From an uncultured candidate division Zixibacteria bacterium (GTDB lineage: Bacteria > Zixibacteria > MSB-5A5 > GN15 > FEB-12): a stretch of DNA of 64,000 nt. This document shows, in pieces, positions 1 through 64,000 of the stretch (within the stretch, counting starts at the first letter, position 1; every line of letters begins with the position of its first letter). The DNA is taken from contig CAVTJJ010000004.1 in the NCBI GenBank assembly GCA_963735035.1, positions 864,001-928,000 of the forward strand, given 5' to 3'. The notes below the pieces were generated by a model. The model was given only the letters and a program-made list of their open reading frames with translations, was not told the DNA's origin and ran no database searches. The position numbers were made by a program, and so were the translations under genes.

Positions 1-1747
<1,747 letters not shown>

Positions 1748-2062
1748 TCTGGTCGCCTTCTGACACCTATAACAACCTTATAGGATAACTGTTTTTGGCT
1801 CAAATGGCAAGCAAAAACAAGCATGTATCATTATGTCTTTCAATTAGTTGCGGAGGTTGGGCGACTTGTTTTTTTGATCCTAGTCAGAGTTCTCAAAACA
1901 CGTCCGAATCAGAGGTCGAGAGATCAGCTTTCGGGGCTTCCCAGGGGAAGGCCGAGTCTGCTAGCATGGGAAATTTGCGACGAAAAGTTTTGCAAATTCC
2001 GGCCCGGATCAACGTCTTTGGTTGCAATGGCACTGGGAAAACATCTCAACAAAGGTAAGAAT

Positions 2063-3328
2063 ATGCTGAAACGAATCATGCTGGCCGCTTCTCTGTCTTT
2101 GATAGTAGTGGCATCTGTGGCTGCGCAGGCCAATAACATTGTCGATACAACCTTCGCAGTCAGTAAAGTCAACGATCATCTTTTCGTGGTGACAGGTCGT
2201 GTCGGCCTGTCTGTTAATTTTGTCGTGTCGGCCGGAGCCGACGGAGTCCTGCTGGTCGACGCCGGTAGTTCAGAAACGGCCGGAAAGTTGAGCCGCTTCC
2301 TGGATTCGCTGACCGACGTGCCAATCAAGTATGTGATTACGACTCATCCCCACGATGACCACTATGCGGGTAATCAGAACTTCGGGCCGGATGTACGCAT
2401 CATGGCCGACAGCAACGCCGCCGCGAGAATGAGCGGCAAATATTGTTCGCTGCCGCCGTTGCCGGGCACTCGGGGTGTGGACATAGCCCTGTCGAAAGAC
2501 ACCTCGATATTCTTCAATGGCGAAGAAATACGATTGATTCATGTGCCGACGACCCACACCGACGGTGATCTGATGGTCTTCTTCTCCAAGTCCAAAGTGC
2601 TTTGCGCGGGTGATCTGGTCTTTGCAGACATTATCCCGTTCGTTGACCTGGCCTCGGGCGGCAATGTTCAGAATTACGTAGCCAACACCAAACACCTCAT
2701 GGATACGCTGCCAGCGGACGTCAAGATCGTACCCGGCCACGGGCGAATCTACAGCCGGGAAGACTTGAAAGCGGTCTACGAAATGATGACTTATACTACC
2801 GGGGCAGTGAACGAGGCAAGAAGTCAGAATCGGACGGCGGAGCAGGTCCTTCAAGATCCCGGATTGAGTCGCTGGGCGGCCTGGGATGGCTCTCAGCGAA
2901 TCACCCAGATGAGCTACTGGATTCCATGTATCTTCCGCAGCCTTGAAGGTGCTGGACCCGCGTCCAAACCATCGATCTGTGCGCCGTTGACAGAGGCCAT
3001 AGTTCACGGTGGGATCGACTCGGCCCTGGCGCTGTATAGTAGATTGAAGAAAGCTCAACCGAATGGATACGATTTCGAAGAGGATCAACTGAACATTCTT
3101 GGCTATGAATTGCTGAACCGGAAGATGATGCCTGAGGCGAAGGCCATTTTCAATCTCAACTGTACAGAGCATCCTGAGTCAGGCAATGCTTTCGACAGCA
3201 TGGGTGAGTTCTACATGAATACCGGCGAGCGCGATCTGGCGATTCAGTTCTATCAGAAGTCGCTTGAGAAGAATCCTGAAAACACCAACGCGGTAGCAAT
3301 GCTTAAGCGACTAATGAGCGGCCAGTAA
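2063..3328 (+). CDS. Secreted metallo-beta-lactamase-fold hydrolase with C-terminal TPR domain
   Basis: Signal peptide MLKRIMLAASLSLIVVASVAA after RBS AAAGGT; THPHDDH, HTDGD, AGDL and VPGHG metal motifs; C-terminal LNILGYELL...NAFDSMGEFY...YQKSLEKNPEN TPR. Confidence 0.88.
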   Translation: MLKRIMLAASLSLIVVASVAAQANNIVDTTFAVSKVNDHLFVVTGRVGLSVNFVVSAGADGVLLVDAGSSETAGKLSRFLDSLTDVPIKYVITTHPHDDHYAGNQNFGPDVRIMADSNAAARMSGKYCSLPPLPGTRGVDIALSKDTSIFFNGEEIRLIHVPTTHTDGDLMVFFSKSKVLCAGDLVFADIIPFVDLASGGNVQNYVANTKHLMDTLPADVKIVPGHGRIYSREDLKAVYEMMTYTTGAVNEARSQNRTAEQVLQDPGLSRWAAWDGSQRITQMSYWIPCIFRSLEGAGPASKPSICAPLTEAIVHGGIDSALALYSRLKKAQPNGYDFEEDQLNILGYELLNRKMMPEAKAIFNLNCTEHPESGNAFDSMGEFYMNTGERDLAIQFYQKSLEKNPENTNAVAMLKRLMSGQ

Positions 3329-3335
3329 GTTCGGT

Positions 3336-3785
3336 CTAAGCAAAGGTGCGGTACTTAGCCGATTTCAAACGCGTCCGGTGGGGATGTTTCACCGACGGCA
3401 CGCAGAAGTCCGGGCCTTCGTGACGTCTCATTCGGACGGTCAGGTCCTGGCAGCCGCGACAGCGCCGGATACTTCCGAGTGCTTCAGCCTTGATCCGTCG
3501 CTTCTTTTCGTGGGTTGGAGCATAAACCGGATGCTTGACGATTTCGTAACCTTTAGAAGGGTCGTGGTCGTCGAGGAATCGTACCCCGGCTTCGATCTCG
3601 TTAGTGCCGTCCTTGTAGATCGTCGCGCCGGGACATTCAATGATAACATGATCATCGGTGGAAGATGTCTCGATGAAAATTTCGGACGCAGTCAGGAGTT
3701 CTGAATTACAGTCCAGGCAGACCAGGGTACCGTTTCTCTGAATCAGAGGGCGTCCGCAATTGATGCAGGTCGAGGTCGAGTTCAC
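3336..3785 (-). CDS. Hypothetical Cys-rich (zinc-ribbon-like) protein
   Basis: CINCG...VCLDC near the N-terminus and RCRGCQ near the C-terminus; start uncertain (GTG 3785 after AGGTG; ORF open to 3827). Confidence 0.6.
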   Translation of the reverse strand: MNSTSTCINCGRPLIQRNGTLVCLDCNSELLTASEIFIETSSTDDHVIIECPGATIYKDGTNEIEAGVRFLDDHDPSKGYEIVKHPVYAPTHEKKRRIKAEALGSIRRCRGCQDLTVRMRRHEGPDFCVPSVKHPHRTRLKSAKYRTFA

Positions 3786-3904
3786 TTTTGCACCTGTTTC
3801 TCGAAGTTTCATGAGAGATAGATGCAAGCGGACTGCCGACCGGGGTAGTTGACTCTAAGTGAATGTTGGCGTGTCTGTTGAGGGTCCCATTGTCACTTTG
3901 CAGA

Positions 3905-3939
3905 ATAAGAAAAGCGGCCCGCCTCTGGGGCGGACCGCT
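3905..3939 (-). terminator. Intrinsic terminator downstream of the 4548-3999 gene pair
   Basis: Stem AGCGGcCCGCC/GGCGGaCCGCT with a T-rich tail on the minus strand. Confidence 0.65.
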
Positions 3940-3998
3940 ATACGCTGTAGGTAGCGTCCAACATCCGCGGAAATGCCAAGCCGCGGCAGGTTATCTAG

Positions 3999-4328
3999 TT
4001 ATCCTTTGAATAATAGCACCAATGAGCACAGGGTGACCGTCACCGGCAGCGCCACGCCGAAACTGACCGGCAATATGAGCGACGCCAGGAAAGCGAGCAC
4101 CAACGCTGGCACCACCAGGTATTTGATCGCCGCGATAGTCATCATCACCAGACGAGACACGACAAACACGATCAGCACGCCCAGCGTGATGTAGGCTGCG
4201 ATCAAGCCGGTCTGGCCGAAGTTGTCGAGGATGTATTGCCTTGCGGCAACAATCAACCCCGAGTAATCGCCTGCTTTGGCGATGGCTTCTTCAGCCAGAA
4301 TCTTCGCTTTTGTCAAAAGCTCAAACAT
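3999..4328 (-). CDS. Small integral membrane protein
   Basis: Three hydrophobic segments; start overlaps the stop of the upstream 75-aa ORF. Confidence 0.75.
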   Translation of the reverse strand: MFELLTKAKILAEEAIAKAGDYSGLIVAARQYILDNFGQTGLIAAYITLGVLIVFVVSRLVMMTIAAIKYLVVPALVLAFLASLILPVSFGVALPVTVTLCSLVLLFKG

Positions 4329-4548
4329 CGGCCGCTTCTTCCAAAGGTTCAATGGTCAACGATGATTCGCCCACTCGACTCAGTCCCACCATTCGGTGGG
4401 TCAGGAAATTCTGAGTGGTAATCCACTTGTGGGACACGTCCATGATCTCATCCTGATCGACGTCGCTGATCCAGTCGAGAATGATATGATCGATGTTCTC
4501 TTCGTTCACGACGACGTCGTCCATGGTCAACACAAACTTTACTTTCAT
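4321..4548 (-). CDS. Small acidic hypothetical protein (75 aa)
   Basis: Clean ORF with protein-like composition, translationally coupled to the next gene. Confidence 0.7.
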   Translation of the reverse strand: MKVKFVLTMDDVVVNEENIDHIILDWISDVDQDEIMDVSHKWITTQNFLTHRMVGLSRVGESSLTIEPLEEAADV

Positions 4549-4754
4549 AACATACCGTTCCGGCTTTGTGTTTCTGTTCCGTTCCGGTACTGTGCAATGG
4601 GGATGCCACCCGCTGGAGATATCGCGCGGGGGTGCTTAAGCTGCTTCTGGTCAACGGGTTAGGGTGGGACGAACGGGATCGTCGGGCCACCCCTCAGCGG
4701 TGTCGAGCATGGGGCTGTCCGCCAGGTATGGGGGGAAGGCCATAGAGTGGGGAG

Positions 4755-4788
4755 TAACAATAAGACGGGCGGCCGGTTAGGCCGCCCG
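4755..4788 (-). terminator. Intrinsic terminator closing the putative ncRNA
   Basis: 9-bp GC stem CGGGCGGCC/GGCCGCCCG (4766-4774/4780-4788) followed by TCTTATTGTT on the minus strand. Confidence 0.75.
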
Positions 4789-5171
4789 CTGGAAATCGAC
4801 TGCAGTAGTCAACCGAGAACTGGTAGACTCGGTTGCCCCAAGACAGGGGCCGGTTTCAGTCGCCGGTTGAAAGAACTACGACTCAGTGTCGTCGGTCAAT
4901 CAAAGCGACAAGGCTACCGGAAGGCCATGGCAGACGCGGAGGGGAACCTCGGCGCTGCTCCAAGTCCCTTTGGACTACCAAAATCCCGCTATCCCTCGCG
5001 GCAGTGACGGAGAACCGTCCGACGACCGAGAGATAACCTCACTCCATAAGCATTCCTCCATCCTTGAGATGTGCTCTACTAGCGGTGAGGTTACGAGACG
5101 GGGATTGCAGTGACTCTAGCGCCGGACCCGACGTTATTGGGCAGCCGGGAGACGGCATCGTCTGATCTCGT
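4760..5171 (-). ncRNA. Putative large structured non-coding RNA, family unidentified (~410 nt)
   Basis: Bounded by a TTGACA-N17-TATGAT promoter and a terminator; no minus-strand ORF of 60 aa or more; many nested complementary segments (see findings). Confidence 0.6.
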
Positions 5172-5177
5172 GCTTAT

Positions 5178-5206
5178 ATCATAGTTATGAAGGCCGTTGT
5201 TGTCAA
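5178..5206 (-). promoter_or_regulatory. sigma70-type promoter of the putative ncRNA
   Basis: Minus strand TTGACA(5206-5201)-17 nt-TATGAT(5183-5178). Confidence 0.8.
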
Positions 5207-5262
5207 GGGATTTGTGGTTATGAGGCGGGGGTGCCACACAGTAGCTCCGGTGGATCAGTCTT

Positions 5263-5417
5263 GTAGGTCAGGAGCCCTGAGGCTCCTGACGAAATGTTAG
5301 TTCAAATATACAAGTGTCAGGAGGCTAAGGCCTCCTGACCTACTAGACTCAAGGGGCAGACGAGGACGTCTGCCGCCCACTCAAAATTGGCGGGTTCGAA
5401 GACGGACCCACCCTACG
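5263..5417. repeat. Cluster of REP-like palindromes (GTAG-type, BIME-like)
   Basis: GTAGGTCAGGAGCCCTGAGGCTCCTGAC (5263-5290), inverted copy 5316-5343, GGCAGACGAGGACGTCTGCC, GGCGGGTTCGAAGACGGACCCACCCTACG (5389-5417); the same families recur at 59552-59780. Confidence 0.8.
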
Positions 5418-5421
5418 GGCC

Positions 5422-5450
5422 TTGACATTCGCGGCACATACGACTAAATT
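5422..5450 (+). promoter_or_regulatory. sigma70-type promoter
   Basis: TTGACA-N17-TAAATT, 30 nt upstream of ORF 5480. Confidence 0.6.
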
Positions 5451-5479
5451 TTGACAAACATATCAGTCAGGCGGGCATT

Positions 5480-6109
5480 ATGATCATCAGGATAACCGTA
5501 AGCATAGTCGTGGCGCTGGTTTTCGCCGCGTCTTCATGGGCACAAGGGGTTATGCTCAATTTCAACGAAGATGGTTCGTACGTCGAAGCGGGGTATCTCT
5601 CCAACCGGTTCGGAGCCGGGGGCGGTGCCGGTCTGGGCTTTACCCGGGGAGCCCTGGATCTCGGAATAGAATGTGGTTTTATGGGGGGCGATTATGTGAG
5701 TTCCACAAGCATAGCGCAGGAAGCTGCATTTGATTTCACCCGTCTCTCCAAGTTCGAAAGTCCCGTGAGCTTTCAGCTCCGCGAAGCGGTGGGCTTGAGT
5801 ACAAACAGTAACATCACCCTGGCCCTGGGACCCGCCCTGTATCTGAGAGCCGTCGATCCTCTCGGAGCAACTTGTGTGGTCGGTGGTGGTGTGTCCGTCT
5901 TGCAGGGATTGTCCGGCGGGTCCACTCGGGAGGCGGTGTTTGTTTCTGACATGAGTCTTGCACTGGGATATCGTACAGGGGGAACTTGTGTCAGTGTGGT
6001 AGGTTCGGCGTCGTTTGGCGACTACCTTACGACGTATTCTCTTGGTCTGAATTTCAATTTCATCGGCAAGGAGGCTCGGTTCGGGAGGGTGTACGAGACG
6101 TGGGAGTAG
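5480..6109 (+). CDS. Secreted protein, probable small outer-membrane beta-barrel
   Basis: Signal peptide ending SWA; Gly/aromatic alternating strands, TYSLGLNFNF near the end. Confidence 0.65.
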   Translation: MIIRITVSIVVALVFAASSWAQGVMLNFNEDGSYVEAGYLSNRFGAGGGAGLGFTRGALDLGIECGFMGGDYVSSTSIAQEAAFDFTRLSKFESPVSFQLREAVGLSTNSNITLALGPALYLRAVDPLGATCVVGGGVSVLQGLSGGSTREAVFVSDMSLALGYRTGGTCVSVVGSASFGDYLTTYSLGLNFNFIGKEARFGRVYETWE

Positions 6110-6261
6110 GGCAATGGAGCGGGGCGCTGAGGATGGGTGCGGGAATGACGATGGACGGGCCCTATTGCCGAATCTAATCCCACCGCAAGCGGTGGGGCGC
6201 CCGAGCTTGTAGGACCGTCAGAGACTACAATGATGGTCAATGTAGGGAAGAGAGGATTGAA

Positions 6262-6768
6262 ATGAGGCCACATTCGGACCCCAATGCACGTATCATGATG
6301 GCTGGATTGGGTTTCTTGTTGATGGCACTTGTGGTTGCACACCTGTCGTGCGCCACTGGACGTAGGATCGGAGAGCACGACAAGACCGTTGAAGGAGAGT
6401 TCACTGTACTCTGGGTAGACAGTACTATGCTGAACTATAACCTCGTCATTATGTGTTTGAGTGACAAGGGACCGTTCGCTGTAGTTTCGGCCAAGGACAG
6501 CACAGGTACACCCCAGATTCTCAGCGATTCATCAAAGCTTAGAGAGGGAATGAGGTGCCATTTGCAGATTCGCCTATGGGAGGTTATGGATCAGCCAATT
6601 ATCGAACCCATTCTTCGCGTTGCTAATTTGACAGAGGTCAACTTATATGGGGCATGTAGGGCAGGGACCGATTCACTCGCATTTCTCTGGTTAGGCCATT
6701 CGGTCAAGACTCGGCTATACCGCAGTGATGACATTGCTGGCCTGTATGTGCGGGCGCATGCCCGGTAG
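6262..6768 (+). CDS. Hypothetical lipoprotein
   Basis: RBS GAGG; hydrophobic segment ending VAHLSC (lipobox-like). Confidence 0.55.
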   Translation: MRPHSDPNARIMMAGLGFLLMALVVAHLSCATGRRIGEHDKTVEGEFTVLWVDSTMLNYNLVIMCLSDKGPFAVVSAKDSTGTPQILSDSSKLREGMRCHLQIRLWEVMDQPIIEPILRVANLTEVNLYGACRAGTDSLAFLWLGHSVKTRLYRSDDIAGLYVRAHAR

Positions 6769-6944
6769 TTACATGGGGTAGAAGGGAACTTGTAGCCCAC
6801 AGCTGTGGGTTGTTAGACAGAGGTGCGCACTCCCATGTGTTACCTATGTGCTTGGACTATTGTGTTACCCATTTGCCCGGTTCTTGTTCGGCAGGGTTGG
6901 AACCCTGCCGATCAGGTTTGTGGGGCACCCGAGCGGATCCTGAC

Positions 6945-8492
6945 CTACTCCAACATCCTGAATACTTCCGGGAGGAAATCAATTATGTCGCCGGCGATCA
7001 TAGCGCGAGGAGTTAGAGCGTCAGCGGCCAGGTCGCCCGCTAGACCGTGGATGAACACACCGGCCGCGGCGGCTTCGTAAGGATCGTCACACTGCGCCAG
7101 CAGCGTCCCGATAACGCCCGACAACACGTCGCCCGATCCACCGGTCGCCATGCCGTGATTGCCGGTCGGATTGAGACAACAGCGACCGTCGGGTGACGCC
7201 GTCAGCGTGGGCGAACCCTTCAAGACTACAACTACGTTATTATCAGCCGCGAATTTCATGGCAACTTCGGCGCGTGCTTCAATGTCCTGCTCCGAAGGCG
7301 GTGTGACTCCAGATAGTCGAGCGAACTCGCCCGGATGAGGCGTGAGCACCAGCTTGGCTTTACAATCGCGCAGAATCTCAGAGTGACCTTCAAAGGCGTT
7401 CAATCCGTCAGCATCGATTAGGGTTGGTTTGTCAAGCTGACTCACCAGGCGATGCATCAGTTCCTGAGTCTCATGATGTCGCCCGATGCCCGGGCCCAGA
7501 ATCACAGAATCGTGTTCGCTGAACAGTTGTCTTATTTCTCCAAGCCCACGCAGGGCAAAGACGCCCTTGTTGCGGACATCTGGTATGGGACGGGTCATGA
7601 CTTCGGTAAGCTTGGTCGCCAGCACCGGCTGGGTTGATTTCGGGCAGGCCAGTTTAGCGAGGCCGCATCCGGCGCGAAGACTTGCCAGCGAAGCCAGCGC
7701 CGCGGCTCCGGTCATGCCGGTCGAACCGGCAACTGTCAGCACGCGGCCGAAATCACCTTTATGGCCGTCCGGTTTGCGCGGCGGAAGGATCTCCTCCACC
7801 CACTCGTATGTCGCTAAATCAATCTTCAGATTGAAACTATCGATCACATCATCCGGAATCCCGATTGGAACAACTTCGACCTCGCCGCTCGCTTCACGTC
7901 CCGGTGAAAGGAAGAGACCGAACTTGGGCAGTGCCAGCGTGTAGGTATAGTCGGCCTCGACTACCGCGCCCTCGCATGCACCGGTGTCGGCGTTCAATCC
8001 GGATGGCAGGTCGACCGCTACGATGATCGACTCAAGTTCGTTGATGTACTCAATCATGTCGGCCGCGACACCGTGTGGCTCACCGGAGAATCCGGTGCCG
8101 AATATGGCATCGATAGCGATGTCGCACTCAAGTGATGCGGGGAGATCATCGGATGACTTGACTTCATGAATCTTCAGATTCAATTCGACCGCGCGCTCGT
8201 AATTGCGTCGAGCATCCTGCGACAACTCTTCCGGCGGGCCGATGAAGTATATCTGAACGTCGGCGCCGGCCTGACTTAGTTGACGCGCGATGACAAACCC
8301 ATCACCACCGTTATTCCCCTTACCGCAGAAGACGGCCACTTTTGATTGCGCAGGGTTAGGAACGAGATCGCACAACAGGCGTTGAAAGATGCCGCCGCCC
8401 GCGCTCTCCATCAGCTTGTCAGAAGGGATGCCGCGCCGGTCAATCGTCTCGCGATCGATCAGGCGCATGATGGCCGACGTTACCAGTTTCAC
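6945..8492 (-). CDS. nnr: Bifunctional NAD(P)H-hydrate epimerase/dehydratase
   Basis: YjeF_N motifs CGKGNNGGDG, DAIFGTG, VDLPSG; kinase-like domain HKGDFGRV, DADGL, LTPHPGEF, MATGGSGDVLSG. Confidence 0.96.
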   Translation of the reverse strand: MKLVTSAIMRLIDRETIDRRGIPSDKLMESAGGGIFQRLLCDLVPNPAQSKVAVFCGKGNNGGDGFVIARQLSQAGADVQIYFIGPPEELSQDARRNYERAVELNLKIHEVKSSDDLPASLECDIAIDAIFGTGFSGEPHGVAADMIEYINELESIIVAVDLPSGLNADTGACEGAVVEADYTYTLALPKFGLFLSPGREASGEVEVVPIGIPDDVIDSFNLKIDLATYEWVEEILPPRKPDGHKGDFGRVLTVAGSTGMTGAAALASLASLRAGCGLAKLACPKSTQPVLATKLTEVMTRPIPDVRNKGVFALRGLGEIRQLFSEHDSVILGPGIGRHHETQELMHRLVSQLDKPTLIDADGLNAFEGHSEILRDCKAKLVLTPHPGEFARLSGVTPPSEQDIEARAEVAMKFAADNNVVVVLKGSPTLTASPDGRCCLNPTGNHGMATGGSGDVLSGVIGTLLAQCDDPYEAAAAGVFIHGLAGDLAADALTPRAMIAGDIIDFLPEVFRMLE

Positions 8493-8515
8493 CGCGCCGC
8501 TCCGGTTATGAGACT

Positions 8516-10909
8516 TTACGCTTTCGCTCGTTGCGCTTTGGTCTTCACAGGGGAAGGTTTCCGAGTTGATTTGTCTAGCGCAAAGTTAATCGCCGAAAGG
8601 ACGTTGGAAAAGAACTTTAGCTTCAGCTTATGGCGAATTTCGGGAGAAATCTCCACGATGTCTTTCCGGTTTTCTTCTGGAAGTATCACCGTTTCGACTC
8701 CGGCCCGGGCTGCTGTCAGCAGTTTCATTTTGAGGCCGCCTATTGGCAGTAATTCGCCCCTCAGTGTGATTTCGCCGGTCATCGCCAGGCTCGATTTCAC
8801 CGGGGTCTGGGTCAGAAGCGACGCCAGCGCAACCGCCATCGTGATACCGGCGGAGGGGCCGTCTTTCGGGATTGCACCCGACGGCACATGGATGTGAATT
8901 TCCCGGTTTTCGAGGGCCGCGTCACTGACGCCAAGTATCTCGGCGTTTGAACGGATAAACGACATGGCCGCCTGTGCGGACTCTTTCATGACATCGCCAA
9001 GATGACCGGTCAGCGTCAGGGTCTGTTTACCCGGCATCGATGTTGCCTCGACAAACAGAATATCGCCACCGACCGCGGTATAGGCAAGCGCCGGGACGAC
9101 ACCGATCTGTCCGGTGCGACTGAGCACTTCACGCGTGAACTTGCGGGGGCCAAGAAGTCTGGCGATGTCTTTCTCATCGACCGATTGCTTTCCCTTGGTG
9201 CCGGTCGCCACACGTCGGGCGACTTTGCGGGCCACCGCGGCAATAGAGCGTTCGAGATTGCGGAGCCCCGCCTCGCGGGTGTAGCCGTCGATAATTGACC
9301 TGATCGCGTCGTCATTTATTGTCAGCACCGACTTGCTCAAGCCGTGGTTGGCGAGCTGCTTCGGGATCAAATGCCGCCGCGCGATTTGAAGTTTCTCCAG
9401 GTCGGTATAGCCGGGAAGACTGATGAACTCCATCCGGTCTTGAAGGACTGGAGGAATCGGGTCGGCCCAGTTGGCCGTCGTGATAAACATCACTTGTGAC
9501 AGGTCAAACGGCACGTCGAGATAATGATCCGAAAACGTGTCGTTTTGTTCCGGGTCGAGAACTTCGAGCAGGGCCGAGGCCGGGTCGCCACGGAAATCGC
9601 TGCCGAGCTTGTCGATCTCATCGAGCATGATGATCGGGTTATTCGTGCCGCAGCGCTTGATCGACTGAATGATCCGTCCGGGCATCGAGCCTATATAAGT
9701 GCGACGGTGGCCGCGGATTTCAGCTTCATCACGCATTCCGCCGAGCGAGACGCGGGAGAACTGCCGGCCCATGGCGCGGGCAATCGACTGTCCGAGCGAG
9801 GTCTTGCCGACTCCGGGAGGGCCGAGGAAGCAGAGGATCGGGCCTTTGACGTCCGATTTCAACTTGCGCACGGCGAGATATTCGAGAATGCGATCCTTGA
9901 CTTCGACCAGGTTGTAATGGTCTTCGTCGAGCGTCTTCTTGGCTTTCTTGAGGTCGAGGCGATCTTCACTGGACTTATTCCAGGGGAGGTTCACGAGCCA
10001 GTCGAGATAGGTGCGCGAGACCGTATATTCCGCCGATGACGGCTGCATGTGCGAGATACGTTCGAGTTCTTTGCGGGCGGCCTTTTCGGCCATCTCCGGC
10101 ATTTCGGCGGCTTTGATCTTCTCTTCGAACTCACCCAGTTCGCCGGTATCGTCGGCGTCACCCAATTCCTTTTTGATCGCCTTGAGTTGCTCGCGCAGAA
10201 TGTAATGTCTTTGGGATTTTCCCAGTTCGCTGGCCGCCTGTGACTGAATTTTCTGCGACAGCTCAAGCACTTCGATTTCTTTGTTGATGATCTGAAAGAG
10301 AATCTGTGCGCGGCGGGGGACATCGAGTTCGGCCAGGATGCGCTGCCGCTGGTCCTGCGACATGTTCAGGTTCGAGGCAATGAAATCAGTTAACTTGGAC
10401 GGCGAGTCCTGATTGACCGCCGATACGTGGAATTCTTCGTTAAGGTACGGCGCCAGTTCGACCAGTTTCTTCAGCCGTTCGATGAGGCTGCGCTGCAGCG
10501 CTTCCATCTTGATTGGGTCGCTGATCCGTTCTTCGAGTTCTTCTATTTCGGCCATCAGGTGCGGCGTTTCGGAAGTGAATCGCTTGATGCGGATTCGGCT
10601 CAGCCCCTGAATCAGGAAACGGACTGTTCCGTCCGGGAAGCGAAGCATCTTGAGGATATTTCCGGCAGTTCCTATGTGATAGAGTCCGTCCGGGCCGGGG
10701 CGCTCCTCGTTCGGGTCGCGCTGGAGAAACATCGCCACGCGTGAGCCGCGCATTAGAGCCTCGTCAACCAGACGCGTCTGGTCCGGCTGCTGGATCATGA
10801 GCGGCACTACCAGGAACGGATAGACCACGGTTCCTCGAAGTGGCAGCACCGGAAGTACATCGGCGCCTATGTGTGGCACGTTTTCGATCTTGTCCATTAT
10901 ATCCGCCAA
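8516..10909 (-). CDS. lon: ATP-dependent protease La
   Basis: LPVLPLRGTVVYP N-domain, GPPGVGKTS Walker A, HRRTYIG, PKDGPSAG catalytic Ser, GGLKMK. Confidence 0.98.
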   Translation of the reverse strand: MADIMDKIENVPHIGADVLPVLPLRGTVVYPFLVVPLMIQQPDQTRLVDEALMRGSRVAMFLQRDPNEERPGPDGLYHIGTAGNILKMLRFPDGTVRFLIQGLSRIRIKRFTSETPHLMAEIEELEERISDPIKMEALQRSLIERLKKLVELAPYLNEEFHVSAVNQDSPSKLTDFIASNLNMSQDQRQRILAELDVPRRAQILFQIINKEIEVLELSQKIQSQAASELGKSQRHYILREQLKAIKKELGDADDTGELGEFEEKIKAAEMPEMAEKAARKELERISHMQPSSAEYTVSRTYLDWLVNLPWNKSSEDRLDLKKAKKTLDEDHYNLVEVKDRILEYLAVRKLKSDVKGPILCFLGPPGVGKTSLGQSIARAMGRQFSRVSLGGMRDEAEIRGHRRTYIGSMPGRIIQSIKRCGTNNPIIMLDEIDKLGSDFRGDPASALLEVLDPEQNDTFSDHYLDVPFDLSQVMFITTANWADPIPPVLQDRMEFISLPGYTDLEKLQIARRHLIPKQLANHGLSKSVLTINDDAIRSIIDGYTREAGLRNLERSIAAVARKVARRVATGTKGKQSVDEKDIARLLGPRKFTREVLSRTGQIGVVPALAYTAVGGDILFVEATSMPGKQTLTLTGHLGDVMKESAQAAMSFIRSNAEILGVSDAALENREIHIHVPSGAIPKDGPSAGITMAVALASLLTQTPVKSSLAMTGEITLRGELLPIGGLKMKLLTAARAGVETVILPEENRKDIVEISPEIRHKLKLKFFSNVLSAINFALDKSTRKPSPVKTKAQRAKA

Positions 10910-10949
10910 CTTTGCCTCATTTCACACAAGTGGAGTACAACAACTCTAG

Positions 10950-10976
10950 TTATCGGCGAGACTGCTCAATTTCTGA
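10950..10976 (-). promoter_or_regulatory. sigma28(FliA)-like promoter upstream of lon
   Basis: Minus strand TCAG-N15-GCCGATAA; the -10 element matches the sigma28 consensus exactly. Confidence 0.5.
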
Positions 10977-11061
10977 ACAGGTCGCACACCGCTCACACCG
11001 GCTCCGGGCAATCTCGGGTGTGGCGCTGTCATAACGGTTAACGAGACCGAAAGTTCCACGT

Positions 11062-12114
11062 TTAGACGTTGAACCGGAACAAGATAACGTCGCCGTCCTG
11101 TACGATGTAGTCCTTGCCTTCAAGGCGATGTTTCCCGGCCGCCTTGATGGCGGGCATCGTCTCGAAGCGGTCGTAGTCGGCGTAGGCTACAATTTCGGCC
11201 CGGATAAAGCCACGCTCGATATCGGTGTGGATAACGCCGGCCGCGTGCTGGGCGTTAGTCCCCCTGGTGATGGTCCACGCGCGCACTTCCGGTTCGCCGG
11301 CAGTCAGGAATGAAATCAAGCCGAGCAACGCATACGATCTTTGAATCACCAGTTCGGTGGCGGGGGCGCTGATTCCGAGCTCGTCCATGAACGACCGCCG
11401 GTCCTTTTCTTCCAGGTCGACCAGTTCGGCCTCGACACTTCCAGACATCACTACCAGTTCGCGGCGCCCGGGGCTGACCAGTCCGGCGTGATGACTCAGC
11501 AGGGCAGCTCCTCCGGCGAGATCCTTCTCGGCGATATTCAGCACGATCAGGAGCGGCTTGAGTGATAGAAACTTGAATCCGCGCAACGGCTTGAATTCTT
11601 CTTCGGAAAAATCCAGATCGAGGAGCGGCTTTTCTTGATCGAGCGCCTCAAGACACCGCTTCATCAGTTCGAGTTCTTTCTGGCCGGCTTTGTCGCCGGT
11701 CAGCTTGGCTTTTCGTTCCCGCTTCTCGATGGCGCTGTCGATGAGAACGTGATCCAGCAGAATCATTTCTTCGACGAGGGCGCTCATCTCGGCTTCCGGG
11801 CGGGCGTCGGGGGAGAAAGCGTCCACGACCATGAGGAAAGCATCAGCCTGCCTCAGGTCGTCACTGATCTCGAGCGCGCCACTCTTCTTGCCCTGTCCGG
11901 ACAAACCGGGGGCGTCGAGGAACTCGATGGTAGCAGGGGTAATCTTTTTCGGGTTGTTCAGTTGGGCCAGACGGTCGAGACGGGAGTCCGGGACTTTGAC
12001 CAGAGCCCGATGGACCGTCTTGCTGAAATCGCCGACTGTGGCGTGTTGCCCGGCCGCCGCGTTGAAGACGGTCGTCTTGCCCGATTGTGGTTTGCCTATA
12101 ATAGCCAGTTTCAT
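11062..12114 (-). CDS. ychF: YchF-family ATPase (Obg family, DUF933/TGS C-terminus)
   Basis: VKVPDSRLDRL, LGLISFLTAGEPEVRAWTI, AGVIHTDIERGFIRAE, RLEGKDYIVQDGDVILFRFNV. Confidence 0.93.
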   Translation of the reverse strand: MKLAIIGKPQSGKTTVFNAAAGQHATVGDFSKTVHRALVKVPDSRLDRLAQLNNPKKITPATIEFLDAPGLSGQGKKSGALEISDDLRQADAFLMVVDAFSPDARPEAEMSALVEEMILLDHVLIDSAIEKRERKAKLTGDKAGQKELELMKRCLEALDQEKPLLDLDFSEEEFKPLRGFKFLSLKPLLIVLNIAEKDLAGGAALLSHHAGLVSPGRRELVVMSGSVEAELVDLEEKDRRSFMDELGISAPATELVIQRSYALLGLISFLTAGEPEVRAWTITRGTNAQHAAGVIHTDIERGFIRAEIVAYADYDRFETMPAIKAAGKHRLEGKDYIVQDGDVILFRFNV

Positions 12115-12164
12115 AGGCGCGCATAGTAGCGCATTTCAGAGCGATTCACAAGTGGGATTGAAGG

Positions 12165-13373
12165 TTACTTCCAGAGCGATTGGACGAGACCGGACATCGA
12201 GAAGAGAGCGCGCGGGTCAGCGGTTTCGGAGGCCAGACCGGCCAGTTGCTCCTGCAAGTGCGGGCTGTTGCGGATTCTTCGGGCCACCAGATCGACCGCC
12301 CAAGGCCGCGAGAACCATTTCTCGGCGATTGTATAGCCGAGATATCGAGGGCGAAGTTCGGTTTCGACACCCGTTGGGTACTCGTTCAGGGCTGATAGAT
12401 CGCCGAATTGAAGCACGCGTTTGATTGACTCAGCCGCAATCAACGCCGACTGCATCGCCTTGCCGATCCCTTCGCCGGTGAACGGAAAGGTGGTGCCGAT
12501 GACTTCGCCGATGCAGACCACGTTGTCTTTGACGATCTGACGCCAGCCATCGAGGCCGCACCGGAATGGCGCGCCCTGAAAATCGCTGACAAGGCGTCCT
12601 CGTGCGGCAACTTCACGGGCGATTGGAAAGTTGGCCAGAAATGATTCGGTGGTGGCGCGAAGGTTATCGCTGGGTTCGTTCTCCTTGCTGAACAGATGGC
12701 CACACCCAACGTTGAATAGATTCTTCTCCACGCGGAACACCCAGCCGTATCCGGGCAGAAGCGAACGATCGTATGAGAGGACGTTTTCTTCGAGCGGGTA
12801 GTCCGATTGGATATAAGCCCGCATCGCCACGGCGCTCGGGGCGCGACGTTCGATCAGACCGAGTTTGTCAGCCAGATGCACCGACGCTCCTGTGGCGATT
12901 ACGACTACCTGGGCAAGCAACGGCTCGGTGCGCTCTTGCACGTACACTTCGGCAGGACCTTTCGGCGATGCTTTGATGTCCACGACTCTGGCTTTGGCGA
13001 AAGTCGCCCCGGCTTCGATCTCCGCCTGGAGCAGCACCTGGTCGAAATCGCGACGCTTGATCCCGAGGTATTCGCAGCGGATCAGGAAATCGATTCGGCC
13101 AGGGCTGAAAACGCGGATGCCTTTACTGGCGAGGGCGAGCGGGCGGATGCGTTCGAGCAGGCCCAGTTGGGCGAGGACCTTGAGCGAGTCGGGGAGAAGT
13201 TGGTCGCCGCAGATTTTGTCGCGGGGGAAATCGAACTTGTCGAGAACGAGGACACTGTGTCCGGCGCGGGCGAGGGCAAGGGCACACACCGCCCCGGCCG
13301 GTCCGGCCCCGATGACGATGGCGGGCCAGGGGTGGCTGATTGGATTCCCCGCGTTCACTGCGAAATCATCCAC
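12165..13373 (-). CDS. Geranylgeranyl reductase-family FAD-dependent oxidoreductase
   Basis: GAGPAG, FPRDKICGD, PGYGWVF, PFTGEGIGKAM. Confidence 0.9.
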   Translation of the reverse strand: MDDFAVNAGNPISHPWPAIVIGAGPAGAVCALALARAGHSVLVLDKFDFPRDKICGDQLLPDSLKVLAQLGLLERIRPLALASKGIRVFSPGRIDFLIRCEYLGIKRRDFDQVLLQAEIEAGATFAKARVVDIKASPKGPAEVYVQERTEPLLAQVVVIATGASVHLADKLGLIERRAPSAVAMRAYIQSDYPLEENVLSYDRSLLPGYGWVFRVEKNLFNVGCGHLFSKENEPSDNLRATTESFLANFPIAREVAARGRLVSDFQGAPFRCGLDGWRQIVKDNVVCIGEVIGTTFPFTGEGIGKAMQSALIAAESIKRVLQFGDLSALNEYPTGVETELRPRYLGYTIAEKWFSRPWAVDLVARRIRNSPHLQEQLAGLASETADPRALFSMSGLVQSLWK

Positions 13374-14219
13374 TCACTTCACCAATGACCGCAATACTTT
13401 CAGGTTTTCGATGTCCTCAGTCACGTCGTCTTCCTTCGGTGTCTCCAGAACCATCGGCACCTTCGCGAGTCGTTTATCGTTCACAAGATTCCGGAACCCT
13501 TCCAGACCGATATGTCCCTTCCCAATATGCTCGTGCCGGTCCTTTTTCGAACCGAACTCTTTCATGCTGTCGTTGACATGCACGACCCGAAGACGCTCCA
13601 GCCCGATGATCTCATCGAACTGCTTCATCGTCTTCTTATAATCTTTCGGGTCGATTATCGGATACCCGGCCGCAAAGATGTGACAGGTGTCGAGACAGAC
13701 CCCCACGCGCGCCTTGTCTTCGACCTTGTCGATCATATAGGCCAACTGTTCGAAAGTGCAGCCGAGATTGCTTCCCTGACCGGCCGTGGTTTCCAACAGA
13801 AGCATGACTTTGCCATTCGGAATGGCGGCGAAAATCTTATTCATGTTTTCGGCGATCCGGTTCATGCCCGGTTCTTCGCCCGTGCCGACATGCGATCCCG
13901 GATGAAACACCAGGTTGGGGATCTTCAGCGTTTCGCATCGCTCGACTTCTTCTTTGAGGGCCAGATACGACTTCTCGTTCAAGGCCGGGTCGGGGGAGGC
14001 GATATTGATCAGGTAGCTGGTGTGCGACACCGAAGCGGTCACGCCGGTCTCTTCGATCTGGCGGAAGAACTCGTCGATTTCCTTCGTCCCGAGCGGTTTG
14101 GCGCGCCACTGGTTGCTCGATTTGTTGAACATCTGGACCGTGTCGCAGGTCGCTTTCTGGCCGAGGATGATGGCGTTGAAGACACCGCCGGCGATTGATT
14201 CATGGGCTCCGAAAATCAT
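13374..14219 (-). CDS. nfo: Endonuclease IV
   Basis: GAHESIAGG, HTSYLIN, FHPGS, LETTAGQGSNLG, CLDTCHIFAAGY, HVNDS, DRHEHIG, LETP. Confidence 0.97.
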   Translation of the reverse strand: MIFGAHESIAGGVFNAIILGQKATCDTVQMFNKSSNQWRAKPLGTKEIDEFFRQIEETGVTASVSHTSYLINIASPDPALNEKSYLALKEEVERCETLKIPNLVFHPGSHVGTGEEPGMNRIAENMNKIFAAIPNGKVMLLLETTAGQGSNLGCTFEQLAYMIDKVEDKARVGVCLDTCHIFAAGYPIIDPKDYKKTMKQFDEIIGLERLRVVHVNDSMKEFGSKKDRHEHIGKGHIGLEGFRNLVNDKRLAKVPMVLETPKEDDVTEDIENLKVLRSLVK

Positions 14220-14408
14220 ACTGCCTCTTTGTTTTCACACGCGCTTTGTTCTTGATACGCAACAAACATAGACCAAGTCGAGTTCAAACACAATTGGGTA
14301 GAAACCACTTTCTGGTCTCACGGGGCAGGCTAGGCGACGGGTGTGGCGGATGTGTGGAACTTCTTTATGAGATCTTGGCCCACCGCTGTTCATTCCGCAA
14401 GAAAGTAC

Positions 14409-14436
14409 TTGACAAAATCCTCTCCCCGCATAGACT
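14409..14436 (+). promoter_or_regulatory. sigma70-type promoter for the 14715-18453 cluster
   Basis: TTGACA-N16-TAGACT. Confidence 0.5.
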
Positions 14437-14714
14437 TAGAGCGGAATCAATAGTGATGGCGCCAGAGGGCAGTTCCTCTTGAAAGGCGCCGGGGTTCGAT
14501 TTAATAAGTTGGTATAGACGAAGTGGGCTCTTCTCGCTAGGGATCGGGTGACTGGACCGAACATCGGTTCGTTTCCCGTGTGGAATTTGTGCACTGTGCG
14601 GAGCCGAGGGAGCCTGCATAACAGAGGTGCATACTCTTATGTTGCAAGCACGCCCGCGCAATTCCTCACAATTCGCGACGGGGCAACCGCAACCCTTCAC
14701 CGCATGGAGGATTC

Positions 14715-14792
14715 ATGCTCTACTGGATGCTCAAGTTTGGGGTCGTTATTGGCCTCTTCCTGCTCGATCACCCGTGGGGCGGCGACTACTAG
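14715..14792 (+). CDS. Putative 25-aa hydrophobic small peptide MLYWMLKFGVVIGLFLLDHPWGGDY
   Basis: Strong RBS GGAGG just upstream; followed by hairpin CCTCCACC/GGTGGAGG; below the ORF-track cutoff. Confidence 0.4.
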   Translation: MLYWMLKFGVVIGLFLLDHPWGGDY

Positions 14793-14858
14793 TCGCTCCT
14801 CGTTTCGCCTCCACCGGACACGCTGGTGGAGGTACCTACACTTGAAAGCAGGGTAGAT

Positions 14859-15716
14859 ATGGGCGGAATTCGCACGCGCGTCGCGCTGAAGACAAACACA
14901 ATTGTTATTATAGCAACTATGGTTGTCATGGCGTTGCTCCTGTTGGCGCCGATCGCCCGGGCTCAGGATGATGGGCGGAATAAGAGAGGCTGGGATGTAG
15001 ATATGAGCGAGCCTCCGCCGCCTGGCAATCCACCGAACCCGTCCAAGAAGCCGCTGAGTAATATCAGACCTTTCGCTTTCCTATTCTATCAGCCTTGCGA
15101 GCCTATGGGTGATAGGTTGGGCAACTCTGGAAGATGGTCGTTCGACATCTTGAGCGCTTACACATCGGTTGGATATGAGCACAGCGAGTCTGACTCACTA
15201 GTCGTTATAAAGCTGCAGCCGCGAAGCAGGGTCACACAGGATGCGCGAATCTGTTTTCCTGCGAAGCCATTTACTTTGCGCGTAATTCTTGTCCGAGATA
15301 CCGCTGTGTTCCAGATGGATTTGACCGCTGGGACGTTCGTCTACATTGACACCTCGAGGCTTTTACGCGTAGAGTCGCCGAAAGCAATTCCGGATGGCAT
15401 CGTCACAATGCAATTGACGGATAGTGATAAAGAGAGGGCCAGGGATTTCGCGAAGCAGGTCATTGAGAAATATGGCTCAGGTGTTGAACAATTTGTGCTT
15501 AGCGAAGGATATTATCCGTGTTTGCCCACACCGGGCATTCAGCGCACAAATATTGGCCGGAAGCAACTGCTCAATGAAACTGAGCAGGGATACCTTGTTT
15601 GTTTCCAGATAGTCGACCAGTCCCAGATGGCAGCAGTATCTACGTGGTTTGGAGAACAGCAGCTCGATGAACTCAAACGGGCAGCCAGTGAGCAGATTGG
15701 GATGAAAGGAAGGTAG
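14859..15716 (+). CDS. Secreted hypothetical protein (paralog A)
   Basis: Signal peptide ending IARA, Pro-rich linker; similar to the next ORF. Confidence 0.7.
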   Translation: MGGIRTRVALKTNTIVIIATMVVMALLLLAPIARAQDDGRNKRGWDVDMSEPPPPGNPPNPSKKPLSNIRPFAFLFYQPCEPMGDRLGNSGRWSFDILSAYTSVGYEHSESDSLVVIKLQPRSRVTQDARICFPAKPFTLRVILVRDTAVFQMDLTAGTFVYIDTSRLLRVESPKAIPDGIVTMQLTDSDKERARDFAKQVIEKYGSGVEQFVLSEGYYPCLPTPGIQRTNIGRKQLLNETEQGYLVCFQIVDQSQMAAVSTWFGEQQLDELKRAASEQIGMKGR

Positions 15717-15760
15717 CTACGAATACAGGCGATCAACGGGACTGCGGTTGTTCGAGCTTG

Positions 15761-16519
15761 ATGATCATGAAGCTCAGTCTCTTGGTCAGTATAATGCTGG
15801 TCTTTGGAATATCTGCAGCGCCTGTCGATCTTCAGGACAATAGCCGCGCAAGAGTCCGTGTTCCCGATGTCCAGTTAGTTCCGGCGCCGCCCGTGACCTG
15901 TAACAACTTTGAAGTAGTTGTAAACCAGAATTGCACGACCGGTGCAATGCAATTCATCGTCCGATGCGAACAGAATCTTGCCCCTTATGAGTCCAACGTG
16001 TCGGGAGATACGGTCTACGTCTGTTTGCTGCGTGAAGGAGCGCCAATAACGCCGTTTTCCGTACAGGTGACGGCAGATGTCGAGCGGCCGATCAGAATCT
16101 TCCCCTTATGCGTGGTCTTCGAGAACGATACGGTATGGTACGCCTTGGATTACAGTGCCGATTCGATCCATGTAGAGCAGATTGATGGCGGAGGATTTGT
16201 CAGAGTCCGGACCGCTTCCTCTTTGCCGGTTGGCACGTTATCGGAATATATAGTCTGCGCCAGGAAGGCCGGTCCGACGGACATCCAAAGAAAGATCAAG
16301 TCTATTAACGAGAGACTGAAAGGCATCGGGCGGTGTGTTGTTCTTCCACCCGATTTCTATCGATGCTTCGCCGAGCGAGTCGATACAACCCAACTGGCCC
16401 GGAAAGAGATGATTAATCTGATTGGAGCGCAAAGGGTGATCTTCATTGAACTGCAACAACCCAATAATGAGTCTCGCGAACAGGCGCTTCGCATTATCAG
16501 CGAAGTCAACGGCCGGTAG
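15761..16519 (+). CDS. Secreted hypothetical protein (paralog B)
   Basis: Signal peptide MKLSLLVSIMLVFGISA; collinear motifs shared with 14859-15716. Confidence 0.7.
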   Translation: MIMKLSLLVSIMLVFGISAAPVDLQDNSRARVRVPDVQLVPAPPVTCNNFEVVVNQNCTTGAMQFIVRCEQNLAPYESNVSGDTVYVCLLREGAPITPFSVQVTADVERPIRIFPLCVVFENDTVWYALDYSADSIHVEQIDGGGFVRVRTASSLPVGTLSEYIVCARKAGPTDIQRKIKSINERLKGIGRCVVLPPDFYRCFAERVDTTQLARKEMINLIGAQRVIFIELQQPNNESREQALRIISEVNGR

Positions 16520-16550
16520 ACAATATTGCGATGTGCCGAGGTGACAATGT

Positions 16551-17654
16551 ATGAGACGGGCTTCGGAAATTGAGACGTTTCTGGAACAGATATTCCGGCC
16601 GACGGCAGTGTTTGGTGCCAGGGTTCTCACTCCGTTGGCCGCTCGCTTCAGAATTCTTCCCTGGCCGCAAATGACAATCTGGAGGCGCTATTGCCGATGG
16701 TTGCTTGCCGACGAAGTATCAAACGCCCGCGGCCTGTCTCAACGAGCATCCTATCAGAGAATAGTGATTTCCGCCCAGGTGGGAATCGGGCTGGTGGCGG
16801 CTATAATTGTCCTGATTGGTTATCTCCAACAACCGGAAATGGTGTCTCTTATGACCCAGCAACCCGTCACCCTTTGGAACCTGCGCGTTCCGGATAAGTC
16901 TAAGGCGGTCGCCGAATCATATCCAGGTGCCAGGCACAATATACCTCGCGATGAAAGACGAAATGGGTTTCTCGGCTTCGTGAACCTATCACCACAAGAG
17001 ACAAACCATGTTCCTGTGCCACAGGCACCGGCCCTTTCGGATATCTATAGGACTGAGCCCGACACTACTTTTCTGGCTGACCAGCCGGTTTCCTATTCGC
17101 CGTTCGACGGGGAATTGGATACAGTAATCATTCCGGCGAATGCAGTGTACCTTGATTCTCAGTTTGAACCGGCCCTGGCGCTGATAAATCAACCGCCATA
17201 CATAGTGAACAAGGAGGACCCGGCGTTTCCAGAAATATATCGGATGGACACTCTCATCGAGGGCTTTGTGTCTTTCACTGTGTCGATCGATGATCATGGC
17301 AAGATGGCTCGATTCGTACCAGTGCTTCCTGAAGGCAAGGCGCTTGACACGGTTTGGTACTTTGTCCAGGCAGAGTTCATTCGAGGCGGAAGAGCTAGTA
17401 GGGATGGTACTCGGACTTTCGGCGAATGGAAGATTGCTCACGACACTTATTTTGCGAGGAATATCGAAAAAGTCATACGGAATTGGGTATTTGGGCCCGC
17501 ACTTAAGGATAGTCGTCCCGTTAGTGGAGACTTGACCCTGGCCTACTACTTCTGCCTTGAATATCCTGATTGCGCTGAATTGACGCTGGATGCTATGATC
17601 GGTGAATTTGCTACCACGCTCAAACAAGTTCCCCGAGGAGATCGTGGGAAATGA
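16551..17654 (+). CDS. TonB-like energy transducer (single TM anchor plus TonB C-terminal-like domain)
   Basis: TM VGIGLVAAIIVLIGYL; PPYIVNKEDPAFPE...IEGFVSFTVSIDDHG...VIRNWVFGPALKDSRPVSGDLTLAYYF. Confidence 0.7.
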   Translation: MRRASEIETFLEQIFRPTAVFGARVLTPLAARFRILPWPQMTIWRRYCRWLLADEVSNARGLSQRASYQRIVISAQVGIGLVAAIIVLIGYLQQPEMVSLMTQQPVTLWNLRVPDKSKAVAESYPGARHNIPRDERRNGFLGFVNLSPQETNHVPVPQAPALSDIYRTEPDTTFLADQPVSYSPFDGELDTVIIPANAVYLDSQFEPALALINQPPYIVNKEDPAFPEIYRMDTLIEGFVSFTVSIDDHGKMARFVPVLPEGKALDTVWYFVQAEFIRGGRASRDGTRTFGEWKIAHDTYFARNIEKVIRNWVFGPALKDSRPVSGDLTLAYYFCLEYPDCAELTLDAMIGEFATTLKQVPRGDRGK

Positions 17655-18453
17655 ACAGCGATTTGCAGCGTCGCTACCAACCGAACATGCTTCTTGGCCA
17701 CCTGATCGTGGCAGGCCTTGCGGTCGCCCTGGCGCTTGGCCTGAAATTCCAAGGCGAAGATCAGGTGACCATTCCCGTCACTCCGCGTACACTTGCTGAC
17801 CTCATTCAAAGTGATCGGCTTCGGGCTGAAGGTCGGGAGGGGAGACAAGGCAGCGTACCGGGATTCAGTGGGGGATTTTTCAGGAATCTCGTGACTATTC
17901 CAGATGGGTCGGTTGAGGTGACGCATTTCACTGTTCCGTCACCCGTTGTGTCTATTGCCGCACTATCGCCGGTTATGCTGGATAGTGGTCCGGTCCTGAA
18001 CGAAGGCCCTGAATTTGGCAAAGGTTCAGACGATGGTAATTACGGGTTCCCAGAAGCGTCTGTCGCGTACGCGGGATTGTCAACGAGCTCGGGAATCTAT
18101 GACTATCCCCGAACGTACCGTCACTCCCCCAAAGCCCGATCAGTTGGCCGTGATCAGTGACTTTGCGGATCCCATACCACCACGAAAAGCGCGGGGCGTG
18201 CGAGGCTCGGTTCAAGTCCAGTTTACCATTACTGAACAAGGTGAGCTCCGGAACTTTCGTCGTCCTGGCGGAAGACCCAAAGGGTCTGGGTCTGAGCCGG
18301 GCGCTTATCCAGCGACTTAACGATTGCAGTGTCTTTCCTTGTGTGAAGGGTGGTAAGAACGTGCCAACCACAATTACTTTCACGTATGAATACGGGACGA
18401 CTGGCGCTCAAGCGTTGAGCGTGACCGGAGATGTCAGCCTGACGATGCGGTAG
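17651..18453 (+). pseudogene. Second TonB-like protein with two +1 frameshifts (pseudogene or sequencing error)
   Basis: Removing one C at 18107-18110 and one T at ~18256 joins the three ORF pieces: ...DYPERTVTPPKPDQ...GVRGSVQVQFTITEQGELRNFVVLAEDPKGLGLSRALIQRLNDCSVFPCVKGGKNVPTTITFTYEY. Confidence 0.7.
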
Positions 18454-18647
18454 CAGATTCCCATTTCGAATCGGGGGGCAATTTTCACTGACAGCCCCTG
18501 TCAGTGCGTAATCTTATCCTGGCTGTCAAAGGGCGAGGCGTGGCGGTTTTCGGATCGGTCAGGCGGCTCGGTTCGAGATCACCACGGCCCCGCCCACTAG
18601 TAAGAGAGAAAGCGGTCTGAAGCGACGTGCCCGGCCCGCCGGCATAA

Positions 18648-18672
18648 GTCACCCTGAGCCTGTCGAAGGGTG
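18648..18672. repeat. REP-like repeat GTCACCCTGAGCCTGTCGAAGGGTG
   Basis: Identical 25-mer at 49663-49687; degenerate inverted copy near 18702-18725. Confidence 0.75.
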
Positions 18673-18785
18673 CCTGCGAAACGGCCATGAGTAAGGCCTC
18701 GACCCTTCGGCAAGCTTAGGGCAGGCGGAGCTCAGCCTGACTTGGCGGTCGATGCCACTCTTGGTAAGATACCATAGGAGCGAAT

Positions 18786-19205
18786 ATGAAAACCAATATC
18801 ATGATTCGGGATACCGAAATTGCCGTTACAAAAATTCTGGGGCTTATTACCGAAGGCTATTCGTACAGCCAGATTCTCGACGCCAACCCGAAACTGATCA
18901 TGAGTGATATCATGGCCGCCGCCGAACTGGCCCGTCAGGTGATCGACGGGCTGAAAGACGATCAGGATCAGATCGAGATTCATCACGAAATCCGTTTTGC
19001 CTTTTCCCGCGGACAGTTCCTGACAATGGCCAAACTTCGCGAAAAACACCCGCGAGCGTACGTCGAATGGACCCCCCGCGAAGACGAGCGTCTGGCCGCG
19101 ATGTACCAGAAGGGGGCGACCGTCTACGATATCGCCAAACAGCACCAGCGTCAGCCGGGGGCGATTCATGCCCGACTGGTGCGTCTGAACCTGCTCAAGG
19201 AATAG
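18786..19205 (+). CDS. DUF433-like HTH protein with a second C-terminal HTH-like domain
   Basis: RBS AGGAG; ILGLITEGYSYSQILDANPKLIMSDIMAA and WTPREDERL...DIAKQHQRQPGAIHARL. Confidence 0.7.
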   Translation: MKTNIMIRDTEIAVTKILGLITEGYSYSQILDANPKLIMSDIMAAAELARQVIDGLKDDQDQIEIHHEIRFAFSRGQFLTMAKLREKHPRAYVEWTPREDERLAAMYQKGATVYDIAKQHQRQPGAIHARLVRLNLLKE

Positions 19206-19477
19206 ATGCTCTATTCATCTTCAATGTTCTCGGTAGCCGGTGTGGGGAGCGTCCCATACCTGTGGGTGGGTACCGACGAAACCCCAATAGTATTGTATAA
19301 GCCGATCTATCGGGTACCCCTCTGCGATTTCCGTCAAGTTCACTGAGGGAGGGCAAGCTGTTTGAGCCCAGCACGTTAGCGTGGCGAAGTTCCCTGCATA
19401 CATATAGCGCTGCAGTCCGGCAAGCGCTTTACTTACCCCCTCATGGAAAATAGGCAAACGATTCAAAGGATCAGCAT

Positions 19478-19843
19478 ATGAAACTAAAGGTTCGGTTCAA
19501 TCAGCGCGGTATCTCGCTGCTGGAAGTGATGGTCGCAATGATCCTGACCAGCTTCTCACTTCTCATGCTCCTGCACATGGCGATGATCGCGCTGGACAGT
19601 AACGACTGGTCCAACAAAACGACGGTGGCCACCCAGGTCTTGCAGGAGAAGCTGGAGCAGCTTCGGGGCGGCGGAGCCGCAGTCCTCAACAGCGGGTCGG
19701 ACACGACCCAGGGACTGACGCGCACGTGGACGGTTACTACGATGAACGCCCACTTACGGCGAGTGGACGTTCAGGTGGCGTGGAATAACATCAATGCCGA
19801 GCAACACACCAACACCCTTACGGCGTATATCACGACCGAGTAA
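19478..19843 (+). CDS. Type IV minor prepilin, PilV-like
   Basis: Class III signal NQRG|ISLLEVMVAMIL; RRVDVQVAW. Confidence 0.88.
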   Translation: MKLKVRFNQRGISLLEVMVAMILTSFSLLMLLHMAMIALDSNDWSNKTTVATQVLQEKLEQLRGGGAAVLNSGSDTTQGLTRTWTVTTMNAHLRRVDVQVAWNNINAEQHTNTLTAYITTE

Positions 19844-19857
19844 GTATAGAGGTAGTC

Positions 19858-20676
19858 ATGAACACCCTTATGATATCTTTGAGAAATGAACGGGGGACGT
19901 CGCTGCTCGAAGTCTTGATAGCTCTGGCCCTAACCGGCATCGTCACGCTGGCTATCATGAACACCTACGTTATCCAGCACGAAAACTATCTGGTGCAGGA
20001 TGACGTAACCACGATGCAGCAAAGCGCGCGGTCCGCGATCGACGAAATTACGCGCCAGGTCCGCATGGCCGGACATCACTTACCGATCGGATTGTCAGCT
20101 ATCGAGGCAGCCAACTGCAACCCGGACACGCTGACGGTCTCATATCATGGTAACGACTGCGAGACTTATCTGTCGGCTACCATGGCTACGACCACGGCGG
20201 AATTAGCCTGCGGCTCGGCGGTGAGCTGTTTCTCGGCCAACCAGTGGGTCTATATCTGGCAGCCGGACTCGGCCAAGGGCGAGTGGTTCCAGTTGTCCGG
20301 AGTTCAAACGGGCACCAACACCCTGCAGCATGCCACGGCTCCGTTGAGTCGCAAGTACGAGACTAATTCCCAGATACTGGCGCTCAATCGGGTCAAGTTC
20401 TACATCGACAACACGACCAACCCGGCCAACCCGACACTTATGGTCAAAGTCAACTATGACGAGGCCCAGCCGTATGCGGACCATGTTACGGATCTTCAAT
20501 TCCGCTACAAACTGGACAACGGTACCACGGTCGATGTCCCGCTATTGATTACGGATGTTCAAGAAGTACAAATATCGGTGACGGCAGAGTCCGGTCTGGT
20601 ACAGACCGGAGATCAAGCGACTGTCAAGGACCGAACCTATTCGTCTTCGGTCAGTCTTAGGAACATCGGCGTTTAA
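19858..20676 (+). CDS. Type IV minor prepilin, PilW-like
   Basis: NERG|TSLLEVLIALAL; MQQSARSAIDEITRQVRMAG; ends SSVSLRN. Confidence 0.88.
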   Translation: MNTLMISLRNERGTSLLEVLIALALTGIVTLAIMNTYVIQHENYLVQDDVTTMQQSARSAIDEITRQVRMAGHHLPIGLSAIEAANCNPDTLTVSYHGNDCETYLSATMATTTAELACGSAVSCFSANQWVYIWQPDSAKGEWFQLSGVQTGTNTLQHATAPLSRKYETNSQILALNRVKFYIDNTTNPANPTLMVKVNYDEAQPYADHVTDLQFRYKLDNGTTVDVPLLITDVQEVQISVTAESGLVQTGDQATVKDRTYSSSVSLRNIGV

Positions 20677-20690
20677 CTGGAGAGTATACG

Positions 20691-22337
20691 ATGTTTACAC
20701 GCAAACTCACTTCTGAAAGTGGTGTGGCCACCCTGATAGCGCTGCTGATGATCGGCATGCTGCTGTTGATCGGGCTGGCTGCGCTGACAACCAGTGATGA
20801 TGAGAGCCAGATCGCGGGTAATGAATGGCGCGAGATGAAGGCTTTTTATGCCGCCGAGGCGGGTCTCGAGGAAGCCATGTCGACCCTGCAGACGGAATAC
20901 GACAGCACGGGCGTACCGCCGGTCATCCTTCCGGGTGGAGACGAGACCATCAATGGCTGCGCGGTAAATTATGTATCCACGGACGACGGTGCTGCGGTCA
21001 TGCGTCCGCTGACCTCAGGTACCCTCGCCGGGCTTAATGCCCTGGTGAAGTCGTTCAGTGTTGACGCTACCGCGGTCGACGCGGCCGACGGGTCAAAGAT
21101 ACAGATGTCGGAGACATTCGAAGTGGCTCTGGTGCCGGTCTTCCAGTTCGCCGTGTTCTACGGTAACGACCTGGAAATCGCGCCAGGCGCCGACATGAGT
21201 CTGATTGGCCGCGTTCACAGTAACGGCAATTTGTACCTGCAGTCCAATACCACCTTGAATATGGACAGTTACGTGACGGCATCAGGTCACGTCTACCATG
21301 GTCGTAAGGGACCGGGCGCTGCCGGCGCGGGCGATGTCAGAATCAAGAACGCCCAGGGCAACTATGTTTCCATGAAGATGGGAAGCAACTGGATGGATGG
21401 CAACTACAGCAAATGGTACGATTCATCGCTGGGTCGCTGGGGCGGCCGACTGAAGGACACCGCTCATGGCCAGCAGCAATTGAACCTGCCGCTATCCAGC
21501 TCGGACGACCCGCATGCCATTATTGAGCGTGCCTCCGGCGGCAATACTGATTCTTATGAGAACAAGGCCACGCTGAAGATTATCGACGGTGTAGTGACAC
21601 GGTTGGCCGATGACGGTACCTGGCAGAACATAACGGCCGCCGTGACCGCTGACGGAACGTATAAGTACACGGTTGACAAGTTCACTGACCAGCGCGAAGG
21701 CAAAAAAGTGGACTGCACCGAGCTCGACATCGCCAAGATGTACGCCAATGGCTACGCGCCCAAGAACGGTGTGGTGTATTTTTCGGACGCCGTATCTGGC
21801 GGAACCGATTGGCCGGGTCTCCGGTTGCTCAACGGCTCGACTCTGAATGCGGGTCTGACAATCGCCTCAGAAAACCCGCTGTACACCAAGGGCAATTTCA
21901 ACTCGGTTAACAAGAAACCTGCGGCGCTGATGGCCGACGCGGTGACATTCCTGTCGGGTGCTTTCAACGACGCCAATAGCGCGGCCAGCAAGACATTGCG
22001 AGTGGCCACAGCTACGACCGTAAATGCGTCGTATTTGTCAGGAAACGTTAGCACAACCGCCACGGATTACAGCGGTGGTTTCGAAAACCTTCCGCGTTTC
22101 CTGGAGAAATGGACCGCAGTCAACTTCACCTGGAAGGGCTCGGCGGTTAACCTCTGGAATTCGGTTCAGGCGACCGGCATCTGGAACGGCAACTATTATG
22201 ATCCGCCGAACCGTCTCTGGAGCTATGACACCGATCTTAACGACCCTAACAAGCTCCCGCCGGAAGCCCCGACGATTCGGTTATTCCAACGGACTGGCTG
22301 GATGCAGCAGTTTGTCGGCTACGCCAAGAGCAACTAA
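20691..22337 (+). CDS. PilX-like minor pilin with large C-terminal domain
   Basis: SESG|VATLIALL (no Glu5, as expected for PilX/GspK), KAFYAAEAGLE, GRVHSNGNL, GGFENLPRFLEKW. Confidence 0.85.
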   Translation: MFTRKLTSESGVATLIALLMIGMLLLIGLAALTTSDDESQIAGNEWREMKAFYAAEAGLEEAMSTLQTEYDSTGVPPVILPGGDETINGCAVNYVSTDDGAAVMRPLTSGTLAGLNALVKSFSVDATAVDAADGSKIQMSETFEVALVPVFQFAVFYGNDLEIAPGADMSLIGRVHSNGNLYLQSNTTLNMDSYVTASGHVYHGRKGPGAAGAGDVRIKNAQGNYVSMKMGSNWMDGNYSKWYDSSLGRWGGRLKDTAHGQQQLNLPLSSSDDPHAIIERASGGNTDSYENKATLKIIDGVVTRLADDGTWQNITAAVTADGTYKYTVDKFTDQREGKKVDCTELDIAKMYANGYAPKNGVVYFSDAVSGGTDWPGLRLLNGSTLNAGLTIASENPLYTKGNFNSVNKKPAALMADAVTFLSGAFNDANSAASKTLRVATATTVNASYLSGNVSTTATDYSGGFENLPRFLEKWTAVNFTWKGSAVNLWNSVQATGIWNGNYYDPPNRLWSYDTDLNDPNKLPPEAPTIRLFQRTGWMQQFVGYAKSN

Positions 22338-22395
22338 GGGCAGTTGCTGAGGCGATAAGATCGGATGATAGTTCGTCGGGTAAGGCGTCGCCCGC

Positions 22396-24813
22396 CTACT
22401 CGACGGACAGATCGAATGGAATTCGGGCGAAGATTGCAGGCTCCTCGGAGAGTGGCAGTGTGATGGTCGCCGCCTCCGGGGAGTTTCTGTTTCCGGTAAG
22501 AACCGCCATGACCGAGTTCCACAGTGAGAATTTGGGGAGGATAAACCAGGGGCGGTACTGCGGGTACATTTCTACTTCGTAATCTTTCACTTCTAATTCG
22601 GCTGCGAGATAGTCAAGGGCCTGATGAATTCCGCCCGTTTGGTCGGCGAGACCACACTTGATTGCCTCGCGGCCGGTCCAGACACGCCCCCGCCCCAGAG
22701 CGTCGACCGAGTCGGGAGAAAGCCGACGACTGGTCGCCACCAGTTCCACGAAGTGATCATAGAAAGCCTGAAGGTGCGAAAAGTACTTGGCGCGTTCATC
22801 ATCGGTGAACGGACGGGAATCAGTCAGCATTCCGGCGTAGCGACCGCGCGTATACAGCTCTTTCCCCATGCGTATCTTTTCATACGTGCCGCTCAGATCG
22901 GCTTTGCCGCCGTAGATGCCAATTGAACCGGTGACCGTAGCCGGGTCGACGAATACTTGTTTAGCGGGTGTGGCGATATAGTATCCGCCTGAGGCTGCGG
23001 AGTTGGCCATTGAAACGACCACGGGTTTGGTCTCGGCCGCTCGACTGACCGCACGATGAATATCCTCCCCGGCCAGAGCCCAGCCGCCGGGAGAGTTGAT
23101 CCTGAAGATCACGCCACGAATTCTCGGGTCGGTGCGCACCCGCTCGAACGCCTTGACAATCGGGGTGGGGCGGACGCCGGAATCTTGGTCGGTCCAACTA
23201 TTCGCACCCGCGTCCGGCTGAATTTCACCATCGGCCACGACCACCGCGATGACTGGGACAGGCTTCCAGGAATTGTCGATCAGCGTATCGGTCAGGTAGC
23301 GTTTGAAAGTTACACTCGGGAGGCCCTGGAAATAATCTTTGCACACCTGATCGCGGTAGCTGAGTCCGTCCACCAGGCCATAGGTAACGGCCTCGGCCGA
23401 AGTGAACGGCCCGCGGTCAATAATGGCCCGCAGGGAATCGACGGACAGCCCACGACCCTGGGCTATGGCCGTTACGAATTGATCGTACCAGTCGTCCATG
23501 AGCCGGTTGATTTGAGCCTTGTTCTCCTCGGTTGAGGCATCGCGTGTCCATGTCTCGGCGGCCGTCTTGTAGTCGCCGATACGCATCAAATCAATTTTCG
23601 CACCCAGCTTGTCGAGCGTCCCCGCCCAGAACGTAAGTTCGGCCCGCAGGCCGACTAGTTGCAGTTCACTAACCGGTGGGATGAGAATTGTGTTCGCGGT
23701 GCTGGCTACGAAATATCCGAGGTTATTGGGTGTGCTCAAATAACATATGATCCGTTTATCCCGGGAACGAAAATTTGTCAGCGCGTCGCGCAGTTCCTGG
23801 GCCCGCGCCATGCCTATCGCGAGATTGCCCAGATCGAGCTTCAGGCCTTCGATTGATGGATCATCGGCCGCCCGATATAGAGCAGTTATCAGCGACAAGA
23901 AGGGTGTTTCGCTCTGGCCGAAAATCGGCCGGGGGGGATTCTCGGAAACGCCGCCGGAAACCGCGAGATCCAGGCGACGGCCCGGCTCGTCGACTATCGA
24001 TGGTTGGCGAGAGTTAATGGCGCCCAGGTACACGGTAGTACGGCCGTTGTGTCCTTTCTTGTCGAACCGGCTCTGTGATCCCACGAGGTATTTCAACAAG
24101 TTGGCGCGCACGCCTATCTGGAAATTGCGGTCGGAGTCGATCAGACCGTTCACATACAACCCCGGGATCGGGTTGTACTCCGCATGGTAGGCGAAGTCCG
24201 CTCCGCTCAGATTGTCATGAGAAGACAAGAACATGTCAGCGGACAGAGTCAATTTCTGGCCGAATGGGCGATAACCCAGGGAATACCGCTCTTCCATGGC
24301 GGTACGCTTGCCGTCACTCTTGGCCCGATTCAGATTCGAGATCACGGCGGCGAAGGCGAATGAACCGAGGCGCTGGCTGCCCAGCCCGAAGTTCCATGAA
24401 TGTCGCTTGCGATATAAGTCGGGGCCGTTGCGAAAATAGCTATAGGACCCGCCTATATTCAGGGTAGGGCTGACCGGAAAGCCCAGGGCCGCCACCCACT
24501 CGTCGTAGTCGACGCCATCCGGGTTGTCGATGTGGCGAAACGCGGTCGCGCTCCCGTCGCGATACGCCACGCCTCCCCAGCTCTTGGCATAATCTCCGGC
24601 GTAGTAATCGGCCATCAATTCGAAACCGGCCATGCCGGGACGACTCAGCCCGGCCGGGTTGGTCCACGCTGCTTCCATGCCGAATGCGGTCGCGGCCGGG
24701 ACATAATAGAATACATCCGGTGGCTGCGGTACGCGGTCGGTGTCATCGGTGGTAGCTGCGCCGGCAGCGCTTCCGATGAGCATTATTATGAACAAGTATC
24801 GAATCGACCTCAT
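22396..24813 (-). CDS. sppA: Signal peptide peptidase SppA (S49, 67K type) with an extra N-terminal beta-barrel-like region
   Basis: GDYKTAAE, RINSPGG, VVSMANSAASGGYYIA, TGSIGIYGGK, GRGRVWTG. Confidence 0.92.
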   Translation of the reverse strand: MRSIRYLFIIMLIGSAAGAATTDDTDRVPQPPDVFYYVPAATAFGMEAAWTNPAGLSRPGMAGFELMADYYAGDYAKSWGGVAYRDGSATAFRHIDNPDGVDYDEWVAALGFPVSPTLNIGGSYSYFRNGPDLYRKRHSWNFGLGSQRLGSFAFAAVISNLNRAKSDGKRTAMEERYSLGYRPFGQKLTLSADMFLSSHDNLSGADFAYHAEYNPIPGLYVNGLIDSDRNFQIGVRANLLKYLVGSQSRFDKKGHNGRTTVYLGAINSRQPSIVDEPGRRLDLAVSGGVSENPPRPIFGQSETPFLSLITALYRAADDPSIEGLKLDLGNLAIGMARAQELRDALTNFRSRDKRIICYLSTPNNLGYFVASTANTILIPPVSELQLVGLRAELTFWAGTLDKLGAKIDLMRIGDYKTAAETWTRDASTEENKAQINRLMDDWYDQFVTAIAQGRGLSVDSLRAIIDRGPFTSAEAVTYGLVDGLSYRDQVCKDYFQGLPSVTFKRYLTDTLIDNSWKPVPVIAVVVADGEIQPDAGANSWTDQDSGVRPTPIVKAFERVRTDPRIRGVIFRINSPGGWALAGEDIHRAVSRAAETKPVVVSMANSAASGGYYIATPAKQVFVDPATVTGSIGIYGGKADLSGTYEKIRMGKELYTRGRYAGMLTDSRPFTDDERAKYFSHLQAFYDHFVELVATSRRLSPDSVDALGRGRVWTGREAIKCGLADQTGGIHQALDYLAAELEVKDYEVEMYPQYRPWFILPKFSLWNSVMAVLTGNRNSPEAATITLPLSEEPAIFARIPFDLSVE

Positions 24814-24815
24814 TG

Positions 24816-25871
24816 TTACTCTCCCGATCTGCCTCGGATGTAAATGTTTCCTTTACCCTTGATCGTTACGCCGATATCCACGCGTCCGTCGCCTGATTGC
24901 AGGTTCAAACGATTGTGCTCCACCAGATCGGGAGTGAAGGGAAAGTTAGAGGCTTCAATGACACCTTCGTCATCGACCGCCAGACTGTAAAACGCCGACA
25001 ACGTGTCGGGGACCACTATCTCTATGTCTTCCTGACGATTGCTGACCACCAACTGACCTTCCTTCATTTCCAGGACTTCAATGGACACGGGTTCCGACGA
25101 GCCCCGGATGTAACTGCTCTGGCCTCGGGCGGTGAACTTCTCGACATTGATTCGACCGTAACTGGTCTTGATGTTCACCGATCCAACAACGCCGATCAAT
25201 TCGATGTCGCCACCCTCGTTTCGGAACCGGGCCTGGTCTTCGAGACACTTGATGTCTCTCGCGACGAGAGTTTCGCGGGTAGTCACTACCGAAATCTGGC
25301 CAGTGATATCTTTCAACGTTACGGCCCGGTTAGCTGTGGTGATGTTCAGACTTTCCGTGATGTTGGAGATATCCATCCCGCCCAGCGATTCGGGCACATC
25401 CAGTGCCCGAAGGGGTCCGACTGTGGTGACATCGAACGGCGGCGCGAGGATTTCTATTTCGGCGTCGGAGGGGGCGATGATTTCCAGCTCCACGCGTCCT
25501 GAATAGTCAGTTCCACTCCAGGGAGCGGGATTCGGGGCACGCATCTTGACCACCGGTGATTCCGGCCGGCCTTCGATGACCACCGAGATGAGGTCGATGA
25601 AGTCAATGGCTTGTGAACGGTCGGAGGCTTTGGCAGTTTTCACATATTTGATGTCGATCGTGTCGGACAGTTGCGTGGCAATTCGAATGGTGCCGGACAA
25701 ATTCACGGCGGCCACCAGTTGAATCTTCGCCCGGCTCCCGACTGCTTTGCGCATCGCAATCTTCTCAGTGGCGAATACTCCCGATTCTCTCTCGATAACT
25801 TCCTGGGCCGAAGCCGAAGCTGCCAGCAGGCCCAGCAGCGCCAGGGCGGATACCGCCAGTCTGAGTTTCAT
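24816..25871 (-). CDS. Secreted DUF4097/adhesin-like beta-strand repeat protein
   Basis: Signal peptide ending ASA; repeats such as ITTANRAVTLKDITGQISV and IKTSYGRINV. Confidence 0.7.
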   Translation of the reverse strand: MKLRLAVSALALLGLLAASASAQEVIERESGVFATEKIAMRKAVGSRAKIQLVAAVNLSGTIRIATQLSDTIDIKYVKTAKASDRSQAIDFIDLISVVIEGRPESPVVKMRAPNPAPWSGTDYSGRVELEIIAPSDAEIEILAPPFDVTTVGPLRALDVPESLGGMDISNITESLNITTANRAVTLKDITGQISVVTTRETLVARDIKCLEDQARFRNEGGDIELIGVVGSVNIKTSYGRINVEKFTARGQSSYIRGSSEPVSIEVLEMKEGQLVVSNRQEDIEIVVPDTLSAFYSLAVDDEGVIEASNFPFTPDLVEHNRLNLQSGDGRVDIGVTIKGKGNIYIRGRSGE

Positions 25872-26668
25872 GCTTTCCTCCGCATCCTGAAGTCGTGGCA
25901 TTGCTTCATGAGAATCGATCCGGCTATGGCCGAGTTCAGGGATTCAACGTTCTTGCTGTGACCGATTCGAACCATTTCCTGTGTCGCCTGGATCAAATCC
26001 GGCGATAAACCGTCGGCTTCCGAACCGATCGCCAGCGCCAGGGGACGGTTCCTTGTTCGGGCCAACACATCCTCAATCTTGTCCGAACCCTGCAATGCGG
26101 CGGCGATCAATGTCATCTTGTGTTTATCTCTCTCAGCCAGCATCTCGTTCAAGTTGGCCGAGACGACCGGCATTCCAAAAACCGCGCCGACGGAGGATCG
26201 CACGACTTTGGGCGAATAAGCCTCGGCACACTGTCCTACCAGGACGACCAGGTCAAACTCGAACGCCAACGCCGACCGGATGAGTGTGCCAACATTGCCC
26301 GGATCGGACAGATTCTCACACACCAATACATTACGGGTCGAAGGGCCAAGAAGTTCGGTGAGTCGTCTCTGGTGAATCTCGAATACGGCCGCCAGCCCCT
26401 GGCTTTGCTCGGTATCGCAGATTCGACCGAGCTCTCCGGCTGAGACCTGAGTCAAAGTCACTCCCTGGCGACGGAACTTCTCTACGATCTGCTCGGCCCG
26501 AGGGGACAACAAGGATGGAGTGTACAGCAGGCGTATCGGCTTCTGTTTGAACCGGAGCGCTTCTTCCAGCAGGCGCACTCCTTCCGCCAGGAACTGGTGG
26601 GCGGTGCGACGTCCCTTCTTGGCTTGCAGAGCGCGTAGATTTTTTATTTCCGAATGACTCAGTGGCAT
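25868..26668 (-). CDS. TrmH/SpoU-family RNA methyltransferase
   Basis: FLAEGVRLLEEAL, LSDPGNVGTLIRSA, GSEADGLS, VESLNSAIAGSI. Confidence 0.93.
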   Translation of the reverse strand: MPLSHSEIKNLRALQAKKGRRTAHQFLAEGVRLLEEALRFKQKPIRLLYTPSLLSPRAEQIVEKFRRQGVTLTQVSAGELGRICDTEQSQGLAAVFEIHQRRLTELLGPSTRNVLVCENLSDPGNVGTLIRSALAFEFDLVVLVGQCAEAYSPKVVRSSVGAVFGMPVVSANLNEMLAERDKHKMTLIAAALQGSDKIEDVLARTRNRPLALAIGSEADGLSPDLIQATQEMVRIGHSKNVESLNSAIAGSILMKQCHDFRMRRKA

Positions 26669-26700
26669 CGTTAATTATCCGATTCGATTCTGATGACACA

Positions 26701-29347
26701 ATGAACCTGCTCGACCGAACTTGGCAAGTGAAAACTCTGCTGACACTTCTAATGCTTCTGTGGTTAGGCGGCCATGTGGCCGCCGATTCGACGCATATCA
26801 TAATCGGGGGGACCGACGGAATCGATCCGTATAGCACGACTTCACGCTGTCGTATCGGGCTGGCTCTCTCTGGAGGAGGCGCACGCGGGTTGTGCTCGGT
26901 TGGCATTCTAAAGGCGTTTGAAGAGAAGGGTATTGATGTCGCGGCGGTGGCCGGGACTTCCATCGGCTCGGTCATTGGCGGCCTGTACGCCTGCGGCTAC
27001 ACACCGGACGAACTAAGCCGGATCGTGCGCGGGATCGATATCGACGCCCTGGTGGCCAACCGCCCGTTGCGCTCGTCGATGTTTCTCACGCGCCGCCAGG
27101 AACGGGAAAAATACCTGCTCTCGGTCAGGTTCAACGGCTGGCATCCGGAGATTCCCAGCGCCTGGACCGGCGGACAGGAAATTTCGGCGCTGTTGACCAG
27201 GCTGACGGTCGAGGCGAACTACACCGCCGGACGCGACTTTACTCGTCTGCCGATCCCATTCAAGACGGTCGCCACCGATATCGTAACCGGGCAAGCGGTC
27301 GTTATCACCAACGGCTCACTGGCTGAGGCCATGCGTGCCAGCATGGCGTTTCCGCTGGCCTTCACCGGCGTCGAAAAGGGCGACAGCCTGCTCATGGACG
27401 GCGGCATGCTGATACCGGTGCCGGTCGAGATCGTCCGTAACATGGTTGAACCCCAGACAATAGTCGTAGCGGTCAACACGAGTAGCGCGCTGATGCCGCG
27501 AGACGAGCTTCAGACCCCGGTCGATATAGCCAATCAGGTCACTTCGATTATGACTTCCGATAAGTTGGCGTATCAGCTCGGTCTGGCCGACCTGGTGATT
27601 GCCCCGCTCGGTCCGAATCATGCCTCGACCAATTTTCACGATGCCGATAGTCTCGAAGCGCTTGGTTACAGGGCCGGCCTCGTAGCAGCCGACTCGATCT
27701 TGTCGCTACAATCGGCGCGCTGTCAGTCGACCCACTACAAAGTCTGCTCGCTTCGAATAGACTGTCCCGATTCGATTATCGCGGCCCGGATACAAGCATC
27801 CGGACTTGATCGACCCTTCACCCGCGCTCAACTGATCGAGGATATCAAGACCCTGGCGCGCACCGAACCGATCTTCAGGATCGCCGTCGATATCGAAACG
27901 AAATGTGATCCGGCCGAGGCCGGGTCCGGTGACGTTCCGGTTGCGCTAACTTTGAACGTCTGGCCCAGACCGAAAGTGGCCGACTTCGCTCTAAGATTCG
28001 AGGGGCACGCCCTGTATGACGATCTGACACTGGGGCGACTCTGTAATTTCCCGGACAGTCTGATATCGCCCGCCGACCTGAAGAATGCCCAAGAAAACAT
28101 CCGTGCCAAATATCGCCACGACGGTTATGATATGGCTGGAGTGCGGCGGGTGTCGGTCGATTGGAAAGCCCGGGAAATTGTGTTCGATATCGACGAGGTC
28201 CGCCTTGCCAGGGTCGATGTCGCACAGAACCAACGTACGCGCGACTGGCTGATTCGCTCCTATTTTCCCGACTAAGCGGGGAGAACCGTTTACGCGGACG
28301 AAAGCGATACGCGGAATGTCCGATCTGTACGGCACCGAACTGTTCGATCGCGTGGCGCTCGATCTGGAGCCGGGCGATTCAGGGGCGGTCATGACGGTGC
28401 GTGTGAAAGAAAAGAAGTATTCGCAGATGCGGTTCGGCTGGCACTGGCACGACGAATACCAATCGGAACAGTTTGTGGAGCTTCTCGATGACAACGTCAA
28501 CGGGATCGGCCTGGAATTTCTGACCCATGCCCAGTTTGGACCAGACCGCCAGAGCTATTTCACCGGGCTGAGATTGGATCGAATCTTCTCCACGTATCTG
28601 ACGGCTCGTCTGACGTTCTTCGACGATCTGCTCGATCGTAATCTATTTGACCTTCAAGGGGAGGAAATAGGCACTCGTCGCGAGCAGGGCTGGGGGGGCG
28701 CCTTCTATCTGGGGCAGCAGATTTCACGTTTGGGCCAGGTACAGGCGGGACTGCGGATAGAGCGTGTGAAGACGATCGATCATCTGAGTGACACCGAGCA
28801 ACGTTTCAATCTAAGAGCGCTGCATTTTGTGTCCGAAGTTGAGACTTTCAATCGATATCCATTCCCCACGACCGGGAATAAGCATCGGTTCGATGTCGAG
28901 TTCGCCGGCAAGTTGCTGGGCGGCGAGGTCGAGTACAGCAAGTTCTCCACGTCCATCGAGGCCTACTATCCCCTGGGCGAGTATATCAACTATCATCCGA
29001 GAGTGGCGGTCGGCCTGTCGCGACGGGGTCTGCCGCCGTCGGAAAAGTTCTACCTCGGCGGTTTGGAATCTTTCTTAGGCTATCGCGAGAGTGAGTTGTC
29101 GGGGGAGAAGATGTTCGTGACGAATCAGGAGCTTAGGTTGAAGCTGCCGTATCGATTCTATTTGACGGCGCGGTTCGACTATGGCGACATCTACGGCAGT
29201 GCTGAAGATATCAAGGTGGCGAAGTTTCGTCGGGGATTCGGTGGCAAGTTGTCCTTTGATACACCGCTGGGCCCGTTCGATTTCGGTTATGGTGTGGGAT
29301 CGTCGCCGAAGGACCGGTTCTACTTCTCGGCAGGGTTCAGGTTCTAG
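26701..29347 (+). CDS. Patatin-like phospholipase-POTRA-Omp85 barrel protein (PlpD/type Vd-like), with one frameshift at ~28267
   Basis: LSGGGARG, GTSIG, DGG motifs; POTRA-like segments; barrel with FYLGG and DTPLGP, ending FYFSAGFRF; deleting one C in TTTCCCG joins YFPTKRGEPFTRTKAIRGMSDLY. Confidence 0.85.
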
Positions 29348-29537
29348 TAGATCGTGGGCAGTGCCCAGTAAATCGTACAAGTCTGATCGCACTATGTCTG
29401 ATCGCACTAGTCTGATCGGCAGGGTTCCACCCCTGCCGCATTGAGCGTGCCCGGCAGATGTCCACATCTGCCGGTTTGGTGAGGAATCAACGTACCCCAC
29501 CCAACGCGTGGGATTTGTCAACGGGGCAGCAGCCCCG

Positions 29538-30548
29538 TCATTCCGGCGGAAGCCAGGAGGTGGATTCACATTTGAAGTGCAACAGTTTCTCCCAGAATAC
29601 TTCGGCCGGTGACCGGTAGTCCAGACATTTTCTGGGGGTGTTATTGTACAGCTGTACGAGTTGCGCAAATTGGTGGTTGGTCAGGGCGGCCAGGTCCGTT
29701 TTTCTGGGCAGGAGGCGCCGCATGCGGCCGAGGGCATTCTCGATGCCCCCTTTCTGCCAGGGCGCATGAGCATCGCAGAAGTACGTTTCGGTGCCCAGCT
29801 CATGCAACTCGTAGTGATAGGCGAACTCGGTGCCGTTATCGAAGGTGACGGTCTGGCGCCAGACCAGCGGCAGAGGAGCGAGGATCGCCTTCATGTGCTG
29901 CGCGATCTCGTGCGCTTCTTTGCTCGGGGGCCGCACGGCCACGAGCAGGCGGGTCTGCCGTTCGTGCAAAAACAACAGCACCTGACCGTACTTACTAAAG
30001 CACATCAGATCCGCCTCCCAGTGGCCGGGCCTCTGGCGGTCTGAGGCGGCCGCAGGCCGGGCACTGATCGGACAGCGCAGGGCCATAAATGAGGTCGGGC
30101 TCTTGGCCTTCGTGACATAGCGACCACGTCGACCCTTGGCCCGTGGCAGGTAACGGCGCCACGAATAGTCCTGAGTGCGGGTGATCTGCGCATAGATAAA
30201 CCGGTAAATCGTCTCGTAGGAGATCACCCGTCGACCAGCCTTCCGGTTGAGGTGGGCCGCCACGATCTCGGGTGACCAGCCCAGCCCAAGACGTCGCAAC
30301 ACCGCCATCCGCAGCCGGGGATCGCGATCGAGCTTTGAGCCGCTCCAGCGGCGCGCTTGGCTCTGTAGGTTAGCGTACCAAGGCTGATATCTGTCCCTCG
30401 CGCTGGTGTTCCGCTTCAGTTCCCGAGCAATTGTCGATGGCGCGCGATCCAGACTTGCAGCAATTTGCCGCAGCGACGTCCCTTCGCCCGATAATAGGGC
30501 AATTTCACATCGCTCTTCAACACCAATCTGCTCATATCTTTGTCCCAT
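29538..30548 (-). CDS. IS30-family DDE transposase
   Basis: SLRQIAASLDRAPSTIARELKRN, WSPE, SYETIYRFIY, GHWEADL, TFDNGTEF, PWQKGGIEN, NNTPRKCL. Confidence 0.96.
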   Translation of the reverse strand: MGQRYEQIGVEERCEIALLSGEGTSLRQIAASLDRAPSTIARELKRNTSARDRYQPWYANLQSQARRWSGSKLDRDPRLRMAVLRRLGLGWSPEIVAAHLNRKAGRRVISYETIYRFIYAQITRTQDYSWRRYLPRAKGRRGRYVTKAKSPTSFMALRCPISARPAAASDRQRPGHWEADLMCFSKYGQVLLFLHERQTRLLVAVRPPSKEAHEIAQHMKAILAPLPLVWRQTVTFDNGTEFAYHYELHELGTETYFCDAHAPWQKGGIENALGRMRRLLPRKTDLAALTNHQFAQLVQLYNNTPRKCLDYRSPAEVFWEKLLHFKCESTSWLPPE

Positions 30549-30592
30549 ACCAACACCTTAATAAGGTGTTGCACTTCGTTTGTGAAGTGAGC
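29559..30592 (-). mobile_element. IS30-family insertion sequence
   Basis: Imperfect terminal inverted repeats TTCACAtttGAAGTGCAACA (29565-29584) and TGTTGCACTTCgttTGTGAA (30567-30586) flank the transposase; exact ends approximate. Confidence 0.88.
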
Positions 30593-30833
30593 GTACCCAG
30601 TTGTGATGGCAAGAGCGCCAATGCTGATGTTTCGATCAATCCTGCGAAGGGAATCCTGGTCACTATGACAGTGATATTGCGGTCACAACTGGGCACCGGT
30701 TTGCACCGGTGTGACGGACTGGCGTCCGTTGACGTTTATAAGCGAGAGCAAACTACATTAGTTACAAGTGGGAGAGAGCAAGTCTGTCGAATGGCCCACA
30801 GAAAGCAACGGTATCGGGTCTCTGATTCAGGAC

Positions 30834-30978
30834 GGCAGGCACGGAGGCCTGCCGATCAACATAGAAACTTACCGCAAGTGGTGGGGCGCTGAGTCATTCG
30901 CCGGCAGATGTGGGCATCTGCCGATCACTAATCAAATTTCGATCAGAATCCGAACCCACCGCAAGCGGTGGGGCACCC
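30834..30978. repeat. Cluster of REP-like palindromes downstream of secA
   Basis: GGCAGGCACGGAGGCCTGCC, CGGCAGATGTGGGCATCTGCCG (related copy ~29451-29474), CCCACCGCAAGCGGTGGGGCACCC (related copy ~6179-6202). Confidence 0.7.
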
Positions 30979-30987
30979 GATCACATA

Positions 30988-33972
30988 TTACACATGCGCG
31001 CCATGGCACTTCTTGTACTTCTTGCCGGAACCGCACGGACACGGAGCGTTCGGGCTGACTTTCGGTACCTCGCGACGCACGGTCGCGGCGCGTGTTCCGG
31101 CCTGCGAAGCCGCCGCCATCGGATTCGACTCGCCCGTTCCAGTCGGTCCCGCCGGTGGAGGAGTAGCCGCCGCGCCAGCATAGCCGAGATTGGTTGATTC
31201 CTGATGCGACGCCGTCATAGTCGGTGTTCGCTGTGTCTGGCGAGCCTGTTCGGCCACCTTTACCTGCAGCTTGTAGACCAGATTGACAATCTCGCGGTCG
31301 ATCGCCTTGATCATCTTCTCGAACATCCCGAACGCTTCGCTCTTGTAGATGTCGATCGGTTTGCCCATCTGGCCATGGTAGGCACGCAGGCCGATACCGG
31401 TGCGGAGTTCTTCGATCTCGGAAAGATGATCCCGCCAGTGGCGGTCGATAGTTGACAGGACGGCGTATCGTTCGAGCTGCCGCATGATATCGTCGCCGTA
31501 AGCCGTTTCTTTCTGATTATAGAATGAAGTGACAGCGCCGTGAATCATTTCGCGCAGTGATTCGCGGGTTAGCTTCGGAATATCTTCGTCCTTCAGGCGC
31601 AGGTCGAAAAGGAACACGGTGCGAAGGTCCTCGCGTAACTGTGCGATAGGCCAGTTTTCGGGCCATTCCTTTTCGGGGCAATGTTCGTCGATCAATTCAT
31701 CCAGCACGCTGTTGATCAGCTCGACAACCTCGTCTTTGATAGACGGCCGATCCAGCGCCGACAGACGACGTTCATAGATCCACTTGCGCTGGACATTCAT
31801 GACGTCGTCGTATTCGAGGGTGTGCTTTCTTATAGAGAAGTTCTGGGCTTCGATCTTCTGCTGCGCCCGCTCGATGGCGCGGGTCACCATCGGGTGCATG
31901 ATGACTTCGCCTTCTTTCACCCCGAGCTTATCCATGATGGTGCCGAGGCGGTCGCCGCCGAAAAGGCGCATCAGGTCGTCTTCGAGAGAAAGGAAGAACT
32001 TGGACGAGCCGGGGTCCCCCTGGCGGCCGGAACGTCCGCGCAATTGGCGGTCGATACGGCGTGACTCATGTCGTTCAGTACCGATAATGTGCAGGCCACC
32101 CTTGTCAACTACGCCGGTACCTAGTTTGATATCGGTACCGCGACCGGCCATGTTGGTGGCGATAGTCACTGCGCCGGGCTGCCCGGCCGACGCGACAATT
32201 TCGGCTTCGCGCTGGTGCTGCTTGGCGTTCAGAACGTTGTGATTGATCCCCGTGCGCTTGAGCATGCGGGAGAGAGTCTCGGAGACTTCGACCGACACGG
32301 TGCCGACCAGAACCGGCCGCCCCTCGTTGTGCATGGTCGTGATCTCTTCGATGATGGCATTGTACTTCTCGCGGCGGGTGCGATAGATTTCGTCGTCGAG
32401 GTCCTCGCGTATCACTGTCACGTTGGTAGGGATGACGACACAGTCGAGCTTGTAGATATCCCAGAATTCACCCGCTTCGGTTTCCGCGGTGCCGGTCATG
32501 CCGGCCAGTTTTTCATACATGCGGAAATAATTCTGCAGGGTGATCGTGGCGAGGGTCTGGCTCTCGGCCTCGATCCTGACACCTTCTTTGGCTTCAATCG
32601 CCTGGTGAAGACCGTCGGAATACCGCCGTCCGGGAAGAATTCGGCCGGTAAATTCGTCGACAATCATCACCCGACCTTCCTGGATGACGTACTCGACGTC
32701 CTTCTCATAGAGCGTGTAGGCACGCAGGAGCTGGTTGATGGCGTGAACTTTTTCGGAGCGCTCGGAGTGCAGGTGGTAGGCGTCCTCGGTCTTCTTCTGA
32801 CGTTCCGTGTCGGACAACGACGTATCGCCGTCAATCTCAGACAACATCGTCGAGAGATCGGGAATTTCGAACAAGATCTGTTCGGACTTGGGAAGCTGGG
32901 CGGTGCCGAGGTCGGTCAGGGCGATGGCGTGTTCGCGTTCGTCCATGAAGTAGTAGAGATGGTCATCGATCTCGTGCAGCTTCTTGTCGCGCATGTACGA
33001 CGATTCCACTTCGGTCTTCAATCGCTGCATGCCGGATTCTTTGAGGATCTTCAACAAGCGCTTGTTTTTCGGGGCGCCCCGGCTGACGGTGAGCATGAGG
33101 GTGCCCAGTTCGTACTCGTCTTCGGACTTTTGCGATTCCGCCAGTTGCTCCGCTTTGGTCAGCATTTCATTGATGAGGGCCATCTGTCGGCGGGCCAGTT
33201 CCGAAACGGTCGGCTTCATTTCCCGATACCGGTCATGAACGTTGGAGTGTTCGACCAGACCGGATATGATCAGCGGGGTACGGGCTTCGTCAATAAGGAT
33301 CGAGTCGACTTCATCGATGATGGCATAATTGTAACCGCGATGGACCCGGTCATCGGCCCGCTGGGCCATGTTGTCGCGCAGGTAGTCGAAACCGAACTCG
33401 TTGGCGGTGCCGAAAGTGACGTCGCACAAATACATGTCGCGACGCTCGGTGTTAGTCATCTGGTTCTGAATGACACCGACTGTCAGGCCGAGGTATTTGT
33501 AGATCTGGCCCATCCATTCGGAGTCGCGGAGAGCCAGGTAATCGTTGACCGTCACGACATGCACGCCCTTACCGGTCAGGGCGTTGAGGTAGGTAGCCAG
33601 GGTGGCGACCAGCGTTTTGCCTTCACCGGTGGCCATCTCAGCGATCTTGCCTTCGTGAAGCACCACGCCGCCGAGCAACTGGCAGTCGAAGTGGACCATG
33701 TTCCACTCGGTGGGAATGCCGGCCACTTTCCAGGACTGGCCGACATGACGGCGGCAGGCTTCTTTGACCACCGCGAACGCTTCGCACATGATGTCGTCAA
33801 CGGTCTCGCCGTCCTCTAACCTTTTGCGGAACTCAGTCGTCTTGGCCTTCAGCTCTTCTTCAGAAAGCTTGTACAGTTCGGCGAAGTGTTCGTTTATTTC
33901 AAGGCCAAACGGCGAAAGGCGTTTGACTTCGCGGTCATGTTTGGTACCGAAGATTTTTGTCAGCAGGCTCAT
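30988..33972 (-). CDS. secA: Preprotein translocase subunit SecA
   Basis: [58 protein letters not shown]-terminal [13 protein letters not shown]. Confidence 0.99.
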
Positions 33973-34104
33973 TCTTATCCCAATCCGTTATACAAGTCGG
34001 CCAAGGATACGAAAACAATTCCATTTAGGCAATTGGTGTGTAACCGAACGGTTCTCTCAGACTGGGGGCTTGTGGCTTGTCTGACAAATGGTTACCTTTA
34101 GGCT

Positions 34105-35010
34105 ATGGCGGAAACGTTTCCTGGCGTAGTAGTGGCTGGCAGAGGCAAGCGGTATGAGGTCCTGGCGGAGGATCACAGCCGGTGGCAATGTGAGGTGCGC
34201 CAGAAACTCAAACAGGGGGAAAGGCTCTCCAGTCCGGTGGCGGTCGGCGACGACGTACTGTTCACCAAGTCGCAGGAAGGTACCGGGGCTATCGACAAAG
34301 TCTTCCCCCGGCGCTCGGTTTTCTCCCGACCGCTCAAAGGTGACCAAAAGGTTCAGCAAGTCATCGCAGCGAATTTGGATCAACTGGCGGTGGTGGTTTC
34401 GGTGCGCAACCCGACGCTCAAGACAGGACTGGTTGATCGTTGTCTGGTTGCGGCGCAATATGGTCGGCTAAGCCCGTTGATTATCTTCAATAAGATTGAT
34501 CTTGGATCAGACGACGATTTTGACAGCATTGTCGCCGCCTACCGAGGTATCGGGCTGGCCGTGTTCGTAGTGTCGGCCACCACGAATATGGGGCTTGAGG
34601 TGCTTCCGGCCGCCCTGTCTGGTCACCGAACGCTGTTTACGGGTCACTCCGGGGTGGGTAAATCGGCGCTGTTGAATCAGTTGATTCCGGGTGCGGACAT
34701 CCGCACAGGTGAGGTCTCGGATTACTCCGACCGGGGCATACACACGACTTCAGGAGTCGAGTTCTACGATCTCCCGTTTGGCGGGTTCGCGGTCGATTCA
34801 CCCGGTCTGAAAGTTATGGGGCTGTGGGAAATCAACCGCGAAGACCTGGCGGCGTATTATCCTGATTTTGAGCCGTTCCTGGGAGATTGCCGCTTTCAGC
34901 CCTGCTCGCACTCCCACGAGCCCAATTGCGCGGTCAAGACCGCGGTGGAAGAAGGACGGATCGCACGCTTTCGCTACGACAACTATCTGGCGATCCGCGA
35001 GTCACTCTAA
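34105..35010 (+). CDS. rsgA: Ribosome small subunit-dependent GTPase A
   Basis: [41 protein letters not shown]. Confidence 0.96.
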
Positions 35011-35022
35011 GCGGCGAAAAGG

Positions 35023-35049
35023 TCAGGAGAACGCCCGGACCGCCGATAA
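35023..35049 (+). promoter_or_regulatory. sigma28(FliA)-like promoter upstream of the GH57 gene
   Basis: TCAG-N15-GCCGATAA, same architecture as the site upstream of lon. Confidence 0.5.
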
Positions 35050-35118
35050 TCAGAGCATTGGGGAAACCCGGGTCGTCGAACGACTGTTGTGACTAACTGA
35101 AACCGGAGCACTGTTCGC

Positions 35119-37287
35119 ATGGCACGATTCAAACTCGCCTTTGGCATACACAACCACCAGCCGGTGGGGAATTTTTCCGCGGTCTTCGAAGAAGCGCACC
35201 AGAAATCATATCTGCCCTTCTTGAAACTGATGTCCGAGCACCCGTCGATCCGGTTCTCGCTGCATCAGTCCGGCATTCTCTGGGACTGGCAGAAGGCGGC
35301 CCACTCCGATTATTTCCAACTGGTCGGGTCGCTGGTCGACCGGGGCCAGGTCGAATTGATGACCGGCGGGTTTTACGAACCGATCCTGACTTCGATTCCC
35401 GAACGCGACGCGCTGGGGCAGATCGCGAAATTGACAACTTATCTTGCATCCCATTTCGGAGCCCGGCCCGCCGGTCTATGGCTGACCGAACGAATCTGGG
35501 AGCCGCATCTACCCAAGCTGCTCGCCGAGGCGGGAGTGCGGTACCTTCCGGTTGACGACACCCATTTCATCTACGCCGGGTTTGAGCAGTCACAACTCAC
35601 CGGGCCGTTTGTAACCGAAAATGAAGGCCGAGCCGTAATTCTGTTGCCGATTCAGAAACGCCTGAGGTATCTCATCCCGTTCGGGACCGTGGAAAATGTA
35701 ATCGCGGAACTTCGTCAGCAGGCGGAGCGTAATCCGGACGGTCTCGCGGTCTATGCCGATGATGGCGAAAAATTCGGCGTCTGGCCCAAGACCTATGAAC
35801 ACTGCTATCGGGACGGCTGGCTGCACCGGTTCATGGAAGCGCTCGAACGCGAATCGAGCTGGCTCGAGGTCGTGCCGTTGGGCGAAGCGGCCGCGTTCGA
35901 ACCGGCGGGGAGAGCTTATCTGCCGACTGCTTCTTACGAAGAAATGCTCCATTGGGCGCTGCCGCCGACCGCGTTTCTCGAATACGAAAATTTCGTGCAC
36001 TGGCTGGATGACTGTGGGAAGAAGACTCAGTACGGGCGGTTTGTCCGGGGCGGTCACTGGCGCGGTTTCCTGGCGAAATACGAAGAATCCAACCTGATGC
36101 ACAAGAAGATGCTTCGAGTGTCCGACCGTCTGGCCGCACTCGAAACAGGATCCAAAGCCGGAAGAGCCGATCTGTCAGCCATTCGTGAGCACTTGTATGC
36201 GTCGCAGTGCAACTGTCCCTACTGGCATGGTGTTTTCGGCGGCCTGTATCTCCCACACATTCGTCAGGGTGTCTATGGTCACATGGTCCAGGCTTCCAAG
36301 GCTCTGCAGGTGGTGACTGGCGAACCGGCGACCATCCGACAGGAAGATTACGACCGCGATGGCCATGATGAACTACTGTTTGACAGTCACTCACTCAGCG
36401 CGGTCATTCGTCCGCGTCGAGGTGGATCTCTGGTGGAACTCTGCCTGAATGAACTCGGCCTCAATGTCACCGACACGCTCACTCGGCGCCGCGAAGGGTA
36501 CCACCTCAAACTGGATCAGGCGGTGCGTTCAGAACAGGCCAACGGCCAGGCCTCGATTCACGATCTGGTACTCGCCAAGGAAGACGGTTTGAAGCAGTAC
36601 CTGGTCGAAGACTGGTATCTGAAGCGCTGCTTTATTGACCACTTCTTGACTGAGGACACCGATTTTGCACTGTTCCGCACGGGCACTTTTGGCGAAGAAG
36701 GGGATTTCGTACTCGAACCGTACGAGTTCAAGTTCGATCCGCGACGTCTTCGCATTTCTTTGCGCCGGGACGGTTGCATCAGACGGCCAGCCGGTGAGAT
36801 TCCCGTTACGGTGTCAAAAGAGTTCCGTTTCCGAGAAGACGCCGACACGTTCGAGGTGGCCTATGAGCTGTCATCGCGGCACCCGGGCGGCATCGACGTC
36901 CGCTTTGCAGTCGAGAACAGTTTCAATTTTCAAGCGGGTCATGCCGAAGACCGGTACGTTGTTATCGACGGTCGGAAACCGGCCGAGGCGTTCTTGGATT
37001 CGTCGGGAACGACTAATAAGGCTCACACGATCGCTCTGGCGGATGAATACCGCTCGGCGGCGGTAGCGATTTCTTCCGAACTGCCCGCCGAACTGTGGCG
37101 GACCCCGATATTCACGGTTTCACTCTCTGAAGGCGGTTTCGAAAAGGTCTATCAGGGCACGACCGTGGTGCATCGCTATCAGTTGCGGCTGACCGAAAAG
37201 CCGATCCGTCTGGTCATGACGGTTCGTGGCGGGGCTTTGTCGCAGGTACTACAGCAGGCTGTAGCGGCTGTGGGCACAATGAGTTGA
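35119..37287 (+). CDS. GH57 alpha-amylase / 4-alpha-glucanotransferase
   Basis: HNHQPVGN, GGFYEPIL, WLTERIWEP, DDGEKFGVWP, SQCNCPYWHGVFGGLYLPHIR, SLSEGGFEKVYQG. Confidence 0.95.
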   Translation: MARFKLAFGIHNHQPVGNFSAVFEEAHQKSYLPFLKLMSEHPSIRFSLHQSGILWDWQKAAHSDYFQLVGSLVDRGQVELMTGGFYEPILTSIPERDALGQIAKLTTYLASHFGARPAGLWLTERIWEPHLPKLLAEAGVRYLPVDDTHFIYAGFEQSQLTGPFVTENEGRAVILLPIQKRLRYLIPFGTVENVIAELRQQAERNPDGLAVYADDGEKFGVWPKTYEHCYRDGWLHRFMEALERESSWLEVVPLGEAAAFEPAGRAYLPTASYEEMLHWALPPTAFLEYENFVHWLDDCGKKTQYGRFVRGGHWRGFLAKYEESNLMHKKMLRVSDRLAALETGSKAGRADLSAIREHLYASQCNCPYWHGVFGGLYLPHIRQGVYGHMVQASKALQVVTGEPATIRQEDYDRDGHDELLFDSHSLSAVIRPRRGGSLVELCLNELGLNVTDTLTRRREGYHLKLDQAVRSEQANGQASIHDLVLAKEDGLKQYLVEDWYLKRCFIDHFLTEDTDFALFRTGTFGEEGDFVLEPYEFKFDPRRLRISLRRDGCIRRPAGEIPVTVSKEFRFREDADTFEVAYELSSRHPGGIDVRFAVENSFNFQAGHAEDRYVVIDGRKPAEAFLDSSGTTNKAHTIALADEYRSAAVAISSELPAELWRTPIFTVSLSEGGFEKVYQGTTVVHRYQLRLTEKPIRLVMTVRGGALSQVLQQAVAAVGTMS

Positions 37288-37361
37288 CAAGTTCGGGGTC
37301 TTCTGCGCTGTCCCGGAATTGATGTTGGAATTTGGGGAGTCCCGCGATATCTTGTCGGGCG

Positions 37362-38189
37362 ATGCTCGATCAGGTCGTTGAAATCATACAGAAATCCACG
37401 TCAGTGGCGGTCCTGACCGGGGCAGGCATCTCAGCCGAGTCCGGAGTCCCAACTTTTCGGGGCGACCAGGGACTTTGGAAGAAGTACCGCCCCGAGCAAC
37501 TGGCCACCATGGAAGCGTTTCGGGCCACTCCTGAGACTGTCTGGGAATGGTATCTCTGGCGGCGCGGGGTTATATCCAAGACCAAACCCAACCCCGGCCA
37601 CTATGCTCTCAGAGACCTGGCCGAACTGGTGGACGATTTTACTCTCATCACGCAAAATGTTGATAACCTGCATCGTCTGGCCGGATCGACCCGTATTCTG
37701 GAACTCCACGGCAATATCTTCCGCAACAAGTGCGTTGACTGCAACCGTCCTATGGCAAGCGACTTGGTCATCACACCCAACACCTTGCCGACCTGTTCCG
37801 CCTGCGGTGGGCGAGTTCGACCCGATGTCGTCTGGTTTGGAGAGGGTCTGCCGGTCGAGGTGATTGAAGAGGCGTACTCGGTATCGGAACGGGCTGAGGT
37901 GTTCTTCTCAATAGGGACTTCGACCGTGGTACATCCAGCCGCTTCGTTGCCGCTAATGGCCAAGCGCGGGGGGGCCACGCTGATCGAAATCAACCCGGAA
38001 CGAACTCCCCTGAGTAAATATTGCGACTTCTCCTTTCGGTCGAATTCCGGTGACATTCTTCCCAAGTTGACGGCTCAACTCAGGACCGCCCTAAGTGACC
38101 GGGGCAGTGAAAGAACCTGTCGGGGAGCGGTGAACGCCCGACCCCGCTCAGACGTACAAGAGTCACGGAATGACGGAAAGCGGCTCTGA
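37362..38189 (+). CDS. cobB: NAD-dependent protein deacylase (sirtuin)
   Basis: GAGISAESGVPTFRG, TQNVDNLH, LHGN, CxxC...CxxC, RPDVVWFGE, GTS. Confidence 0.95.
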   Translation: MLDQVVEIIQKSTSVAVLTGAGISAESGVPTFRGDQGLWKKYRPEQLATMEAFRATPETVWEWYLWRRGVISKTKPNPGHYALRDLAELVDDFTLITQNVDNLHRLAGSTRILELHGNIFRNKCVDCNRPMASDLVITPNTLPTCSACGGRVRPDVVWFGEGLPVEVIEEAYSVSERAEVFFSIGTSTVVHPAASLPLMAKRGGATLIEINPERTPLSKYCDFSFRSNSGDILPKLTAQLRTALSDRGSERTCRGAVNARPRSDVQESRNDGKRL

Positions 38190-38192
38190 TAC

Positions 38193-40346
38193 ATGAACCT
38201 AAGAATCGGCCACAAATTTCTCTGGATCCTCTTGATTGCCACGGTGGCGGTCGCCTCCGGGTGCAGCGTATACTTCAACACGTTCTTCAATGCCAAGAAG
38301 GCGTTCAATGCCGCGGAGAAAGCCCGCAAAGCCAGTGCGCGGCAGGAAGCCGGACAAAACGACTATCAGAAGGCGATTGAAAAAGCGCTCAAGGTTGTCG
38401 AAAACCATCCCAACTCTAAATATTACGACGATGCCGTCTACGTGCTGGGAGTGTCGTACTTTCATACCAAGCAGTACGGCAAGGCGGAACGACGTTTCCG
38501 CGAACTACTGGCCAACTTCCCCGATTCGAAGTACACGAAAGATGCCAATCTATACCTGGCCAAATCGAAACTCGCGCTGGGAGATATGGACGAAGCCCTG
38601 GCGACTTTCGCCCAGATATTCGAATCAAACTCTACGAAGGAATTCAAGGCCGAGGCGGCGCTGGCCCTCGGGGCGCACCATCAGGAGCTTAAGGAATACG
38701 ATCAGGCCAGGCGTTATTTCCAGGCTCTGCGCGACTCGCTGGGGGATCCGTTGACCGCCCGTAATGCGCAAATGATGATTGCCGACGGGTATTTCGAGTC
38801 GTTCAAGTTCTTTGACGCCCGGGGCGCTTACCTTCAGGCCATCGGCATGAACCCGGACAAGAAAGAAAAGTATCATGCCCTTTTCTACTCGGCCCTGTGT
38901 TCATTTCGGCTTCAGGCTATCGATGTCGGACTTGGGTATCTCGACCAGCTTGCCGGCGACGAATTGTACTTCGACTCTCTGGGCGTGCTGAAATTGACCA
39001 AGGCCGAAGGGTACGAATACGACGACGACTTGCTGTCGGCGGAGGCGATGTACGAGGATGTCGCTACCACGAGCGAGGACAAGTCCCTGCAGGCCCGCGC
39101 CCTTTATCGACTCGGTTTGATCTACCAAATTGACTACAATGATCTCAAGAAAGCCAAAGAATATTACGACAAGTCAGTCGAGGTGGACCGGAATTCACCG
39201 GTGCGCAGCGATGCCATCATGCGTTCGTCCGATATCGGCAAAATTGAATCTTTCACTCGTACGACGCTGGATTCTACTGCCACACCCGCCGCGATCGATG
39301 AGGCGGCGTATGCCCAGTACCTACTGGCTGAACTCTTCTGGCAGAAATTGAATCAACCCGACTCGGCCATAGCCGAAATGCGATATCTGGTGGATTCATT
39401 CTCAACGTCCTATTATGCGCCGCAGGCCCTGGTGGCCCTGGCTCAGATGACTCGCGACAAGACCGGCGATAACAACGTTCCCGATAGCCTATTGAGGGCT
39501 ATGCTTCAGAAGTATCCCCATTCGGATTTCGTGCCCGACGCCCTCGAGGCGCTTGGTCTGAAAGGAACCGCCGCCGATACCGGATACGCGGCGCTGTGGA
39601 TCAATCGCGCGGAGAATTATCTGATCGACAACAAGAACGCCGATTCAGCGATGGCCTGCTACCAGTACGTGGTAGACAACTACCCGGACTCAAGATACAA
39701 CGTATCATCCCGCTTCGCGTTCATCTGGCTCAAAGACAATTATCGAGCCCCCGGCGACTCAAGCATCTACTACGAATACAAGCAATTTGTCGATTCATTC
39801 CCCGGCAACGAATGGGCCGCTCTGGCTCAGAGACAAATTTCGGTGAAGGGAGAGGCGCCGCCGGTAGCAGTGGCTGTCCCGGAGGGACAAGTCGAGGGAG
39901 AGGGGACGATTGACGAGCGCGAGGCTGCACGAGACAGCACGCGGGGGCCGGATGTGCCCGACACCGCCCAGACCTACATCGATCCGATGGTGGCGCTCTA
40001 CCGCCGGGGCAACGACACCCTGGTCGAGTTGCGCCTTCAACCCATTGAGACGCAGGCAATCTTCGAGTTCCCCCAGGAGGCGGCCATCGGTTCCCAGCAC
40101 GATTGGAAGCTGTATTTCCAATTGCTCATTGATTTCTCGGGCAAAGTAGTGGATTATTCGCTGAAGATTCCGTCGGGTATCGAGGAACTCGACAAGCGGG
40201 TCAGCGAGACGGTGGCTTCGATGACTTTTGACGCCATGGAAGTATCAAACCGGGTTGTCGATGCTGGGCAGACGGAAAAGAAGACCGAAGAAGGATACTG
40301 GTTTGTCTATATGTATGCCGTGACGAAACCGGAATACCTGCGATGA
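38193..40346 (+). CDS. TPR-repeat lipoprotein with TonB-C-like C-terminal domain
   Basis: Lipobox VASGC, YFNTFFNAKKAF, many TPR units; C-terminal FEFPQEA...LLIDFSGKVVDYSLKIPSGIEELDKRV. Confidence 0.8.
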   Translation: MNLRIGHKFLWILLIATVAVASGCSVYFNTFFNAKKAFNAAEKARKASARQEAGQNDYQKAIEKALKVVENHPNSKYYDDAVYVLGVSYFHTKQYGKAERRFRELLANFPDSKYTKDANLYLAKSKLALGDMDEALATFAQIFESNSTKEFKAEAALALGAHHQELKEYDQARRYFQALRDSLGDPLTARNAQMMIADGYFESFKFFDARGAYLQAIGMNPDKKEKYHALFYSALCSFRLQAIDVGLGYLDQLAGDELYFDSLGVLKLTKAEGYEYDDDLLSAEAMYEDVATTSEDKSLQARALYRLGLIYQIDYNDLKKAKEYYDKSVEVDRNSPVRSDAIMRSSDIGKIESFTRTTLDSTATPAAIDEAAYAQYLLAELFWQKLNQPDSAIAEMRYLVDSFSTSYYAPQALVALAQMTRDKTGDNNVPDSLLRAMLQKYPHSDFVPDALEALGLKGTAADTGYAALWINRAENYLIDNKNADSAMACYQYVVDNYPDSRYNVSSRFAFIWLKDNYRAPGDSSIYYEYKQFVDSFPGNEWAALAQRQISVKGEAPPVAVAVPEGQVEGEGTIDEREAARDSTRGPDVPDTAQTYIDPMVALYRRGNDTLVELRLQPIETQAIFEFPQEAAIGSQHDWKLYFQLLIDFSGKVVDYSLKIPSGIEELDKRVSETVASMTFDAMEVSNRVVDAGQTEKKTEEGYWFVYMYAVTKPEYLR

Positions 40347-41137
40347 AGAAATACGATTCCACGGTTGTTGAAATTCTCCGGCTGCGTCATCTGTCTCGCG
40401 ACTATTATTCTCTTAAGCTTGGTCCCTGGGATCGCTCGGCCAAGTGTCAGCCCGGGCAGTTTATCCACGTGCGGCTGTCAGGTACTGAAGTTTATCTACG
40501 CCGGGCCATGTCGATAGCCGCCGTCGATCCTGATTCAGGCGAAATAGAAATCATATTCAAAGTCTTCGGTCGGGGTACCCGGCTTCTCTCACAATGTCAT
40601 TCGGGCGACAAACTGGATGTGCTAGGACCTCTTGGTGTGCCGTTCAGTATGCCACGCAAGAACGACACCTGCATAATGGTCGGGGGTGGGGTCGGTTTCC
40701 CACCGCTATATTTTCTGGCTACTCGTCTAGTGGCCGATGGCCGTGACCCGAAGTCCATAGAGTTCTTTTACGGTGGTCGCACCGATGGTGAGATAGTCGA
40801 GCGACCCCGAATACGTCGCCTGGGCGTGCGTTTTCACCCGGTTACGGACGACGGTACCTTTGGCGCCAAAGGTCTTGTGACCGAGGTGGTTGACGATTTC
40901 CTAAAATCCGGCAAGGTGAAGAATCCCCGCATTTATGCCTGTGGACCCGAGGCGATGTTGAAAGCGACCGACGAACTGGCTCTACGCCACGGGGTCCCCG
41001 GCCAGGTATCGCTCGAAGCGCCTATGCCGTGTGGTTACGGCGTCTGTCTTGGCTGCGTGGTACCGCTCAGGGCTGGAGGCCACGCCCGTGTGTGTAGAGA
41101 AGGTCCCGTATTTGAGATTGGGGAGGTGCTGTTGTGA
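40343..41137 (+). CDS. pyrK: Dihydroorotate dehydrogenase electron transfer subunit
   Basis: PGQF, GPLG, GGGVG, ACGP, MPCGYGVCLGC...VCREGPVF. Confidence 0.95.
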   Translation: MKKYDSTVVEILRLRHLSRDYYSLKLGPWDRSAKCQPGQFIHVRLSGTEVYLRRAMSIAAVDPDSGEIEIIFKVFGRGTRLLSQCHSGDKLDVLGPLGVPFSMPRKNDTCIMVGGGVGFPPLYFLATRLVADGRDPKSIEFFYGGRTDGEIVERPRIRRLGVRFHPVTDDGTFGAKGLVTEVVDDFLKSGKVKNPRIYACGPEAMLKATDELALRHGVPGQVSLEAPMPCGYGVCLGCVVPLRAGGHARVCREGPVFEIGEVLL

Positions 41138-42051
41138 AACCCGATCTCTCGGTCACGATCGCCGGGATAACATTTGCCAACCCGATCATGACCGCCTCGG
41201 GCTGTTGCGGCTACGGCGAAGAACTGGCCGAGGTGTTTCCGCTTTCTCGTCTGGGCGCTCTGGTTACTAAGTCAGTGACGCTCAATCCCCGGCTTGGCCA
41301 CCCACCGCCACGCACCGCCGAAACCGCTTCGGGCATGCTCAACGCCATCGGTCTGGCCAATGTCGGTATAGACAAATTCATTTCCGACAAACTGCCGTTT
41401 CTCGAAAAGCAGAAGACCCGGGTGATTGTCAATGTCGCCGGTTCCTCGGCGTCGGAATATATCGAAGTTTGCAGCCGCCTTAACGATTGCCCCCGGGTGG
41501 ACATGATCGAGTTGAACATCTCCTGTCCGAATGTCAGCGAAGGTGGCATCGAGATTGGCACGAATCCGGCAATGACCGAACGGATAATGGCCGATGTCCG
41601 CAAAGTGTTCAGTCGCCCGATTATCGCCAAACTGACACCCAACGTCACCGACATCACGGCAATCGCCAAAGCCGCCGAGGCGGGCGGGGCCGATGCTTTG
41701 TCGCTCATCAACACGTTGATTGGCACTTCGATCGATATCCACACCTGGCGCCCCCGACTTACCAATAATCGCGGGGGATTGTCCGGCCCGGCGATTAAAC
41801 CGGTGGCGCTGGCCATGGTGGATCGCGTATATAATTGCACCAGGCTCCCGCTGATCGGCATCGGCGGAATATCCAGCGCTGCCGACGTGGTGGAGTTCAT
41901 GCTCGTGGGAGCGACGGCGGTACAGATCGGTACGGCGCTGTTCGTTCAGCCCGACGCCCCGGTCAGAATCGCCGAAGATCTTAAGGCTTACTTGAGCCAG
42001 AAGAAATTGACTTCGGTAAGCGAACTGGTTGGCAAAGTTAGGAAGTACTAA
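41134..42051 (+). CDS. pyrD: Dihydroorotate dehydrogenase (family 1B)
   Basis: NPIMTASG, MLNAIGL, ELNISCPN, KLTPN, GGLSGPAIKPVAL. Confidence 0.97.
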   Translation: MKPDLSVTIAGITFANPIMTASGCCGYGEELAEVFPLSRLGALVTKSVTLNPRLGHPPPRTAETASGMLNAIGLANVGIDKFISDKLPFLEKQKTRVIVNVAGSSASEYIEVCSRLNDCPRVDMIELNISCPNVSEGGIEIGTNPAMTERIMADVRKVFSRPIIAKLTPNVTDITAIAKAAEAGGADALSLINTLIGTSIDIHTWRPRLTNNRGGLSGPAIKPVALAMVDRVYNCTRLPLIGIGGISSAADVVEFMLVGATAVQIGTALFVQPDAPVRIAEDLKAYLSQKKLTSVSELVGKVRKY

Positions 42052-43007
42052 TGATTGCACTTGAGAAATTACTGAAAGCCCAGCAGACTAGCCATTCCTA
42101 CGTCTGTCTGGGACTCGACCTCGATCCTAAGAAGATGCCGCAGGAATTCGGCGGCACCGTACGCGGGATGTTCGATTTCACGCGCCGCATCATAGAGGCC
42201 ACGGCCGATCAGGTTTGTGCTTACAAACCGAACCTGGCGTTCTTCGAGAGCCTCGGACCCGAGGGCTGGTCGCTCCTGTCACAAGTGTTGCAGCGGATTC
42301 CCGAACGGGTACCGATCATCCTTGACGGCAAGCGCAACGATATCGGCAATACGGCGACACAGTATGCGTCGGCTTTATACGACCGCTACGGTGCCGACTG
42401 GGTTACGATCAACCCCTACATGGGGTACGATTCCATGAAACCGTTCATGGATCGTCGCGACAAAGGCGTATTTGTCCTCTGTCTGACTTCGAACGCCGGA
42501 GCGCGGGATTTCCAGATGCTCGAAGTCGAGGGGCGCCCTCTTTACCAGGTCGTTGCCGACCGTGTGAAATACTGGAATAAAGATGGCAACTGCGGTTTAG
42601 TCGTCGGTGCCACTCATATCGAACAATTGAAAGAGGTTCGCGAAATCGCCGGAGAGATGCCGCTTCTGATACCCGGCGTTGGGGCGCAGGGAGGATCGCT
42701 CGAAGATTCGATTACGGTCGGAACGGACGCTTTCCGCAAACCGGCGGTGATCAATGTTTCCCGTTCGGTTCTGTACGCCTCCAGCGCGGCTGATTTCGAT
42801 CAACGCGCCCGTCAGGAAGTAGTCCGCCTGAATGCTACCGTGACCCGGCTTCGATACGGTGACAAGTCATCGGAATCGAAAGGCGAGGTCTCGGCAGCAC
42901 CTCCGCCAGCGCCGGTGACTTCGCAGGAGAACCAAAACGGTGGGAATGGAACGGCCGAACCCGCCCGACCGCCCGAGGTTATACGACCGTTGCCGGTTGA
43001 CGATTGA
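42051..43007 (+). CDS. pyrF: Orotidine-5'-phosphate decarboxylase with low-complexity C-terminal tail
   Basis: CLGLD, YKPNLAFFE, LDGKRNDIGNT, LVVGAT, LIPGVGAQGG. Confidence 0.96.
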   Translation: MIALEKLLKAQQTSHSYVCLGLDLDPKKMPQEFGGTVRGMFDFTRRIIEATADQVCAYKPNLAFFESLGPEGWSLLSQVLQRIPERVPIILDGKRNDIGNTATQYASALYDRYGADWVTINPYMGYDSMKPFMDRRDKGVFVLCLTSNAGARDFQMLEVEGRPLYQVVADRVKYWNKDGNCGLVVGATHIEQLKEVREIAGEMPLLIPGVGAQGGSLEDSITVGTDAFRKPAVINVSRSVLYASSAADFDQRARQEVVRLNATVTRLRYGDKSSESKGEVSAAPPPAPVTSQENQNGGNGTAEPARPPEVIRPLPVDD

Positions 43008-43043
43008 CGGCTCGTCGGCTCCAGCGCCTAACGATTCCGCCAA

Positions 43044-43601
43044 TCAATCGAACTCGTAGCGCAACAGCGAGTACAGATACCCGTCGCGTAGTTCGCCATC
43101 ATAGAAATAATGGTGGCGAAGGACGCCGTCCCGTTTGAATCCGGCTTTCTCGAGCATGCCCACAGCGCCTTTGTTGAGCGACGATGTGTTCGCGTAGACT
43201 TTGTTCAGATCACGGGTGCGAAATAACCAACGCGTCACGATGCGAATCGCCTCGGTGCCGTAGCCTTTGCGACGATGGTCCGGGTCCATCAACATTCCCA
43301 GCTCGGTCGACCGATTGAGATTGTTCAGGTTAAAGAAACGCACGATCCCAACCGGGACATTTTCCTTCACGCCGATAATCACGAACAACTGCTCATCGGC
43401 CGTTCGCTCCTTCTTCTTGTAGGACTCGGAAGCTTCAGCCGCGGTGCGAAAGGGATGCGGTCGACTGGATTGCATCGCCGGGTCACTCAACAGATACCAG
43501 TGATAGGTGTTGGCTACGTCTTCGGCGGTTGCCGGACGAAGATAAACATTCTTGCCGACCAGGCCGGGCGCGGTCGGCAGTTCGGGCTTCTTATCGGTCA
43601 T
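43044..43601 (-). CDS. RimJ/RimL-type GNAT N-acetyltransferase
   Basis: VYLRP, RRKGYGTEAI, NKGAVGMLEKAGFKRDGVLR. Confidence 0.9.
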   Translation of the reverse strand: MTDKKPELPTAPGLVGKNVYLRPATAEDVANTYHWYLLSDPAMQSSRPHPFRTAAEASESYKKKERTADEQLFVIIGVKENVPVGIVRFFNLNNLNRSTELGMLMDPDHRRKGYGTEAIRIVTRWLFRTRDLNKVYANTSSLNKGAVGMLEKAGFKRDGVLRHHYFYDGELRDGYLYSLLRYEFD

Positions 43602-43729
43602 CGAATTAGCCTCCATTCTCAATAGCAACTACTCATGTTATGTAATTTGTCTGTTATCCCAAAGGCAATATTCAAAATGAGACGAGAGTTGTTCTTGACA
43701 CTGTGGGGACGGCGCGTTAGGGTTTGGTT

Positions 43730-44077
43730 ATGCAAAAGCAACTCATACTTCTGGCGGCAATCATAGTACTGTATCTCGCCTCGTCACTCGTGCTGCATAT
43801 CGTGTATGGGCCGTCGTTTCCGTTTCTGTCCGGGGAAGACTGCTGGGTGCCCGACGATCAGGGAGGGTGGCTGGCGCACGGACATCCGGCCGATCCGCAG
43901 CCGGCACAGCCGAGCGTGTACGTTCCATTGCTGCTGAATTATCTTCCGATATTTCTTCCCGGAGCGCTATTAATATTGTTCACGCTTACGCCTCTTCGTC
44001 GAAGGCTGGAGACGAAGACGGATCAATCGGATGCCGATCAGAAGGATATGAAGACCGATCAGCCGTCGGTTTCCTAG
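43730..44077 (+). CDS. Two-TM hypothetical membrane protein
   Basis: Two hydrophobic segments flanking SGEDCW...W.AHGHP..P.P. Confidence 0.7.
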   Translation: MQKQLILLAAIIVLYLASSLVLHIVYGPSFPFLSGEDCWVPDDQGGWLAHGHPADPQPAQPSVYVPLLLNYLPIFLPGALLILFTLTPLRRRLETKTDQSDADQKDMKTDQPSVS

Positions 44078-44170
44078 TAAGAAAAATGTTGCATGATTAT
44101 GGTGCAGTGAGTATACTAAATCACGCGCAACTAGGATAAATGCCCTTCGCTGCCCGACAAGGAGTTAGAT

Positions 44171-47100
44171 ATGATTGCCCGGGAGACTTGGTGTCGCCTT
44201 GCGACATTTTATGTCACTTTGTGTCTGGCCGCGACAGTGCTTAGTGCAGCCGTCTTGGCGGCAGACAATTCTATTCCCCCCGAACGCGTTACCCAATTCA
44301 ATCTCAATCCCGCCCTTGGCCTGAATAGGTCGGAGGTCGCCGATTCGGACCGCGGTGTGGTGTCGACAGGGGCATCCGGTAGTCGCCGCCCGGTTGGCTC
44401 GGCGGTTTCGACCGACGCCGGTATCGGGAAAGGGGAGAGTGTCGATCTGACCTGGGACGACGCCCAGTACACTACTGGTCACGGCCGCCACATTAGCCAC
44501 TGGTGGAATGGCCAGTATGGCATTGACGCTGCGGTGAGTGTTCACTTTGCCTATCGTGATTTGATCGACTCAACCGCCAGTAACCGGATCTATTACTCCG
44601 GCTACAACGCATACGATGCCTTGAACGGAGTCTGGCCCAGGGGGGTGGAAACAGGCTGTGATCTTCAGGATTCGGATCCCCTCGGTTGGGGCGACATCCC
44701 GAGCCTGGACATCATGCCCAATGGACGGGCGGTGATGGCCGGTATGTCGGCGCTTTATCGTACCATGCCCGGTGGCGGCAGCTTGTACGATAACATGGTT
44801 TTCTATCAGGGAAGCGAATTCGGCTGCACCTACGATCCGCGCACCAATCTCAACGTTACCTGGATTGACAGCAGCGTTTATCGCCCCAGGTTCATGGTGA
44901 GGTCCGACGGGACTTATTCGCGCACCCCTCAGGTAGTTAGCCAGTGGGATGGTACCAATACGATTGTCCATCTGCTCCTGGGAGAAGAATCCCCCGGCAC
45001 GATGCTGAACGGCGACGCCTATGTTTCTGGTCTTCCGTACTATTCATTTGTCTATTTCCGTAAGGTTGGTGAAACATCTGGTAGCGGCACGTGGAGCGCG
45101 GGTCAGATCATCGATTCGCTCTGGTTCTCCTGGGCATCCATGGCGGCCGCGCCTTACCCCTACACCGGTGTGGCGATTACGTATACTAATCCAAGCTACT
45201 ATGGGGCTCTCTTAGAGAACGAACACGATCTGGACGTCTGGTGCCGGGAGTCGTTCGATCGCGGCATCTCGTGGGCCAGTGCCTACAGTGTGACCAATTA
45301 CGCGAACGCTATCGCCGGGGATCCGAAACACTTCACGGCCTGGCTGGAAACGCAGGCAATGTTCACCACTGATGGAAAGCTCAACGTGGTTTGGACCGCC
45401 AAGCCGACTTTCGAAGATCCCTATTTCGACGGCTTCAACTGGACCGACTACGATGAGAACATCTACCACTGGGAAAAGACCAACGGCAGCGGTGTGCCGG
45501 GTGTCGGCGACGTAGTCAAGGTGGCCAACGGTAATTTCAACGACGGGGGCGACTACATCACGGGGAGTTTCAATACTCTCCACTGCGGTTTCGGCGGCAG
45601 TAACGCCGGGTATATCGCCAACATCAATCTCGCCGAGTGCGACGGCAAGCTCTATTGTGTTTGGAATCAGATTCATGAACGAGCTAATAACGCCGATTGG
45701 CGCCGCGCCGGCACTCAGCCGATGCCGGGTGTGCTGGACGACTGCTCTTATACCGGCAACCGTCAGGCGATGGCCAACTGGGAGATCATGATGTCGGTGA
45801 AGTCTCTGACCGACGGGACATTCTGGGACAACGCCCGCAATATCACTAATACCTATACTCCTAACTGTGGGGTGGCCGGTGATCCGCTGGCTCAGGGCGT
45901 CTGTGGCAGCGAATACAAGCCGACGGTTGAGAAATACGGTCTGGATGAGACCGGCCTGTCGCTCAACTGGCCTGCGGCGACCACGGTCGACCCCACGGCC
46001 GACTGGGAAACGCCCTATGCCGGATCATGGTACCTGAACCTGCAGTATCTCGACGATCAGTTCCCCGGACCGGCGTACTGGGGTCGTACGAACCCGCCGG
46101 CCACGCTCAATTCGATCAAGTGGATTCGCCTCGCCTGTGTGGAGCCGGTCTACGCGCCGCAAATTTCCTTGGTCCCGACAAGCGTCGACTGGCCGTTGTG
46201 GGTGCAACTCGGTAATAGCCGCAATTTTGCCGTGACCGTAGTTAACGACGGAAACCTTGCCCTCAATGTCACCGAAATCGGGTTTGATGACAACGGCGGG
46301 GGCTGGCTGGGTGCATCGGTAGCTACCCTGACGGTCCCGGCCGGGGTCGGCAATACCCGAACGTTTAATATTGTAGTCAACGCCGGCGCTCTGGCCACGA
46401 CTCAGTGGCTCGACGGTTCAGTCTGGTTGAAATCTGACGCGGTAAACAACGATTCGCTGTCCATCCCGATTCATATTCTGGCCGCCGCCGATGTCGAGTC
46501 CGTGGCGTGGGATACGGTTATGTCGCATCAGTATATGTTCGATCAGTTCTTTGAGCCGGTGGGCGAGTGCGTGGCACTTGCAGTCTCCAACTATGGTGAG
46601 ATGGGATGGCAGGGGCGCGGCTCGGTAAATCTGGACTATCGCGAGTCGGGTGAGGAGTGCGGCGCCCGTGACGCCGACGCAATCTATCTCAAGTCCGGCT
46701 CACCGTTCGCAATCCTGGCGACCAGCTCGACGGGAGTGGGCGCCGAGCTGACCTGCTCCTATATGGATCCGAACCAGGCCGACCCGAACGGTTGGGATCC
46801 GACTCCGGCCAACGGGGGGATCAGAAGCGGGACCTATGCCAATCGATATGATTCGGTGTACACGGGAAAATTTGTCAACCGTGACACAACTATCGCTATG
46901 GAACAGGTCTTCTATGCCCCGCGGTCGAGTACACCGGCGACTTCGACTATCAATTTCGTGATCTGCAACACCTGGTTCTATTCGGCTGACGGGCTCCCGC
47001 ATAATCATTTGACGGTCGGCAATGTGATCGACTGGAATGTGCCGTCGGACAGCGCATCGAGCAACACGGCGGGAGTATCCAGCGCTGGATTCGTCTATGC

Positions 47101-47847
47101 AAAAGGTACAGATACACTGGGTCATGACGGTTGCCAGTCGAATACCAATCGATATGCGACCGAGGCCTTCGGAGGCGGTGCTACAAAGTCAGAAACTAAT
47201 GCAAATCCATGTTCCAACGACCCCAACGACTACTACAGCATCAATGCCTTCGACCAGCATATAATGTCCGACACGACCCATTATCGCAACGGCACCGATC
47301 TGGTCCCGGATCAGCCCAACCCGCAGGTCTGGTGGGATGAGGTGAAAGTGCCCGGTTCAATTCTAATCCGGAAGCAAAGGATCAGGCAGTGTGGCTGACC
47401 TATAAACATGATTACGATCTTTCGGCGACGGACACGCTGTACTGCTGGACAGTGATGACAACGGTCCGTAACGGCTCTTTGGCCGATCTTGAAGCCCAGG
47501 TAGCTTACGCTAAGAGTTGGTTTATGACCAGTGTGAACCCCTGTTGTGCCGATGATGGTTGTTGCATGGAAAAGGTCGGCAACGCGAATGGACTAGGGGG
47601 AGAGGTTCCGACTATTGGCGATATCTCGGTTATGATTGACGCCAAGTTTGTTGCGGGGACCTGCATTCTTTACGGTTCGGGATGTAACATCGTGTGTCTG
47701 GAGGAAGCCGATATGAACCTCTCTGGTGGAGCCAATGCAACGTGTGATGACATCACTATCGGCGATATCAGTATGCTGATAGACTGTCTGTTCATAACCG
47801 GTGAGCCGCCGTATGTTCGAAACAACTGTGCGATTGGCTGTCGGTAG
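44171..47847 (+). CDS. Large secreted protein with Ig/BACON-like and C-terminal dockerin-like modules; one frameshift at ~47356
   Basis: Signal peptide; VTVVNDGNLALNVTEI...WLGAS Ig-like module; adding one base gives VPGFNSNPEAKDQAVWLTYKH; duplicated GNAN..PTIGDISVMID / ADMN..ITIGDISMLID. Confidence 0.78.
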
Positions 47848-47995
47848 CGGTATTTGTGAAAGCAACGGTTGCCTGTCGCGATACAACTTAGCGTCACATT
47901 GAATCAGATTGTACGCGAAGCGGGCCGGTTACGTAGATCGTACCGGCCCGCCCTTTTAGCTTTTCTTCAATGCCGGTGTCGCCCATATTGCCGCC

Positions 47996-48472
47996 GTGGA
48001 ACCCGAAGATTACCCTCGACTCATGCAGCTCGCCCTGCGCGAAGCTGAGCTCGCCTACGAGAAGGGCGAAGTCCCGGTCGGCGCCCTGGTGGTGTTTGAC
48101 AATCGGATCATCGGCCGCGGCCACAATCTGACCGAGTCGATGCACGACGCCACCGCCCATGCTGAAATCATCGCGCTCAGCGCCGCCTATTCACATTTCA
48201 AGGACTGGCGGCTCGAAAACTGCATCCTGGTTTCGACCCTCGAACCGTGCGCCATGTGCGCCGGGGCGTCGGTCCTCTCGCGTATCAAGACTATTGTCTA
48301 CGGGGCGAAGGACCCAAAATTCGGCGGCTGCGGGTCGATCTTCCAAATACCCTCGGAGAAGAAACTAAACCACCGGATCGAGATAATCGGCGGGGTGATG
48401 GAAGCTGAGGTGGCGGCATTGATGCAGAAGTTCTTCCGCGAACTGCGCGACCGGAAGGAGAGCGTGAATTGA
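47996..48472 (+). CDS. tadA: tRNA adenosine(34) deaminase
   Basis: GEVPVGA, DATAHAEI, WRL, TLEPCAMCAGA, YGAKDPKFG. Confidence 0.95.
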   Translation: MEPEDYPRLMQLALREAELAYEKGEVPVGALVVFDNRIIGRGHNLTESMHDATAHAEIIALSAAYSHFKDWRLENCILVSTLEPCAMCAGASVLSRIKTIVYGAKDPKFGGCGSIFQIPSEKKLNHRIEIIGGVMEAEVAALMQKFFRELRDRKESVN

Positions 48473-48930
48473 GCCAGAACGATGAGCAGACAGATAAGCA
48501 ACGTCGCGTACTCAGGCTAATTACGTGGATGTTCCTCGTAGTGATGCCAATCGCATATCTCATGGCCGCTCAGCAAATAGACGCTAAGGGGGTGCAGGCT
48601 CGGGCCGGGAATGATGTCTTACTGTACCTCTTGCTGGTGGTCGGAGCTCTGTCGCCATTGATGATACCTTTGGTGACAAATAGCGTGATTCGAGGCGAAC
48701 GCGCCAAGAAGGGGCAGGGTTTGCCTCCAGCGCAAATTTTCCAGCAATTGAGCATAGTACAAATGGCCTTCGTGGAAGCCATCTACATCTACGGCTTTAT
48801 CGTATTCAACTTGACCGGCAAGTTCACTTACATGCTCTATTTCTATCCGATCGGAATTGTCTGGTCATTCGTATATTGGCCGAAACGTGAAAAATATGAC
48901 CGCCTACTGGAGAAACTGAAACAACCATGA
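48469..48930 (+). CDS. Four-TM hypothetical membrane protein
   Basis: Overlaps the tadA stop (TTGA); four hydrophobic segments. Confidence 0.75.
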   Translation: MSQNDEQTDKQRRVLRLITWMFLVVMPIAYLMAAQQIDAKGVQARAGNDVLLYLLLVVGALSPLMIPLVTNSVIRGERAKKGQGLPPAQIFQQLSIVQMAFVEAIYIYGFIVFNLTGKFTYMLYFYPIGIVWSFVYWPKREKYDRLLEKLKQP

Positions 48931-49481
48931 TTACTGATAACGATATCGATGACCGGTATGACCTGACCGGTATGATTGTCCGACCGCTCTATTTCGGCAT
49001 GATGGTAAACATCGTGCTTCCGGCGGCTTTGTTGTTTGTGTGCTATTATGTCGGCAACAAGTATTCGCCGGAGAACCGGATACCCGAACTGTCCAATGGG
49101 CTGTTCTATGTTCTTTGTGCGCTGGCCCTGGCCCAGGCGGGACTGGCGCTCTGGTGGCGACACAAGAAATTCGAGGAGCCGCTGGTCAAGCGGGCGGAGA
49201 GTATCGAGTTTGACATCTCCGCCGCGGTCTACGATCGCTCCCGGCCGATCTTTGTCCTGATCGCCGCTATCACCCTCTGGGGATTTGTCTATTTCGCCTT
49301 GACCGGTCGTTTCCAGGAATCGGTGGTCTTTATCATCTTCTCGTTTGTGGTATTTCAGGTGGTACGCCCCCGGTTTCGCTGGGCGCGCAGCGTGATCGCC
49401 CATCAGGAACAACTGGTCAAAGAGGGGCGATTCGCGGGCGGGGGACTGGCCGACATTCGTAAGGAAGTCCAGGGCGAATAA
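48927..49481 (+). CDS. Four-TM hypothetical membrane protein, likely paralog of the preceding gene
   Basis: ATGA overlap; shared AI..(Y/W)GF..F.LTG(K/R)F motif. Confidence 0.75.
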   Translation: MITDNDIDDRYDLTGMIVRPLYFGMMVNIVLPAALLFVCYYVGNKYSPENRIPELSNGLFYVLCALALAQAGLALWWRHKKFEEPLVKRAESIEFDISAAVYDRSRPIFVLIAAITLWGFVYFALTGRFQESVVFIIFSFVVFQVVRPRFRWARSVIAHQEQLVKEGRFAGGGLADIRKEVQGE

Positions 49482-49524
49482 ACGGCTTTACACCGGGCCG
49501 GTTTTTGTTACATTGGCCCGTCCG

Positions 49525-49719
49525 GGTGGCCCACCATTTATGGTGGGGTTAGGACAGGTGGCCCACCATTTATGGTGGGGTCGGGTGGCCCACCGCTTGC
49601 GGTGGGATAGGTGTAGGTCGAAACCCCCGTGGTTTCGACATCGACGAGTGGCCAAGACTCAAGTCACCCTGAGCCTGTCGAAGGGTGATTGGCCAGGTGA
49701 CCCACCATTTATGGTGGGG
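49525..49719. repeat. Mosaic of REP-like palindromes upstream of tRNA-Ser
   Basis: GGTG(G/A)CCCACCATTTATGGTGGGG at 49525, 49557 and ~49696, variant at 49584; GTAGGTCGAAAC..GTTTCGAC; 25-mer at 49663; further copies at ~50442 and ~58428. Confidence 0.85.
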
Positions 49720-49732
49720 TACAAGTGACGAC

Positions 49733-49821
49733 GGAGAGGTGGCCGAGCGGTCGAAGGCGTCGGTCTCGAAAACCGATGTGCCCTTCGGGCACCCTGGGTT
49801 CGAATCCCAGCCTCTCCGCCA
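49733..49821 (+). tRNA. tRNA-Ser (anticodon CGA)
   Basis: GGAGAGG/CCTCTCC acceptor stem, anticodon arm TCGGT-CTCGAAA-ACCGA, long variable arm GTGCCC-TTC-GGGCAC, GGTTCGAATCC, encoded GCCA end. Confidence 0.98.
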
Positions 49822-49893
49822 TGTTGAACCCAACTACTTGAATGAAGCCGCGCTGTGGTGTGTGGCCGAGCACAATAAGTGGTACTTTCATCA

Positions 49894-50430
49894 ATGAACA
49901 ATTCCTTTCGCTCCACTCCGCCCACCCCCGGCGAGTGTTCCAATGATTACCAGGAATACGTCGATAAGGTGCTGGCCGGGGACATTATAGAATTGCTCAT
50001 AAAGCAGGGGGCCGAAGCTGTGAGGCTCTTCTCCGGCTTGACTGAGGCGCAGGAACTGTTCAGTTACCTGCCCGGGAAGTGGACTATCAGGGAGTTGCTC
50101 GGGCACGTCAATGACAACGAACGGCTTTTTGCATCCAGGGCTCTATGGTTCGGGCAAGGCGGTCAAGGTCCATTACCGTCGTGGCAAGCGGATGAGTGGG
50201 TAAGAGAAAACCGACACTCCGGACGACCCTTGGCTGACCTGGTTAGCGAGTTTGAACATCTGCGAGCGTCGAGCATCTACTTGTTCGGCAGTTTCGATGA
50301 GCAGGCATGGCGCAGGCACGGCATTGCCGCCGGGAACGAGGTGAGCGTGCGAGCTTTAGCGTGGATAACTGCGGGCCACGTGGAGCATCATTTGGATATC
50401 CTACGCCAGCGATACCTATCCGCTCTCTGA
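49894..50430 (+). CDS. DinB/YfiT-family protein
   Basis: YLPGKWTIRELLGHVNDNER...AGHVEHHLDILRQRYL. Confidence 0.9.
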   Translation: MNNSFRSTPPTPGECSNDYQEYVDKVLAGDIIELLIKQGAEAVRLFSGLTEAQELFSYLPGKWTIRELLGHVNDNERLFASRALWFGQGGQGPLPSWQADEWVRENRHSGRPLADLVSEFEHLRASSIYLFGSFDEQAWRRHGIAAGNEVSVRALAWITAGHVEHHLDILRQRYLSAL

Positions 50431-50472
50431 AACGCTGAGCGGCCCACCATTTATGGTGGGATGTATCAGTCG

Positions 50473-50501
50473 TTGACGAAATCTGGACGTTGCGTTATAA
50501 T
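50473..50501 (+). promoter_or_regulatory. sigma70-type promoter
   Basis: TTGACG-N17-TATAAT. Confidence 0.65.
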
Positions 50502-50602
50502 TCTTTCATGCAGGATAAGTGTGCGGGACGTTTCGCCACAATCTCACCCTAACGCAAGCGTTGGGGCACCCGTGCAACTGCAAATAGAGGCGGAGGAAAG
50601 AA

Positions 50603-50935
50603 GTGTTTGACCTTGTCGTAAACGGTGCGATTCCAATAGCAATTATCGCTATGGTAGTACTCGCGATTCTAAAAAACGCCTATTGGTTTCGGTTATCGAG
50701 CATAATCGTGCTGGTGGTCATTGTTATCTTGCGAGAGTGCAACGTCTACACTCATAGCCGTTCGTTGATTTGGGAACATAGATCAGCAATGACAGGAAGC
50801 AGCAAAGAAGGGTTTGCAGACGGTGCTAGGGCCGTGGCCGATTACTGTGGTGATACGAGCATTGTGGTGTATCTCGTTCTTGCCGCACTTGTAGTTATAT
50901 GTGCGAGGGGTTTTCGGCAACCTAAAGCGAAGTAG
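50603..50935 (+). CDS. Small hypothetical membrane protein
   Basis: RBS GGAGG, three hydrophobic segments. Confidence 0.6.
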   Translation: MFDLVVNGAIPIAIIAMVVLAILKNAYWFRLSSIIVLVVIVILRECNVYTHSRSLIWEHRSAMTGSSKEGFADGARAVADYCGDTSIVVYLVLAALVVICARGFRQPKAK

Positions 50936-50988
50936 ACGTCGGTCCATTGCGGGCCAGGAAGGCCCACCCTTCAGGTGGGCCACTCGCC

Positions 50989-51639
50989 CTACTTCTTCAG
51001 CAGCTTGAAGGCGTGCGTCCATTCATTGCGAGCAAAGCCGGGGATGCACCAGAGCATCGCCAGCGGCTCGATCGCCCGCGCCGCCACTACCGTACCCATA
51101 TCTTCACATTCCCAGCCGAACTGATCGAGAATCTTCTTCACATTGTCTTTCGCCCCGGAATCGTTCCCGCAAATGAACATCGTCGGTTTAACGCCGCCAA
51201 AGTCGGGATCGACCATGAAGGCGCTCCCCACGCAACTGAACGCCTTGACAAAATGCGCATCGGGCGCCGATTTCTGCAGGCGTTCCATCAGCGAGTCGTT
51301 CGGCGAGGTAAAATACTGAATGACACCGTTGACCGGCGGGGCGTCGGCGATTGGATTGGTCGTGTCAATTACCGTCTTGCCCTTCAGGTTGCCGATTCCC
51401 GTCGATTTCAAGGCCGCTTCAGCCGCTGTCCCCTTTACCGCCAGGACGACAATTTCTCCGAATCGGGCCGTCTCCTCGAAAGACCCGACCTTCGCCTTGC
51501 CGTGAGTTTTCGCGCTTAGCTCCGAGCGCTTGCCCTGGTTGTTCGTGCCGATCATGACGTCGTACCCGTGTTTGACAAAACCGTTGGCCAGGCTCTGGCC
51601 GACTATTCCTGATCCGATGACGCCTATTTTGGTGCTCAT
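50989..51639 (-). CDS. NADP oxidoreductase, F420-dependent (FNO/STEAP-like) family
   Basis: RBS AAGGAG; IGVIGSGIVG, VIDTTNPI, HFVKAF, MFICGND, ARAIEPL. Confidence 0.9.
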   Translation of the reverse strand: MSTKIGVIGSGIVGQSLANGFVKHGYDVMIGTNNQGKRSELSAKTHGKAKVGSFEETARFGEIVVLAVKGTAAEAALKSTGIGNLKGKTVIDTTNPIADAPPVNGVIQYFTSPNDSLMERLQKSAPDAHFVKAFSCVGSAFMVDPDFGGVKPTMFICGNDSGAKDNVKKILDQFGWECEDMGTVVAARAIEPLAMLWCIPGFARNEWTHAFKLLKK

Positions 51640-52009
51640 TATATCTCCTTTCATACTTTTCTTAAGTCTGCAACATGACGACCCGACCATAAGTTTCTGA
51701 ATTGCAGAGAATTAGACTCCGGTTTTCGGGTCAAGTGGTCTGCCCGGCCGGCCCGGCCAAAGTGACCATTTTGTATGGTCAACCAATGGTCGTGTTTTAG
51801 TCATCAACTGTCACATGAATCGTCCGAAAGAGAAGCAAGACGCGACGTGATAAGTATTAACTGAACAATACGAGATGTCGATCAATGAATCGGCTCTGGG
51901 GAATGGGGAACAACGCGACGGCTACGAAGCGCGGCTCGTTCTGATGGCCGTAGCGACGGTGAGTCAATCTAGCGCGTTGAAGTCATAGAGAAGGGGAGAG
52001 ACAGACTTT

Positions 52010-53455
52010 ATGAATGGTCAGAAGCTGAATCTTGGTTATGTCATTCTAATAGTGACCCTGGCCGTCTGCCAGACAAGTGTGGACGGTCAGGACCTTGACT
52101 CGCTTATGCAGGCGATTGATAAGATCGGGGCCAATCTCGAAGTGGTGGGTGTCAATAGAGTCGCACCACCCCAGGGACCACGCCACCCAGGTATCGAGAA
52201 CAACCAATCACTTCGATCCACCCCAGGCGATCTCGACACTTCAAAGTGCACACAAATAGAGCGAGAGTTGCAGGCTCTCTGGGCCGAAGTGGCTGAACTG
52301 CGTATCACACTGAATACGCTCAAACAGAAATCTAACAATCCGACCACGGCGCAAAACGACGTGGTCGTTTTGTTTGAACAACTGACCATCCTTCAGGCCG
52401 AACTGGAATTGCTGCGTCAGGGACATCAAGAATCAGCTCAACTCGCTTCAACCGAACCAATCACCGCGCTGGTGCCTGAGTCGCCCGCCGAGGAGACTTC
52501 CAAGAGACTTGAAATCAGCGGCTTCTTTGATGTAGTCGGGTCGTCTCACCGTGTCGACGGGGACGAAGCGCCTTTCCGATTGGGACAGGCCGAGATCGAT
52601 CTGGCTAATCAGGTGTCGAACCGAATCGCTGTTGAAGCTGCGGTGGCCTATAATAATGAGGCCGGGACTTTCGAATTGGGTGCAGCGTTTATTGACTTCC
52701 ATCTGCTCAGCCGCGACAAAGCCGAGCGACACACCCACACGGCCCTTGACATTGATCACTCATACATTTTGGCGGGACAGTTTGATGTACCGTTTGGCGT
52801 AGACTATCACACCTACGCTTCGATTGACCGCAAGCTGGTGACCGCTCCGGCGGTAGTAGAATTGACTCACGGCGGCTGGAGTGACGTTGGGATCCAGCTC
52901 GGGCTGGAAACTCCCCACGCCAATCTCGTAGGATACTGGGTCAACGGCTTTGAATCTTCGGCCGAGATACTCGACGAAGTCCAGACTCTGGCTACCGGAG
53001 TCGAAGTCTACGAAGAAATCAACACGACACCGGCCAACGCCCTCGGTATGCGTCTGGGTTTGAAGCCTCTCGACTGGATGGAACTGGGCGGTTCATTCGC
53101 CGCCGGTTGGAACGCGTCGGAGAAGAATGAAATGACTTTGGCAGGGCTTGACCTGCAATTGACTTATGACAAGCTCGAAGTCAAGAGCGCGTTGATCGGA
53201 CATTCGATGAATCGAACCATCGCCGAAGAAAACAATCGGGGATTTTATCTGCAAGCGCTCTACAATATCTTTGATCGGGCCTTTGTAGTGGGGCGATATG
53301 GTTCGTTCAAGCCGGATCGTAAAGAGTGGAGTGACGAGGGATCAATCGGCGCCGGGTATTCTCTGGCTGATTGTCTCGAGGTGCGCTGGGAGGCCAGCGT
53401 CAATGAAGCACTGACCGGGACTCGGAACTTCATTCAGGCGGTGGCAGCTTTCTAA
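52010..53455 (+). CDS. Outer-membrane porin-like beta-barrel with N-terminal coiled coil
   Basis: Signal peptide, coiled-coil stalk, LEISGFFDV barrel start, AGQFDVPFG, GFYLQALY, C-terminal Phe (FIQAVAAF). Confidence 0.85.
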   Translation: MNGQKLNLGYVILIVTLAVCQTSVDGQDLDSLMQAIDKIGANLEVVGVNRVAPPQGPRHPGIENNQSLRSTPGDLDTSKCTQIERELQALWAEVAELRITLNTLKQKSNNPTTAQNDVVVLFEQLTILQAELELLRQGHQESAQLASTEPITALVPESPAEETSKRLEISGFFDVVGSSHRVDGDEAPFRLGQAEIDLANQVSNRIAVEAAVAYNNEAGTFELGAAFIDFHLLSRDKAERHTHTALDIDHSYILAGQFDVPFGVDYHTYASIDRKLVTAPAVVELTHGGWSDVGIQLGLETPHANLVGYWVNGFESSAEILDEVQTLATGVEVYEEINTTPANALGMRLGLKPLDWMELGGSFAAGWNASEKNEMTLAGLDLQLTYDKLEVKSALIGHSMNRTIAEENNRGFYLQALYNIFDRAFVVGRYGSFKPDRKEWSDEGSIGAGYSLADCLEVRWEASVNEALTGTRNFIQAVAAF

Positions 53456-53540
53456 AGGACAGGTGAATCCGCAGAAACGTAGTTGAATACGATAATTTGA
53501 GCCAGTAGATTCAAAACCATATTCATTGGGGGGAGCGTCA

Positions 53541-56500
53541 ATGAGTATTAGAAGACTCAAACTGACGAAAAGAGTCGGCGCGGTAGTGGGTGTGTTTTTG
53601 TTCTCACTCGCACTGCACGCATCGTCCGGTCCGCCGAAGGCGAGTCCGGATCAGGCCCTATCGCAACTCAAGAAGGGGAACCAGCGGTTTGCATCCGGGG
53701 GCATGACCTACCCGCATCTAGGTAAGGACAGGCTGGCCGCGGTGGCCGAGGGTCAGCAGCCCTGGGCAACTGTTGTCAGTTGCTCGGATTCACGAGTCCC
53801 GGTCGAAGAAATCTTCGACGCCGGACTGGGTGATATCTTCGTGGTGCGGGTCGCGGGCAACGTCTGCGACGTGGACGAAGTCGGCTCGGTCGAATACGGA
53901 GCGGAGCATCTCGGTACTCCCGTGCTCGTTGTCCTGGGCCACACGGCGTGCGGCGCTGTGACGGCGGTGGCGACCGACGCCGTAGTCCACGGCTCGATTT
54001 CGCCGCTCATTGACAACATCAAGCCGGCGGTGCAAAAAGCTGCAAAGGATAATCCGGGGCTAAGCGGCAAAGACCTGGTCACGGCCGCGGTAACAGCCAA
54101 TGTCTGGCAGTCCATTCAGGATCTGTTAACTGCCTCTCCAATTGTTCGTGAATTGGTGAAAGAGGGAAAGCTCAAGATTCAGGGCGCTATCTATCATCTG
54201 GATGATGGCAAAGTCGAGTGGCTGGGCGCGCATCCTCGCGAGGCATTTCTGACAGCGTCAACAGGCGGAGGGCATCCCAAAGTATCTTCAACTTTTTATC
54301 AGACGGCTACGCTGCATGTCCCTGATGTTTCAGAGGCCCGTCATGCCGAAGGCATCGACAAGAACAAGGCCATGCAGTTGCTCAAGAGCGGCAACTCCCG
54401 CTATGTCGATGGATCTCGCACTTATCAGCATCAGGACAAGTTGCGCCTTCGCGAGGTGACTACCGCGCAGCATCCGTACGCGACCGTGGTGTCATGTTCG
54501 GATTCGCGGGTGCCGGTAGAACATATCTTCGACGCAGGTCTGGGCGACATATTCACCGTCCGAGTGGCAGGAAATGTCTGTGATGTGGACGAGATCGGCT
54601 CGATCGAATACGGCATCGGGCATCTGTTTACGCCGATGCTTGTCATAATGGGCCATAGCGCGTGCGGCGCCGTGACGGCGGTAGCCACCGACGCCGAGGT
54701 AAGCGGATCGATTCCGGCGCTGGTGGACAATATTGTCCCAGCCGTCGCGATGGCCCGTAAAGAGCATCCATACCTGACTGCGAAAGACCTGGTACCGGAA
54801 GCAATCAAAGCGAACGTCATGACCTCAATGGCGGATCTGTTCGCTCATAGCCCGGAAGCCTGTGCTATGGTTCAGAGCGGGTTTCTCAACGTAGTTGGGG
54901 CCGTATATGATTTGGAGACGGGCAAGGTTGAATGGCTGGGGCCGCATCCAAATCAAACCGATATGGTCAGCACTCTCTTGGCAGTGGCCGGAGAATCAGG
55001 CCATGGCGCCTCTTCTGAGGCCGCTGGCGAAGCCGGGGAGTCTCACTCCGGTGCAGAGAAGAGTTCACTCAGCGCTGAGACTGGTCACGGCTCGGTTTCA
55101 AGTGGCGGTATGGCAAGCGGCCACGAAAAGTCGGCTGCCTCGATGGCGTCAGTCGCCGGCGAAGAACAATCCGGCGCCACTGTCCAGAGAACACTCTGGG
55201 ACGAATGGTGGTTCTGGGCGCTCATCCTGAGTGCTTTCATATCGATAATAATTTGGATGTTCAAGAAGATAGAAAAGGGGGAATTTGCTATGAAGATGAA
55301 TGTAGGAGCCAAGATTCTCACGGGCTTTGGGGTGGTGCTGGCTATTCTCGCCCTCACCATTACTGTTGCTACATGGAAGATGGGACAGATCGGGGATTCA
55401 CTGAAGGAAGTAGCCGAAGAGTATATCCCGCTCACCGAGAAGATTTCTGCCATTGAAATTTCCGCCGTAGAGCAGGGAATGGCTTTCGCCTCTTTCCGGG
55501 CCGACAGCGACCAGAAATGGCTGGCTATGTTTGAAAAAGACAACGAGCTCGTGGCGGAAGAACTGAAGGGAGCTGAAGAAATAGTCAACGCTAACAAGGT
55601 GTTGCTGGAATCAGGCATGATGGAAACGCTGAAGAAACTGGAAGCCGAGCACGAGGGGTTCTACGCCGATGCCGAGAAACTCATAGGAGAATTGAAGGCG
55701 GGAACGCAGGGTGAGCAAGTGGAGGAGCTTTCAAATCAAGCCGAAGAGGAAATGGCCACACTCCAGGAAGCCACAGATGTCTTCCTAACACAAGTGGAAC
55801 ACAGTCTGGATTCGGTCAGTGCACTGGCTGAGGAAAATGAAAAGGCAGGATTCCAGTTGATAGTGGTCCTGGGAATACTGGGGGTAATCGCGGGTTTGAC
55901 GATCGGCTGGATGATTGCCCGAAGCATCTCGCGCCCGGTCACTCAGATGGCCAATATTGCCCAGCAGATCTCGCAGGGTGACATCGATCACAACATCGAA
56001 GTGCATTCCAAGGATGAGATTGGCATGCTGGCCAATTCCTTCAAGGAGCTGATCATCTACATGAAAACCATGGCCGGAGCGGCCGAGAAGATCGCCAACA
56101 GCGACTTGACGGTCAAAGTGGAGCCGAGATCGGAAGCTGACGTGCTCGGCAAGTCATTCAAGAGCATGACAATCAATCTGTCCGACATGATCCGTCAGTT
56201 GACCGACGGCGCCGGACAGTTGGTGTCGGCGGCGAACGAGGTGGCCTCCTCTTCGGAGCAGATGTCACGCGGCGCCAAGGACCAGACCGACCAGATGGCC
56301 CAGGTATCAACGGCGGTGGAAGAGATGACCGCAACTATCGTAGAGACTTCCAAGAACGCCGGGGAAGCTACCACGGGCTCTCATCGTGCTGCTGAAACGG
56401 CCGGTACCGGCGGGCAAATAGTCAACGATACGATTCAGGGGATGCAGAAGATCGCCGCGGTGGTTCGGGAATCGGCGGAATCAATCAGCAAGCTGGCCAA

Positions 56501-57047
56501 GTCGGCAGACCAGATCGGTGAGATCATCGGTGTAATCGACGATATCGCCGACCAGACCAACCTGCTGGCTTTGAACGCTGCTATCGAAGCGGCTCGGGCC
56601 GGAGAACAGGGACGCGGTTTCGCAGTGGTAGCCGACGAAGTCCGCAAGCTGGCCGAACGCACCGGCAAGGCGACCGGTGAGATTACGAATATGATCAAAG
56701 GTATCCAGCAGGAGACCAACGACGCTGTCAAGTCGATGGAGTCCGGCATTGTGCAAGTCGATAAGGGCCGGGAGCTGGCTGACAAGGCCGGTACCAGCCT
56801 CAATGAGATTGTGACTATGGCCCAGCAGGTGCAGGACATGATTCAGCAGATCGCGACGGCTTCGGAAGAGCAGTCTTCGGCGGCTGAGCAGATTTCCAAG
56901 AACGTGGAAAACGTGACGGCAATCGCTCGCGAATCTGCCACCGGTGCGCAGCAGTCGGCGGCGGCGGCGGAAGAGTTGAACCGCCAGGCCGAGGCTATGC
57001 GTCAGATGGTGGCGAAGTTCAAGCTCAGTCAGGAAGCTCGCGTCTGA
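53541..57047 (+). CDS. Fusion of tandem beta-carbonic anhydrase domains and a methyl-accepting chemotaxis protein
   Basis: Two copies of [12 protein letters not shown] / VRVAGN / GH(T/S)ACGAV; three TM segments; HAMP (ISRPV...[10 protein letters not shown]); MCP signature [38 protein letters not shown]. Confidence 0.93.
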
Positions 57048-57062
57048 GTTTGTATCAAGACG

Positions 57063-57091
57063 AGTGGCCGGGTGTTAGAACCCGGCCACTT
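57063..57091 (+). terminator. Hairpin terminator after the CA-MCP gene
   Basis: AGTGGCCGGGT/ACCCGGCCACT stem; weak T tail. Confidence 0.6.
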
Positions 57092-57162
57092 GCCACCCAT
57101 CATTAGCGTCATTCAAGCCTTTAGAAACTTTGTTCTCTGACGCACGATACCAAGCTGAAACA

Positions 57163-57191
57163 TTGACTGAACCCGCTCACTTAGTTATCAT
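57163..57191 (+). promoter_or_regulatory. sigma70-type promoter
   Basis: TTGACT-N17-TATCAT. Confidence 0.55.
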
Positions 57192-57255
57192 TCTTCGTGA
57201 ATTATCTTCCTTCCCGGTCCTACCTTCTCGAATTGCGTGATTGGGGTTATCGGTC

Positions 57256-58367
57256 ATGTTCATGACATTCTTCTTCAGTGCCTGGACCCTCATGCACGTC
57301 TACGTGTGCTGGCGTCTGACATCCGTTCCCATAGTGTGCCGGGCATGTCTCGCGCAAGGTCCTGTGGCCGATGGCGGCGATTCTCTGGGCAGGTTATTTC
57401 TTGCAGCGGCTGATTGAAGACCAGGGCTTTGTGCCATTGGCACGACCTCTCGAAATGTTCGTGATGAACTGGCTGGGAATTCTGTTCCTGGTATTCTTCT
57501 GTCTACTCGTGGTCGATCTCGTCACAGTCTTTGGTCTTGTGTTTAGGAAACATGCCCCGGTGCTTCGTGGCGTGGGATTGACTGGTGGGAATCGTGCTGG
57601 CCGGTGTAGCTCTGTTTCAGGGATTGCGTCCACCCGTGGTGGATGACTACGAAGTCCGTCTCTCCGGTCTGCGCGCCGAGGACGATGGCCTTAAGATCGC
57701 GGTAATCTCTGACTTGCACGTGGGATCTTTAATCGACGGTCAGTGGCTCGCGGCGCGGATTGAGCAGATCAAAGCGCTCAATCCCGACATGGTGTTCATG
57801 TTGGGCGACTTGTTCGAAGGCGACAGCCAGACAGAACGCCAGGATAGTATGATCCAGGTGCTGCGGGGCATGACTCCAAGGTATGGTGTTTGGGCGGTCA
57901 TGGGTAATCATGAGTCGCACGGCGGCCGCGACGCCAGCTTGCGCTTTCTCGAAAATGCGGGGGTTCATGTACTTCGGAATGAGTGGCGCGAAGTTCTTCC
58001 CGGTCTCGTCATCGGCGGGGTCGGCGACGGCGGTCACCACGAGGAGCCTGACAGTTCCACCAACGGATTCAAGCGGCTTCTCGCGACCAAACCGCTGGAC
58101 GAAGCAAGCATCTTTCTTTCGCATCGGCCCCAGATGATCGACGAGACTGCTGCGGCCGGTGTGGGTTTGATGCTCTGCGGCCATACGCATGGCGGACAGA
58201 TTTGGCCATTCAGCTATGTTGTGGGATGGATGAATCCGCTTCTGGCGGGTCGGTACGAAATAGGCGGGATGACCGCAATCGTTAGCCGAGGTGCCGGGAC
58301 CTGGGGGCCGCGGATGCGACTCTGGTCGCCGGGCGAGATTCTCCGGATTACGCTGCGGGCCAAGTGA
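57256..58367 (+). pseudogene. Membrane-anchored metallophosphoesterase (YkuE-like) with two frameshifts (~57341, ~57581)
   Basis: N-terminal TM pieces in three frames; SDLHVG, LGDLFE, MGNHE, LSHRP, GHTHGGQIWPF, GTWGPRMRL. Confidence 0.8.
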
Positions 58368-58464
58368 GGGGTTACAGTGAAGCTTGTTCGGTTAATGGCT
58401 ATTCAGGGATTCGTTCTGATGCCGCAGGGTGGCCCACCATTTATGGTGGGGCTTAAGAGACGGG

Positions 58465-59058
58465 TGGGGCATCCGATAATTACTATAGTCTTCCTGTTGA
58501 CATTCACTATCAATGGGTATGCCGGAGAAACAGCAGGTCACAAGGGATTCGCAGTTGGCTTCCAGACAGGTTACGGCCACTTGCAGCTTCATTCAGATCA
58601 AGTTGGAGATGCGACCAGCTCGACTTTCAGTCTGGGTTTTCAGGGAGGTTATGCGGTCAATTCGCGAGACAATTGTCGGCTTGGACATAGGCGGCTGGCT
58701 GCTTGAACCGTACACGGTCACTGACCACGGCGAAGAAAAGGGAGAGTCGGTCAGCAACACGATGTTCTTCCTGCATGCATTCCCGGTCAAACGACTGCCC
58801 ATCTATCTGCGAGTTGCGGCCGGGTACACATATTACAAGATCAATCGTCCGGACAAACACAATGGCAGCGGCTGGGGATCATGTTTGATCGGGGGCGGGT
58901 ACGAAATTCGCGCGGTTGATCATTTCTTCATAGCACCACAAATTAGTTACAGCCGCGGAAATATATCGGATGTCCCTGCAATATTGTGGATGGAAACGGG
59001 CCGTCGTTACGACGTAATAGATATATCAGTCGCGGTGCATTGGTACAGCGGGCGATGA
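58465..59058 (+). pseudogene. Small outer-membrane beta-barrel protein with a frameshift at ~58667; start uncertain
   Basis: Signal-like IITIVFLLTFTINGYA, GFAVGFQTGYG...GFQGGYAVNSR continuing in another frame as TIVGLDIGGWL...GGGYEI...ISVAVHWY. Confidence 0.6.
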
Positions 59059-59098
59059 TCAATTCACATCGCGCAGGGCACCCTGGACGGTAGCCACG

Positions 59099-59539
59099 TC
59101 ACAGCAGTTCTTCAAGAATCGTCACGGCATTCGCAACGTACTTCGAGCAACGAGTGTCTTTGTAGTTACGCTCGTCAAAGATGCGCCGTCCTTCTTCGGT
59201 TCCTACGTCACAACCCAACAGCTCGCGGCAAGTACTCGTGGTGTGCAGCGATCTGAATCGCTCGACAAACTCGATTGATAGATCGTAAGTCTTCTGCTTG
59301 GATGCATCGTCGTCCGGATCGGCGCTGGCGTGTTTCAGGCCGATTACCATCAGCGCGCCCGTGACGGCGCCACAGGTTTCGCCCATGCGGGCCATCCCGC
59401 CGCCAAAAGCTCCGCTGACCTTCAGGGCGACATCCTTATCCATCCCGAATTGCTCGGCATAGGTCGAGAACACCGATTGCGAACAATTGAAACCACTCTT
59501 GAAACAGGCGACGGCTTTATCAGCGCATTTCTTTTCCAT
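59099..59539 (-). CDS. C-GCAxxG-C-C family putative redox protein
   Basis: GFNCSQSV, FGGGMARMGETCGAVTGA, CRELLG, C-terminal Cys. Confidence 0.92.
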   Translation of the reverse strand: MEKKCADKAVACFKSGFNCSQSVFSTYAEQFGMDKDVALKVSGAFGGGMARMGETCGAVTGALMVIGLKHASADPDDDASKQKTYDLSIEFVERFRSLHTTSTCRELLGCDVGTEEGRRIFDERNYKDTRCSKYVANAVTILEELL

Positions 59540-59551
59540 TCAGATTCTCCA

Positions 59552-59810
59552 GTAGGTCAGGAGGCCTTAGCCTCCTGACAGAATGTTCTGTGTAACGTTT
59601 GAGATTCGGGTGCCCCACTCCGCCGCGGCGGACGGTGGGATTAGATTCAGAGATCAAGCTGGTCCATCACCTAAGGTGTATTCGTGTGTTCTGCATGTCA
59701 ATTGTAATGCGACAATGTTGTCAGGAGCCTAAGGGCTCCTGACCAACTATAGGCGGGTTCGAAGACGGACCCGCCCTACGAATCCATCCGGCAGGGATGG
59801 AACCCTGCCG
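59552..59810. repeat. REP-like mosaic matching the 5263-5417 cluster
   Basis: GTAGGTCAGGAGGCCTTAGCCTCCTGAC (59552), inverted partner (59720), GGCGGGTTCGAAGACGGACCCGCCCTACG (59752), CGGCAGGGATGGAACCCTGCCG (59789; also at 6889 and 29417). Confidence 0.82.
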
Positions 59811-59843
59811 ATCAAAGTCCAAAATCGGTCAAATCCAAACGGC

Positions 59844-62120
59844 TCAATTCTTCGGCGCACCCAGCAGACGGCGCACGTCGGCGAGTATCGCCGCGCCCCG
59901 CTGTCTGAGATCCTGCTTCGTCTGAATCAGGTTGGCCGCCGTAGGAATCGCCCGCAACTGCACATGGAAACGCAGCGAATTGCCGGTGCCGGACGGTCTT
60001 ATCGTCACGTGCTGCAGCTTTTCGTCGTCGAAGAAGAACCGGATACCTTCATCGGGGAATTCAAACGTCGGCGTCGGCGGGTAAATCTTGTCGTACTTGC
60101 CGGTGCGATAAATGACCGCCGATTTCACTGTCAGACCGCCGATCTGGAACTTGCCCGATGCGGCTTCACGATAATATCCTAGCGCCTTCAAAAGGATTTC
60201 TTTCTTCAGTCGATCACCCTCGATACCCGGATATTCGCCGTCCATCGGGTCCGGCTCATAGAACGTGGCAAACAGCCCGATCGCCGGATCGAGATAGATT
60301 TCTTTGTCGAGCAGCTCGATGATCGTCGTCCCCTGAGCTTTCGCCCAGGCGGCGATTTCAGACACCAGAAGCGCTGCGAAAGTACCGTCTTTGTCGCGCA
60401 CGTGGCCGTCGACTCCCATCGAACGGGCATCCGGAGGACGCCCACCGAGGAGCGAGAAACCGTTGCTTTGTTCCAATGCGCCGATATTGAACGTTCGTTT
60501 ACCGTTGTCCATGCCGAGGCAATCACACACAAAATCATGGCACAGTCTGGTATGATCCTTGTCGCGTCCCTGTATCAGCGGCAGCAACTTGTTGACCCGG
60601 CCTTCCCACACTTCGCGGGTAGCGGCCGCCAGCGACGCAAATCCAACCCACGTTCGAACCACCCCCACGCCATGTTTCTGCGCCAACAACGTAAGACTGT
60701 CCGAAGTCGTGTGTGACAACACTATGAATTCCTTCGACGTATCAGCAGTGTTGCTCTTCTTCGCATGCTGCAGGCGATACCAGAGCACAAGCGTCCACAT
60801 GTCATCGGCCGGAAGAAGATAGTAATCCTTCCCACCGTAGACGTGTCGTTGATTTTCGGGAATCTTGACTACAATGCCGCACCGGTCGGCATCGGGGTCG
60901 GTGCCGATCAAGATATCAAGATCGTTGAACTGTCCGGGGTAATCGTCCTTGAAAGCGCCGACCAGTATCTCCGCCGCGCGCGGGTCGCCTGGATCAGGCT
61001 GTTGTTCCCGGCCGGGGTCGCTGCAGAAAGCAGGGAAGAGACCATTGAGCGTGTTTAATCCGAGTCCGCGTGTGGTGCCGTTGATCGACTTCACTCTCTC
61101 CGGCAGGAAACCGACTTCGTGCAGTAGTCGCGGGACGGCATAGATGCCGGCGCCGTGGAATGGGCAGAAACCGATCGATACCGGCTTCGCCGCTTTCTTC
61201 TGTTGCTCGGCCAGGTTCGGTGTGAGCAGGAATTTCTGCACATGTTCGCGATGCAGTTCGTGCATGTTGATGATCGCACCTTCGTGGCCGGCGTAGTCGA
61301 ACCCGGCCACCGGACGGTCGCCGCCCAGGAAGAACAACCGACCTTTGGTGGCGTCCTTGAATTTCCTGACCTTGATGTCAGAGACATCCACTTTGCTGAT
61401 GAACTGATTGTACATGTCATCGCGCTCCTTCGGATCGAACTGCGAACCGTTGGCGCACGACAGCTTGTAGCCGTTGTAGCGGTAGTCGTTGTGACTGGCG
61501 GAAATCAGAACCCCGGCGTCCGCTTTCACTTTCTCGTTGGGAATCGCGAAGGTGACTTCGGGATACGGACACGGGGCGTCGAAGAAATACACCGTGTAGT
61601 CGTATGCCAGAAAGACTTCGGCGACCAACCGGGCCAGATCGAACCCTCTTATTCGGCTGTCGTAGCCGATCACGACTTTCTGAAGGCGCGGTTTCTGCAC
61701 GATGCCGTACTTGGCGACACCGGCCGTGGTCAGCGCCATCACGAGATCGTTGATCGTATTCGGGCCTTTTAGTACCGGGGCGTCGATGCCTTCGTTCTTG
61801 ATCCGCACGATCGAGTCCCGGTCGAACGCCATCATCCCGCGAATGCCGCCGGTACCGAAACGAACCGTCTGGCGAAAAGCGTTGACCAGCCCTTCCCAGT
61901 CCTTGGCTTCGATATGTTTGACGATCCCTTCTTTGTACGTATCACGTATGCCCGGGATCGGGGGGAAGCCGAGCCATTTCTCAATGGCCGGGTAGGTGTT
62001 GGCCATGGCGACCGAATACAACTCGTTGTCGATCCGTCCGTCCGCTTTGGCCTGATTCAAGTAGGATTCAATTCCGGCTCTGGCCTTGTCCAGAATGGCC
62101 CTATAATCGTTCGGTGACAT
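59844..62120 (-). CDS. Phosphoglucomutase/phosphomannomutase-family phosphohexomutase
   Basis: FGTGGIRG, GYDSR, ISASHN (phospho-Ser), DPDADR metal loop, RDKDG, IRPSGT. Confidence 0.92.
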   Translation of the reverse strand: MSPNDYRAILDKARAGIESYLNQAKADGRIDNELYSVAMANTYPAIEKWLGFPPIPGIRDTYKEGIVKHIEAKDWEGLVNAFRQTVRFGTGGIRGMMAFDRDSIVRIKNEGIDAPVLKGPNTINDLVMALTTAGVAKYGIVQKPRLQKVVIGYDSRIRGFDLARLVAEVFLAYDYTVYFFDAPCPYPEVTFAIPNEKVKADAGVLISASHNDYRYNGYKLSCANGSQFDPKERDDMYNQFISKVDVSDIKVRKFKDATKGRLFFLGGDRPVAGFDYAGHEGAIINMHELHREHVQKFLLTPNLAEQQKKAAKPVSIGFCPFHGAGIYAVPRLLHEVGFLPERVKSINGTTRGLGLNTLNGLFPAFCSDPGREQQPDPGDPRAAEILVGAFKDDYPGQFNDLDILIGTDPDADRCGIVVKIPENQRHVYGGKDYYLLPADDMWTLVLWYRLQHAKKSNTADTSKEFIVLSHTTSDSLTLLAQKHGVGVVRTWVGFASLAAATREVWEGRVNKLLPLIQGRDKDHTRLCHDFVCDCLGMDNGKRTFNIGALEQSNGFSLLGGRPPDARSMGVDGHVRDKDGTFAALLVSEIAAWAKAQGTTIIELLDKEIYLDPAIGLFATFYEPDPMDGEYPGIEGDRLKKEILLKALGYYREAASGKFQIGGLTVKSAVIYRTGKYDKIYPPTPTFEFPDEGIRFFFDDEKLQHVTIRPSGTGNSLRFHVQLRAIPTAANLIQTKQDLRQRGAAILADVRRLLGAPKN

Positions 62121-62409
62121 TAGTACAACTCCTGTTGGTTCTTCAATTGACCGTGATATTCTGCATCATATACAAAGAATCGACTTGTGCTGCCACGGTC
62201 ATAAGCTGGAAAATCGGCCTTACTCCACACGGCGTCAACTCAATTTGTTGCCCGAGTTACGCGGGTGCTAAAGAAACGTCCCGGTTGTCACTATCACCTG
62301 CTGCTTTACACTCCTGTTTTAGGCTTCGTCCGGTCGATAAGAGGTTTATCTTGCTCTGTGCGTAGATGAGATCTCGCAGAATGTCGAACTTACAAGAGGA
62401 GCGATTGAC

Positions 62410-62754
62410 ATGAAGGTTGTTCGTGCCAAAGAAGCTGAGACTTACGAGCCAGAGAAGAACTGGAAACGGCTCAGCCTGTGCAACCAGAGTGATATTTCGA
62501 TCGAGCATTTCATCAAACCGCCCGGTCATGCTTCGCCCCGCCACAGTCATCCCAATGCCCAGGTTCTCGTTGTTCTGACCGGGGAGATCATTGTCGCCAA
62601 TGACAACGACGAACAGCGGCTCAGCGCCGGCGATGCGGTCTATATTCCGGGGGATGAACCTCACATAGTGAGCAACCCGCTCGACCGGGAGTCGGTAGGA
62701 CTCGACATCTTCGTGCCGGGCCGCTCATTCGATTTCTGGTTACGACGAAAATGA
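62410..62754 (+). CDS. Cupin-domain protein
   Basis: RBS GAGGAG; HSHPNAQVLVVLTG...GDAVYIPGDEPH. Confidence 0.88.
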   Translation: MKVVRAKEAETYEPEKNWKRLSLCNQSDISIEHFIKPPGHASPRHSHPNAQVLVVLTGEIIVANDNDEQRLSAGDAVYIPGDEPHIVSNPLDRESVGLDIFVPGRSFDFWLRRK

Positions 62755-62884
62755 AGTCGCCTTAAAGGGTTTGCTCAAAATCGGAAACTGAGTTACTTTG
62801 AAAATAGACCTGTCGAAACTGAATCAGGTCTTCTGAAGCGATAAGAACTTCGTGACTGGCCATAACCTGCAGTAGGAGCATAAG

Positions 62885-64000
62885 ATGCGACGATGGCTAA
62901 CCAACCTGATTGTCACGCTCGCGATTTCAGCAGCGTCTTGCCCAATCGTTCTGGGCGAACAAGCCACCGAATTTGAAATGGAAAATGTCGCCCGCAACTG
63001 GGTGACTGAAATGACCCTCAGGACAAGCAACTGGGCCGGAGAAACAACGCCCGTCTTGGGCGGTGTTCACGAAATCAGTCAGGACGGTACTCTCCTGGCC
63101 CGTTACTACGATGTGTCCCCGCGCGGTTACGTGGTTGTACCGGTTCTGAAAGAAATTAATCCGGTCATGCTCTATTCAGATGAGTCCAATCTCGACGCCT
63201 CGCAGGAAGGCGGCATGCTTCAGCTAATCAGAGACGTGCTGACCGAAAGAATGGAGCTGTTCCGTCAGGCCTTCGGCGATTTGAACGCGGTGCAGCCTGC
63301 TATCGGTGATGTGCCCTTTGATCGCAGCCAGAGGGCCCGCTGGGATCGACTGGCGGTAACGGCCAGGGAATTCCGTCCGGACCAGTCGCAGGCAGTGCTG
63401 GCCGAGGGGGGACCGCTGATTACCTCGAGCTGGCATCAGCGCGCCCCTTACAACAATGACTGCCCAATGGGCGACGGGGCGCGCAGCGTGGTGGGCTGCA
63501 CGGCCACCTCGCTTTCGCAGATACTGGACTTTTGGGAATGGCCTTCGAACGGAATCGGCAGCCACTCGTACGACTGGGGTGGCGACAACTGCAATGGAGG
63601 CTCGGTTCCCGGCCAGACTCTAAGTGCTGATTTCTCGGATAGCTACGATTGGGCCAATATTCCCGACAGTTGCGACGGAACCGTGCCATGTACGGCGGCG
63701 CAGGAAGCTGCCCTGGCGGAACTTTGCCATGAGGCTGGTGTGGCGGTCAACATGAATTACGGGGCCTGTGCGTCGGCCGCCGGTATGGACATGACCGTAT
63801 TCCCGACCTACTTCAAGTACAGCCCTTCAGTTACCAGAGAATTTCGAACCAGCCACACCCAACAGAGCTGGTTCGACATCATCCGGTCGGAAATCGATTC
63901 CGGTCGGGTTATGTGGTACCATATCAACTCCCATGCCATAGTCTGCGACGGTTATCGGGACAATGGCGGACAGCTCGAGTATCATATGAATTACGGCTGG
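62885..64000 (+). CDS. C10-family (streptopain-like) cysteine peptidase with Spi-like prodomain, partial (absent from the ORF track)
   Basis: Manual translation after RBS AGGAG: MRRWLTNLIVTLAISAASCPIVLG...GYVVVP...PVMLYS...PLITSSWHQRAPYNNDCP...VVGCTATSLSQIL...HAIVCDGY...YHMNYGW. Confidence 0.9.
   Translation, partial: MRRWLTNLIVTLAISAASCPIVLGEQATEFEMENVARNWVTEMTLRTSNWAGETTPVLGGVHEISQDGTLLARYYDVSPRGYVVVPVLKEINPVMLYSDESNLDASQEGGMLQLIRDVLTERMELFRQAFGDLNAVQPAIGDVPFDRSQRARWDRLAVTAREFRPDQSQAVLAEGGPLITSSWHQRAPYNNDCPMGDGARSVVGCTATSLSQILDFWEWPSNGIGSHSYDWGGDNCNGGSVPGQTLSADFSDSYDWANIPDSCDGTVPCTAAQEAALAELCHEAGVAVNMNYGACASAAGMDMTVFPTYFKYSPSVTREFRTSHTQQSWFDIIRSEIDSGRVMWYHINSHAIVCDGYRDNGGQLEYHMNYGW

Follow-up and report, generated by a model that had tools for sequence, protein, structure and literature searches.

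What is encoded between positions 4,755 and 5,206 of the window (the whole 64,000-nt stretch of Zixibacteria DNA analysed here), and how might its product act? An earlier note, made from the letters of the window, had read the minus strand there as an ornate non-coding RNA of ~410 nt with its own promoter and terminator, and had named a CsrA sponge or a new large RNA class as possible identities. Our preferred explanation, for which we judge the case to be evenly balanced, is that the interval is a stand-alone, sigma-70-transcribed, terminator-ended structured RNA of ~415 nt, that it belongs to a family, and that it serves as a trans-acting modular riboregulator. The features on which we draw are collected in Table 1.

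Table 1. Features of the RNA and of its downstream flank, in window positions.
Feature	Position	Strand	Details
Sigma-70-type promoter	5178..5206	-	-35 TTGACA (5206-5201), 17-nt spacer, -10 TATGAT (5183-5178)
RNA itself	4756..5171	-	~415 nt, from the start predicted near 5171 to the end of the U-rich tail
CCUCAC, anti-Shine-Dalgarno-like	5085..5090	-	pairs with GUGAGG right after the AUG (5085-5093/5034-5042)
Small hairpin CUC-AAGGAUG-GAG	5056..5068	-	GGA in loop; 3' arm overlaps the Shine-Dalgarno sequence
Putative translation-initiation region and mini-ORF	5039..5059	-	GGAGGA 5059-5054, 6-nt spacer, AUG 5047-5045, GAG 5044-5042, UGA 5041-5039
Hairpin GACGG-UUCU-CCGUC	5006..5019	-	87.5% paired, 2 pairs with compensatory change
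Hairpin GUCC-AAAG-GGAC	4964..4975	-	three-sequence consensus fold, alignment A4; loop GCAA in G001
Hairpin GCAGCGCCGAGGUUCCCCUCCGCGUCUGC, strongly conserved	4930..4958	-	97.7% paired in genus cells, 9/11 pairs invariant
Degenerate remnant GUAGUUCUUUCAACC of the family's large loop CUCACCUAUCAUCC	4867..4880	-	from alignment with G001
Two adjacent hairpins (4850-4835 and 4835-4810)	4810..4850	-	87.5% and 81% paired
Single-stranded tail CUGCAGUCGAUUUCC	4790..4804	-	directly before the terminator; family consensus there AUCCGUAAUACGA
Intrinsic terminator	4756..4789	-	stem-loop 4789-4765 and tail CUUAUUGUU
Sigma-54-type promoter TGGCATCCCCATTGC of the neighbour, outside the RNA	4594..4608	-	~46 nt before the 75-aa start codon
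75-aa gene, downstream neighbour	4548-4321	-	preceded by the sigma-54-type promoter

Transcription signals and coding capacity

The sigma-70-type promoter agrees with the consensus at 11 of 12 positions, and its pattern (TTGAC-N17-20-TAnnnT) stands at the corresponding distance in 77 of the 90 homologous loci described below, which bears out the near-consensus promoter of the earlier note. Its terminator fared equally well: the hairpin has 10 pairs, nine of them G-C, and is followed by CTTATTGTTA; 86/90 loci have a terminator at a matching distance; and among the genus-level homologues the stem is paired in 97.5% of cells, with compensatory changes. The U-tract of the window's terminator is interrupted. 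No credible ORF had been seen between these signals, and indeed the longest minus-strand ORFs within the interval measure 48, 39 and 32 aa; the insertions and deletions that separate the genus members in their alignment do not come in lengths divisible by three, which counts against coding. Two hexamers stand out among the 59 family RNAs, namely CCTCAC, the most enriched of all (38 RNAs vs. 6.6 expected), and ATACGA (28 vs. 4.5 expected). A hint of expression comes from nine short contigs of relatives, which lie within 4815-5149, were recovered from four RNA libraries of four studies, have no readable strand or ends and may reflect DNA carry-over. As all 10 holder runs in a sequencing-run index hold small shares only, we claim no habitat.

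Rfam 15 (4227 models) gave a tRNA at 49733-49818 as the sole gathering-score match in the 64-kb window; in the region of the RNA no family reached that score, riboswitches, T-box elements and introns included. At E<=10 the stretch 3300-5600 returned only six chance-level matches (<=17 bits), and 20 homologous loci returned none at E<=0.1. We ruled out a divergent housekeeping RNA because RNase P RNA, tmRNA and SRP RNA are present over their cut-offs elsewhere in the genome (273.8, 183.7 and 72 bits, respectively). A search of the genome for 6S RNA found none, and a many-branched RNA of ~415 nt would hardly fit the 6S rod shape. Mimicry of 16S rRNA was rejected as well: GTAATACG is common to 16S and 17 of the 59 RNAs, but the maxima of shuffled 16S reach 16, and the 16S 3' tail is ordinary.

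Downstream, a sigma-54 pattern lies at -55..-76 of the 75-aa gene in 81/90 loci, and rpoN is encoded in the genome. Pfam held no family for the neighbouring 75-aa, 117-aa and 209-aa proteins, their matches in the protein Atlas were Zixibacteria hypothetical proteins only, and a model of the 75-aa protein (pLDDT 76) had no PDB match at E<=0.001; with no identity from any of the three, we dropped the attempt to deduce a function from the neighbours.

Relatives, range and fold

Homologues are present in both of the other two species of the genus. A pattern scan of a genome collection returned a single locus (G001), and an 18-mer scan of metagenomes returned 14 pattern loci with one real homologue among them. 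Because blastn in 61 relatives and a structure model (R1) run on 108 genomes of the family and 151 of the phylum recovered the genus only, more distant relatives could be reached solely through synteny with the 75-aa gene; with its filters off, R1 gave weak matches at the syntenic place. The 90 loci upstream of that gene in the same genome family, whose signals are counted above, are built alike, in that a sigma-70 promoter is followed by a non-coding stretch of 370-550 nt, a terminator and then the sigma-54-driven small gene, so that relatives extend from the genus, by synteny, to the family as a whole. The same arrangement recurs in 7/10 loci of a sister family and was not seen in families f5 (0/6 loci) and f9 (0/2) or in the single loci of f2, f3, f8 and f13. 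A sequence-only model of the start-stop module described below, run genome-wide, found the syntenic site in 23/54 family genomes, 1/15 sister-family genomes and 0/82 genomes across 17 other families. The RNA family is narrow in range, and the window's RNA is a divergent member of this undescribed family from one order of Candidatus Zixiibacteriota.

The window's RNA (4755-5175, minus strand) folds with a minimum free energy of -179.6 kcal/mol, against -152.2 ± 5.7 kcal/mol for 100 shuffles (z = -4.80; no shuffle as low). Every pair of segments named in the earlier note is complementary and every hairpin named there folds, and we scored that structure as the percentage of paired cells on four genus-level homologues in a MAFFT alignment. 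As a whole it was paired in 75.9% of cells vs. 69.8% for shuffles, and its covariation (0.234 vs. 0.130; slid controls <=0.105) was reached by 0/500 shuffles. Nineteen family sequences gave a like result (0.437 vs. 0.201; 0/500 shuffles; slid controls <=0.196), with compensatory change in 4/5 pairs of a GGA hairpin and 5/6 pairs of a large-loop hairpin.

What is conserved in the genus is local. The 5' closing helix (5166-5171/5093-5098) is paired in ~80% of cells and the 9-bp helix 5085-5093/5034-5042 in 86%; the hairpins at 5019-5006, ~4930-4958, 4850-4835 and 4835-4810 hold at the values of Table 1, the last with compensatory change in 6/8 pairs. A hairpin is also present where 4974-4959 had been proposed, but GUCC-tetraloop-GGAC at 4975-4964 is the better reading, since it is kept in three sequences and, as judged from alignment A4, in the fourth. 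The small CUC-AAGGAUG-GAG hairpin appears both in the consensus fold of three homologues and in our list of GGA sites. 'Ornate' therefore holds for the local hairpins and not for the nested long-range closures (5019-5026/4888-4895 and 4875-4879/4805-4809, each paired in 45% of cells) or the pseudoknot (4857-4862 with 4797-4802, the two parts pairing in 75% and 25%), nor is the hairpin 4866-4850 conserved (31%), although such low values may partly stem from the MAFFT alignment of variable stretches. Stems vary from species to species, RNAalifold on whole-family MAFFT alignments recovered the terminator and the GGA hairpin only, and covariation support is limited to local hairpins.

The start-stop module and a candidate partner mRNA

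A Shine-Dalgarno (SD) sequence followed by AUG occurs in 65 of 67 family RNAs and is the most conserved element of the family. The earlier note had overlooked this element and its two-codon frame. The window's GGAGGA-N6-AUG-GAG-UGA reads as a putative start-stop site, with ribosomal spacing and a stop within 1-2 codons, and this region is invariant in the four genus-level sequences. Across the family the SD-AUG spacer measures 5-9 nt (7-8 nt in 46/59), and the median frame is three codons; frames of <=2 codons follow in 28/59 RNAs vs. 10% of 246 further AUGs within these RNAs, and frames of <=7 codons in 64% vs. 31%. Roughly one member in three has a frame of 11-55 codons, so a strict start-stop does not hold for the whole family. 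These counts show that the core of the family is GGAGGR, 5-9 nt and AUG, and that selection favours a stop very soon after this start.

The SD is predicted to be closed. Its mean unpaired probability is 0.20 (background 0.40), it is predicted paired in 52/53 cases, and by our reading of the list its pairing partner in ~33/59 RNAs is a segment that lies 26-61 nt further upstream. Covariation of the base before CCUCAC with the base after GGAGG was considered and set aside, as a reading of the list gave no consistent pattern.

Conserved SD, spacer and AUG, selection for early stops with all three stop codons in use (TGA 15, TAA 8 and TAG 4 in the two-codon frames) and a paired SD are what a sensor of translation capacity should display, in which a 70S ribosome initiating and then terminating on the start-stop frame would open the SD-closing fold, and the shape, life-time or partner binding of the RNA would report free ribosomes or initiation factors. 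The part of a preprint that bears on such sites (bioRxiv 10.1101/520783) describes them as binding ribosomes and having regulatory effects in E. coli. We nonetheless regard a sensor as unlikely, given the longer frames in about a third of members and given that RNAalifold yields no consensus SD-closing helix on whole-family alignments. A version in which the bound ribosome blocks a 5' exonuclease would lack its enzyme, and was dropped because a search of the genome yielded no RNase J above the cut-off.

Many members carry a second conspicuous element, a large hairpin loop (CUCACCUAUCAUCC, ~14-20 nt), and roughly half of the tested RNAs show complementarity between this loop and the 5' end (GGAUGAUAGGUGAG) of a candidate partner mRNA. 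This mRNA is strongly promoted, encodes in this genome a protein with a dockerin-like end, and has a promoter and an invariant 5' end that are conserved in 28 extracted genomes; the candidate target site is thus the extreme 5' end of an mRNA and not a ribosome-binding site. The predicted loop-partner duplex reached <=-17 kcal/mol in 9/23 genomes and -15 to -17 kcal/mol in three, with a mean of -12.7 kcal/mol for reversed-partner controls, and 11/23 pairs lay at control level. Compensatory changes between loop and partner were seen in G106/G108 and in G001, whose duplex (-29.5 kcal/mol) was matched by 0/100 shuffles. With a partner end that hardly varies, native and permuted RNA-partner pairs scored alike (-17.6 vs. 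-16.8), and the argument for co-evolution is confined to these two compensatory cases.

The window's copy has lost its complementarity to the partner mRNA: against the partner's first 20 nt it gave -14.3 kcal/mol, with a shuffled mean of -17.3 kcal/mol and 95/100 shuffles as low. Searched within the genus, the partner promoter pattern gave only an unrelated site in G002, where the partner was not found. Genome-wide, the number of sites complementary to the large loop (<=3 mismatches) equalled that of the control. Only near-exact loop matches at the 5' end of a transcript are informative; no promoter could be recognised ahead of the exact 13-14-mer complements of the loop that occur in G077 and G013.

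We reasoned that these elements could be combined in an RNA acting in trans as a riboregulator of three modules. The first would be the start-stop module, a docking place either for a ribosome or for some protein able to recognise start regions with a GGA; in most predictions a CCUYC segment upstream of it holds it shut. The second would be the conserved hairpin C-[A-N-G-G-A-N-N]-G, ~140 nt further downstream; and, in many members, the hairpin loop of ~20 nt would base-pair with the 5' end of the partner mRNA as the third. Since the window's copy retains the start-stop module and its central hairpins but no longer has the third module, any activity of it must rest on the parts that are kept. 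A bolder and improbable form of this mechanism is ribosome-gated: futile rounds of initiation and termination would open the fold and so tie partner or CsrA binding to free translation capacity, the ribosome-binding site, at full strength and with only one codon between start and stop, would be kept solely for opening the fold, and the RNA would pair with the 5' end of the mRNA of a secreted protein. Our literature search found no bacterial RNA class of this kind described.

Rival readings and known systems

Could the RNA instead act by binding CsrA, either to serve as its decoy or to come under its control? A single dimer would bridge the SD-overlapping GGA and the loop of the GGA hairpin, titrating CsrA or competing with ribosomes. 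The genome does encode CsrA (PF02599, 82.8 bits, G000:C4:1519983-1520138), whose gene adjoins flgK with FliW (124.8 bits) 2 kb away; CA.GGA sites number 1.58 per RNA vs. 0.56 in shuffles and cluster at the SD and at +120..+160, and in the window the CUC-AAGGAUG-GAG hairpin sits at the SD. CsrB/RsmZ-type sponges carry many CsrA sites, whereas these RNAs have only about two apiece, GGA is barely enriched (10.3 per RNA vs. 9.2 in shuffles), and the window's RNA holds nine GGA and one CA.GGA. The passages of one source that treat CsrA binding (PMC4894983) give an optimal spacing of ~18 nt between sites, and the two sites here lie ~140 nt apart; on the side of binding, the same passages describe FliW-bearing bacteria without known sponge RNAs, and apical loops of the type CANGGANG, bound by CsrA/RsmE, which the A-N-GGA-N-N loop closed by C-G resembles. 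Against it, the family-type GGA hairpin anchor is present in 39/59 RNAs only, the window reading CGGUA there in place of GGA, and binding of CsrA would leave the invariant AUG at ribosomal spacing and the selection for early stops unexplained. Of the sponge suggested in the earlier note, the presence of csrA stands and the abundance of sites does not, and we hold CsrA binding to be doubtful.

A cis-acting leader appears quite improbable to us. The terminator would act as an attenuator of sigma-70 transcripts, and read-through, with the mini-ORF as sensor, would control the 75-aa gene and its membrane-protein partner; a short ORF with a terminator recalls leader-peptide attenuation, the position right upstream of the 75-aa gene is fixed in ~86/90 loci, and the interrupted U-tract of the window's terminator would suit read-through. 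However, the 75-aa gene has its own conserved sigma-54 promoter between terminator and start codon in the 81 loci counted above, the terminator follows the mini-ORF at ~250-300 nt and not directly, and two codons cannot sense an amino acid. The gene is also present in 237/251 phylum genomes, the RNA arrangement having been seen in two families only, and what follows the RNA in L026, a homologue from a metagenome, is not the 75-aa gene but a transporter gene in convergent orientation. We also asked whether the RNA might pair with the 75-aa gene in its 5' region and rejected the idea, as native pairs (-31.9 kcal/mol) showed no co-varying complementarity beyond permuted ones (-31.1 kcal/mol). Finally, an mRNA or remnant of a small protein gene, for which the strong, conserved start region and the 41-55-codon frames in 4/65 RNAs might speak, is very improbable indeed, for the peptides share neither length nor sequence, nearly half of the frames (28/59) span at most two codons, and a further 300 nt downstream are conserved, in the form of covarying hairpins and of loops.

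We return, then, to the modular riboregulator. Homologues, covariation above all 500 shuffles in both the genus and the 19-sequence family set, the lack of an Rfam match and relatives in the RNA libraries of four studies agree with the 'new large ncRNA class' of the earlier note, and we infer that the family is a new one of regulatory RNAs. A full-text literature search for 'Zixibacteria' with 'noncoding RNA' gave a single match, concerning a different organism; for these uncultured bacteria the locus supplies the first candidate for a family of regulatory RNAs whose architecture can be tested, built on a long, strongly promoted RNA in which the part conserved best is a start site for translation with next to nothing behind it.

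Among known systems, RNAIII of Staphylococcus aureus is a several-hundred-nt RNA with its own promoter and terminator and many hairpins, which encodes delta-haemolysin, has an internal Shine-Dalgarno sequence and short reading frame, and pairs through C-rich loops with mRNA start regions. The Zixibacteria RNA is likewise stand-alone, with its own promoter and terminator, many hairpins and an internal SD before a short frame; but that frame usually has two codons and would yield no peptide, the candidate target is the extreme 5' end of an mRNA and not its start region, and the family has no Rfam or sequence match to RNAIII. OLE, GOLLD, ROOL, HEARO and raiA are large structured bacterial RNAs of unknown function, and the Zixibacteria RNA resembles them in being long, conserved, structured, non-coding and taxonomically narrow; it differs in having no Rfam match and in covariation support that is limited to local hairpins. 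With CsrB, RsmY and RsmZ it shares a GGA in a C-G-closed apical loop, a second GGA that overlaps the SD, and a genome with csrA and fliW, whereas it carries about two sites, ~140 nt apart, conserves an AUG with an early stop, and has no match to the CsrB/Rsm families of Rfam in the region.

Two-codon minigenes are also said to exist in phage lambda. E. coli start-stop sites, of which yecJ and hslR are named in the relevant part of the preprint cited above (bioRxiv 10.1101/520783), lie, as do the lambda minigenes, inside genes or phage transcripts, and for both a regulatory role is suspected as it is here; the Zixibacteria site, in contrast, is the core of a stand-alone structured RNA in two families and usually has one sense codon between start and stop, unlike those of E. 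coli. A C. jejuni mRNA leader, that of flaA, titrates CsrA according to the passages concerned (PMC4894983). The loss of the seed loop in one lineage, with the rest of the RNA kept, bears on how modular regulatory RNAs evolve, and, if ribosomes use the start-stop frame, the family would be a conserved, stand-alone case of an element so far known inside E. coli genes.

Transcription unit and fold of the RNA

We found that the minus-strand interval, described in an earlier note as an RNA gene with its own promoter and terminator and no credible ORF, does carry both signals (see table), and that no minus-strand ORF between them is longer than 48 aa. Every complementary segment pair named there was found in the sequence, and the 421-nt stretch 4755-5175 has a minimum free energy of -179.6 kcal/mol (vs. 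-152.2 ± 5.7 kcal/mol for 100 dinucleotide-preserving shuffles; z = -4.8). Upstream of the promoter, two similar hairpins, GTCAGGAGGCCTTAGCCTCCTGAC and GTCAGGAGCCTCAGGGCTCCTGAC, lie at 5257-5375 (minus strand) with a third, GGGCGGCAGACGTCCTCGTCTGCCCC, nearby; only the first has a terminator-like score.

Coordinates of the features (window positions unless a contig is named)
Feature	Position	Strand	Remark
Promoter-like site TTGACA-17-TATGAT	5206-5178	-	11/12 positions match
Start-stop element GGAGGA-AUGCUU-AUG-GAG-UGA	5059-5039	-	
Terminator-like hairpin of the RNA	4789-4765	-	10 pairs, 9 of them G-C
Conserved inverted repeat TATGG-N8-CCATA with TTGT..ACAA element	4727-4745	-	~130 nt upstream of sigma-54-type promoter
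Sigma-54-type promoter of 75-aa gene, TGGCATCCCCATTGC	4594-4608	-	
75-aa acidic protein gene	4321-4548	-	downstream of RNA; no Pfam family
117-aa membrane protein gene	3999-4352	-	after 75-aa gene; known from Zixibacteria only
Terminator after 117-aa gene	3939-3913		
163-aa protein gene	3336-3827	-	weak zinc-ribbon matches
Candidate partner transcript, outside window	G000:C4 about 134700-136200 (~134749; L186 1470-2960)		G000:C4, contig of the window's own genome; L186, extracted locus
flgK, csrA (105 aa), fliW	G000:C4:1518500-1522716		within 4 kb

Using blastn and R1, a structure model of the RNA core, we recovered the RNA from both other species of the genus and from no further genome among 108 genomes of the family and 151 of the phylum; an invariant 18-mer gave 14 metagenome matches, one of them a true homologue, in which the neighbouring gene differs and is a convergent transporter gene. 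When the ornate fold proposed earlier was counted on these four sequences (genus members and metagenome homologue), its local hairpins (5019-5006, 4958-4930, 4850-4835, 4835-4810 and the terminator), the CCUCAC/GUGAGG helix and the 5' closing helix were kept, with compensatory changes in several, whereas the two long-range closures, the hairpin 4866-4850 and the pseudoknot were not. The check for homologues and covariation proposed with that fold thus gave homologues, and for the structure as a whole a covariation score of 0.234 (vs. 0.130 shuffled, 0/500 as high; slid controls ≤0.105).

No Rfam family reached its gathering score in the RNA region, where only chance-level rows appeared at E ≤ 10, nor did any match 20 syntenic family loci, which agrees with the suggestion of a new RNA class. 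A divergent RNase P, tmRNA or SRP RNA was rejected because the genome encodes all three at other sites; it gave no match for 6S RNA. Ten public runs carry small shares of the stretch, half of them RNA libraries. Compared at 80% likeness, four RNA libraries from four studies yielded nine short contigs of relatives (51-257 nt), all inside 4815-5149 and none extending past promoter or terminator; as the contigs hold no strand or end information and DNA carry-over is possible, they hint at expression of the RNA in relatives without proving it.

A start-stop block in the wider family

The downstream 75-aa gene, whose product has no structural match, is present in 96/108 family genomes and 237/251 sampled Zixibacteria genomes. 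With simple scans of the region preceding it in 90 family genomes, we located a sigma-54-type promoter at -55..-76 (81 loci), an intrinsic terminator at about -200..-280 (86 loci) and, further upstream, a TTGAC-N17-20-TAnnnT promoter (77 loci); the span so bounded holds non-coding RNAs, mostly of 370-550 nt. With filters off, R1 matched weakly but exactly at the syntenic place in several loci (best E = 8e-4). The same arrangement, including the mini-ORF, occurs in 7/10 loci of a sister family in the same order, and was not seen in six and two loci of two other families (f5 and f9) or in the single loci of four more. Because of this arrangement, we regard the RNA as its own transcription unit beside a sigma-54-driven gene and not as its leader. 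An enhancer-binding protein may bind at the inverted repeat and TTGT..ACAA element. Another sequence resembling a sigma-54 promoter, TGGCACTTGTGGTTGC (6323-6338, plus strand), is at chance level (2 found vs. 1.36 expected).

The best-conserved block of the family, present in 65/67 RNAs and 108-197 nt from the predicted 5' end, consists of the Shine-Dalgarno (SD) sequence GGAGGR, a 5-9-nt spacer (7-8 nt in 46/59) and AUG. The frame behind this AUG is conserved in neither length nor sequence; it is short, with at most two codons in 28 of 59 non-redundant RNAs (vs. 10% of the 246 remaining AUGs that these RNAs contain), at most seven in 64% (vs. 31%) and a median of three (vs. 15). Among the 27 two-codon frames, TGA closes 15, TAA 8 and TAG 4, a mixture expected from selection for a stop and not for a pairing partner. 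R2, a sequence-only model of the SD and AUG block, found it in 23/54 whole family genomes and 1/15 of the sister family, mostly at the syntenic site, and in 0/82 genomes of 17 other families. When the RNAs are folded singly, the SD is paired more often than an average position (unpaired probability 0.20 vs. 0.40), and in about 33/59 RNAs, as read from the fold list, its pairing partner is a CCUYC stretch lying 26-61 nt upstream; RNAalifold gave no consensus helix for this pairing. These comparisons show that the family core is a predicted start-stop translation signal.

Other elements are shared as well. CCTCAC is the top enriched hexamer (38/59 RNAs vs. 6.6 expected) and is frequently situated within a hairpin loop (closed by at least 5 bp of stem in 12/47 cases vs. 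13% with permuted flanks). About 140 nt past the AUG comes a hairpin whose loop reads C-[A-N-G-G-A-N-N]-G, then, 3' of it, a large loop of ~20 nt (consensus (C)ACGCUCACCUAUCAUCC) on a 5-8-bp stem, both stems differing by species, and a tail, AUCCGUAAUACGA, directly before the terminator. Across 19 family sequences, the GGA, variable and large-loop hairpins and the terminator jointly reach a covariation score of 0.437 (vs. 0.201 shuffled, 0/500 as high; slid controls ≤0.196). By comparative evidence, then, we show a conserved, structured non-coding RNA, predicted to be separately transcribed and belonging to a family outside Rfam.

The large loop and a candidate partner mRNA

In a search of five family genomes, sites complementary to the large loop were overall as numerous as in the control; near-exact complements fall at the start of another transcript. 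Its promoter reads TTGACAA-N8-YTTAGCC-N-TATATT, with (C)GGAUGAUAGGUGAG coming 5-7 nt further on, and promoter and 5' end are conserved in 28 extracted family genomes, a second species of the genus (G001) and the window's own genome. The transcript is strongly promoted, family members hardly vary in its first 14 nt (GGAUGAUAGGUGAC), and no Rfam family matched its loci. In the window's genome, a leader of a few hundred nt precedes an ORF with a sub-threshold Dockerin_1 match at its end (21 bits; cut-off 22.9). In the metagenome homologue (locus L026, 1127-1522, minus strand), the RNA has as its upstream neighbour a gene for a protein with ...TLGDIM.LVD.LFI.G... repeats that resemble this dockerin-like end.

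When the partner's first 16 nt were paired against the whole RNA in 23 genomes (reversed-sequence control mean -12.7 kcal/mol), the duplex fell within the large loop at ≤-17 kcal/mol in nine and at -15 to -17 kcal/mol in three, and was at control level in 11. Compensatory changes occur in two family genomes, G106 and G108 (partner A8 to G8 with loop U to C), and in G001 (partner G14 to C14 with loop C to G), where the first 20 nt reach -29.5 kcal/mol (0/100 shuffles as low). The window's own RNA reaches only -14.3 kcal/mol, with 95/100 shuffles as low, and we therefore conclude that this copy has lost the large loop, of which a remnant lies at about 4880-4867; the partner mRNA there retains its conserved 5' end. 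In species that retain the loop, it would pair with the partner's 5' end. Exact 13-14-nt copies of GGATGATAGGTGA in two related genomes (G077 and G013; loci L151 and L152, about 501-516), with no recognisable promoter ahead, may have arisen by chance or represent another type of target site.

CsrA, ribosomes and known systems

The genome encodes csrA, whose presence had been raised as a point to check: it adjoins flgK, with fliW 2 kb away, and the locus is of the flagellar partner-switch type. CA.GGA sites are enriched in the RNAs (1.58 vs. 0.56 per RNA), at the SD and at the GGA hairpin. CsrA binding could draw on both places, but leaves the conserved AUG and early stop unexplained. Two sites ~140 nt apart and no general GGA excess do not amount to a CsrB-type sponge; a CsrA/RsmA-type sponge had been one possibility in the earlier note. 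Ribosomes, or CsrA, would use the start region, and the RNA would work in trans.

Two-codon minigenes and RNA protection mediated by ribosomes have reportedly been described in other systems. In E. coli, ribosomes bind at known start-stop sites, which have a weak modulating effect on expression (bioRxiv 10.1101/520783), and the GGA hairpin loop of the family is like the CsrA/RsmE-bound CANGGANG loops (PMC4894983).

Follow-up and report, generated by a model that had tools for sequence, protein, structure and literature searches.

Chemoreceptors of the Tar/Tsr type (4HB_MCP_1/TarH + HAMP + MCPsignal) run from a first transmembrane helix (TM1) through a helical sensor, a second transmembrane helix (TM2) and a HAMP domain to a signalling hairpin with a conserved tip. 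The protein described here has the same layout and adds to it a signal peptide, two enzyme domains, a linker and an extra transmembrane helix (TM0), which should leave it with three membrane passes after cleavage. Its sensor also differs from theirs, in falling below the 4HB_MCP_1 cut-off (17.1 bits against 27) and in being unusually acidic (net charge -24). The added enzyme domains are beta-class carbonic anhydrases (CAs) that agree in sequence, Zn site, Asp-Arg dyad and fold with Rv3588c (1ym3, 2a5v) and with the Porphyridium purpureum enzyme (1ddz). The latter has two CA repeats per chain, and a two-fold pair is likewise predicted by modelling for the protein analysed here. Rv3588c and 1ddz are soluble and free-standing; this CA, in contrast, is predicted to be exported and is covalently tethered to a receptor.

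In the literature searched, 'CO2 chemotaxis' leads to nematodes and bacterial 'bicarbonate chemotaxis' to TlpA of H. pylori. TlpA resembles the present protein in that it is a chemoreceptor of a bacterium and has a link to bicarbonate and acid, but it has a dCache sensor, not homologous to ours, and no enzyme domain, and the abstract on it mentions no coupling to a CA. Examples of CA-coupled sensing in eukaryotes are olfactory GC-D/CAII and sour-cell Car4. In eukaryotic CO2 sensing, bicarbonate-regulated cyclases work with carbonic anhydrase (PMC3085406), and the logic is the one proposed below, the CA quickly making HCO3- and H+ from CO2 for a downstream receptor. The proteins are unrelated, however, and enzyme and receptor are separate, whereas here they form one polypeptide or, in related loci, a porin-enzyme fusion beside a receptor gene. 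No description of a CA-chemoreceptor fusion was found in the largely open-access literature searched. The initial annotation had not recognised the architecture from characterised systems, and to that extent it was right; in sequence databases, on the other hand, the architecture is common, not rare.

The gene and its reading frame

The window (a stretch of 64,000 nucleotides from an uncultured Zixibacteria bacterium) contains an open frame without internal stop that runs from a TTG at 53526 to 57047. (This and all other features referred to lie on the + strand.) The ATG at 53541, which yields a gene of 1168 codons plus stop (53541..57047), is the likelier start because a Shine-Dalgarno-like sequence, GGGGGGAG (53528..53535), sits 5 nt upstream of it. 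Encoded in order are a signal peptide, two beta-CA domains, a His-rich linker, TM0, a basic loop, TM1, an acidic helical sensor, TM2, HAMP and MCPsignal. The initial annotation had claimed both a single uninterrupted frame and this order of parts; the ORF listing and translation confirm the first and Pfam, hydropathy and sequence the second. It had also raised the prospect of a stop or frameshift between the CA and MCP parts in close relatives. Instead, an unbroken layout is shared by 101 of the 120 closest relatives in the database; one of these, P0002, has the same order of parts and is 53% identical over 99% of the protein length. The gene is therefore most unlikely to be a product of chance or of assembly.

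Two carbonic anhydrase domains

Pfam Pro_CA (PF00484) matches two stretches of the protein (256.5 bits against a cut-off of 25.7), corresponding to CA domain 1 (residues ~33-228; 53637..54224) and CA domain 2 (residues ~269-466; 54345..54938), and NCBIfam NF011765, 'carbonic anhydrase family protein', is passed with 289.7 bits (cut-off 221). The Zn ligands are C81, H134 and C137 in domain 1 and C319, H372 and C375 in domain 2 (also invariant in alignment A3); the Asp-Arg dyads, in the CxDxR motif, are D83/R85 and D321/R323. All ten of these residues are invariant across nine aligned tandem relatives (alignment A1), and at least one CxDSR motif occurs in 117, at least one GHxxCG motif in 119, of the 120 best relatives. 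The claim that both domains keep their Zn ligands and dyad thus holds in the sequence and in the nine-relative alignment, and from these residues both domains are predicted to be catalytically intact.

The nearest solved relative is Rv3588c of M. tuberculosis: its structure 1ym3 is matched at E 1.2e-35 over residues 27-225, and 2a5v_B was aligned by VIA to model residues 240-442 (Z 26.5, rmsd 1.5 A). The model in question, an AlphaFold prediction for residues 28-500 (pLDDT 90.5, pTM 0.90), is superposed over both domains by 1ddz, the Porphyridium tandem beta-CA (VIA Z 31.4, rmsd 3.1 A, 358 residues). The predicted arrangement is a single intrachain pseudo-dimer, and the proposal of a beta-CA dimer within one chain is upheld at the level of the model. 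The CA part is acidic (net charge -15, pI 5.5; family median pI 5.4), and the notion of a basic CA docking electrostatically on the acidic sensor was rejected on that account. In a FastTree tree, read for its topology only, CA domains 1 and 2 of the window protein cluster with domains 1 and 2 of porin-fused proteins, and in other lineages the two domains are each other's closest relatives; tandems appear from this to have arisen more than once.

Membrane topology

Residues 1-27 (53541..53621) are a predicted signal peptide with a basic n-region, a hydrophobic core (hydropathy peak at 12-30) and a cleavage site between LHA and SS. Hydropathy places N-terminal hydrophobic segments at the same position in relatives. 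(The 'RR' at residues 4-5 was considered as a Tat signal and rejected, since it is absent from the close relatives P0002 and P0003.) The CA domains are followed by a linker rich in Ser, Gly, Ala, Glu and His (residues ~481-555; 54981..55205), which sequence and model suggest to be flexible, pLDDT being below 50 from model residue 462 onward; it contains 5 His, and the linkers of relatives a median of 6. Hydropathy then identifies TM0 (residues 556-574; 55206..55262), the extra helix that would return the chain to the cytoplasm, TM1 (592-610; 55314..55370) and TM2 (774-792; 55860..55916); a fifth hydrophobic peak, at residues 126-144, falls within CA domain 1. The short cytoplasmic loop between TM0 and TM1 (residues 575-591; 55263..55313) has charges of +5/-2 and retains the look of an MCP N-terminus (MKMNVGAK).

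This is not the canonical two-TM topology of class I chemoreceptors, since a signal peptide, ~550 periplasmic residues and TM0 precede TM1. Of the 101 relatives of the same architecture, 100 have a net positive charge in the loop that joins TM0 to TM1. A positive loop together with an N-terminal signal peptide should put the CA domains on the periplasmic side of the membrane, next to the sensor, as had been argued from the presence of TM0.

Sensor, signalling domain and the chemotaxis pathway of the host

The predicted periplasmic helical sensor (residues 611-773; 55371..55859; motif EEYIPLTE) gives the sub-threshold match to 4HB_MCP_1 (PF12729) already referred to, at residues 585-746; its relatives score 22-27 bits to that family or match TarH. 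Homologues of the sensor number 336 at E<=1e-3 among 1.84 billion representatives. Its net charge of -24 (pI 4.2) compares with a family median of -20 and with -2 to -9 for the sensors of six other MCPs of the same genome. HAMP (residues 792-837; 55914..56051; 70.4 bits against 25 in Pfam) leads to the MCP signalling domain (residues 947-1128; 56379..56924; MCPsignal, PF00015, 180.3 bits against 34.6), the conserved hairpin tip of which, residues 1005-1031, is invariant or nearly so in alignment A1. The protein sequence also shows Glu/Gln pairs of the kind usual at methylation sites.

The genome is 97% complete, in 6 contigs, and encodes three CheW (one frame being of CheA length), three flagellins, CheR and CheB; judged by gene content, signals from the receptor can be relayed to the flagella through the one CheA/CheW/CheR/CheB pathway that the cell has. 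The window gene contributes the only beta-CA domains found in this 97%-complete genome, in which no alpha-CA was found either. As the only alpha- or beta-class CA found there, it does not simply duplicate a housekeeping enzyme.

A predicted upstream porin and the gene neighbourhood

Directly before the receptor gene lies a predicted outer-membrane porin gene (52010..53455; 481 aa) with a signal peptide, two long periplasmic helices and a beta-barrel ending in AAF. It has no direct Pfam match, Porin_O_P (PF07396) included, but its 107 relatives are annotated as PF21620, PF13609 (Porin_4) or PF07396, and its structural model (pLDDT 74) matches OmpU, Omp32, OprP, OprO and DcaP about equally well (E 1e-10 to 1e-12). 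The significance of this porin emerges from loci in which a homologue of it is fused to the CA. Nine of the 120 best relatives of the window protein have the CA module joined to a porin, and CA(-CA)-Porin_O_P fusions are also present in five loci of the same phylum (G049, G051, G063, G155 and G187). BLASTP detected no significant similarity between the upstream porin and two CA-porin fusions, but a profile comparison (hhalign) with the porin portions of CA-CA-Porin_O_P fusions gave a probability of 98.1% (E 8e-14, 386 columns); by this comparison the porin is a homologue of the coiled coil and barrel in those fusions, which pass PF07396.

An MCP gene directly follows the fusion in all five of the same-phylum loci examined. 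The fusions therefore share with our locus the CA module, a homologous porin and an adjacent MCP, but have the CA on the outer-membrane partner, and their MCPs have HBM/4HB sensors of ~240 aa with ordinary charge. Since these sensors carry net charges of -2 to -7, not every module of this kind has an acidic one. Generation of the products next to the receptor, as the initial annotation had proposed, is probably not essential either, since sister genera attach their CA to the porin. Homologues of the upstream porin directly precede MCP genes in four further genomes (G021, G023, G024 and G025), the last three having porin-MCP pairs without any CA. The gene order is OMP-porin-CA-MCP-CheR in G069 and in G021, where CheA and CheW immediately precede this series, and OMP-CA-MCP-CheW in G034.

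Distribution, and recruitment of a second class of carbonic anhydrase

The combination of Pro_CA and MCPsignal in one protein, which the initial annotation had suggested looking for, is annotated by Pfam in 105 of the 120 best database relatives. TM0 makes its hairpin in 101 of the 120, each of which has the full layout; the CA domain occurs once in 81 of these proteins, twice in 18 and three times in 2. Their named sources include Zixibacteria, Planctomycetota, Marinimicrobia, Caldithrix and Desulfopila aestuarii DSM 18488; stated as bacterial groups, the module is found in Zixibacteria, Planctomycetota, Marinimicrobia, Caldithrix and relatives of Desulfobacterota and Verrucomicrobia. The continuous CA-MCP layout also occurs in the genomes G021, G034 and G069. 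A profile scan of genome contigs with the CA alignment gave 80 loci, mostly single exported CAs; only four (L015, L028, L029 and L032) have CA and MCP in one frame. Within the phylum, this type of CA is present in 29 of 201 sampled genomes and fused to receptor modules in only four, three with the signalling domain (G000, G021, G069) and one in which the contig ends after HAMP domains (G089). The CA module also occurs free, as in G018, an exported tandem CA of 512 aa. Neither same-genus genome has a tandem CA match. (The best match in the same genus, G002, was considered as a CA-less orthologue starting at residue 585 and rejected, because its sensor is a different one and it is a paralogue.) The distribution of the fusion across the phylum is thus patchy, and this counts against the functional reading given below.

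A search with the sensor alone retrieved proteins that combine MCPsignal with an alpha-class CA (PF00194). Both domains are present in 55 of the 120 relatives listed for one such protein, and of 43 alpha-CA-MCPs picked by motif, 42 have the linker-TM0-basic loop-TM1-sensor-TM2 layout. Alpha- and beta-CAs are unrelated folds that share only the reaction they catalyse; on sequence evidence they appear to have been recruited independently to homologous receptors, a case of convergence.

What might the receptor sense?

Without a catalyst, CO2 hydration takes tens of seconds. On balance we consider it probable that porin, periplasmic CA and chemoreceptor constitute one module for CO2, bicarbonate or pH taxis in which the CA acts catalytically. 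A Sec-type signal peptide and TM0 would hold the tandem beta-CA in the periplasm, and ~90 disordered, His-rich residues would tether the pseudo-dimer to an otherwise ordinary TM1-sensor-TM2-HAMP-MCP receptor. The porin would pass charged species (HCO3-, buffers) across the outer membrane; the CA, acting as an enzyme and not as a ligand-binding domain, would equilibrate periplasmic CO2, HCO3- and H+ within the roughly one-second window of chemotaxis; and the helical sensor would read one of its products, turning a gradient of CO2 or inorganic carbon into a swimming signal. The alpha-CA fusions and the porin/CA/MCP module favour the enzyme-coupled sensing that the initial annotation had proposed, but fall short of proof. 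There are also considerations on the other side: in water already at CO2/HCO3- equilibrium the CA would change nothing, and no RuBisCO, acetyl-CoA synthase (CdhC) or SulP transporter was found in the genome, which gives no obvious reason for taxis towards inorganic carbon. With a floppy tether of 90 residues and variants anchored to a porin, moreover, local generation of product offers no obvious advantage over any periplasmic CA.

As to which species is read, a sensor with a net charge of -24 is poorly suited to bind the bicarbonate anion, and the acidic sensor and His-rich tether make us lean towards H+/pH as the stimulus. A more elaborate version is, as a whole, improbable: an envelope-spanning bacterial CO2 'nose' that reads the proton. 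Its porin would admit or vent charged species and its tethered CA, of either class, would convert CO2; the conserved His-rich tether would be a titratable polycation engaging the polyanionic sensor as pH shifts, so that the chemoreceptor would take its input from an electrostatic switch within the molecule, driven by the enzyme, and not from a bound small ligand. An internal start at Met584, described below, could supply CA-less subunits that tune sensitivity.

Because alpha- and beta-CAs were seemingly recruited independently, the CA is found on either partner of the porin-receptor pair and several bacterial groups are involved, the sequences suggest a design under selection, of ecological relevance in sediments, groundwater and soils. 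The family is a testable candidate for CO2-gradient navigation by free-living bacteria, with a receptor that carries its own signal-converting enzyme, and chemoreceptors with enzyme domains as their input modules would process stimuli in a new way. It also offers a defined system for asking which species (H+, HCO3- or CO2) a bacterial receptor reads, with at least one cultured carrier, D. aestuarii DSM 18488 (P0038).

Other readings

Catalysis might instead serve envelope metabolism (inorganic-carbon uptake or control of periplasmic pH), the fusion being only an anchor and the receptor sensing something unrelated. That the CA module can equally be attached to an outer-membrane porin or left free (G018), that it is the only alpha/beta CA found in this genome and that porin-MCP pairs can lack a CA altogether all fit such an arrangement. 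We nevertheless regard it as unlikely: one TM helix or a lipid anchor would be enough for mooring, an MCP gene still follows the CA-porin fusion in five of five loci, homologous receptors have recruited two CA classes and relatives are located within che gene clusters.

Rv3588c has a pH-dependent switch. It has been crystallised in two forms, one titled 'tetrameric form' (1ym3, 2a5v), and this lends some substance to the idea that the CA tandem is itself the sensor, with the binding of CO2 or HCO3-, or else a change of open/closed or oligomer state driven by pH, passed mechanically through TM0 and with catalysis irrelevant. TM0 does offer a physical path into the membrane, but ~90 low-complexity residues, predicted to be disordered, intervene between it and the CA. 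There can also be anything from 1 to 3 CA domains, the slot can be filled by unrelated alpha-CAs and sister genera have the CA on the porin and not on the receptor, so that we judge a mechanical role of this kind distinctly unlikely.

It is very improbable that the domains are COS or CS2 hydrolases and that the receptor reports carbonyl sulfide or carbon disulfide via H2S or CO2. These enzymes do belong to the beta-CA superfamily, and they match (COS hydrolase 3vqj at E 1.9e-6, CS2 hydrolase 3ten at 5.8e-4, 3vrk at VIA Z 16.0), but genuine CAs are far closer (E 1.2e-35 for 1ym3; VIA Z 26.5 for 2a5v and 31.4 for 1ddz), and the NF011765 cut-off is passed (289.7 bits against 221). Alpha-CAs, among which we know of no CS2 hydrolases, fill the same slot of homologous receptors. 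The mention of COS and CS2 in the initial annotation thus finds little support.

That the long frame is an artefact, either an assembly error or a separate exported and anchored CA followed by an MCP starting at Met584, is scarcely credible: the frame has no stop, the genome is in 6 contigs, and the layout is continuous in the G021, G034 and G069 genomes and in 101 of 120 relatives, which come from a variety of sources and assemblers. On the other side, an SD-like GGGGG and an ATG stand exactly at the normal MCP start position, and the four short contig pieces obtained from the only matching DNA run listed (0.08 of sampled words) leave a gap from 53865 to 55742 that includes the junction; no matching RNA run was found. 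The GGGGG (55277-55281) is followed after 8 nt by the ATG of Met584 (55290-55292; together 55277..55292). Five more distant loci are without such an arrangement, but G034 has GGAGA, 8 nt and an ATG at the equivalent position; Met584 is possibly a vestigial or still-used start of a CA-less receptor.

A chemoreceptor with a tandem carbonic anhydrase

The gene joining a tandem beta-carbonic anhydrase (CA) to a chemoreceptor (MCP) lies in a single uninterrupted frame of the ORF listing (53526..57047, + strand); read from the ATG at 53541, which is preceded at a distance of 5 nt by GGGGGGAG in the sequence, it encodes 1168 residues. In Pfam, Pro_CA scores 256.5 bits (cut-off 25.7) in two stretches, followed by HAMP at residues 792-837 and MCPsignal at 947-1128, with a below-threshold match of 4HB_MCP_1 to residues 585-746; in NCBIfam the enzyme part exceeds the cut-off of 221 bits for NF011765, 'carbonic anhydrase family protein', with 289.7 bits. 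Hydropathy locates the signal-peptide core (residues 12-30) and three membrane helices: TM0 (556-574), the extra helix between CA linker and TM1, followed by TM1 (592-610) and TM2 (774-792). The zinc ligands (Cys/His/Cys; C81/H134/C137 and C319/H372/C375) and the Asp-Arg dyad (D83/R85 and D321/R323) are present in both CA domains, and all ten residues are invariant across the nine aligned tandem relatives. The initial annotation's description of this protein, from ORF and tandem CA through TM0, TM1 and TM2 to HAMP and MCP, is accurate throughout by ORF, Pfam, hydropathy and individual residues.

Proposed sensing through catalysis

Uncatalysed hydration of CO2 takes tens of seconds. The reading that we judge rather likely is a joint one: the periplasmic CA would speed the interconversion of CO2, HCO3- and H+ to the time scale of chemotactic comparison, the sensor (residues 611-773) would read one product of that reaction, and the porin encoded upstream would handle the ionic species. 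That the receptor is instead a mere anchor for a metabolic CA is rather unlikely. Full-text literature searches found no paper on a CA-chemoreceptor fusion: 'CO2 chemotaxis' led to nematode papers and 'bicarbonate chemotaxis' to Helicobacter pylori, in which bicarbonate is reported to be sensed by TlpA (PMC8406319). The fusion makes bacterial CO2 sensing directly testable.

A search with the receptor only (residues 585-800, TM1-sensor-TM2-HAMP) against 1.84 billion representatives gave 336 matches at E<=1e-3. The best 150 of these include 64 plain two-TM MCPs, 7 proteins with beta-CA motifs and four that combine MCPsignal with an alpha-class CA (PF00194, E 1e-37 to 1e-43). When one of these alpha-CA receptors was used as the query, PF00194 and PF00015 occurred together in 55 of the 120 matches listed, with source names that include Desulfobacteraceae, Candidatus Magnetoovum, Sterolibacterium, Spirochaetia and Leptospiraceae. 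Among 43 alpha-CA receptors picked by motif, 42 have the linker-TM0-loop-TM1-sensor-TM2 layout (with a positive TM0-TM1 loop in 41 of the 42), and 34 of the 43 retain an intact HxH zinc motif. The alpha-CA version of the fusion is a convergent recruitment. Alpha and beta CAs have different folds and only their reaction in common, and this provides the strongest comparative argument that what the receptor exploits would be catalysis rather than a binding property specific to beta-CAs. The CA might itself be an allosteric sensor by way of such a property, but an unrelated fold occupies the same position on the receptor, and we consider this improbable.

The enzyme part

Among solved sequences, the closest to the CA part are Rv3588c, a beta-CA of Mycobacterium tuberculosis (E 1.2e-35), and the Porphyridium tandem beta-CA, which matches in two stretches (E 1.5e-28). 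A COS hydrolase (E 1.9e-6) and a CS2 hydrolase (E 5.8e-4) are remote and far weaker matches than either CA, so that COS or CS2 hydrolysis as the function of these domains is highly improbable. Residues 28-500 were modelled with AlphaFold from an alignment of 31 tandem sequences (pLDDT 90.5, pTM 0.90). Single domains of the model fit Rv3588c (VIA Z 26.5, rmsd 1.5 A), and the whole model superposes on the Porphyridium tandem enzyme, both domains included (Z 31.4, rmsd 3.1 A over 358 residues in the model range 32-458; Foldseek E 2.4e-22). The earlier proposal that the tandem forms the beta-CA dimer within one chain is thus supported as a prediction.

In a FastTree phylogeny of 101 CA domains, domains 1 and 2 pair most closely with one another in several lineages, which would point to repeated duplications of the CA domain. 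The two domains encoded in the window cluster with the corresponding domains of P0002 (the closest database relative) and of porin-fused proteins. In a Planctomycetales MAG (L019, CP060262.1, 5902-8518) three exported beta-CAs are encoded head to tail by separate genes and not by one multi-domain gene. P0323 (768 aa), a three-TM MCP, has an N-terminal arm in which a beta-CA's first helix and C-terminal part are still present but its catalytic core is missing; the protein looks like a CA-MCP in decay.

Conservation of the layout

A search of 5.8 billion clustered proteins gave 1337 matches among 8000 scored candidates, the closest covering 99% of the length at 53% identity. Among the best 120 of the 1337, PF00484 and PF00015 occur together in 105 (precomputed Pfam column), the CxDSR motif in 117 and GHxxCG in 119. 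By source name, relatives come from candidate division Zixibacteria, several Planctomycetota, Marinimicrobia and Caldithrix, among others, and one (P0038) from an isolate, Desulfopila aestuarii DSM 18488. The full layout (CA, linker, TM0, short loop, TM1, periplasmic stretch, TM2) was recovered by script in 101 of the 120, with linkers of 46-230 residues and one CA domain in 81, two in 18 and three in 2. The TM0-TM1 loop carries net positive charge in 100 of these 101 and, together with the N-terminal signal peptide, supports a periplasmic location of the CA domains; the placement of the tandem on that side by TM0, as originally suggested, is borne out to this extent. With the same layout conserved over many assemblies, an artefactual fusion is very unlikely. 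The architecture is already present in databases, since automatic annotations name both parts ('methyl-accepting chemotaxis protein/carbonic anhydrase', for example). In genome G089 a CA-CA-...-HAMP frame, 68% identical, is broken off by the contig end.

The porin partner and gene neighbourhood

The upstream porin gene (52010..53455, + strand, 481 aa) has no Pfam match of its own; in the precomputed Pfam column its 107 relatives are assigned to Porin_4, Porin_O_P or PF21620, and those that are named come from Zixibacteria MAGs. Its model (pLDDT 74) consists of two long helices followed by a barrel and matches OmpU/OmpT, Omp32, OprP, OprO and DcaP (E 1e-10 to 1e-12), a spread of matches that singles out no one selectivity. 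CA-CA-Porin_O_P fusions make up 9 of the 120 best CA relatives, and the porin family of the window aligns with their coiled-coil and barrel (profile-profile probability 98.1%, E 8e-14, 386 columns). The same type of CA was found in 29 of 201 genomes sampled from the phylum, in 11 of the 29 in a frame of at least 650 aa. Five fusion loci were fetched, all Pro_CA plus Porin_O_P (two CAs in G049, G051 and G063, one in G155 and G187), and in all five an MCP gene lies directly 3' of the fusion. The order is OMP-porin-CA-MCP-CheR in G021, where CheA and CheW immediately precede the cluster, and in G069; in G034 it is OMP-CA-MCP-CheW. Porin, CA and MCP are a recurrent three-part module, in which the partner that carries the CA differs: in some genera it is the outer-membrane protein, here the inner-membrane one. 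Such fusion of the CA to either partner suggests, by the Rosetta-stone argument, that the three act together.

In G023, G024 and G025 the gene that directly follows a porin homologue encodes an MCP lacking a CA; the fetched flanks of the porin homologue contain no MCP in four more genomes, and one further contig ends early. Porin-MCP gene pairs look like a general feature of the order. The CA-less MCPs (L102 in G023, L103 in G025, L104 in G024) have in common a different acidic sensor with the conserved motif QVQQW.TDISATRG.DG..DGL. No promoter- or terminator-like site was found between the porin and CA-MCP genes, which is weak evidence that they may be co-transcribed.

Upstream of the CA-MCP or its porin, a further gene for an outer-membrane-type protein lies at L099:10933-12375 (G021), L004:3825-5111 (G034) and L118:6872-8410 (G069). 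Its product has 429-513 aa, ends in ...LFKF and is without a Pfam match; identity between the copies of G021 and G034 is 69%. In G205 a tandem CA gene with 64% identity to the CA part in the window is immediately preceded by the gene for a DUF6268 protein (PF19783, E 7e-30; L112:710-1660); the contig ends before a possible receptor part.

Sensor, tether and a possible internal start

The CA-MCP sensor is extremely acidic, with a net charge of -24 and a pI of 4.2; the sensors of six other MCPs in the same genome carry -2 to -9, and the mean for long frames across the genome is -0.9 per 100 residues. Median sensor charge is -20 in beta-CA receptors (pI below 5 in 69 of 101) and -21 in alpha-CA receptors; acidity is weaker in the 64 CA-less sensor relatives (median -15.5), and MCPs adjoining CA-porin fusions have ordinary sensor charges of -2 to -7. 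The tether is rich in histidine, with medians of 6 (beta-CA family) and 5 (alpha-CA family) and up to 24. From the acidic sensor and the titratable tether we lean towards protons as the stimulus. Simple charge docking of the CA on the sensor is unlikely, since the CA part is acidic too (family median pI 5.4). Three-TM relatives with a His-rich arm but no CA domain exist as well: P0312, P0316, P0320 and P0345, all relatives of the sensor, combine a signal peptide and TM0 with an arm of 4.7-6.7% His.

The TM0-TM1 loop resembles an MCP N-terminus. At precisely the point where an MCP on its own would begin, the gene contains a Shine-Dalgarno-like GGGGG, followed after 8 nt by the ATG of Met584 (55290; site 55277-55292). 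The G034 orthologue keeps the arrangement (GGAGA, 8 nt, ATG), which is absent in five distant loci. The site could be either a remnant of the fusion event or a functional internal start, and a CA-less isoform from Met584 is possible.

Cell context

In the genome, which is 97% complete with 3.6 Mb in 6 contigs, CheR and CheB each occur once; there are also CheW-domain genes, among them a frame of CheA length, together with three flagellin matches and eight MCP hairpins. Its sole Pro_CA matches are the two domains of the CA-MCP, and no alpha-CA was found in it. With no RuBisCO large subunit, CdhC or SulP transporter found in this genome, CO2 would more probably serve as a cue than support growth.

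Elsewhere in the window (all + strand), a 1075-aa ORF (44171-47398) and an overlapping 152-aa ORF (47389-47847) have no Pfam match at E<=0.001. An ordinary pyrimidine-synthesis cluster (40343-43007) encodes a dihydroorotate dehydrogenase electron-transfer subunit, DHO_dh and OMP decarboxylase, and an ORF that runs past the window end (62885-64000) carries Peptidase_C10 (streptopain-like cysteine protease, E 1.4e-43).
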